Assembly (NCBI RefSeq): GCF_964059055.1
Contig: NZ_OZ060386.1
Coordinates: 527,063 to 559,062, forward strand
Source: Buchnera aphidicola (Neophyllaphis podocarpi)
GTDB lineage: Bacteria; Pseudomonadota; Gammaproteobacteria; Enterobacterales; Enterobacteriaceae
DNA: 32,000 nucleotides
Direction: 5' to 3'
Made by a program: the position numbers and the translations under genes. A model generated the notes under the pieces. That model saw only the letters and a program-made list of their open reading frames with translations. It ran no database searches and had not been told where the DNA came from. Within the stretch, counting starts at the first letter, position 1, and every line of letters starts with the position of its first letter. Below are positions 1-32,000 of the stretch, one piece after another.

Positions 1-404
1 TAATTAGTCGCATATATTAAATTTTCACATGAAATAATATTTAAAGGATGAAAATTTTTTTTATTACTTCTTAAAATTAAACCTTTTGCAATTATTAAGG
101 ATATATCCTTTAAGACATTAACTCCAACAGAAGTGGTAATCAAATCTACCTCACCTATTAATGATATAACTTTTATATCATTACTATGAACAACATTTAT
201 TCCTCTAATTTCTTTTGTAATTAATCTCTTACCTAATTCATTAACTAGATATTTTTTTTCTAAACTTAAAATTTTTAATATATTTTCATCTATATCTGCA
301 AAATATACAACAAAATTAGATTTAATTAATAATTGACCTATAAAACCTAATCCAATATTGCCGGCTCCAAAGTGTAAAGCTTTTAATTTTTGTATTTTAG
401 ACAA
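1..404 (-). CDS. mtlD: Mannitol-1-phosphate 5-dehydrogenase, N-terminal part (3' end runs off the window start)
   Basis: This ORF is not in the ORF track because it has no stop codon in the window. My reverse-strand translation from TTG at 404 (AAGAGG lies 6 nt upstream) reads LSKIQKLKALHFGAGNIGLGFIGQLLIKSNFVVYFADID...PLNIISCENLIYATN with no stops. It matches the E. coli MtlD N-terminus (MKALHFGAGNIGRGFIG...PLNIIACENM). It lies directly downstream of mtlA, as in the mtlAD operon. Confidence 0.85.
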   Translation of the reverse strand, partial: MSKIQKLKALHFGAGNIGLGFIGQLLIKSNFVVYFADIDENILKILSLEKKYLVNELGKRLITKEIRGINVVHSNDIKVISLIGEVDLITTSVGVNVLKDISLIIAKGLILRSNKKNFHPLNIISCENLIYATN

Positions 405-444
405 GAAACACCTCTTTATATAAATAAAAAACAAAATAATACTA

Positions 445-2391
445 TTACAAAGATAAAATTTCTAGCACTCTATTATAATCTTTAGTATTAGATAACTCTT
501 TAATAATATTTTCGTCATCTAATGCATTAGTAAGACTACTAACAACCATAACATGTTCATTATTACGTGCGGCAATACCAATAACTAAATGTGCAATATC
601 ATCAATATTTTCTCCAAATTGAACTCCTTTAGGAAACTGACAAAAAATTATTCCAGTATTTAATACCTTATCTTTAGCACTAATAGTACCATGAGGCAAA
701 GCTATAGATTCACCTAACCAAGTTGGTGCAAGTTTTTCTCTTTCTAACATAGATTTTATATATTCAAATTTGACATATCCCTGTTCAAATAATTTTGAAC
801 CAACAAAATTTATAGCCTCTTCTTTATTATAAGCATATTGATTAAGAAAAATATTTTTTTTAGTTAATTTAAATAATTTTTGATTATTTACATTATTTTT
901 CATTTTAGAATTCAATTCAGTATTTGAAATAGTATCTGAATTAGATTTGTTTGTAACTTTTTGCAAATATTTAATTAAATCATCATAAAAATGATAATCT
1001 AAAAAATTATTTAACGAAAAATGCATAGCTGTAGGAACACAAGATTTAGCTTTATCAGTCAGTTTAATGTGAGTAATAACAATATCAGCATTTTTAGGTA
1101 AAACATCAATAGCTGAATAATTTACTGAAACAAATAAAGGTAATTTGGAAAGTTTAACTTTTTTATTTAAAATAGCAGCACCCATAATACTAGAACCCAT
1201 ACCAGCATCACAAGCAACAAATATTTTAATTATTTTATCTTTATTTAAGGAGTAAGAAATATTATCAATTGATTTTAATAAGTTTAAATTTTTGTTTAAA
1301 TCAGTGTTTAAGTTTAAAGAACTACCATATCCTTTGATATCTTTTTGCTTAATAGTTTTTAATAAAAAAGATGAACAAACAAAAGAAACAAAAAAAGAAA
1401 AAAAAACAGACATTAAATTAGAATAATAATAATCTTTTGGAGTCATAGCTATTATTGATAAAATAGAACCAGGGGATGCTGAAGAAATCAATCCTCCATG
1501 AAAAAATGATAAAAAAAATATACCAGTCATACTACCTAAAATCAAAGCAATAATCAATCTTGGAATTTTTAAAACATAAGGAAAATAAATTTCATGTATG
1601 CCACCAAAAAAATGAATAATAGTAGAACTATAAATTATCTTTTTATTAGAATGATAACCAAATAATAACCATGAAATTAATACACCAAGACCTGGACCAG
1701 GATTAGATTCTAAAAGAAAAAACAAAGATTTTCCTTTTTCTTGAACCTCTTGAAAACCTAAAGGAGAAAAAATTCCATGATTAATCATATTATTTAGAAA
1801 AAAAATTTTTGCTGGTTCTATAAAAATTGCTGAAAAAGGTAGTAAATTATTTTTTATAATAAAACTAATGAAATAAAATAAATATGAAGAAAAATAATTT
1901 ACAAAAGGACCTATAATGAAAAAAGATAAAATTAGAGATAAAATACTAATAATAGCAGATGAAAAATTATTAACTAGCATTTCAAAACCACTTTTTATTC
2001 TCTTTTGTATTTTCTTATCAAGTAAATAAATTAAAAATCCAGCTAATGGACCAGAAATCATAACTCCTAACAAAGCATGTATAGAACTATTACTAATAAT
2101 ACCTATAGTAGATATAGCTCCAGGTATACCACCACGATCTCCTCCGATTAAGCGTCCTCCTGTATAACCAATTAATATAGGTAGTAAATAAGAAGAAATA
2201 GGAAATATTAATTCTGACAGATATTTATTTGGTATCCAGCCATAAGGCATGAATAATGAATTTATTAAACCTAAAGCAATAAAGATACTAATATTAGGCA
2301 TAATCATATTACTTAAAAATTTGCCTAATTTTTGTATATTAGTTTTCAAAAAAGATAAATTAAAAAATGATTTTTTAGTATTAGTAAACAT
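445..2391 (-). CDS. mtlA: PTS mannitol-specific EIICBA component
   Basis: The 648-aa ORF is collinear with E. coli MtlA (637 aa). Shared motifs include GKFLSNMIMPNI, YLLPILIGYTGG, IKSGFEMLVNNFS and HGIFSPLG. The EIIB cysteine motif (VACDAGMGSS) and the EIIA histidine motif (GESIALPHGT) are both present. Confidence 0.95.
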   Translation of the reverse strand: MFTNTKKSFFNLSFLKTNIQKLGKFLSNMIMPNISIFIALGLINSLFMPYGWIPNKYLSELIFPISSYLLPILIGYTGGRLIGGDRGGIPGAISTIGIISNSSIHALLGVMISGPLAGFLIYLLDKKIQKRIKSGFEMLVNNFSSAIISILSLILSFFIIGPFVNYFSSYLFYFISFIIKNNLLPFSAIFIEPAKIFFLNNMINHGIFSPLGFQEVQEKGKSLFFLLESNPGPGLGVLISWLLFGYHSNKKIIYSSTIIHFFGGIHEIYFPYVLKIPRLIIALILGSMTGIFFLSFFHGGLISSASPGSILSIIAMTPKDYYYSNLMSVFFSFFVSFVCSSFLLKTIKQKDIKGYGSSLNLNTDLNKNLNLLKSIDNISYSLNKDKIIKIFVACDAGMGSSIMGAAILNKKVKLSKLPLFVSVNYSAIDVLPKNADIVITHIKLTDKAKSCVPTAMHFSLNNFLDYHFYDDLIKYLQKVTNKSNSDTISNTELNSKMKNNVNNQKLFKLTKKNIFLNQYAYNKEEAINFVGSKLFEQGYVKFEYIKSMLEREKLAPTWLGESIALPHGTISAKDKVLNTGIIFCQFPKGVQFGENIDDIAHLVIGIAARNNEHVMVVSSLTNALDDENIIKELSNTKDYNRVLEILSL

Positions 2392-2636
2392 ATTTAACTT
2401 AATCCTATAATATTTCTATAATTATACAAATAATATTGTTTTATACAATTTAAAATAAATTTCTAAATAATAAAAATAAGAATTTTGAAATTATTTTTTA
2501 AAATTAAAAATAGAAAAAACTAAAAGTCAAAAACAAATATTTTTATGAAAAATTATTCCAAGAAAATATTAAAAATAGATAAAATCTTATTCTTTATAAA
2601 ACTTATTTTAGTATCTATATAAATAAATAGATTAAT

Positions 2637-4292
2637 TTAAAAAAATTCACGCCAATTAAAATATAAATTTATTAAACCATTTGTAGAAGAATCATAGCTT
2701 TGAATTCTATTGTCTCGACAACTTTGTATCTTTAATCTTATTTGATGAGATATATTTTTACCTAATTCTACTCCCCACTGATCAAAAGTAAAAATATTTA
2801 GTATAACTCCTTGCACAAAAATTTTATGCTCATACATAGCTAATAAAGATCCTAAAGTATAAGGTGTGATTCTTTTTAATAAAATTGAGTTACTCGGTCT
2901 ATTTCCTTCAAAATATTTATAAATATACTCTCTAGAATTAATATTGTTATTACATTTTATTCTTTGTTTTTCAATAAACTTATTATATGTACCAAAAGCT
3001 AATGCTTTTGTTTGAGCGAAAAAATTAGATAATAACTTTATGTGATGATCATATATTTTATGATGACTAATTACAGGTGCAATAAAATCACATGGAATAA
3101 ATTTAGTTCCTTGATGTAGTAATTGATAAAATGCATGCTGTCCGTTTGTTCCTGAAGCTCCCCATACAATTGGTCCTGTTTGCCAAGAAGTTTTTTTTCC
3201 ATTTCTATCAATACATTTACCATTAGATTCCATATTACACTGTTGTAAATAAGAAGGAAGTCTATGCATATATTTATCATAAGGAAAAATAGCTTCAGTT
3301 TCCATTAAAAAAAAATTATTATACCATATTCCAATCATTGCTAGTATAACAGGAATATTATTTTCTAATTTAGTATTTAAAAAATGGTTATCCATATCAT
3401 GTGCACCACTTAATAAATTTAAAAAATTATGAAATCCTATAGATAAAACTATAGAAAAACCAACAGAAGACCATAAAGAATAACGACCACCTACCCAATC
3501 CCAAAATTTAAATATATTTTTAGAATCTATACCAAAATTAATTGCTTCAATTTTATTTGTAGAAATAGCTAAAAAGTGTTTTTTAATATGTTTAGTATGT
3601 ATAGCATGTTTTAAAAACCAATTTTTAATTGAATAAGCATTTGTCATAGTTTCTTCCGTAGTAAATGTTTTAGAAGAAATCAAAAACAAAGTAGTTTCTG
3701 CATTAATAACTTTAAACAATTCACATATCTCTGTACCATCAATATTAGAAATAAAATGAATATTTAAATGATTTTTATAAGGAGTTAAAGCATCAATAAC
3801 CATATTTGGACCTAAATCAGAACCACCTATTCCAATATTAACTATATCCGTAATGGATTTTCCACTATAACCCTTCCATTTACCAGTAATTATATCTTCT
3901 GAAAACAACTTCATTTTATTTAATACTTCATAAACTTCAGGCATTATATTTTTATCATTTAATATAATAGGATTATTACTCAAATTTCTTAAAGCTATAT
4001 GTAATACGGATCTATTTTCGGTAACATTTATTTTCTTACCAATAAACATAGATTTTATAGCATCTTCTAAAAATACTTCTTTAGCTAAAGATAACAATTT
4101 ATTAATAGTTTTATAAGTAACTCTATTTTTTGAATAATCAAATAGTATTTGATTATTAAAAATTTTAGAAAAGTTTTTAAAACGATCTTTATCTAAATTA
4201 AATAAATCTGAAAGATGAACATTTTTAATTTCTTTAAAATGATTTTCTAAAGATTTCCATGCATTAGTCAATGTTGGATTAATATTTTTCAT
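2637..4292 (-). CDS. pgi: Glucose-6-phosphate isomerase
   Basis: The 551-aa ORF has the typical Pgi N-terminus ([15 protein letters not shown]) and the conserved blocks [18 protein letters not shown] and [10 protein letters not shown]. Confidence 0.95.
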
Positions 4293-4348
4293 AAGTTTTA
4301 CCCAAAAAAAAATATATACATAATTTATCTAAATATAAACTTGATAAA

Positions 4349-5221
4349 TTATTTATATTTATCATCTAATAAATAACACATCGCAGATCCAAATTTAGTT
4401 CTACTACCAACTTTCAAATTTTCTAAAAATTTAACTTTATTAGAAGGAAATAAATTAATTATTGTAGAGCCTATATTAAAATAACCTATTTCTTGACCTT
4501 TAAATAAATTTGCAAATTCTTTATTTTCATTCCAATGCCAAGTTGTAATTGTTTTATTACTAAAAGATGTAATCTTATCTAACCAAATTGTTTTAATAGA
4601 TCTAATAAATGCAGAACCAATAAAAATATTAACTATAGACCCAAAGTTAGTTTCAAATACACAAATAATTCTTTCATTATTAGTAAATAAGTTAGGAGTA
4701 TTATTTGATGAAAATTTATTAAAAATATCAAAATTACTAGGAACATAAATTATTTTTTTTAATAATCCTTGATAAGGCATATATACTCTATGACAATCAC
4801 CAGGAGAAAGATGTATGTTAATAAAACTACCTTTATAAAACATGTATGATAGTTCAGAATTACCAGCCAATAAAGATTCTAAAGAATAAAAGTTATCTTT
4901 AGCTTGAAAAATTTGATCTTTATTTATTCTTCCTATTTGATTAATAATACCATCTGAGGGGAAAGTTAATATATTATTATTAAAATCTACAGGCCTAAAT
5001 TTTTTATCTAATAAACGAATAAAAAAATCGTTAAACGTTTTATAATTAGATATATTATTATTTTTAGATTCAAAAATATTTATTTTATAAAACCAAACAA
5101 AAAATCTTATACTTAAACTAGTAATATAACCTAATTCTTTATTTGCAAACCATACAAATAAAAAACTAAAAAATCTTTTTTGTGTTAAGTTTAAAAAAAA
5201 TAATTTAATAAAATTAAACAC
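4349..5221 (-). CDS. psd: Phosphatidylserine decarboxylase proenzyme
   Basis: The 290-aa ORF carries the Psd-type self-cleavage motif near the C-terminus (GYFNIGSTIINLF, compare E. coli LGST). HRVYMP and FNKFSSNNTPNLFTNNER-type blocks are also present. Confidence 0.9.
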   Translation of the reverse strand: MFNFIKLFFLNLTQKRFFSFLFVWFANKELGYITSLSIRFFVWFYKINIFESKNNNISNYKTFNDFFIRLLDKKFRPVDFNNNILTFPSDGIINQIGRINKDQIFQAKDNFYSLESLLAGNSELSYMFYKGSFINIHLSPGDCHRVYMPYQGLLKKIIYVPSNFDIFNKFSSNNTPNLFTNNERIICVFETNFGSIVNIFIGSAFIRSIKTIWLDKITSFSNKTITTWHWNENKEFANLFKGQEIGYFNIGSTIINLFPSNKVKFLENLKVGSRTKFGSAMCYLLDDKYK

Positions 5222-5370
5222 TTTAACTCTCCACGAATTATTTATTTAAAATATTTATAATTAGAGAAAAATAATTATAACATTATAAACTAAAAAATAT
5301 TTAAATATAAAATATTATTTAGTAATGATAATATATAAATAATTAAAATAATTTATAAAAATATTTCTAT

Positions 5371-5910
5371 ATGAATGAAGATAATTTAATTTGGATTGAC
5401 TTAGAAATGACAGGATTAAATCCAAAAAAACACTTTATTATTGAAATAGCAACGTTAATTACTGATATTAACTTGAATATTATTGCTGAAGGTCCAGTTA
5501 TTCCTATATATCAAAATAAAAAAAAATTAAAAATTATGGATAAATGGAATTATATTAATCATAATAAAAGCGGATTAATTAACAAAGTTAAAAATAGTTT
5601 ATTTAACGAATTAATAGCTGAAAAAAAAACAATATTTTTTTTAAAAAAATGGACAAAAAAACAAAAATCTCCTATGTGCGGAAATAGTATAGGAAATGAT
5701 AGAAGATTTTTAATAAAATATATGCCAAAATTAGAAAAATATTTTAAATACAGATCTATAGATGTAAGTACTATAAAAGAACTAATGATGAGATGGAAAC
5801 CGTCAGTATTCAATAAATTAAATAAAATAAACAATCATACAGCATTAAATGATATAAAAGAATCAATAAAAGAACTAAAATTCTATAAAAAATATTTTTT
5901 TAAAATTTGA
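5371..5910 (+). CDS. orn: Oligoribonuclease
   Basis: The 179-aa ORF has the DEDDh exonuclease motifs: NLIWIDLEMTGLNP at the N-terminus, CGNSIGNDRRFL, and H-x4-D near the C-terminus (HTALNDIKESI). Confidence 0.93.
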   Translation: MNEDNLIWIDLEMTGLNPKKHFIIEIATLITDINLNIIAEGPVIPIYQNKKKLKIMDKWNYINHNKSGLINKVKNSLFNELIAEKKTIFFLKKWTKKQKSPMCGNSIGNDRRFLIKYMPKLEKYFKYRSIDVSTIKELMMRWKPSVFNKLNKINNHTALNDIKESIKELKFYKKYFFKI

Positions 5911-5992
5911 ATTTTAATTAAAATTTTATATTGAAAATAGTTTAATTTTTATATACAATAATAATTATTAATATATTTATTTAAAAAAGTTA

Positions 5993-6065
5993 GCGGGAAT
6001 AGCTCAGTTGGCAGAGCGCAACCTTGCCAAGGTTGAGGTCACGAGTTCAAACCTCGTTTCCCGCT
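5993..6065 (+). tRNA. tRNA-Gly (anticodon GCC)
   Basis: I folded the cloverleaf by hand. It has acceptor gcgggaa/ttcccgc, D arm gctc..gagc, anticodon arm caacc-ttGCCaa-ggttg and T arm acgag-ttcaaac-ctcgt, with discriminator T. It is near-identical in layout to E. coli tRNA-Gly(GCC). The 3' CCA is not encoded (the next bases are caa). Confidence 0.95.
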
Positions 6066-6278
6066 CAATTAAATAAATTAATTTAAACTTTTTACAAAAT
6101 TGAATTCTTAAACTAAAAAAATTAATTTTAAAAATTTTAGAAAATATCATATTAAAAATAAAGAATTAAAAACATATCGAAAAAAACTTAAAAATTAATA
6201 TTTTAAATTAAAATGTTATTCAAAAAATAATAAATCATTCACATAAAAAATAATAAATTTTATGCTCAGTATTTAAAA

Positions 6279-6369
6279 ATATAATTAATATTAAGATCGA
6301 GTATTTATCTTTTATTTGAATTTTCTATTCAAATAAAAGATAAATACTCGATCTTAATATTAATTATAT
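6279..6369 (-). terminator. Perfect 43-bp-stem / 5-nt-loop hairpin, probable intrinsic terminator of rpmE (possibly bidirectional)
   Basis: I checked every base pair. Positions 6279..6321 are the exact reverse complement of 6327..6369, and the loop is tttct (6322..6326). On the minus strand the hairpin starts 74 nt after the rpmE stop codon and is followed by TTTT. It lies between the convergent tRNA-Gly and rpmE genes. Confidence 0.6.
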
Positions 6370-6442
6370 AATTATTTACTATTATATATTAATTTTTATA
6401 TAATAAATAAAATAATAATTTAGAATTTGATAAATTTAAATT

Positions 6443-6646
6443 TTATAAAAATTTAAATTTTTTATTAAACTTTTCAACTCTCCCTTTATTATCTAATACA
6501 CGTTGTTTTCCAGTATAAAATGGATGACATTTTGAACAAACATCTATATTTATATTACTAGAAATAGTAGAAAATATTTTTATAATATTTCCGCAGGAAC
6601 ATTTAGCTTTTACTGAAATATATTTAGGATGTATATTTTTTCTCAT
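6443..6646 (-). CDS. rpmE: 50S ribosomal protein L31 (zinc-ribbon type)
   Basis: The 67-aa ORF reads MRKNIHPKY...CSCGN...[13 protein letters not shown]...[10 protein letters not shown]. This is collinear with E. coli L31, and all four zinc-binding cysteines are retained. Confidence 0.95.
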
Positions 6647-6878
6647 AATAATTCCTCGTAGAGATTGAAAAATTTCTTTTAAAAATATATATATAATTGT
6701 TAATAATATTATATTTATGTTATAAATGATAAAATAACATTATATTATTTAAGTACATGTATTTAATAACATTATTAATTATACCAAATAAAAGAGAATA
6801 TAAAGTTGCAAAAAGATTATATAATTAAAATATCAAAAATAAAAAATAAAAAAAAAGATTAAATCTTATATATCTAGA

Positions 6879-7094
6879 ATGAATATTTGCATTATAGCAA
6901 TTGTTATTATAATTCTAATAAGTATAATGTATTATTCTTCATATAATAAAAAAATAAAGAAAAATAAAGAAAAAATACAAAATAAATTAAATAATACTAT
7001 ACCACCAAAACCAATAAACAAATGGAAATATATTGAAGAACTAAACAAAATAGATGTCTATTATAAAAATATAGATAAAATTAATAAAAAATGA
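6879..7094 (+). CDS. ftsN: Minimal FtsN-like protein: one N-terminal transmembrane helix plus the essential FtsN activation peptide, with no SPOR domain
   Basis: In the 71-aa ORF, residues 2-19 are hydrophobic (NICIIAIVIIILISIMYY). Residues 41-59, IPPKPINKWKYIEELNKID, align with E. coli FtsN 75-93, LPPKPEERWRYIKELESRQ, including W83, Y85 and L89. Its position immediately upstream of hslVU matches the E. coli ftsN-hslV-hslU order. No obvious Shine-Dalgarno sequence is present. Confidence 0.6.
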   Translation: MNICIIAIVIIILISIMYYSSYNKKIKKNKEKIQNKLNNTIPPKPINKWKYIEELNKIDVYYKNIDKINKK

Positions 7095-7138
7095 TTAATA
7101 AAAATGTTACTTTTAAATAATAAAAGGATCGCTAAACA

Positions 7139-7669
7139 GTGACAACAATATTAAGTATACGCCGTAATAAAAAAGTAGTTATTGGTGGTGATGGACAAGC
7201 TACTTTAGGTAATACTATAATGAAAAGTAGTGTGAATAAAATTAGATCTTTATGTAATGATAAAGTAATAGCAGGTTTTGCTGGAAGTACAGCAGATGCA
7301 TTTACATTATTCGAGCTTTTTGAAAAAAAGTTAAGTATGTATCAAGGGCAATTACAACGTTCAGCAATTGAATTAGCCAAAGACTGGAGAACGGACAGAA
7401 TTTTAAGAAGACTAGAAGCTTTATTAGCTGTTGCAGATAAAAAAATTTCACTGATAATATCAGGAAATGGAGATGTAATACAACCTGAAAACGATTTGAT
7501 AGCAATAGGATCAGGCGGTCCTTATGCTCAATCTTCTGCAAAAGCTTTAATAGAAAATACTAAAATGAATGCTAAAAACATTGTAATAAAATCATTAGAA
7601 ATAGCAGCAAGTATTTGTATATATACAAATAATAATTTTACCATTAAAGAATTAGCTTCAGAAAAGTAA
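7139..7669 (+). CDS. hslV: ATP-dependent protease subunit HslV
   Basis: The 176-aa ORF has a GTG start preceded by AAGGA. The N-terminus (M)TTILSIRR carries the catalytic Thr, and the protein is highly similar to E. coli HslV ([38 protein letters not shown]). Confidence 0.96.
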
Positions 7670-7680
7670 GGATTATAAAA

Positions 7681-9012
7681 ATGTCTGAAATGACTCCTGG
7701 AGAAATTGTCATAGAACTTAATAAATTTATTATAGGTCAAGAAAAAGCAAAAAAAGCAGTGGCAATTGCATTAAGAAATAGATGGAGAAGAATGCAATTA
7801 GAAGAAAATTTAAGAAATGAAATAACTCCTAAAAATATTTTAATGATAGGACCTACTGGTGTAGGAAAAACAGAAATAGCAAGAAGATTAGCTAAATTAG
7901 CTAATGCTCCTTTTATAAAAGTAGAAGCAACTAAGTTTACAGAAGTAGGATATGTAGGTAAAGAAGTAGATTCTATCATTAGAGATTTAACAGATGTAGC
8001 AATTAAGATTGTTAGAGTTCAAATTATCGAAAAAAACAAAAACTCTGTAACAGAAAGAGCTGAAGATAGGATATTAGATGTATTAATTCCTACTCCAAAA
8101 AATGATTGGGGTAAATCAGATAAAATTAAAGAACCTAAAGCAACAATTCAATCTTTTAGAAAAAAATTGAGAGAAGGTAAACTTGATAATAAAGATATTG
8201 AAATAAATGTTTCTGCTGTACCTATAGGAGTAGAAATTATGGCTCCTCCAGGAATGGAAGAAATGACAAGTCAATTACAATCTCTATTCCAAAATTTAGG
8301 AGGTAATAAAAAAACAATAAGAAAATTAAAAATTAAAGATGCTATGAAAATATTAATCGAAGAAGAAGCAATTAAACTTGTTAATCCAGAAGAACTTAAA
8401 AGAGCAGCGATAAATTCAGTAGAACAAAATGGTATAGTTTTTATTGATGAAATAGATAAAATTTGTAAAAGAAATTATTCCAATTCTACTGATGTATCAA
8501 GAGAAGGAGTTCAAAGAGATTTATTGCCTCTTGTTGAAGGTTGTACAGTATCAACTAAACATGGATTAGTTAAAACAGATCATATATTATTCATTGCATC
8601 AGGTGCTTTTCAAATATGTACGCCTTCTGATTTAATTCCTGAATTACAAGGAAGATTACCTATAAGAGTTGAATTAGAAGCATTAACTGTAAACGATTTT
8701 GAAAGAATTTTGACTGAACCAAATGCTTCTATTACAGTTCAATATAAAGCATTAATAGCAACAGAGGGAGTAAAAATTAATTTTACAGAAGATGGAATAA
8801 AAAAAATAGCTGAATCTGCATGGAAAGTTAATGAAAATATGGAAAATATAGGAGCAAGAAGATTATACACAATTTTAGAGAAGCTAATGGAAAACATATC
8901 ATTTAACGCAAATGAACTAGTAAATAAAAATGTAGTAATAGATTCTGGTTATGTAAGTAAACATTTAGATAAATTAGTATCTGATGAAGACGTAAGTAAA
9001 TTCATTTTATAG
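7681..9012 (+). CDS. hslU: ATP-dependent protease ATPase subunit HslU
   Basis: The 443-aa ORF has a Walker A motif ([15 protein letters not shown]) and a Walker B motif ([10 protein letters not shown]). It is collinear with E. coli HslU and starts 11 nt after hslV. Confidence 0.97.
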
Positions 9013-9024
9013 GATATATGATAA

Positions 9025-9059
9025 ATTCCTGTGAATTAATTATTGCAAATCACAGGAAT
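9025..9059 (+). terminator. Candidate hslVU terminator hairpin
   Basis: A 10-bp stem, attcctgtga (9025..9034) paired with tcacaggaat (9050..9059), has a 15-nt loop and starts 13 nt after the hslU stop codon. No clean T-tract follows it, so the call is weak. Confidence 0.35.
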
Positions 9060-9131
9060 AAATCTTAAGATATACCATTAAAATAAAAAATTTTTATATA
9101 TAAAATATATATAAAAAATAGGTACAAAAAT

Positions 9132-9887
9132 ATGACTAATTGGGTAAAAGCTAATATTATAAAATTAAATCAATGGAATAATAAATTATTTAGTATCATA
9201 TTGAGAGCTAACATAAATCCTTTTATAGCTGGTCAATTTACAAAACTTTGTATAAAAAACAAAAAAAGCAAAGATAAAATTCAAAGAGCATATTCATATG
9301 TCAACTCACCTAATAGTAAAAATTTGGAATTTTATATTGTATCTATTCCTAATGGAAAATTTACAAGAAAATTAATTAATATGAATTGCGATGATGAAAT
9401 TTTAATATCTAAAGAATCTGCAGGATTTTTTACATTGAATCAAATACCTTCAAGTAATTTATTGTGGATGATTGCAACAGGTACAGGTATTGGACCATAT
9501 TTATCAATATTACAGTATGGAGGAAAAGAACTAAATAAATTTAATAAAATTATATTAATATATGCAGTAAGTTATTTTAAAGATATTAGTTATTTGAATC
9601 TTATTAATAAACTAAAAACAAAATATAAAAATAAATTACATGTTGAATTTATATTAAGTAGAGAAAAAAAACCAGATATTTTGCATGGACATATTCCTCG
9701 TCTTATTACAGAAGGTTTTATAGAAGATAAGGTTGGAAATTATATAGAAAAAGAAAATAGTCATATTATGTTATGCGGAAATCCTGGAATGGTACATGAT
9801 ACTAGAAAATTTCTAGTAGAAAATAAAAATATGAGAAAAAATCTAAGAAAATTAAAAGGACATATTACTAGCGAACATTATTGGTAA
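9132..9887 (+). CDS. fpr: Ferredoxin/flavodoxin-NADP+ reductase
   Basis: The 251-aa ORF is collinear with E. coli Fpr. Shared blocks include NWV.A.I..L.QW, FIAGQFTKL, RAYSYVNSP, LEFY, MLCGNPGMV and the C-terminal TSEHYW. Confidence 0.93.
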   Translation: MTNWVKANIIKLNQWNNKLFSIILRANINPFIAGQFTKLCIKNKKSKDKIQRAYSYVNSPNSKNLEFYIVSIPNGKFTRKLINMNCDDEILISKESAGFFTLNQIPSSNLLWMIATGTGIGPYLSILQYGGKELNKFNKIILIYAVSYFKDISYLNLINKLKTKYKNKLHVEFILSREKKPDILHGHIPRLITEGFIEDKVGNYIEKENSHIMLCGNPGMVHDTRKFLVENKNMRKNLRKLKGHITSEHYW

Positions 9888-9897
9888 ATAAAAAAAT

Positions 9898-10908
9898 TCA
9901 ACATCTATCAAAAGGAAAAGTGATAATATCTTGAATTTTTGTGCAATTAAAATATATCATCATTAGTCTATCCAATCCTAAAGCAACACCAGAACAAAAA
10001 GGCATATTTTTACTAGATAAAGCTTTTAAAAATAAATAATCTATTTTATGTTTTGGTAATCCTAATTTAGTTCTTCTATCATTATTTAATTTAAAGCGCT
10101 TTTTTTGTTCATTATGATTAGTTAATTCACAAAAACCATTTGCTAATTCTATTCCTTTAAAAAAAACTTCAAAACGATCAGCTACTCTTGAATCTTCATC
10201 ATTTATTTTAGCTAGTAAAGCCTGTTCTTTAGGAAAAAAATAAATAAATAGTAACTCAAATTCAGATAAATATGGTTGAATAGATACTGTAAATAATATT
10301 TCTAATAAATCACTTTTATTATAATTTTTATGTATTAAATGTTGTAAATTTTGATTTAAAATAATTTTATATAGTGTATTTTTCTTAATAGTTAAAGGAT
10401 TTATGTTTAAATATCTTAAAAAAATTTTTTTATAAGAAATAAAATCAATTTTTTTAAAATTTATAATTTTTTTTATAAATTTTTTGACTTCATATATCAA
10501 ATCATGCATATTGTAATTAGGATGATACCATTCCAACATAGAAAACTCAGGATTGTGATTATCACCATATTCTCCATTCCTAAAACTATGGCATATTTGA
10601 TATATAGGACCACTACCACATGCAAGTAACCTTTTCATATGATATTCAGGACTAGTAATCAAAAATAAGTTTTTTATAGAAATATTATTTGAGGATTTAT
10701 ATGTAGTATTAAACGATTCTAAATATATATCATTAGAAGAAAAATGACTAAGTATAGGAGTATCTACTTCTAAAACATTTATAGAACTGAAAAAATTTCT
10801 TATTTTTTTTATAATTAATGCTTTTTTAAATAAATTATCAATAGTTATTTTAGATTTCCATTTATTTTTATTCATATTTTGAAATAAAGTTTTAATGAAA
10901 AGTATCAT
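9898..10908 (-). CDS. epmA: EF-P lysine-34 beta-lysyltransferase (PoxA/GenX/YjeA)
   Basis: This class II lysyl-tRNA-synthetase-like protein has the blocks TSPEYHMKRLLACGSGPIYQICHSFRN, HNPEFSMLEWY, RFEVFFKGIELANGF and CSGVALGLDRL. By alignment with the E. coli EpmA N-terminus, the true start is more likely the internal ATG at 10875 (MNKNKWKS...). Confidence 0.92.
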   Translation of the reverse strand: MILFIKTLFQNMNKNKWKSKITIDNLFKKALIIKKIRNFFSSINVLEVDTPILSHFSSNDIYLESFNTTYKSSNNISIKNLFLITSPEYHMKRLLACGSGPIYQICHSFRNGEYGDNHNPEFSMLEWYHPNYNMHDLIYEVKKFIKKIINFKKIDFISYKKIFLRYLNINPLTIKKNTLYKIILNQNLQHLIHKNYNKSDLLEILFTVSIQPYLSEFELLFIYFFPKEQALLAKINDEDSRVADRFEVFFKGIELANGFCELTNHNEQKKRFKLNNDRRTKLGLPKHKIDYLFLKALSSKNMPFCSGVALGLDRLMMIYFNCTKIQDIITFPFDRC

Positions 10909-10989
10909 ATATTCTATATTATATCATGAATATTAAAAAATTAGTAAAATTGATATTGTTTTTAAAAAATAAAAATTTTAAAGGTATAT

Positions 10990-11487
10990 ATGAATAAATT
11001 AGCAATTTATCCAGGAACTTTTGATCCTATTACATATGGTCATATAGACATTATAAATAGAATATCAAAAATATTTCATAAAGTAATAATTGCAGTAATA
11101 AAAAATCCTAAAAAAAAATTAATGTTTAAAGCTTCTGAAAGGATAATATTAATAAAAAAATCAATTAAAAAAAACAAAAATATTAAGGTGTTAATTTTTA
11201 ATGATTTAATAATAAACTTTGCGATAAAAAATAAATCAAATATATTAATTAGAGGTATAAGAAATACTAATGATTTTAATAAAGAATATGATTTTGAAAA
11301 ATTCAATAAATTAATGAATAAAGATATAGAAGTGATATTTCTATTTTCATCTAAAAATTTATCTTTTTTATCCTCATCTTTAGTAAAAGAAATAGCTGCT
11401 TATAAAGGTAATTTAAAAAAATTTGTTCCTTTATGCGTACATCAAGCAATGAAAAAAAAAATAAAATTAACAAAAAATATTAATTAA
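10990..11487 (+). CDS. coaD: Phosphopantetheine adenylyltransferase
   Basis: The 165-aa ORF has the N-terminal signature AIYPGTFDPITYGHIDII, plus LIRGIR and SSSLVKEIA blocks. Confidence 0.93.
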   Translation: MNKLAIYPGTFDPITYGHIDIINRISKIFHKVIIAVIKNPKKKLMFKASERIILIKKSIKKNKNIKVLIFNDLIINFAIKNKSNILIRGIRNTNDFNKEYDFEKFNKLMNKDIEVIFLFSSKNLSFLSSSLVKEIAAYKGNLKKFVPLCVHQAMKKKIKLTKNIN

Positions 11488-11561
11488 TATAATATATAAA
11501 AAATCTATTTATTTTTATTATATAAATAATATAATCAATATATTGTAATTTTATATTAAAT

Positions 11562-12305
11562 ATGAAAATTATTTTTACAAAACCATTTAATAACAGATAC
11601 TATAATTTAGTAAAAAAACTAAACATTTCGAATATATACAAATCCAATATGGAATTAATTATAAAATCAGATTTTATATATATAAGATATAAAAATAAAC
11701 ATTCTAGTATATTTTTTATAGACTTTAATTCAAAAAAAATGAATTATAGATGCAATTTAGCTAACATAAAAAATGAATTAATAGCAAAATCAGTAGGTAT
11801 AAAAAATAAATACTTTCCTAAAATAATAGATGCAACAGCAGGATTAGGAAATGATTCATTTATATTATCTTATTTAGGATGTAAAGTTATCATGATAGAA
11901 AGAAATCCTATAATATATCTTTTATTAAGAAATGCTTTAGATAGAACTTATTCAAATACAACAACTTTAGGATGGACAAAAAAAAGATTGAGATTAATAT
12001 ATCAATCTAGTTTTGAAATATTTAAAAAAATAAAAAAAAAACCAGATGTAATATATTTAGATCCTATGTTTCCTATTAATAATAAAAAAAAATCTAAAAG
12101 TAAAAAAGAAATAGAATTACTAAAAAAAATAGTAGGAGAAGATAAAGATGCTGATACATTATTAAAATATGCAATATCTTTAGCAAGTACAAGAGTAGTT
12201 GTAAAAAGACCTCTTTATGCTTCTCCATTAAATAACATAAAAACATCATCATTTATTAAAACAGGTAATTATAGATTTGATATTTATTTTAATAGAAAAA
12301 AGTAG
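11562..12305 (+). CDS. rsmJ: 16S rRNA m2G1516 methyltransferase (YhiQ)
   Basis: The 247-aa ORF has blocks matching E. coli RsmJ: VGIKNKYFPKIIDATAGLGNDSF, MIERNP, VIYLDPMFP, RVVVKRP and YRFDIY. Confidence 0.88.
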   Translation: MKIIFTKPFNNRYYNLVKKLNISNIYKSNMELIIKSDFIYIRYKNKHSSIFFIDFNSKKMNYRCNLANIKNELIAKSVGIKNKYFPKIIDATAGLGNDSFILSYLGCKVIMIERNPIIYLLLRNALDRTYSNTTTLGWTKKRLRLIYQSSFEIFKKIKKKPDVIYLDPMFPINNKKKSKSKKEIELLKKIVGEDKDADTLLKYAISLASTRVVVKRPLYASPLNNIKTSSFIKTGNYRFDIYFNRKK

Positions 12306-12332
12306 TTTTATAATATGAATTATTTACATTAA

Positions 12333-12755
12333 TCATAAAGGTACAATTAACATATCTATAGGAACAGAGTTAATAAATTGACGTACATAAGAAATAAATT
12401 TACTCCAAAAGTCTTGATGATGTCCAAAAATTACTAAATCTATTTTGTGTATTTTTATAGATTTTATTAAAGATTTCACTAAATCTCCATTAGAATTTAT
12501 AATTTTATTAAATTTAAAGTTTGATTCTTTAATAAATCTAATGAGTTCGTTATAAATAAATTCTTTTTGATTTTTTTTTTCTATATTACTTATATTTACA
12601 TCTATGAGACCAGTATATAAATCAGAATAATTAATATTTACATGAATTAAAGAAATTTTAGCTTTATTAAGTTTAGCTATTAAAATAGCTTTAGAAATTA
12701 AAATTTTACTCTCAGGAGAAAGATCTATAGCTACTAAAATATGTTTATAAGACAT
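12333..12755 (-). CDS. uspA: Universal stress protein A
   Basis: The 140-aa ORF is collinear with E. coli UspA. It starts MSYKHILVAIDLSPESK, continues with SLIHVNINYSDLYTGLIDVN and FGHHQDFWSK, and ends DMLIVPL. Confidence 0.92.
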   Translation of the reverse strand: MSYKHILVAIDLSPESKILISKAILIAKLNKAKISLIHVNINYSDLYTGLIDVNISNIEKKNQKEFIYNELIRFIKESNFKFNKIINSNGDLVKSLIKSIKIHKIDLVIFGHHQDFWSKFISYVRQFINSVPIDMLIVPL

Positions 12756-12820
12756 TTTATTATATCCTTAAAAAATTATATATTATAAATAATACATATA
12801 TTAAAATAAATAATTTTTAT

Positions 12821-14308
12821 TTATATAAAATTTAAAACTAATAAATAAAATAAACTAGATAAAAACATAGAAATAGGTAAAGTAAATATCCAAGCAAGTA
12901 TAATATTTTTAACCATGATAAATTGAATACCAATTTTATCTGCTATCATAGTTCCAGCTACAGAAGAAGATAATATGTGTGTTGTAGAAACTGGTATTCC
13001 TGTATAACTAGCTACTCCTATAGAAATTGCAGCAGTCATTTGAGAAGCAATAGCCTGAGCATATGTCATATTTTTTTTACCTATTCTTGTACTGATTGTA
13101 TTAGATATTCTTTTCCAACCTATCATAGTTCCAATAGATAAAGAAAATGCTATTGATAATATAATCCATGTAGGAGCGTATTCTACTGTTTTTAATAAAT
13201 TTTTATTAGATATCATTAAAAAATGTCTATCTTCTAAACTAATATTAGACAATCTATAAATATGTTCATTCAAATCTGTAATACATAATAAAAACATTCT
13301 TAATTTTTTCTTTTGATTTAAATTTAATTTTTTATAATTTGATGATTTTTTAACTAAGTCATGAACATCATTAAAAATATATGATATTAAATAACAATTT
13401 TTAATTGTGTTTTTGTCTTTTTCTTTTTTAATATTTGTAATTAAAGGTTTAAGAATTTTTTTTTGAGATATAAATATTCTTTCATTTTTTAAATAATATT
13501 TTTTTAATTTTTTTATTGTTGTTTGCATTTTAATTATGTCATAATTTTTTAGATTTAAATCAACTAAAAAAAATGATGGAGATATTCCTATCAATACAAG
13601 CATAATTAATCCTATACCTTTTTGACCATCATTTGCACCATGAGAGTAACTAACTCCTATAGATGAAATTATAAGAGCTATTTTAGCTATTAAAGGTAAC
13701 GGTGCTTTATTTTTTTCTTTTTTATTTTTATAGGGGGTAGAATATATAATATTTAATTTATTTTTTATAAAATAATTAAGTAATATAATAAAAATTATTG
13801 ATATTAATAAACCAACTATTGGAGAAAATATTAAAGAAGATAATACATTAAATATTTGATTCAAGTTCATAGCATGTAATAATGAAGATTTTCTAATAAA
13901 GGTATCAGTTATGCTAATTCCGATTATAGAACCAATTAATGCATGAGAACTTGATGAAGGTAAACAAAAATACCATGTAAAAAGATTCCATGTTATTGCT
14001 GAAGATAATATAGAAAAAATAATAACTAAACCATTGATTGAATAAATTTCAATTAATAAATTTATAGGAAATAAATGTACAATAGTATATGCTACACTCA
14101 GACCTCCTAATAATACTCCTAAGAAATTAAATATTCCAGACATAATTACAGCTATATTAGATTTCATTGTTTTTGTATAAATTACTATAGCTACAGCATT
14201 TGCTGTATCATGAAATCCATTAATTGCTTCATAAAATAATACAAATAAAAATGCTATAATAAATATTAAGTCGTTATATAAATCTATACATTTAAACAAA
14301 TATATCAT
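12821..14308 (-). CDS. pitA: Low-affinity inorganic phosphate transporter
   Basis: The 495-aa polytopic membrane protein has an N-terminus matching E. coli PitA (FVLFYEAINGFHDTANAVA). The second PHO4 repeat motif GANDGQKG is also present. Confidence 0.93.
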   Translation of the reverse strand: MIYLFKCIDLYNDLIFIIAFLFVLFYEAINGFHDTANAVAIVIYTKTMKSNIAVIMSGIFNFLGVLLGGLSVAYTIVHLFPINLLIEIYSINGLVIIFSILSSAITWNLFTWYFCLPSSSSHALIGSIIGISITDTFIRKSSLLHAMNLNQIFNVLSSLIFSPIVGLLISIIFIILLNYFIKNKLNIIYSTPYKNKKEKNKAPLPLIAKIALIISSIGVSYSHGANDGQKGIGLIMLVLIGISPSFFLVDLNLKNYDIIKMQTTIKKLKKYYLKNERIFISQKKILKPLITNIKKEKDKNTIKNCYLISYIFNDVHDLVKKSSNYKKLNLNQKKKLRMFLLCITDLNEHIYRLSNISLEDRHFLMISNKNLLKTVEYAPTWIILSIAFSLSIGTMIGWKRISNTISTRIGKKNMTYAQAIASQMTAAISIGVASYTGIPVSTTHILSSSVAGTMIADKIGIQFIMVKNIILAWIFTLPISMFLSSLFYLLVLNFI

Positions 14309-14479
14309 AAGATTTAAGCCATTTTAAAATATGAACTCAACTTATTTATCATCTGTTACAAAATATTTTTTGTAAAAAACAAAAAAATAAATTTTATTAA
14401 ATAAAATTTCTATATGCTTAATATATAAATATTTTAGCAAGGTAATAAAAATTATTTAAGTTTGAATTTTATTTATTTT

Positions 14480-15763
14480 TTAATCATTAGAAGATAATTT
14501 TAATTTGTGAGCTAACAAAATTCCAATAGACAACATAAAAATAATAAAAATAGATATACCTAACCAATGCCAAGTAAACCAGAAAATACCACCAAAAGTT
14601 CCAAAGATACTAGAACCTAAATAATAAAAAAAAAGATATAAAGAAGAAGCTTGTCCTTTAGCTATTTTTACTCTATGACCTATCCAACTACTAGAAACAG
14701 AATGTGCAGCAAAAAATCCTGCAGAAAATAACATTAGTCCAGGTATAATAATTATTAAATTGTTAAATTCAGTAACTATTAAACCAGAAATCATAAGGAA
14801 TAGAGATCCTATAAGAACGTTACTTCTATGATATTTGTTAGTTAATATCCCTGCTTTAGGAGAACTATAAGTTCCAGTTAAATATACTACAGATAATAGT
14901 CCTATCATTGACTGATTTAATGAAAAAGGATAAGAAGTTAACCTATATCCAATATAATTAAATAAAGTTACAAAACTACCCATTAAAATAAATCCCATAA
15001 TAAATAATTTAGATAAATATTTATCATTTAAATGAACAAAAAAATTTGATATTAATGTATGAGAATTTAAAGTAATAGACTTAAAATTTTTAGAATTAGG
15101 TAATAACCATAAAAAAAATAAAGATGAAATAAAGGAAATTGAACCTATAATTAATAAAGCAATACTCCATGAAAATTTAGTAGATAAAATGCCAGCAATT
15201 AATCTTCCAGAAAATCCCCCTATTGCATTACCACTAATATATAAACCTATCGAAAAAGATAAAATACTTGGATGGATTTCTTCGCTTAAATAAGTCATAG
15301 CTACAGCAGCAACTCCGCTTAATGATAATCCAGTTAATGATCTCATTAATATAATTTCATTCCAACTAGTCATTTGACTACAAAAAATTGTAAATATAGA
15401 AGCTGAAATTAAAGAAAAAGACATTAATATTTTTCTACCAATAAAATCTGATAAAGGACCAGTTATCAACATTCCTATAGCCATCATTGCGGTTGCAGAT
15501 GATAATGATAAGCTACTTTGAGCAGGAGTTAAATTAAAATTTATTGAAAATACTGGTAACATTGGTTGTACACAATATAAAATAGCAAAAGTAGCTAACC
15601 CACCTGAAAATAATGCTAATAATACTTCATTGAATTTTTTTGTCCCTCTTTTTATATATTTTATTTTATTAATTTCATTTTTTATATTATTTTTAATAAT
15701 TTTTTCGGAAGATTTAAATAAATTTATTTTTTTTTGTATATTGTTCATTAATATTTTTTCCAT
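14480..15763 (-). CDS. ynfM: MFS transporter, YnfM family
   Basis: The 427-aa multi-TM protein has strong block matches to E. coli YnfM: GGLATFAILYCVQPMLPV, GLSLSGVAAVAMTYLSEEIHPS, MGSFVTLFNYIGYRL, FSAGFFAAHSVSSSWIG and KGQASSLYLFFYYLGSS. Confidence 0.85.
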   Translation of the reverse strand: MEKILMNNIQKKINLFKSSEKIIKNNIKNEINKIKYIKRGTKKFNEVLLALFSGGLATFAILYCVQPMLPVFSINFNLTPAQSSLSLSSATAMMAIGMLITGPLSDFIGRKILMSFSLISASIFTIFCSQMTSWNEIILMRSLTGLSLSGVAAVAMTYLSEEIHPSILSFSIGLYISGNAIGGFSGRLIAGILSTKFSWSIALLIIGSISFISSLFFLWLLPNSKNFKSITLNSHTLISNFFVHLNDKYLSKLFIMGFILMGSFVTLFNYIGYRLTSYPFSLNQSMIGLLSVVYLTGTYSSPKAGILTNKYHRSNVLIGSLFLMISGLIVTEFNNLIIIIPGLMLFSAGFFAAHSVSSSWIGHRVKIAKGQASSLYLFFYYLGSSIFGTFGGIFWFTWHWLGISIFIIFMLSIGILLAHKLKLSSND

Positions 15764-15840
15764 GAATGTATATTTTTAAATGTTATTATATAAATTTATT
15801 AAGCTTATATAAATTTAGAATTAACTTTAAAATTTTTACT

Positions 15841-16698
15841 CTAAAAATTTTTATTAATAAAATATCCATCAAAAATATGTGTAGCAGGTCCTGACATATA
15901 TATACACTCATTATTTTTATCTAAAAATATTTTTAATTTACCGCCAGGAAGTTCAACTGTAACTTTTTGATCCAATAAATTTTGGTTTATACCTACAGCA
16001 ACAGAAGCACATGCACCACTACCACATGCTTTAGTTTCTCCAACATCTCTCTCATAAACCCTTAACTTTATATATTTTTTATTTATTATTTCCATAAAAT
16101 TTACATTAACTTTATTTGGAAATTGTGAATGATTTTCAATTATAGGACCTATTTCTTCAATATTAGTTGTTAAAACGTCAGGTACTAATATAACACAATG
16201 AGGGTTACCTAAAGATACAATACCAAATTTTATATTTTTTGTTTTTATTTTTATACAATATTCTTTTTTATTTTTTCTTATTATGAAAGGTAAAGATTCT
16301 GGATTAAAATCAGGTTTACCCATATTTACTAATATTTTTTTATTATTTTTGATTTTTAAATGTAAAATTCTATTTTTTGTACTTACTATTATATTTTTTT
16401 TATTAGTTAATCTATTTGAATAGATAAATTTTGCAATGCATCTAGCTCCATTACCACATTGTGATACTTCCTCTCCATTAGAATTAAAAATTCTATAATT
16501 GAAGTCAATATCTTTGTTAAATGATTTTTCTATTAATAATAATTGATCAAAACCTATTCCTTTATTTCTATCAGATAAATTTTTAATTTTAATTTTAGAC
16601 ATTTTGATATTTTGATTAATATTATTAATAATCACAAAATCATTTCCTAATCCATGCATTTTAGAAAAAAAAACTTTTTTATTTAAAATATAATCCAT
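15841..16698 (-). CDS. dapF: Diaminopimelate epimerase
   Basis: The 285-aa ORF has FSKMHGLGNDFVII near the N-terminus and both catalytic cysteine motifs (SQCGNGARC and ETKACGSGACAS). Confidence 0.94.
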   Translation of the reverse strand: MDYILNKKVFFSKMHGLGNDFVIINNINQNIKMSKIKIKNLSDRNKGIGFDQLLLIEKSFNKDIDFNYRIFNSNGEEVSQCGNGARCIAKFIYSNRLTNKKNIIVSTKNRILHLKIKNNKKILVNMGKPDFNPESLPFIIRKNKKEYCIKIKTKNIKFGIVSLGNPHCVILVPDVLTTNIEEIGPIIENHSQFPNKVNVNFMEIINKKYIKLRVYERDVGETKACGSGACASVAVGINQNLLDQKVTVELPGGKLKIFLDKNNECIYMSGPATHIFDGYFINKNF

Positions 16699-16842
16699 AA
16701 CAGTCTCTAAAAATTATTTATATAAATTTTTACTTATTTAGTATATTAATACAAAGAATATAATATTAAAATATAATTTTAAATTTTAAATTAAATTTTA
16801 ATTATTAAGTAATTTAATAATATAAAAACAGCAAGAGATAAT

Positions 16843-17160
16843 ATGAACGATTTAGAATTTTATAATATTACTAATAGTTTAATGCTTTCTATAGAAAATA
16901 AAATAGATGAGTATAATAATAAAATAGATATTGAATGTGAAATTAACAATGATGTGATGTATATAAGTTTTAAAAATAACAGTAAAATTATTATTAATAG
17001 ACAAAAATTTTTAAAACAAATCTGGTTAGCTACTCAGATTAATGGCTATCATTTCAATTATTTAAATAAATGTTGGATATGTAATCGTACGGGATTAAAT
17101 TTTTGGAAGATATTAGAAATTTCTTGTTCTAGTCAATCAGGTTATAAAATAATATTTTAA
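16843..17160 (+). CDS. cyaY: Frataxin homologue CyaY (iron-sulfur cluster assembly)
   Basis: The 105-aa ORF is collinear with E. coli CyaY (MNDxEF, DIECEIN, SKIIINRQ, QIWLAT, GYHF). It is divergent from dapF, as in E. coli. Confidence 0.92.
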   Translation: MNDLEFYNITNSLMLSIENKIDEYNNKIDIECEINNDVMYISFKNNSKIIINRQKFLKQIWLATQINGYHFNYLNKCWICNRTGLNFWKILEISCSSQSGYKIIF

Positions 17161-17263
17161 TTCTTTAATTTAATCATTATAATTTTATATAAGCATAATT
17201 TAATATTTTTTAAATAATATTTTTATTTTATTATTTTAAATAATTTAAACATTTTAAATTTTT

Positions 17264-17337
17264 TCGGCGAAAGAGGATTTGAACCTCTGACCTACTGGTC
17301 CCAAACCAGTTGCGCTACCAAGCTGCGCTATTCGCCG
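17264..17337 (-). tRNA. tRNA-Pro (anticodon UGG)
   Basis: I folded the reverse complement by hand as cggcgaa-ta-gcgc-agcttggta-gcgc-a-actgg-ttTGGga-ccagt-aggtc-agagg-ttcaaat-cctct-ttcgccg-a. It is collinear with E. coli proM. CCA is not encoded. Confidence 0.93.
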
Positions 17338-17405
17338 ATGTATAAATATAAACTATTTGTTAATTTTTACAAATTAATACATTTTTTAAAGAATATAAAA
17401 ATTTG

Positions 17406-17479
17406 GGTGGTTAATGGGATTTGAACCCATGACCACTGGAACCACAATCCAGAGCTCTACCTACTGAGCTATAACCACC
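17406..17479 (-). tRNA. tRNA-His (anticodon GUG, with the extra G at position -1)
   Basis: The reverse complement folds as g-gtggtta-ta-gctc-agtaggta-gagc-t-ctgga-ttGTGgt-tccag-tggtc-atggg-ttcaaat-cccat-taaccac-c. G-1 pairs with C73, which is characteristic of tRNA-His. CCA is not encoded (caa follows). Confidence 0.93.
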
Positions 17480-17547
17480 GTTATTTTATAAGATATATTA
17501 TCTGATGTAATTTTTATGAATAAAATATGATATTTTTATTTTATTTA

Positions 17548-17622
17548 TGCGTCTGACAGGATTTGAACCTGTTACCTTTGCCTTCGGAAGACAATGCTCT
17601 ATCCCTTTTAAGCTACAGACGC
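17548..17622 (-). tRNA. tRNA-Arg (anticodon CCG)
   Basis: The reverse complement folds as gcgtctg-ta-gctt-aaaagggata-gagc-a-ttgtc-ttCCGaa-ggcaa-aggta-acagg-ttcaaat-cctgt-cagacgc-a. It is collinear with E. coli argX. CCA is not encoded. Confidence 0.9.
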
Positions 17623-17714
17623 TTATATCAAAAATTAATCTTATTTTTAAGTATAAGAATTATTAATTCTACTCTATTTTTATTTAAAAGTATATATTTT
17701 ATATTAAAAATTTA

Positions 17715-17966
17715 ATGGAATTTCTCATTAATAAATTAGCCATGACAAAAACTAATAATGAATTTTTTGATATGATGAAAAGATCGTAAAATATATTTAC
17801 TAATTATTAGCTAAGTTTATAAATAATAAAATCACCTGAATTCAGGTGATTTTATTATTTATAAACTTAGCTAATAATTAGTAAATATATTTTACGATCT
17901 TTTCATCATATCAAAAAATTCATTATTAGTTTTTGTCATGGCTAATTTATTAATGAGAAATTCCAT
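17715..17966. repeat. Perfect 252-bp palindrome (two 126-bp arms, no spacer) spanning the rho 3' end and its downstream flank
   Basis: I verified the arms block by block. Positions 17715..17840 are the exact reverse complement of 17841..17966, and the centre is cacctgaa|ttcaggtg. The right arm consists of the 51-nt rho 3' flank plus the last 24 codons and stop of rho (17892..17966). The left arm is an inverted copy. The symmetry breaks on both sides at 17714/17967. Confidence 0.97.
17828..17853 (-). terminator. Core intrinsic-terminator-like hairpin at the palindrome centre (candidate rho terminator, symmetric and so bidirectional)
   Basis: The sequence aaaatcacctgaa|ttcaggtgatttt holds the only G/C-containing pairs of the palindrome (cacctg/caggtg). 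It is flanked by a T-rich run (ttttattattt) on either strand and lies 39 nt downstream of the rho stop codon. Confidence 0.6.
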
Positions 17967-19151
17967 AGCATCTATTTCAGTCATGGGATGAATAATTTTC
18001 CTTAAAATCCACATTTTTTGTAATTCTTCATGAGAAGTTAGTAATTCCTCTTTACGGGTACCAGATCTATTATAATCAATAGCAGGAAAAACTCTCTTTT
18101 CAGCTATTTTCCTAGATAAAGGTAATTCCATATTACCTGTACCTTTAAACTCCTCATAAATCACCTCATCCATCTTAGAACCAGTATCAATTAAAGCAGT
18201 AGCTATTATAGTTAAACTACCTCCTTCTTCAACATTACGAGCAGCACCAAAAAAACGTTTAGGTCTGTGTAAAGCATTGGCATCTACTCCTCCTGTCAAA
18301 ACTTTACCAGAAGCAGGTACAACAGTATTATAAGCTCTAGCAAGTCTAGTAATAGAATCAAGCAAAATAATTACATCTTTCTTATGTTCAACTAATCTCT
18401 TAGCTTTTTCGATAACCATTTCAGCTACCTGAACATGTCTAGAAGCAGGTTCATCAAAAGTAGAAGCAACAACTTCTCCTTTTACTAACCTTTGCATTTC
18501 AGTAACTTCTTCAGGTCTTTCATCTATTAAGAGAACCATAAGAACACAATCAGAATGATTATAAGCTATGCTTTGAGCAATATTTTGTAATAAAATCGTT
18601 TTACCAGCTTTGGGAGGAGCAACTATTAATCCTCTTTGACCTCTACCTATGGGAGAAGCTAAATCTAAAACTCTTGCAGTTAAATCTTCAGTAGAACCAT
18701 TACCTCTTTCCATTCTTAATCTACAATTTGCATGCAAAGGTGTTAAATTCTCAAATAAAATTTTACTGCGTGCATTTTCAGGTTTATCATAATTAACTTT
18801 ATTTACTTTAAGTAAGGCAAAATATCTTTCTCCTTCTTTTGGAGGACGTATTTTACCAGCTATTGTATCACCTGTCCTTAAATTAAATCTTCTTATTTGA
18901 CTAGGTGAAACGTATATATCATCTGGACCAGCAAGATAAGAACTATCTGAAGAACGAAGAAAACCAAATCCATCTTGTAAAATTTCTAATACACCGTCTC
19001 CAAATATATCTTCACCGCTTTTTGAATGTTGTTTTAAAATAGAAAAAATAATATCTTGTTTACGCATACGTGCTAAATTTTCTAGACCCATTTTATTGCC
19101 AAGTATAATTAATTCAGAAACAGGAGTATTTTTAAGTTCGGTAAGATTCAT
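17892..19151 (-). CDS. rho: Transcription termination factor Rho
   Basis: The 419-aa ORF is very highly conserved against E. coli Rho. It starts [15 protein letters not shown] and contains GFGFLRS, Walker A (APPKAGKT), [12 protein letters not shown] and RKEELL. Its last 25 codons form part of the 252-bp palindrome. Confidence 0.98.
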
Positions 19152-19367
19152 AATGGTGGGTTCTTATTAAACTTTTGATAAATATTTATTTTGTTAAATA
19201 ATAAAAAAGTAGAAAAATTAATTTATATAAATATATAATAAATAAAATTGTTTATTATGGATAATAATAAATATTTAATTTAATAAATTATTAAAATTAA
19301 AAATTGAATTATAGTTAAATTTTAAATTAATTAGTTAATTTAAAAATAAAATTATTTTTAAAAAATA

Positions 19368-19700
19368 CTAACTTAAATTAGAATCTAAAAATTCTTTTAA
19401 TTGAATTTTGGATACAGCTCCAACTTTAGTTGCTTTAACTAAACCATCGCTAAATAATAATAAAGTAGGTATACCTTTAATTGAATATTTAGCAGGAATT
19501 TTTGTATTATGTTCAACATTTAATTTTGCTACAATTATTTTATTTTTGTATTCTAAAGATATATCTTCTAAAATAGGAGATAAAATCTTGCAAGGATTAC
19601 ACCAACTAGCCCAAAAATCTACAAGAAAATATCCTTTATTTTTAATAATTTTAGATTCAAAATTACTGTCTGTTAATTCTATTATTTCATAATTATACAT
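19368..19700 (-). CDS. trxA: Thioredoxin 1 (active site WCNPC)
   Basis: The track ORF extends to 19742. The ATG at 19700 is preceded by GGAGA with 5-nt spacing and gives a 110-aa protein collinear with E. coli TrxA (109 aa). Shared blocks include VDFWASWCNPCK, IPTLLLF and ATKVGA. Confidence 0.93.
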   Translation of the reverse strand: MYNYEIIELTDSNFESKIIKNKGYFLVDFWASWCNPCKILSPILEDISLEYKNKIIVAKLNVEHNTKIPAKYSIKGIPTLLLFSDGLVKATKVGAVSKIQLKEFLDSNLS

Positions 19701-19773
19701 GATTATCTCCAGTTTAAAATTTCTATTTAAAATAAATAACAAATTATATTATAATAATTTATAAATAATTATT

Positions 19774-21792
19774 TTAATTATTAATATTTTTTATTATTTT
19801 TTTTAATCTAAATATATAAGAACTACTATCTTGTTTAATTTTTTCTTGCTTTTTAATTAAATTAATATTATTCCATAATAAATCACTTTGAGGTAACTCA
19901 AACAAAAATCTGCTATATTGAGTATTAATATTAATACCACGATAAAATCTTTGATTAGATAATGTAAAAAATAATTTTTTCTGAGCTCTAGTAATACCTA
20001 CATAAAATAATCTACGTTCTTCTTCTATGTTATTAATATAATTGTTTGTATGAGGTAATATTCCTTCTTCTAATCCTGAAATTATAACAAAAGGAAACTC
20101 TAATCCTTTAGAAGAATGTAAAGTCATTAAATTAACTTTATTATTTTTTTCTGAATATTTTATATTTTCATTTTTAATATCTTTTAAAGAAATATTTGTT
20201 ATAACATCATCTAAATTTAAAGGTTTATTTGTGAATTTACCTGAAAGCATGTCCAAAACATATTTATAAAAAAAACATAAATTACTAATAATATTATTTA
20301 ATTTTTTCATATCTTTTACATTTTTTTTTAACCAATTTTCATAGTTAATTTTTTTTATTAAATATTTAAAAGCAAAAACAGGATTATCTTTAAATTTTAA
20401 ATAAACTTTATTAATAAAAAAAGTAAACTTATTTAAATAATCTAAAATATTTTTTTTGTTTTTTTTTATAAAATTAATGTGAAAACTAGATTTAAATAAA
20501 CTTATATTACTTATACGAGCACAGTCTGATAGTTTTTTTATTGTCATCATTCCTATGTTTCTTTTTGGTCTATTAATTATCCTTAAAAAAGAAACATCGT
20601 CATTAAAATTATTTACTAATTTCATATAAGATATAATATCTTTAATTTCTGAACTTTCAAATAAAGAATTGTTGCCATAGATTTGATAAGGTAGATTTTG
20701 TTCGATTAATTTTTTTTCTATTATTTTTGATTGATAATTATTTCTATAGAGAATAGCGTAATCTCTATAGTTAGTTTGATATTTTGATATATTTTTAGTT
20801 ATTATTTTTGCAATTGAACTAGCTTCTAATTCTTCATTATTTGAAATTGTTATTCTAATTTTAGATCCATTATCTAAATTAGAAAATAATTTTTTTGAAA
20901 ATATATGATGATTATTTGAAATTAAAATATTAGCAGCATTTAAAATTATCTTAGAAGATCTATAATTTTGTTCCATTTTAATTATTTTAGTTTGAGGAAA
21001 ATCTTTTATTAATATCTGAAAATTTTGAGATCTTGCTCCTCTCCATGAATATATAGATTGATCATCATCACCAACAAAGGTAAAATTAGCTTGTTTATTA
21101 ATAATCATTTTGATCATTTCATATTGAATAGAATTAGTATCTTGATACTCGTCAATTAATAAATAGTCAATATTATTTCTCCATTTTTCTCTAATTAATT
21201 TATTTTTTTTAAAAAGTATAGTTGGTAAAAAAATCAGATCATCAAAATCTAAAATATTAGAACATTTTAGATATCTATCATAAATTTTATACAATTTTAT
21301 AAATAAAACATTTGAATTAGATAAATTGATTAGTTTTACATTGTTATAACTAATTAGATTATTTTTACATTTTGAAATAAATTTAATAAGTTCAATCAAT
21401 AAATTTTTATCTTTATTTAATGATTTAGAAGTCAAATCTTTTAATAATTTAAATTTATCACTTTCATCTAAAATTGAAAAATTAGGTTTTATATCTAAAT
21501 AATTTAGTTCAGATTTTATAATGTATAAACCAAGTGAATGAAAAGTAGAAATTATAACTTTTTCTGAATCACTAATTTCAATAATGCTATTTAATCTATT
21601 TTTCATTTCATTAGCAGCTTTATTTGTAAAAGTAATAGCAACTATTTTATTTTTTTTATAAATATGATTTTTAACTAAATGATTTATTTTATTAGTAATA
21701 ACATTAGTTTTACCAGATCCAGCTCCAGCTAATACAAGACAAGGACCTTTTATTAAATTAATAATTTTTTTTTGATTAAAATTAAGCAACAT
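19774..21792 (-). CDS. rep: ATP-dependent DNA helicase Rep (UvrD/Rep superfamily 1)
   Basis: The 672-aa ORF has the SF1 helicase motifs: GPCLVLAGAGSGKT (motif I), LLIDEYQDTN (motif II), VGDDDQSIYSWRGA, NYRS, TLHSSKGLEF and YVGITRA. Its position between ilvC and trxA-rho is consistent with Rep rather than UvrD. Confidence 0.9.
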   Translation of the reverse strand: MLLNFNQKKIINLIKGPCLVLAGAGSGKTNVITNKINHLVKNHIYKKNKIVAITFTNKAANEMKNRLNSIIEISDSEKVIISTFHSLGLYIIKSELNYLDIKPNFSILDESDKFKLLKDLTSKSLNKDKNLLIELIKFISKCKNNLISYNNVKLINLSNSNVLFIKLYKIYDRYLKCSNILDFDDLIFLPTILFKKNKLIREKWRNNIDYLLIDEYQDTNSIQYEMIKMIINKQANFTFVGDDDQSIYSWRGARSQNFQILIKDFPQTKIIKMEQNYRSSKIILNAANILISNNHHIFSKKLFSNLDNGSKIRITISNNEELEASSIAKIITKNISKYQTNYRDYAILYRNNYQSKIIEKKLIEQNLPYQIYGNNSLFESSEIKDIISYMKLVNNFNDDVSFLRIINRPKRNIGMMTIKKLSDCARISNISLFKSSFHINFIKKNKKNILDYLNKFTFFINKVYLKFKDNPVFAFKYLIKKINYENWLKKNVKDMKKLNNIISNLCFFYKYVLDMLSGKFTNKPLNLDDVITNISLKDIKNENIKYSEKNNKVNLMTLHSSKGLEFPFVIISGLEEGILPHTNNYINNIEEERRLFYVGITRAQKKLFFTLSNQRFYRGININTQYSRFLFELPQSDLLWNNINLIKKQEKIKQDSSSYIFRLKKIIKNINN

Positions 21793-21825
21793 TTATGATA
21801 TTCAAAATTTATTTTAAGTTAATAG

Positions 21826-21892
21826 ATTTAGAAATTAAAGATAATTTTTTAATTTCTAAATAGATAACTAAATTTACATCTATTTAGAAATT
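21826..21892. repeat. Three-segment element able to form two mutually exclusive hairpins (ilvC-rep spacer)
   Basis: Segment B (21848..21865) can pair with A (21826..21839, 14 bp) or with C (21878..21892, 15 bp, aatttctaaatagat/atctatttagaaatt). A and C are direct repeats sharing atttagaaatt. All pairings were checked by hand. Confidence 0.7.
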
Positions 21893-21920
21893 TTAAATCT
21901 TTTGATTTTTTATCTTAATT

Positions 21921-23381
21921 TTATTGAAAGTATATATTTTTCATATTTTTCATATAACTTCTTAATTTAATTCCTATAGTCTCTATAGGGTGATTACGTA
22001 TTAAACTATTTATTTTATTTAATTTAGAATTTTCTATTTTTGATTTCGTAAAAAATTTATCATCTATTTGATTAACAAATTTTTTTAATATAGGAAATGC
22101 CTTTTCTGTAAAAATATAATTTCCATATTCAGCTGTATCAGAAATTACTAAATTCATTTCATAAAGTCTTTTACGAGCAATAGTATTTGCTATCAATGGT
22201 AATTCATGTAAAGACTCATAGTATGCAGATTCTGGAAGAATACCAGAATTTATCATAGTTTCAAAAGATAATTCTATTCCTGCTTTTATAATTGAGATTA
22301 GTAAAATATTTTTATCAAAATACTCTTGTTCTTCAATAATACCTTTATAATAAGGAGCATTTTCAAATGATGTGGATTTTGTTTTTAAACGTAATTTTTT
22401 TAGTTTAGTATCTTTATTAACCCAATCTTTCATCATTTCTTTAGAAAATTCACCTGAAATTATATCATCCATATGATTTTTAAATAAACCACCTAATAAG
22501 ATTTTTATTTTGTTACTCATATAAAATGAATTAATTTTTGCAGAATTTGATAATCTATCCATCATTAATGTTATACCTCCATGTTTCAATGATTCAGTTA
22601 TAATTTCACAACCTTTTTGTATTAATTTACATGCATAATCTGAGTCGTATCCTTGGGATATTAATTTTTCGTAACAAACTAAAGTTGCTGTTTGCATCAT
22701 ACCACAAAGTATTGTTTGTTCTCCCATGAGATCTGATTTAACTTCTGCTGAAAAAGAAGATTCTAAAACACCAGCTCTATGAGAACCTATAGAAAAAGCC
22801 CAAGATTTAGCAGCATTTAATCCATTAGATTTAGGATCATTTTCAGAATGTACTGCAATTAAAGTTGGAACTCCAAATCCTCTTTTATATTCTTCTCTAA
22901 CTTCTGTTCCTGGACATTTGGGAGCAACCATTATAACTGTTATATCTTTTCTTATTTTTTGTCCTTCTTCTATGATATTGAAACCATGAGAATAACCTAA
23001 TATAGAATTAAATTTCATTAATTTTTGTATTTCAGATATAACTTTATTGTGCTGTTTATCAGGAGTTAAATTTATTACTAAATCAGCTTCAGGTATTAAA
23101 GATACGTAACTTCCTATCTCAAATTTATTTTTTGTTGCATTTATCCATGATGTTTTTTTATTTAATATAGACTTATCTCTTAAAGCAAATGAAACGTTTA
23201 AACCAGATTCACGCATATTAAGTCCCTGATTTAATCCTTGAGAACCGCATCCTATAATAACTATTTTTTTGTCTTTTAAAAAATTAATACCATTTTTAAA
23301 TTCATTTTGTTTAATTAAACGGCATTTTTGAAGTTCTATCAATTTTTCACGAAAATTTAATTTATTAAAATAATTTGACAC
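21921..23381 (-). CDS. ilvC: Ketol-acid reductoisomerase (NADP+), class II
   Basis: The 486-aa ORF starts [14 protein letters not shown] as in E. coli IlvC. The [17 protein letters not shown]-binding loop, SHGFNI and GEQTILCG blocks are present. Confidence 0.96.
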
Positions 23382-23413
23382 AAATTACTCCTTTAAATTG
23401 AATAAAAATTATA

Positions 23414-25282
23414 TTAATCAATATTATAATTATAGTTAATTTTTTTTATATCTCTTACAGCTCCTTCACTAGCACTAGTAGCAAATATAGCATAATTTTT
23501 AAGCGCTAAAGAAATTTTTCTATTTCTATTTTTCATTGGAGTATATGCAAATATACCTCTAGACTCTTCTATTTGCTTTCTAGCATTTAATTCAATATCA
23601 CTAATATTTAAATTAATTTTTTTACTTTTAATATCTATTTCGATAATATCTCCATTTTTTACTAAAGATATTAAACCTTTATTTGCTGCTTCTGGAGAGA
23701 TATGACCTATAGATAATCCAGATGTTCCTCCTGAAAATCTACCATCTGTTATAAGAGCGCAATGTTTATCTATTCCCATAGATTTTAGATATGTTGTAGG
23801 ATAAAGCATTTCCTGCATTCCAGGACCTCCTTTAGGTCCTTCATATCTTATTACTACAACATCACCTTTATTAATAAGACCATTTAAAATTGCATCAACT
23901 GCATCTTCTTGGCTTTCATAAACTTTGGCTTTTCCTTTGAATAAAAAATTTTTTTTGTCTACACCAGCTGTTTTTAATATACATCCATCCTTAGCTATAT
24001 TGCCATATAAAACTGATATTCCCCCTTCTCTACTATATGCATATTCTACCGAACGTATGCATCCATTAATTCTATCTTCATCTAAATTTTTCCATCTATA
24101 ACTTTGAGAAAAAGGTTTTATAGTTTTAATTCCGCCAGGACCAGATCTAAACATTTTTTTAATTTTTTCATTATCTGTAATCTTTATATCATATTTATTA
24201 ATTAAAATTTTTAAGGTTGATCCCATTATGTTTTTGACTTTACTATTTATTAAATTTCCTCTATCTAATTCACCTAATATAGAAATTATACCACCAGCAC
24301 GATGCAAGTCCTCTATATGATATTTTTTTGTATTAGGAGATAATCTACAAATATTAGGAATTTTTTTTGATATTTCATTGATATCTTTCATAGAAAAATT
24401 GACTTTAGCTTCATTAGCTGCAGCTAATAAATGAAGTACTGTATTTGTAGATCCTCCCATAGCTATATCTACTATCATAGCATTTCTAAAAGCAGAATTA
24501 GTAGCAATACTAAGAGGCAACAATTCTTTATTGTTTTTAAGATAGTAATTTTTTGTTATTTCTACTATTAAAGAAGCAGAATCTAAAAATAGTTTTTTTC
24601 TGTCTGTATGAGTTGCTAATATTGTTCCATTGCCAGGTAAAGCTAAACCTAAAACTTCAATTAAGCAGTTCATAGAATTTGCTGTAAACATTCCTGAACA
24701 AGAACCGCAGGTAGGACATGCAGAATCTTCTATTGTTTTAGCTAAATTGTTATTAATTTTTGCATTTACTCCCTGAGCTATTGAATCTACTAAATCAATT
24801 TTTATATCTTTGTTTTTTAATGATATTTTTCCAGCTTCCATAGGACCTCCAGAAACAAAAACTGTAGGAATATTTAATCTTAAAGAAGCCATTAACATAC
24901 CAGGAGTAATTTTGTCACAGTTTGATATGCAAATCATTGCATCAACACAGTGTGCATTGATCATATATTCTACAGAATCTGCTATCAATTCACGAGAAGG
25001 AAGAGAGTACAACATACCACTATGACCCATTGCTATTCCATCATCAATTGCTATTGTATTAAATTCCTTTGCTACTCCTCCTTTTGAATTAATCTGATCT
25101 GATATAATTTTAGAGACTTTCCTTAAATGTATATGACCAGGTACGAATTCAGAAAATGAATTAACTACTGCAATAATAGGTTTATCAAAATCTGATTCAA
25201 TCATTCCAGTAGCTTTCCATAAAGATCTAGCACCAGACATTTTCATTCCATGGGTTGTAGTTTTAGACCTGTAAGTAGTCAT
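23414..25282 (-). CDS. ilvD: Dihydroxy-acid dehydratase
   Basis: The 622-aa ORF has the N-terminus [17 protein letters not shown]. Also present are [14 protein letters not shown], the cluster ligand region [18 protein letters not shown], and [19 protein letters not shown]. Confidence 0.97.
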
Positions 25283-25392
25283 AATAAAAATCCTTAAACA
25301 TATTAATTTTACTCATTGTAAAATTAAAAATACTTAGTTATTATAAAATTGAAAAATGTTTTGAAATGTTTTTGATATTTTTGGTTTTTTTA

Positions 25393-25465
25393 TCAGGGGT
25401 GGAGGGATTTGAACCCCCAACAATCGGTTTTGGAGACCGATGCTCTACCATTTGAACTACACCCC
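25393..25465 (-). tRNA. tRNA-Trp (anticodon CCA)
   Basis: The reverse complement folds as aggggtg-ta-gttc-aaatggta-gagc-a-tcggt-ctCCAaa-accga-ttgtt-ggggg-ttcaaat-ccctc-cacccct-g. It is collinear with E. coli trpT. The 3' CCA is not encoded. Confidence 0.93.
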
Positions 25466-25640
25466 TATTAAAATTTTAAAAAAAGGAATGGTAAATTTTA
25501 AATTTAATAATAATATGAATTCATAATTATTTCAAGATTTTTATTTATATCAAAATATAATTTTTATACAAAAAATAAGCTTTAATAGATTCATAGAGTT
25601 AAACTTAATTAAATTTACTTATATAAAAGCGAAATAAAAT

Positions 25641-26855
25641 ATGAAATTTCCAATTTATTTAGACAACGCTTCAACAACACCTCTAGACAAAAAAGTTTTA
25701 AATAAAATGTTAAAATATCTAACTTCAGACGGAGAATTTGGTAATGCAGCTTCGAGATCTCATATATTTGGATGGAAAGCAGAAGAAGCAGTAGATAAAG
25801 CAAGGAATCAAATATCTAAGTTAATATCAGCTGATTCAAGAGAAATTATATTCACTTCAGGTGCAACAGAATCTAATAACCTAGCTATAAAAGGTTGCGC
25901 CTATTTTTACAAAAACAAAGGAAATCATATAATTACAAGTCAAACTGAACATAAATCAGTTTTAGATAGTTGTAGATATCTTGAAACACAAGGATTTGAT
26001 ATTACATATATAAAACCTGAATCTAATGGAATTATTGATTTAATAAAAATTGAAGAAGCAATCAAAAAAAATACAATACTAGTGTCTATAATGCATATTA
26101 ATAATGAAACAGGAATTATGCAAAATATAAAAAAAATAGGCTCTATTTGTAAATCAAGAAATATATTTTTTCATGTAGATGCTACTCAAAGCATAGGTAA
26201 GATAAAAATAAATATCAATAATATAAATGTAAATCTAATGTCTTTTTCTTCTCATAAAATACATGGACCAAAAGGTATAGGAGGTTTATATATAAGACGT
26301 AGACCAAGAATTCGTCTTGTAAGTCAAATTCATGGAGGAGGACATGAAAAAGGAATGAGATCTGGTACATTACCAGTACATCAAATTGTAGGAATGGGAT
26401 ATGCTTTTAGTATCGCAAATAAAAATATGATATCTTCCCAAAGAAAAATTAAAAAATTAAGAGATTTTTTATGGGAAGGAATAAAAGATATAGAAGAAAT
26501 TTATTTAAATAGTGATTTATTAAATGGTTCACCTAATATTTTAAATGTTAGTTTTAATTATGTAGAAGGTGAATCTTTAATAATGGCATTAAAAGATATA
26601 GCTATTTCTTCTGGATCTGCATGTACTTCAGCTAGTTTAGAACCTTCTTATGTTCTTAGTGCAGTTGGAGTTAAAGATGAATTAGCTCATAGTTCTATAC
26701 GCTTTTCTCTTAGTAAATTTAATACTTTAGAAGAAATAAAATATACAATAAATATAATACATAAATCAATTAACAAATTAAGAGAAATTTCTCCTTTATG
26801 GGAAATGTTTAAATCAGGAGTTGATTTAGATAACATAAAGTGGGATCATAAATAA
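25641..26855 (+). CDS. iscS: Cysteine desulfurase IscS
   Basis: The 404-aa ORF starts [14 protein letters not shown]. It has the PLP-lysine region [17 protein letters not shown], the catalytic loop [17 protein letters not shown], and the C-terminal [13 protein letters not shown]. Confidence 0.97.
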
Positions 26856-26892
26856 AACATTAATAATTACATTAATAACTTTAGGTACATTT

Positions 26893-27297
26893 ATGTCATA
26901 TAGTAAAAAAGTAATCGATCACTATGAAAATCCACGTAATGTTGGATCTTTTGATATAAATATAAATAATGATAATTCAAAAATTGGTAGTGGAATGGTT
27001 GGAGCTCCTGCCTGTGGAGACGTTATGAAATTACAGATTAAAGTAAACGATAAAGGAATTATAGAAGATGCAAAATTTAAAACTTATGGATGTGGTTCAG
27101 CAATAGCATCTAGTTCACTAATGACCGAATGGGTTAAAGGAAAAACTTTACAAGAAGCTCAATTAATAAAAAATACCTCTATCGCTCAAGAATTAGAATT
27201 ACCTCCTGTAAAAATTCATTGTTCAATATTAGCTGAAGACGCTATTAAAGCAGCAATACAAGATTATAAAAATAAAAAAAACAATTCAAAAAATTAA
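26893..27297 (+). CDS. iscU: Iron-sulfur cluster scaffold protein IscU
   Basis: The 134-aa ORF starts MSYSKKVIDHYENPRNVG. The three cluster cysteines are in GAPACGDVM, KTYGCGSAIASSS and HCSILAEDA, and the LPPVK HscA-binding motif is present. Confidence 0.96.
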   Translation: MSYSKKVIDHYENPRNVGSFDININNDNSKIGSGMVGAPACGDVMKLQIKVNDKGIIEDAKFKTYGCGSAIASSSLMTEWVKGKTLQEAQLIKNTSIAQELELPPVKIHCSILAEDAIKAAIQDYKNKKNNSKN

Positions 27298-27321
27298 ATT
27301 TTGTTAAAATTATTTCTAAAA

Positions 27322-27348
27322 ATTACTGGTAAATTTATTACCAGTAAT
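27322..27348 (+). terminator. Intra-operon hairpin between iscU and hscB (possible attenuator or processing site)
   Basis: An 11-bp stem, attactggtaa (27322..27332) paired with ttaccagtaat (27338..27348), has a 5-nt loop and is followed by aggTTTTCTT. It lies 25 nt after the iscU stop codon, at the position where E. coli carries iscA. Confidence 0.35.
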
Positions 27349-27391
27349 AGGTTTTCTTAATAAAAACTACATATTTTTATGAGATATTATT

Positions 27392-27910
27392 ATGAATTAT
27401 TTTAATTTATTTAGCTTACCTCAAATATTTAACATTAATGAAGAATTATTAATTAAAAATTTTTATGAACTACAAAAAAAATTTCATCCTGATAAATTAA
27501 TTAATAGTTCAACAAATTTATTATCTAAAATGAATAATAAAATTATTATAATAAATAAAGGTTATAAAATACTTAAAGATCCTATAAATAGAGCTGAACA
27601 TTTATTATATTTAAATAATTTTATAGTTGATAAAAAATCATATTTATATGTAGAAAAAAGTTTTTTAATAAAAAATATTTCATTATTTGAAAAATTAGAA
27701 ACTATAATAAAAGAAAAAGAAAATAATCTTGCTTTAAGTAATTTCATAAATAAAATTGTTTTAAAAAAAGATAAATATTTAAATAAGCTAATTTATTTGT
27801 TTGATTTAAAAAAATTTAAATCTATTAAATCTATATTAATTAAAATTAAATTTTTACAGAATTTAATTTCTAAAGCTGAAATAATTAAAGAAAAAAATAA
27901 TAATTTATAA
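27392..27910 (+). CDS. hscB: Fe-S assembly J-domain co-chaperone HscB
   Basis: The 172-aa ORF has an N-terminal J domain with MNYFNLFSLPQ and the HPD motif (KKFHPDKL). Its position between iscU and hscA fits this call. Confidence 0.9.
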   Translation: MNYFNLFSLPQIFNINEELLIKNFYELQKKFHPDKLINSSTNLLSKMNNKIIIINKGYKILKDPINRAEHLLYLNNFIVDKKSYLYVEKSFLIKNISLFEKLETIIKEKENNLALSNFINKIVLKKDKYLNKLIYLFDLKKFKSIKSILIKIKFLQNLISKAEIIKEKNNNL

Positions 27911-27925
27911 ATTATAAGGATTTTT

Positions 27926-29776
27926 ATGGATTTTATGAATTGTAATACTTTTTTTTTAAATAATTTTAATAAAAAGATTAAGAAAATAGCAGGAATAGAT
28001 TTAGGAACTACATATTCTGCTATATCTACTGTAATAAATAACAAAGTTAAGATAATTCCAGACCAAAATGGTAATTTATTACTACCCTCTATAGTATGTT
28101 ATAAAAGAGATAGACCTATAGTAGGATGGAATGCTGTTAACAAATTTAAATCTAATGATATAATTAATACTATTAATTCTGCAAAGAGACTTTTAGGGTA
28201 CTCTTTGTCTGATATAAATCAAAATAAAATCTTTTTCCCTTATATTTTTAAAAAAAACAAATATAATAAAATTATAATAAAAACCAATTATGGTTTTGTA
28301 ACTCCAGAAATAGTTTTAGGAGATATACTTAAATCTCTAAAAAATAGATTTTTAGATTTTTGTGGTAAAATATTAAAGGATGTTGTAATAACTGTTCCTG
28401 CTTATTTTAATAATAAACAACGTCAGCAAGTAAAGAATTCTGCTTATTTAGCTAATTTAAATGTTTTAAGACTATTAAATGAACCAACTGCAGCCGCTTT
28501 AGCTTATGGTTTTAAAGAAAATAAAAAACACAAGATAATATTAGTTTACGATTTAGGTGGAGGTACTTTTGATGTTTCTATACTTAGAATTTCAAATGGA
28601 GTTTTTGAAGTTTTGTCTACGGGGGGTAACAATAAATTAGGAGGAGATGATTTTGATGAACAGATCGCTAATCTTATAATAAAAAAATCTAATATTAATG
28701 TGACTAATTATCCTCATTTGAAATATCATTTACTTAAGTTATCTTCTAATATTAAATTTCAATTGACTCATAGTTATTTTGCTAAAATAAATTTCTTAAA
28801 TTGGAAAGGAACTATTACTAGAAAAGAGTTTGAGGAATTAATTTATTCTCTTATTTATAAAACTATTTTAATTTGTGACAAAACTATTAAAGAAGCTAAT
28901 TTATCTATTAAAGACATAAACGATATTATTATGGTAGGAGGATCAACTCATGTACCTTTAGTTATTAAATTAGTTTCCGATTTTTTTAATAAAAATTTAT
29001 TAAATTACATTAATCCAGAAAAATCTGTTGTAATGGGAGCAGGTATTCAAGCAGAAATTTTATCTGGAAATAAAAATATACAGGAATCAGTTTTGCTATT
29101 AGATGTTGTTCCTTTATCATTGGGAATAGAAACCGTTGGTGGTTTTGTTGAAAAAATTATTAATAAAAATACTAATATTCCTTTTTCTAAAACTCAAGAA
29201 TTTACAACATTATATGATAATCAAAAATCTATTTTTATAAATATTCTTCAAGGAGAAAGAGAGTTTGTTAAAGATTGTTTTTCTTTAGGTAAGTTTTCAT
29301 TAAATAATTTGCCTTTAAAATCAGCTGGTCAAGTTAGAATATCTGTAACTTTTACAATTGATGTAAATTGCATGTTAATTGTAACTGCTGAAGAAAAATC
29401 TAAGAATTTAAAAAATAAAATTAAAATTGATATTTTTGATCATTTAAATAAGTTGAGTGTAGATAAAATTATTAAAGATTCCAAAAAACATTTACCTTCA
29501 GACTTATATAATAAATTAATTAATGATTATAAAATAAAATCAGAAAAAATTATTAATAATTTAAATCCTTTTTTATCTTCAGATTCAAATTTATTGGATA
29601 AAAAAGAATTATCTGATTTAATAAAATTCAAAAATTTACTAAAAAAATCTTTAGAAGAAAAAGATATAAATAATATAGAATTTTCTATGTCTAAATTAGA
29701 ACAAAAAAGTGATAGTTTTTTTAAACAAAGATTAAATAATTCTATTAAATCATATTTTTCTAAAGATAAAATTTAA
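27926..29776 (+). CDS. hscA: Fe-S assembly Hsp70-type chaperone HscA
   Basis: The 616-aa ORF is the same length as E. coli HscA. Shared blocks include [58 protein letters not shown] and [14 protein letters not shown]. Confidence 0.95.
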
Positions 29777-29793
29777 GGATAATAAGAAAATAT

Positions 29794-30099
29794 ATGCCAA
29801 AAATTACTTTTTTACCTCATAAGATATTATTACCTAAAGGAGGTTCTTTTAATGCTAAATCAGGAGAATCTATATTAAATGTTGCTTTAAAAAACGGAGT
29901 AAATATTGAACATGCTTGCGAAAAATCTTGTTCTTGCGCAACTTGTCATTGTATTGTTATACAAGGAATAGATTATATTTCTTCTATTACTGAAAAAGAG
30001 GAAGATGCTTTAGATAAAGCATGGGGATTAGAAGTTAATAGTCGTTTAAGTTGTCAAGCTATAGTTTATAATAATGATATTATAGTAAAAATACCTTAA
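29794..30099 (+). CDS. fdx: [2Fe-2S] ferredoxin of the ISC system
   Basis: The 101-aa ORF starts MPKITFLPH. It has the cluster ligands in [15 protein letters not shown] and SRLSCQA, plus DKAWGLE. It is about 10 aa shorter at the C-terminus than E. coli Fdx. Confidence 0.93.
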
Positions 30100-30124
30100 A
30101 TAAAGATTATTTTTTCAATTTATA

Positions 30125-31435
30125 TTAGTCTTTTTGTTCCTTAAATTTTAAAAATATTTGTAATCCAAATATTGCAAGTTCTTTTTGTAAATAACTTTCT
30201 AAATATCTTTTATATGAATTATTTAAATTTTTTATATTTCTTCCATGTATTATTATAATTGATCTATTTGAAATTGATTGGTGCGCAAATTTTAATTTTG
30301 TTTTTTTTCCACTATTTATAGGTGGTTTGTGTTCTGTTGTTGCCTTTTTTATTATTTTAGTTATTTTATTTGGAGAAATTTTCATATTAATTAATTCATA
30401 TATTTTATTAATATATTTAAATATATTATTTATTCCTATATTCTCTTTTGCAGATATATATAATATTTTAATAAATTTTAAAAAATTAATTCTATTTTTT
30501 AATTTTTCTTTTATTTTTTCTTTTTCTTTTTCTTTAATTTTATCACATTTATTAATTAGTATAATTAGTCCTTTATTTAAACTTAAAACTAAATTTATTA
30601 TTTTAATTTCTTGTTTTGTTATTTCTTTTGTAGCGTCAATTAAGATAATTGATAAGTTTGATTTTTTTATTGAGTAAATCGTTTTTTTTATTGATTTTTT
30701 TTCTAATTCGTTTTTAATTTTGCTTTTTCTTTTTATTCCAGCTGTATCTATTAATATATATTTATTATTTTTAGTATAGTATTTTATTTCATTGTTATCT
30801 ACAGTACTTCCTGGTATTTTTGAGTGTATTAATCTATTTTCATCTTTAATAATACAATTTATTAATGTTGATTTACCAACATTAGGAATACCTATTATTG
30901 CTACTTTAATTTCTTTTTTAAATTCTATCTTTTTATTTTCTTGTTTAAATTTATAATTTTTTATTTTTTTAAATATTTTATCTATTCCTTTATTTTGAGT
31001 TGAAGATATAAAAAAAATATTACTATTGCCCAAATCAAAGAATTCATTATTAATATTTTCTTTTTTTATTTTATCTATTTTATTTATAATTAAAAATATA
31101 TTTTTATTTAATTTACGTAGTTTTTGAAGAAATGTTTTTTCTTTTTCTGTAATGTTTGTTCTTGCATCTAAAACAAACATTATTATATTTGATTCTTTTA
31201 TTGCTAAATTTAGTTGTTTATTAGTTTCTTTTAAAAATCTTTTATCAGAAAAATCTATTCCTATAGTGTCTATCAATATTATTCTTTTTTCTTTTATTTT
31301 TATAGTTCCATATTTTCTATCTCTGGTTAAGCCTCTAGTATTTCCTACTATTGATTTATCAGTTTTATTAAGTAGATTGAATAGAGTTGATTTACCTACA
31401 TTAGTTTTTCCAACAATAGCAATTATTGGTTTCAT
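30125..31435 (-). CDS. der: Ribosome-biogenesis GTPase Der (EngA), with two GTPase domains
   Basis: The 436-aa ORF has two G1 motifs (IVGKTNVGKSTLFN and IIGIPNVGKSTLIN), two DTxG motifs (DTIGI and DTAGI) and two NKxD motifs (NKID and NKCD). A KH-like C-terminal domain follows. Confidence 0.92.
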   Translation of the reverse strand: MKPIIAIVGKTNVGKSTLFNLLNKTDKSIVGNTRGLTRDRKYGTIKIKEKRIILIDTIGIDFSDKRFLKETNKQLNLAIKESNIIMFVLDARTNITEKEKTFLQKLRKLNKNIFLIINKIDKIKKENINNEFFDLGNSNIFFISSTQNKGIDKIFKKIKNYKFKQENKKIEFKKEIKVAIIGIPNVGKSTLINCIIKDENRLIHSKIPGSTVDNNEIKYYTKNNKYILIDTAGIKRKSKIKNELEKKSIKKTIYSIKKSNLSIILIDATKEITKQEIKIINLVLSLNKGLIILINKCDKIKEKEKEKIKEKLKNRINFLKFIKILYISAKENIGINNIFKYINKIYELINMKISPNKITKIIKKATTEHKPPINSGKKTKLKFAHQSISNRSIIIIHGRNIKNLNNSYKRYLESYLQKELAIFGLQIFLKFKEQKD

Positions 31436-31454
31436 ATTTTATTATATTCCAAAA

Positions 31455-32000
31455 TTATATTTCATTTATTTTTATTTTTGCTATCTCTTTTAATTTTATT
31501 TCGGTATTAGACTGTATGACTTTTTTAAATGACTCTATTGATTTATCAATTTCATCTCTTAATTTAAATATATCTCCTTTGAGATTTTCTTTTATTCCTA
31601 TCCATTCTAAGCTTTTTATTTTTTCTAAAGATATTAAAGCTTTATCTATCTTTTTTTCCTCTATTTGTATTTTTGCTAATCTAAAATTTATTATGTTTTT
31701 TAGATTTTCATCTGTAGTTATTTCTGAAGCATGAATTAATAAGTCTTCAGCTATTTTTATATTGTTAGCAGAAATATATTTTGGCACTTTATTTACTATT
31801 AGAATTGATATATCACTGTTTTTACTTTTTAACATATATTCTAAAAAATTTTTTTCATTTTTATCTTTTTGATTTTTGATTTCTATATTTTCTTTCTTTA
31901 ATTTTTCATTGCTGCCTATTTTTTGAGTTTTTACAAAACCAATAAATATAATTATTAATACAATAATAATTGTGATGATTATGTATTTTTTATTTTTCAA
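31455..32000 (-). CDS. yfgM: YfgM-family membrane protein (ancillary SecYEG translocon subunit); the 5' end is probably cut by the window edge
   Basis: The ORF has an N-terminal TM helix (YIIITIIIVLIIIFIGF). Its C-terminal part is collinear with E. coli YfgM (LKNIINFRLAKIQIE..ALISLEKIK...W......LKGDI, ending ..MKINEI). The ORF reaches base 32000 and the first codon in the window is TTG, so the real start may lie beyond the window. It sits directly upstream of der. Confidence 0.75.
   Translation of the reverse strand: MKNKKYIIITIIIVLIIIFIGFVKTQKIGSNEKLKKENIEIKNQKDKNEKNFLEYMLKSKNSDISILIVNKVPKYISANNIKIAEDLLIHASEITTDENLKNIINFRLAKIQIEEKKIDKALISLEKIKSLEWIGIKENLKGDIFKLRDEIDKSIESFKKVIQSNTEIKLKEIAKIKINEI

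Follow-up and report, generated by a model that had tools for sequence, protein, structure and literature searches.

The window that we analyzed is a 32,000-nucleotide stretch from the Buchnera of Neophyllaphis podocarpi. It contains a 71-codon open reading frame (ORF) on the forward strand, which lies between rpmE and hslV (Table 1). The ORF begins with ATG, ends with TGA, and encodes MNICIIAIVIIILISIMYYSSYNKKIKKNKEKIQNKLNNTIPPKPINKWKYIEELNKIDVYYKNIDKINKK: a transmembrane (TM) helix and a lysine-rich linker, followed by IPPKPINKWKYIEEL. An earlier note on this DNA had described the ORF in just this way, and had proposed that it sits at the position of ftsN. We confirmed that the gene order in E. 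coli MG1655 (NC_000913) is priA-cytR-ftsN-hslV-hslU; in the window, both priA and cytR are gone from the region between rpmE and hslV, and the ORF is directly 5' of hslV-hslU, on the same strand. No Rfam families or tRNAs overlap the locus. A promoter scan was uninformative in such AT-rich DNA (8 sites, with 8.0 expected), as was a terminator scan. On the opposite strand, 6932..7048 could encode 38 amino acids, but we set this short ORF aside as an AT-rich by-product.

Table 1. Features of the locus between rpmE and hslU (positions in the window)
Feature	Position	Strand	Basis or comment
rpmE	6443..6646	-	
Shine-Dalgarno-like AAGAG	6792..6796	+	9 nt 5' of TTG 6806; putative ribosome-binding site, read from the sequence
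5' segment of ftsN: TTG, then QKDYIIKISKIKNKKKD, then TAA	6806..6862	+	Three-frame translation; in another frame than the ORF
Open in-frame extension KIKKKIKSYISR, 5' of the ATG	6843..6878	+	Stop-to-stop ORF from 6843; basic juxtamembrane tail
A9 homopolymer at the frame junction	6848..6856	+	With one A fewer, a 95-aa fused product
71-codon ORF (ATG to TGA)	6879..7094	+	Probable 3' two-thirds to three-quarters of a shrunken ftsN
TM helix ICIIAIVIIILISIMYY	6885..6935	+	Ungapped profile alignment; about residues 37-53 of E. coli FtsN
Lysine-rich linker SSYNKKIKKNKEKIQNKLNNT	6936..6998	+	Same length as the E. coli spacer from the TM helix to the E-domain; gap-free alignment
Essential-domain (E-domain) motif of FtsN, IPPKPINKWKYIEELNKID	6999..7055	+	Profile alignment and invariant columns in Buchnera
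Equivalent of E. coli W83	7023-7025	+	
Equivalent of E. coli Y85	7029-7031	+	
Equivalent of E. coli L89	7041-7043	+	
Short lineage-specific C-terminal tail VYYKNIDKINKK and TGA	7056..7094	+	Read from the sequence
hslV	7139..7669	+	
hslU	7681..9012	+	

We gathered 80 loci around homologs of HslV. Most of these are from free-living Enterobacterales, and just 3 are from Buchnera, because HslV is too conserved. At every free-living Enterobacterales locus (about 70 loci), the gene directly 5' of hslV has the invariant motif PPKPEERW[RK]YIKEL. A profile of FtsN that we built from the N-terminal part of 67 genes directly 5' of hslV in other Enterobacterales gave the ORF a score of 41.0 bits, while the highest score among 4,000 composition-matched shuffles was 19.6 bits; in 2,000 of these shuffles, the TM helix had been left unshuffled. 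Of the 277 remaining stop-to-stop ORFs in the window, none ranked near the top by this profile.

Comparisons to FtsN itself gave the same answer. The best two matches of the ORF are two curated NCBIfam equivalog models for FtsN (E = 3.3e-7 and 7.4e-5), with residues 3-56 of the ORF aligned to positions 37-90 of the profile, and BLASTP matches the ORF to E. coli FtsN with E = 3e-12. The 55 residues that align to positions 36-90 of E. coli FtsN, from the TM helix through the motif, do so without any gap, which means that the motif is exactly as far from the TM helix as it is in FtsN. The earlier note had given a sequence for residues 75-93 of E. coli FtsN; the actual sequence from L75 to Q93 (LPPKPEERWRYIKELESRQ) agrees, and the equivalents of W83, Y85, and L89 are all present in the ungapped alignment. 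Other searches with the ORF's product were less informative: Pfam gave only weak matches that were driven by the TM helix, and did not find the SPOR domain (PF05036); a sequence search of the PDB had no match; and the sole match from phmmer, among 1.84 billion representative sequences, was the protein from the sister species. A single-sequence search cannot reach FtsN in a database of that size. Given the conserved position and the similarity of its sequence, we conclude that the 71-codon ORF descends from ftsN, and the earlier note's identification withstood the shuffles as well as the BLASTP and profile comparisons.

The ORF retains the E-domain, in which PPKPINKWKYIEEL corresponds to PPKPEERW[RK]YIKEL: the PPKP precedes the helix, and the leucine that is invariant in the E-domain family consensus, (W/Y/L/F)x(Y/F/L)hxxL (10.1101/2023.05.12.540521), is present. 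Both the alignment and the predicted helix indicate a single N-terminal TM helix at the fixed distance from the E-domain. In an AlphaFold2 model of the Buchnera protein (mean pLDDT of 83.5, from a shallow alignment), residues 2-66 are predicted to be helical, with the TM segment inside; the chain then breaks at TIPPKPI, and another helix begins at KWKYIEEL. Only 44 nt lie between the stop codon and hslV, and nothing is left of either the SPOR domain or the Q-rich linker before hslV begins at 7139.

The earlier note stated that the FtsA-binding cytoplasmic tail was missing as well as the Q-rich linker and the SPOR domain. This is correct for the linker and the SPOR domain but not for the tail. 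Upstream of the ORF, and in another frame, 6806-6859 encodes MQKDYIIKISKIKNKKK, which corresponds to the cytoplasmic N-terminus of FtsN (MAQRDYV..RRKK in E. coli). From the TTG at 6806, the codons CAA AAA GAT TAT ATA… give M-Q-K-D-Y-I-I-K-I-S-K-I-K-N-K-K-K before the frame stops at 6860. The beginning of this peptide, MQKDY, resembles the N-termini of other FtsN proteins, such as MAQRDYV in E. coli and MTQKDYV in Arsenophonus, and when the spacer was shuffled 20,000 times with its dinucleotides preserved, the pattern [QK][RK]DY[VIL] occurred in just 46 of the shuffles (about 0.2%). The open extension 5' of the ATG, which is in frame with the ORF, aligns to residues 23-34 (approximately) of E. 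coli FtsN.

If one A is removed from the A9 tract, then the upstream segment and the ORF are joined into a product of 95 amino acids, and this fused product is more similar to FtsN than the ORF is. With our own profile, it scores 49.8 bits, versus 42.6 bits for the ORF; with NF008179, it scores 35.2 versus 30.1 bits; and with TIGR02223, it scores 27.7 versus 22.4 bits and is aligned from position 3 of the profile. All of these NCBIfam scores are far under the curated cutoffs (525 bits for NF008179 and 107.65 bits for TIGR02223), as is expected when roughly 70% of each model is not represented in the gene. Shuffling the 23 N-terminal residues gave a score at least as high as the real one in 28 of 3,000 trials (P = 0.009). 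In BLASTP, the fused product aligns to E. coli FtsN from QRDY through the E-domain with a single gap of 9 residues (E = 3e-13). Also, the 90%-identity cluster that contains the ORF's product includes a protein of 97 amino acids, CAL4325756.1, which is named "Cell division protein FtsN" and is labeled as from Neophyllaphis podocarpi. CAL4325756.1 (MKLQKDYIIKISKIKNKKKIKSYISRMNICII…KINKK) is the 95-aa fused product with two additional residues at the N-terminus, and there the tail is in frame. In the window, the basic tail with Q-R/K-D-Y is encoded (MQKDYI…KNKKK), but it is out of frame with the ORF. Judging from these sequences, the FtsA-binding tail is encoded rather than missing, and the Q-rich linker and the SPOR domain alone seem to have been lost.

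We therefore favor the explanation that the locus holds an ortholog of ftsN that has eroded to about 95 codons (6806-7094), with a basic QKDY tail, a TM helix, a linker, and the PPKP and E-helix, and that it is split at the A9 tract; the 71-aa ORF would be its downstream part rather than a stand-alone minimal gene. We would give this explanation a probability of roughly 65%. The earlier note's suggestion of a natural reduction to a minimal FtsN holds in that the TM helix and the E-domain were kept, but the unit that was reduced is probably the larger gene. Because of the split at A9, a full-length protein requires either that the true sequence be A8 (due to a polymorphism or a miscall) or a low level of slippage by the polymerase. 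The same A9 tract and the same frame break are found in the sister genome CP135039 (also from N. podocarpi), and both assemblies are from Illumina reads (NovaSeq for CP135042), so a miscall is not the obvious explanation. As for slippage, restoring the frame at A9 takes a change of -1 or +2. Slippage at homopolymers in Buchnera is mostly +1, and one transcriptome-wide study did not find any frame-restoring events.

These observations raise the possibility that the gene is a recently inactivated pseudogene: the frameshift would be real and unrescued, the Buchnera of Neophyllaphis would have just lost the function of FtsN, and the ORF would not have had time to decay. Buchnera genes are often inactivated at homopolymers (although rescue by slippage has been reported for another Buchnera gene), the frameshift is common to two Illumina assemblies, and, as described below, other lineages either have no ftsN or have a decayed copy. 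However, the fused frame has been under purifying selection since the Neophyllaphis pair split: pS is 0.112 and pN is 0.015, for a ratio of 0.14 (P = 0.003, Fisher's exact test). The same ratio was seen for the functional neighbor fpr (0.14), with tighter constraint on hslV (0.02) and hslU (0.05). Thus, ftsN is constrained despite the A9 break that is common to both assemblies, and the tail, the TM helix, and the E-domain have been kept under purifying selection after the SPOR end was lost. Furthermore, neither half of the gene has any additional stop codons or indels, and a third assembly of the same lineage, the one that encodes CAL4325756.1, gives an uninterrupted protein. We consider recent inactivation to be rather unlikely.

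Less probable still is that the functional unit is the 71-aa protein by itself, starting at the ATG at 6879 and comprising the TM helix and the E-peptide without a cytoplasmic tail, which is how the earlier note read the locus. The ORF is intact and does have an ATG, the E-domain helix of E. coli is reported to be sufficient by itself if it is overexpressed, and, given the frameshift at A9, internal initiation would be the simplest route to a product. On the other hand, the sister species has CTA where the window has this ATG, even though the gene from the TTG is under purifying selection; the protein that was deposited for CP135039 starts at Met17 and lacks the TM helix. If the larger gene begins at 6806, then the change from ATG to CTA is an internal substitution of leucine for methionine and not the loss of a start codon. 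There is a Shine-Dalgarno-like element 5' of the TTG at 6806, but not 5' of the ATG at 6879. The upstream segment with QKDY and basic residues is conserved and is homologous to the tail of FtsN, and all of the intact orthologs that we found (see below) have an N-terminal tail. Finally, the 71-aa form has no lysines or arginines N-terminal to the helix, and it has six on the motif side. By the positive-inside rule, the motif would tend to lie in the cytoplasm, which the earlier note itself regarded as fatal to its call. The real start is unlikely to be the ATG at 6879. The idea that a low-complexity, AT-rich ORF happens to resemble FtsN because of its hydrophobic and lysine-rich composition can be dismissed: the sequence is indeed strongly biased, and the Pfam, PDB, and phmmer searches gave little, but none of the shuffles came close to the real score, the synteny is exact, the spacing is identical and gap free, the invariant motif of Enterobacterales is found at the same locus, QKDY is a second independent landmark in the right order, and the series of Buchnera orthologs is conserved at exactly the functional residues.

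A profile search with an alignment of only Buchnera sequences identified eight further proteins, of 74-83 amino acids. These are from the Buchnera of Aphis aurantii, A. gossypii, A. nerii, and A. helianthi, from a cluster for Brachycaudus tragopogonis (with a 74-aa representative and an 84-aa member), and from three other contigs, two of them short and one of 527 kb. All of the Buchnera orthologs that we found lie in the spacer between rpmE and hslV. NCBI annotates the Buchnera homologs as hypothetical, including a protein from the Buchnera of N. varicolor (RJV68_02600 in CP135042) that is 100% identical to the 71-aa product, much as the earlier note had anticipated; UniRef and one ENA submitter, however, already name them FtsN. 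The Buchnera of Aphis and Brachycaudus contain intact mini-FtsN proteins of 81-84 amino acids. These copies from Aphidinae begin with MYKNQNKINSMYFKKKKIKFNKYN, continue with the TM helix and the linker, and then reach LPAKPKERWKYIKKLENL and the stop codon, just three residues past the equivalent of L89. In the intact genes from Aphis, the same layout is encoded in a single frame, with an A13 tract at the equivalent place. The copy in A. glycines was not called as a gene: it has an A14 tract in the Logan read assembly and needs the same -1 correction, and a homopolymer error is possible there. A scan of metagenomes found nothing beyond the copy from A. gossypii.

When 12 Buchnera sequences are compared, nine columns are invariant; seven of them are in the E-motif (P, P, W, K, Y, I, and L), and these cover W83, Y85, and L89. 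The copies from Aphidinae have MYKNQNK instead of QKDY. In E. coli, the D5 residue in the tail of FtsN binds FtsA; since QKDY is not kept in Aphidinae, binding to FtsA via D5 may not be general. Within the Aphis clade, dN/dS ranges from 0.22 to 0.84, with most pairs at 0.22-0.42. The identity for ftsN is 87.9% (with 4% gaps), as compared to 73-78% for the flanking noncoding DNA (with 12-44% gaps) and 90.8% for hslV.

The earlier note asked whether the ORF and its motif are conserved under purifying selection in the rpmE-hslV spacers of related strains. Intact versions are found in Aphis and Brachycaudus, with purifying selection in Aphis and an invariant motif across the 12 Buchnera sequences, but in other lineages the gene is absent or decayed. 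We did not find any trace of ftsN, using either a six-frame profile search or regular expressions, in the rpmE-hslV spacers of the Buchnera of Pemphigus, Tetraneura, Phyllaphis, Mindarus, and Thelaxes or of two other genomes. One metagenome-assembled genome (L016) has a decayed ftsN, with KKDYI, a TM-like stretch, VPNKIEKY, a TAG stop at the codon for W83, and QYIKRLEN, in that order. These landmarks were found in order in 0 of 20,000 shuffles; the nearer N-terminal motif is TKDYI, and KKDYI is further upstream. This remnant was identified by regular expressions with the shuffles as a control, and was missed by a read-through HMM scan in which stop codons were converted to X.

Overall, mini-ftsN is present in the Buchnera of Aphidinae and Neophyllaphis, and its distribution among Buchnera lineages is patchy. 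Smith et al. (2022) reported that the genes for peptidoglycan synthesis are kept in the Buchnera of Aphidinae and are absent from those of Eriosomatinae, Pemphiginae, Phyllaphidinae, Chaitophorinae, and Lachninae; they mention neither ftsN nor Neophyllaphis, so their results support a correlation at the level of subfamilies only. According to a 2023 review, Buchnera from Aphidinae have ftsL, ftsB, ftsW, and ftsI, while ftsQ and ftsN are each listed at 0%. The divisome of Buchnera reportedly lacks FtsQ, FtsK, ZipA, and FtsEX. None of ftsL, ftsB, ftsW, ftsI, or the mur genes is within the 32,000-nt window. Thus, the presence of mini-ftsN tracks the presence of its presumed targets, although this is based on few lineages and Neophyllaphis lies outside of those surveys. 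Mini-ftsN appears to have been lost in step with peptidoglycan synthesis.

If the eroded ftsN is translated across both segments, then it probably encodes a type II inner-membrane protein, with its N-terminus in the cytoplasm and its C-terminus in the periplasm. The fused form has six lysines or arginines within 15 residues on each side of the helix, so the charges do not settle its topology. In E. coli, the E-domain helix touches both FtsI and the AWI region of FtsL through its residues W83, Y85, and L89 (10.1101/2023.05.12.540521), and this helix alone is reported to be both necessary and sufficient for division when overexpressed. By analogy, the periplasmic E-helix of the mini-FtsN would activate FtsWI through FtsL and FtsI. 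It would do so without the self-recruitment or self-enhancement that the SPOR domain mediates, and in a divisome that lacks FtsQ. More speculatively, the Buchnera that retain peptidoglycan might divide with the smallest natural FtsN known (81-97 amino acids, ending as near as three residues past the E-helix), without SPOR or FtsQ, so that the module of tail, TM helix, and E-helix would be a sufficient trigger for FtsWI; the dose of the protein might be set by the length of the poly(A) tract (A13 or A14 in Aphis and A8 or A9 in Neophyllaphis), which would act as a heritable or transcriptional throttle on division. This broader proposal is a tentative one, and we doubt that all of it is correct.

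Compared to FtsN from E. coli (b3933, 319 amino acids), the gene in the window has the same location 5' of hslVU, a single TM helix, identical spacing from the TM helix to the motif, and PPKP..W.YI..L with the equivalents of W83, Y85, and L89; the Q[RK]DY motif and a basic tail are also encoded, but across the frame break. The gene differs in that it is split at A9, its cytoplasmic tail is shorter by about 10 residues, and the protein ends 16 residues past the equivalent of L89, so it lacks the third helix of the E-domain, the Q-rich linker, and the SPOR domain. The FtsN proteins of Buchnera from Aphis and Brachycaudus tragopogonis (81-84 amino acids; UniRef and ENA CAL4326627.1) are encoded in the same spacer and have the same layout of tail, TM helix, linker, and E-domain, but they end sooner, have MYKNQNK rather than QKDY, and have an A13 tract that is in frame, whereas the A9 tract in the window is out of frame. 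Some other Buchnera genes with frameshifts in poly(A) tracts, for which rescue by slippage has been proposed, are also conserved genes that break exactly at a long run of A; the tract in the window is only 9 long, however, and its rescue needs a change of -1 or +2.

Shrunken ftsN genes are also known from other insect symbionts. Manzano-Marin and Latorre (2016; PMC5013485) included ftsN among the "dwindling genes" of Serratia symbiotica, and argued that it is functional because residues 1-119 of E. coli FtsN suffice. In strains SCc and STs of S. symbiotica, which is a co-symbiont of aphids, all that is left of ftsN is a very small part at the N-terminal end, as in the window; but this is another genus, no split of the frame at a poly(A) tract was reported, and we liken the two by their description only. 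In symbionts of stink bugs, the SPOR end is lost or decayed while the N-terminal part is kept: Pantoea carbekii has an intact ftsN of 387 nt with a decayed SPOR region, and Ishikawaella has a protein of 170 amino acids (PMC4350177). These remnants are longer than the gene in the window and are from gut symbionts.

Although a shrunken ftsN in a symbiont has already been published (for S. symbiotica, in 2016), the Buchnera case corrects the claim that FtsN is absent. Buchnera has been stated to lack ftsN (PMC10591338; PMC4350177; bioRxiv 10.1101/2024.05.17.594780), and in our literature search we did not come across any description of the gene in Buchnera. Short AT-rich genes that are split at homopolymers escape both gene callers and orthology tables. 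Because of the published absence, models of septation in Buchnera assume a mechanism that is independent of FtsN. Contrary to this, a minimal FtsN is conserved in the Buchnera of Aphidinae and Neophyllaphis. This protein parallels in nature the deletion experiments in E. coli: its tail was kept along with the TM helix and the E-helix, and the rest was discarded. Its retention in a divisome without FtsQ fits the recent proposal that the targets of the E-domain are FtsL and FtsI.

The deposited FtsN P0133 (CAL4325756.1; 97 aa), which is labelled Neophyllaphis podocarpi and is encoded on a 559,180-bp contig, is identical over its last 71 residues to the protein from the N. varicolor window. In contrast, the N. 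podocarpi copy in genome CP135039 differs from P0133 at several positions. The N. podocarpi label is also carried by P0003, an HslV protein with 100% identity to the one encoded in the window. Either there are two strains, or the host labels differ between projects. P0133 was deposited with an N-terminus of MKL, and the corresponding codons in the window are ATA AAG TTG (6800-6808), so either ATA was called as the start or the P0133 assembly has an ATG polymorphism. We favor TTG at 6806, with AAGAG lying 9 nt upstream, as the candidate start.

The Buchnera of Aphis glycines (L085, a Logan assembly of SRR11509279) also has an ftsN orthologue (2688-2934), which lacks a gene call. An A14 tract (2727-2740), which is A13 in intact Aphis copies, shifts its frame, and a -1 correction regains the frame, as for the window's ftsN. 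The shift may reflect either true polymorphism or an error in assembling the homopolymer. In the Buchnera MAG SMAG_U13190 (L016), ftsN is a decayed remnant: KKDYI is followed by a TM-like stretch in a different frame, VPNKIEKY, a TAG stop at the position of the W83 codon, and QYIKRLEN. None of 20,000 shuffles gave both landmarks in order. No trace of ftsN was found in the rpmE-hslV spacer of L084, a 541-kb Buchnera genome. There, HslV (3001-3555) was called at 184 aa, compared to 176 aa elsewhere, and hslV overlaps hslU by 13 nt; the start call is probably overextended.

Other symbionts have shortened yet complete FtsN proteins, of about 249 aa in an Arsenophonus MAG (L024, 3136-3882), where PPKR replaces PPKP, and of about 241 aa on a 694-kb contig of a Sodalis-like MAG (L081). 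These look like intermediate stages in the shrinkage of FtsN.

Elsewhere in the window, 1.2 kb (16699-17891) lacks any ORF of at least 110 aa; this stretch includes a tRNA cluster (see table).

Coordinates of additional features in the window and in compared Buchnera loci
Feature	Locus	Position	Strand	Called length
tRNA-Pro, tRNA-His, tRNA-Arg cluster	window	17263-17622	minus	
Amidase_3 (amiB-like)	L085	1407-2285		292 aa
Amidase_3 (amiB-like)	L089	688-1101		137 aa
Amidase_3 (amiB-like)	L090	348-1082		244 aa
Amidase_3 (amiB-like)	L091	469-1062		197 aa
ftsN remnant, decayed	L016	830-1095		

In Aphis-clade Buchnera, the orn-rpmE interval holds an Amidase_3 gene. Its called lengths differ widely (137-292 aa), which suggests ongoing erosion. 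The region of the window that we compared with these loci (5911-6442) has no amidase and contains tRNA-Gly (5993-6066) alone. SPOR domains bind denuded glycans, which are products of amidases; the decay of the amidase and the loss of SPOR may therefore be connected.

Follow-up and report, generated by a model that had tools for sequence, protein, structure and literature searches.

A quarter-kilobase palindrome built from the 3′ end of rho in Neophyllaphis-associated Buchnera, with arms that appear to evolve in concert

Introduction

In Escherichia coli, the instability of long palindromes is known from the cleavage of their hairpins by SbcCD, with a 246-bp interrupted palindrome in lacZ as the model; palindromes of about a quarter kilobase are attacked by this nuclease and need repair by RecA and RecBCD. 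In the palindromes of the human Y chromosome and the inverted repeats of plastids, sequence is passed from arm to arm by gene conversion. Buchnera is the standard example of a static genome, with no RecA and scarcely any repeats, duplications or rearrangements. Template switching is described as a process that makes perfect stems, restores pairing within them and inverts their loops (PMC8794818; PMC5453318). The absence of RecA from Buchnera is accompanied by a small complement of homologous-recombination proteins (PMC1193525). The accessible part of a DNA-repair gene list for 90 Buchnera strains, two from Neophyllaphis included, contains (i) no recA, sbcC or sbcD; (ii) recB, recC, recD, sbcB and mutH, mutL, mutS, mutT and mutY; and (iii) mutS and mutL as genes missing from most of the strains (PMC11193766). 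Here, we describe a perfect palindrome located downstream of rho in a stretch of 32,000 nucleotides (the window) from Buchnera aphidicola (Neophyllaphis podocarpi), and compare it with its counterparts in related genomes and with a second hairpin of the same window.

Results

Two directly adjoining stretches of 126 nt were found to be exact reverse complements of each other (100% complementarity, spacer of 0 nt; Table 1), with complementarity breaking off sharply at both outer ends. A prior sequence-only reading of the window had reported mismatch-free 126-bp arms without a spacer, with the right arm made up of the last 24 codons of rho, its stop codon and a 51-nt flank; the former was confirmed by comparing the arms and the latter agrees with the coordinates of the rho ORF. 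The same reading had placed the only G/C pairs at the centre, which is incorrect, as the arms have a G+C content of 19.8% throughout. When the window was shuffled 20 times, the longest arm of a perfect hairpin reached 13 nt (mean 11), and thus a chance origin of 126-nt arms is excluded. When the folding of the transcript was checked, as that reading had proposed, a single uninterrupted duplex was predicted, with a folding energy of −179.7 kcal/mol for the palindrome alone; the 401-nt context around the palindrome had a folding z of −28 compared with shuffles. No further copies of the arm were detected within the 32-kb window, where its 20-mers matched the palindrome alone. At a permissive threshold, Rfam identified the three tRNAs only and no family matching the palindrome. 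A mobile or dispersed palindromic element was considered and ruled out, the repeat being single-copy in the window and built of rho sequence.

The palindrome separates rho from the tRNA operon, which has the same orientation, and faces the convergent cyaY gene; 269 nt lie between the rho stop codon and tRNA-Arg. The right arm is the source copy, as it belongs to a full-length rho gene whose product is 96% identical to the Rho of free-living Enterobacterales (Buttiauxella). The matches listed for Rho were dominated by free-living Gammaproteobacteria and included no Buchnera.

Table 1. Positions in the window of the palindrome, its parts, its neighbors and the second hairpin, together with the differences from CP135039 and the dimensions of the repeat in three genomes
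Feature	Position	Strand	Remarks
Left arm, inverted non-functional copy	17715..17840	.	Exact reverse complement of 17841-17966
Left-arm copy of last 24 rho codons and stop	17715-17789	+	Reads on the + strand
Left-arm copy of rho 3′ flank	17790-17840		51 nt
Right arm, source copy	17841..17966	-	Full-length Rho ORF 17892..19151
Right arm, rho 3′ flank	17841-17891		51 nt
Right arm, rho stop and last 24 codons	17892-17966
Central core, terminator-like hairpin	17828..17853	.	AAAATCACCTGAATTCAGGTGATTTT; A-tract and U-tract, same on both strands
rho, transcription termination factor Rho	17892..19151	-	419 aa; native C-terminus present
tRNA-Arg(CCG), tRNA-His(GTG), tRNA-Pro(TGG) cluster	17263..17622	-	Downstream of rho
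Unique spacer, palindrome to tRNA-Arg	17623..17714	-
Weak candidate promoter of tRNA operon	17688..17659	-	TTTAAA-18-AATAAT; in the unique spacer
Mirrored substitution	17726 / 17955		rho Leu codon, synonymous; vs CP135039
Mirrored substitution	17729 / 17952		rho Ile codon, synonymous; vs CP135039
Mirrored substitution	17741 / 17940		rho Ala codon, synonymous; vs CP135039
Mirrored substitution	17835 / 17846		Core GC stem; window C / G, CP135039 T / A
Only unmirrored difference	17717..17718		Outermost left-arm GG is CT in CP135039; rho keeps its Met-Glu codons
Second long hairpin	6268..6380	.	54-nt arms, 93% complementary; 5-nt loop 6322-6326
Arm + spacer + arm, window			126 + 0 + 126 nt
Arm + spacer + arm, CP135042			127 + 4 + 127 nt
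Arm + spacer + arm, CP135039			123 + 5 + 123 nt perfect, or 127-nt arms with one outer dinucleotide mismatch

The comparison set comprised the window genome, CP135042 and CP135039, all of them short-read assemblies and two of them from one pipeline; the account given here is based on these three genomes, at one locus and one companion hairpin. The Rho and CyaY proteins of the window match CAL4325833.1 and CAL4325827.1 residue for residue, both from an ENA-submitted genome of 559,180 bp assigned to Buchnera aphidicola (Neophyllaphis podocarpi). A search for CyaY homologues returned only its own 90% cluster, and this cluster disclosed the three-genome situation. Exact matches to the TrxA, DapF and RpmE of the window were looked for as well, and none was on record. 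Identity to the window amounts to 99.35% across 7.26 kb for CP135042 (labelled N. varicolor 26; 0.65% divergence) and to 96.1% across 8.3 kb for CP135039 (labelled N. podocarpi 25; 3.9% divergence); the pooled intergenic divergence of CP135039 from the window is ~6.5%. Both of these genomes come from Lu et al. 2024 (PMC11193766), where 2x150 Illumina reads were assembled using MEGAHIT, NOVOPlasty, Geneious and Pilon. Judging from its accession style and the preprint, the window genome probably belongs to the INRAE-CBGP set, which followed a protocol of 251-nt reads and SPAdes assembly with k up to 127 (bioRxiv 10.1101/2024.04.12.589189). The inverted repeat was present in all three genomes with identical outer boundaries and an identical insertion point (3/3), and its total length of 252 to 259 bp and spacer of 0 to 5 nt fall within the size and spacer class that is sensitive to SbcCD (above ~150 to 200 bp).

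The junction was also recovered by a different assembler. The Logan contig SRR29340287_43286, built from raw reads at k=31, runs through pitA, dapF, cyaY and the tRNAs and then across the junction into the left arm, where it breaks off with the final base of the final unique 31-mer, as is demanded of a k=31 de Bruijn graph at a true inverted repeat. It could extend 30 nt into the left arm because of the arm-specific CT of CP135039. Logan contigs reached via the N. varicolor CyaY and the CP135039 TrxA ended short of the palindrome, inside tRNA-Pro and just past trxA, respectively. The left arm of CP135039 is not merely a re-use of rho reads, since it carries ATCT where rho has ATGG. In CP135042 an ambiguous N was noted 14 nt beyond the left palindrome boundary; considered as a sign of a mis-join, it was downgraded in view of other Ns in the same assembly batch. 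A fold-back chimera would place the junction in a single assembly or library, whereas it was found in three genomes and in the Logan contig. The palindrome is genuine and not an assembly artifact.

To place the repeat in time, the same gene junction was inspected in Mindarus Buchnera CP135024 and in OZ060398. Both outgroups keep the order rho, tRNA-Arg, tRNA-His and tRNA-Pro, with rho to tRNA-Arg spacers of 182 and 201 nt, and in neither of these spacers was an inverted rho copy or a long hairpin present. This agrees with the prior description of the left arm as a part of rho, its 3′ end, duplicated in inverted orientation. These nearest outgroups are distant (DapF ~60% identical) and the ancestral rho-tRNA spacer is not alignable. 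No clear microhomology was seen at the outer junction, where at most 2 nt (AT) are shared. From its distribution, the palindrome is derived within the Neophyllaphis-Buchnera lineage and older than the 3.9% split, and it is not very recent, as it is common to lineages that have diverged to this extent. Substitution rates in Buchnera are ~1e-8 to 1e-7 per site per year, which suggests an age of roughly 1e5 to a few 1e6 years, as an order of magnitude only.

The central core was the sole part of the palindrome found to vary in length among the three genomes, with a predicted folding energy of −36 to −41 kcal/mol in each. At the very centre, the window has GAATTC, CP135042 has GAAT-AAAA-ATTC and CP135039 has GAAT-AAAAA-ATTC. 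By parsimony across the three genomes, the ancestral centre would have had a GAAT-A4/5-ATTC loop, and the spacerless GAATTC of the window arose recently, when slippage between AAT repeats removed 6 nt. The missing spacer is thus the youngest part of an older structure; the relatives keep loops of 4 and 5 nt. As the sequence-only reading had proposed, the centre resembles an intrinsic terminator, with a GC stem, an A-tract and a U-tract on both strands. It reads AAAAUCACCUG-AAUU-CAGGUGAUUUUAUUAUUU at 51 nt past the rho stop codon, that is, a GC-containing stem-loop followed by a U-tract; on either strand, AAAATCACCTG-loop-CAGGTGATTTT is followed by TTATTATTT, an arrangement typical of small intrinsic terminators that act in both directions. 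The core was not called by a generic terminator scan of the window, because the scan stretches the stem to 20 pairs and then meets no T-run. The inner hairpin and U-tract probably act as an ordinary bidirectional terminator to which the outer stem is a passenger, and most rho transcripts would probably end here, before the outer left arm is transcribed.

When the arms of the window were compared with those of CP135039, all four substitutions within the inner 122 bp were found to be mirrored, i.e., changed in both arms such that pairing is retained, and none was unmirrored (Table 1). The only unmirrored difference lies at the outermost left-arm edge and reflects erosion there. Arm-to-arm mismatches within a genome numbered 0 in the window, 0 in CP135042 and 2 in CP135039, against four paired differences between lineages. 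Were the arms evolving independently at local neutral rates, ~7 mismatches would be expected per lineage, with a probability of finding none of ~1e-3 per lineage; the probability of four exact mirrors by chance is ~1e-9. Since the substitutions are mirrored and independent evolution is improbable, information passes between the arms. The arms are more alike within than between genomes and the repeat predates the lineage split, a pattern which argues that they are kept identical by concerted evolution. The sequence-only reading had offered three options for the repeat: of these, an artifact is countered by the three genomes and the Logan contig and a very recent origin by the 3.9% divergence, while maintenance is supported by the mirroring of all four substitutions. 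Outside the repeat, the unique spacer differs from CP135039 at 8 of its 92 positions, with 2 gaps. In the non-coding stem, 1 of 51 sites changed compared with ~3.3 expected, a slowdown that is not significant relative to other spacers. A small peptide encoded by the left arm (an ATG start followed by the copy of the 24-codon Rho C-terminus) was also considered; this ORF is not a conserved gene, as the CP135039 copy opens with ATC TAA and has lost the start codon.

A second long hairpin was identified in the window at 6268-6380, between tRNA-Gly (+) and rpmE (−), which weakens the prior premise that a genome so poor in repeats should not hold such a structure. Compared with CP135042 (0.65% diverged), this hairpin displayed (i) an inner stem in which one A:T pair has become G:C by a mirrored change; (ii) a loop turned into precisely its own reverse complement, from TTTCT to AGAAA; and (iii) two unmirrored changes in the imperfect outer part. 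With arms of just 54 nt, it poses no assembly problem. The combination of restored pairing and a flipped loop is a footprint specific to replication template switching (PMC8794818; PMC5453318). The recurrence of mirrored changes at this unrelated hairpin points to a general mutational process.

Discussion

Our results are probably best explained by an inverted duplication that arose through template switching seeded at the rho terminator, was tolerated thereafter, and had its arms homogenized by RecA-independent copying templated by the hairpin, most likely through template switching. An exact and adjacent reverse complement, its absence in outgroups, and mirrored changes with loop inversion are among the features by which template switching is recognized, and these were found here. 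In an ancestor of the Neophyllaphis Buchnera, replication would have changed template at the short terminator hairpin that follows rho and copied the adjacent rho 3′ flank and last 24 codons in reverse, over some 113 nt or more, before returning to the original template, such that a single copying episode may have enlarged a hairpin of ~26 bp to a palindrome of ~250 bp. Growth from a pre-existing terminator by fold-back or template switching, as put forward in the sequence-only reading, is the best model of the origin and is consistent with the outgroups, which are without the copy; the mechanism itself we infer. The palindrome may have survived, and may be tolerated, because Buchnera apparently lacks SbcCD, the nuclease by which long palindromes are attacked in E. 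coli. Thereafter, copying templated by the hairpin, either by intramolecular template switching or by repair on the folded strand, would move each new substitution to the other arm or erase it, a process for which RecA is not needed. Selection on Rho would screen which right-arm changes become fixed, which may explain why only synonymous rho changes were seen. The loop would escape this correction and drift by slippage, in agreement with its lengths of 0, 4 or 5 nt.

Two alternatives concern the reality and the age of the repeat. A fold-back chimera at the terminator hairpin, formed during assembly or library preparation, would give perfect arms and mirrored differences automatically; a spurious copy of rho reads would imitate concerted evolution, every dataset used is a short-read assembly, and the N of CP135042 lies close to the left boundary. 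Such an artifact is nonetheless very improbable, for the identical junction occurs in three distinct samples and genomes, the left arm of CP135039 departs from rho at two bases, and Logan independently rebuilds the join of flank and left arm and breaks where a true repeat requires it. Moreover, the junction and rho share no k-mer able to mislead an assembly graph, the arms, at 126 nt, fit within the reads and the largest k used (150-nt reads; 251-nt reads with k to 127), and Ns are present elsewhere in the batch of CP135042. Perfect arms and seemingly mirrored differences could also be had without ongoing conversion if the palindrome had arisen independently and recently in each lineage from its own rho, the arms being perfect because they are young. 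This too has very little probability in our assessment: two to three events would be needed, each arriving at an outer boundary identical to the nucleotide and at one shared point of insertion in the spacer, and the ATCT/ATGG difference at the edge of CP135039 indicates divergence after a shared structure had formed.

The remaining alternatives accept an old repeat and differ in what keeps its arms alike. Mirrored substitutions reveal a transfer of information and not its route, and the arms may have been homogenized by mismatch repair on an extruded cruciform or hairpin, or by RecBCD-linked break repair templated by the other arm; recB, recC and recD, and in some strains mutS and mutL, occur in the Buchnera gene pool according to the accessible part of the repair list. 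We consider these routes quite improbable. Canonical strand-exchange conversion is unlikely since Buchnera lacks RecA (PMC1193525), mutS and mutL are missing from most of the Buchnera in that part of the list (PMC11193766), and the loop inversion at 6268-6380, a specific template-switch footprint, would not be produced by mismatch repair. Mirrored changes would also be expected if the structure were selected for function, with pairing kept by compensatory evolution, whether as a reinforced bidirectional terminator or insulator, as an RNase III entry site that splits the rho mRNA from the tRNA precursor, or as a DNA cruciform bound by protein. The position exactly between rho and the co-oriented tRNA operon and opposite the convergent cyaY, the terminator anatomy of the core on both strands, the retention across 3.9% divergence in a deletion-prone genome, and the preservation of pairing by every stem change are in line with such a role, which we nevertheless regard as unlikely. 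The argument against reading the mirrored changes themselves as selected is purely energetic: at about −180 kcal/mol for the 126-bp stem, a single mismatch is predicted to cost almost nothing, and therefore selection would favor exact compensation only extremely weakly, the more so in a symbiont that passes through bottlenecks. As to function more broadly, outgroup Buchnera manage the same gene junction without the structure, the loop is under no constraint, substitution in the non-coding stem is not significantly slowed, no Rfam family matches, and mirrored changes recur at the unrelated hairpin. The oversized terminator, RNase substrate and translation-coupled mRNA fate suggested in the sequence-only reading found no support, given that the inner hairpin, of canonical size, and the U-tract would probably terminate most transcripts before the outer left arm. 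There is a small chance that the full duplex is kept as a cruciform or dsRNA insulator, which would determine the fate of the rho mRNA 3′ end and prevent read-through into the tRNAs or from cyaY, with the non-coding arm serving as a conversion partner to repair the last 24 rho codons in a genome without RecA.

With template switching and hairpin-templated copying as the preferred explanation, a palindrome of a kind that E. coli cannot keep has survived speciation-level divergence in Buchnera, its arms co-evolving base for base. The locus would thus provide a natural and datable instance of RecA-independent concerted evolution at a hairpin. It supports the proposal that template switching both builds long stems and yields "compensatory" double substitutions without selection. 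It also carries a warning for the use of covariation, as perfect covariation of a stem can be purely a mutational by-product and is not proof of a functional RNA. Furthermore, a segment of an essential gene can be tied in this way to a non-coding pseudo-copy.

Among known systems, the rho palindrome most resembles the products of template switching and quasipalindrome correction (Ripley model; four-point TSM model of Löytynoja & Goldman, PMC5453318; Mönttinen & Löytynoja, PMC8794818), with which it shares an adjacent reverse-complement copy and restoration of pairing; their loop inversion is seen at the second hairpin. The events described are mostly of a few to a few tens of nucleotides, whereas at least 113 nt were copied here, among them the end of the coding sequence of an essential gene, and unlike those products the rho palindrome spans a quarter kilobase and is maintained across species. 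With its ~250 bp and near-zero spacer it belongs with the SbcCD substrates of E. coli, a class that is cleaved or lost in the wild type; in contrast to the model palindromes, it is natural, chromosomal and stable over ~4% divergence, in a host whose gene pool, in the accessible part of the repair list, is without sbcC, sbcD and recA. The near-identical arms, diverging flanks, substitutions in both arms and decay of the outer boundary are reminiscent of Y-chromosome and plastid repeats, yet those extend over kilobases to megabases compared with 126 bp, and the process at rho is presumably independent of RecA/Rad51. Similar to bidirectional intrinsic terminators, the locus has a short GC-containing stem with an A-tract and a U-tract, lies between transcription units and reads the same on both strands; typical terminator stems are 5 to 15 bp, however, while this stem is perfect for 126 bp and reaches into coding sequence. 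REP/BIME, ERIC, MITEs and the Rickettsia palindromic elements are likewise intergenic and hairpin-forming, but the rho palindrome differs from them in being single-copy in the window, made from the 3′ end of the neighboring gene and without an Rfam match. Overall, the rho palindrome is an unusually long instance of a known mutational process and not a new kind of element.

A second long hairpin between tRNA-Gly and rpmE

In addition to the palindrome beside rho, a second long hairpin was found in the window. When compared with CP135042 (the Buchnera genome labelled N. varicolor 26), the stem of this hairpin carried a mirrored change of A:T to G:C, and its loop differed as TTTCT to AGAAA, the exact reverse complement. 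Unmirrored changes were found to build up in the imperfect outer portion.

Features identified in the window, with the corresponding hairpin coordinates in its comparison piece, L090
Feature	Window	Strand	L090	Description
Second long hairpin	6268-6380 (loop 6322-6326)		1130-1242	between tRNA-Gly and rpmE; 54-nt arms, 93% complementary
71-aa ORF	6879-7094	+		between rpmE and hslV; hydrophobic N-terminus
TrxA	19368-19700	-		thioredoxin

The 71-aa ORF is annotated in CP135042 as well, had no Pfam match on record, and may be the remnant of a larger gene.

Genome relationships and sequence composition

The genome of the window, labelled N. podocarpi, was 99.35% identical to CP135042 but only 96.1% identical to CP135039 (N. 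podocarpi 25), despite sharing the host label of the latter. Because identity is higher to N. varicolor 26 than to N. podocarpi 25, these sequence comparisons suggest a misidentified aphid sample or a cryptic host species. Isolated N bases were present in the Lu et al. assemblies, including (i) one in CP135042, located 14 nt outside the palindrome (near window position 17700; L001, the piece compared, is in reverse-complement orientation) and adjoining a difference in T-run length; and (ii) several in CP135024 (Mindarus Buchnera) between tRNA-Arg and tRNA-His (L088 1176-1183). Cumulative GC skew reached its minimum near 25-26 kb of the window and then rose, which could reflect gene-strand composition or nearness to a replication landmark; the window maps no more than about 30 kb from where the circular record ends.

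Comparison with other Buchnera and canonical thioredoxin

In the Neophyllaphis Buchnera, cyaY (window 16843-17160) adjoins the tRNA cluster, with neither hemC nor hemD there, while hemD-hemC lies beside the cluster in Mindarus Buchnera (L088 1413-3074) and OZ060398 (L089 1342-3057), with no cyaY called in these two regions. The TrxA active site reads WCNPC, compared with the canonical WCGPC, and this form was kept in all three Neophyllaphis Buchnera genomes.
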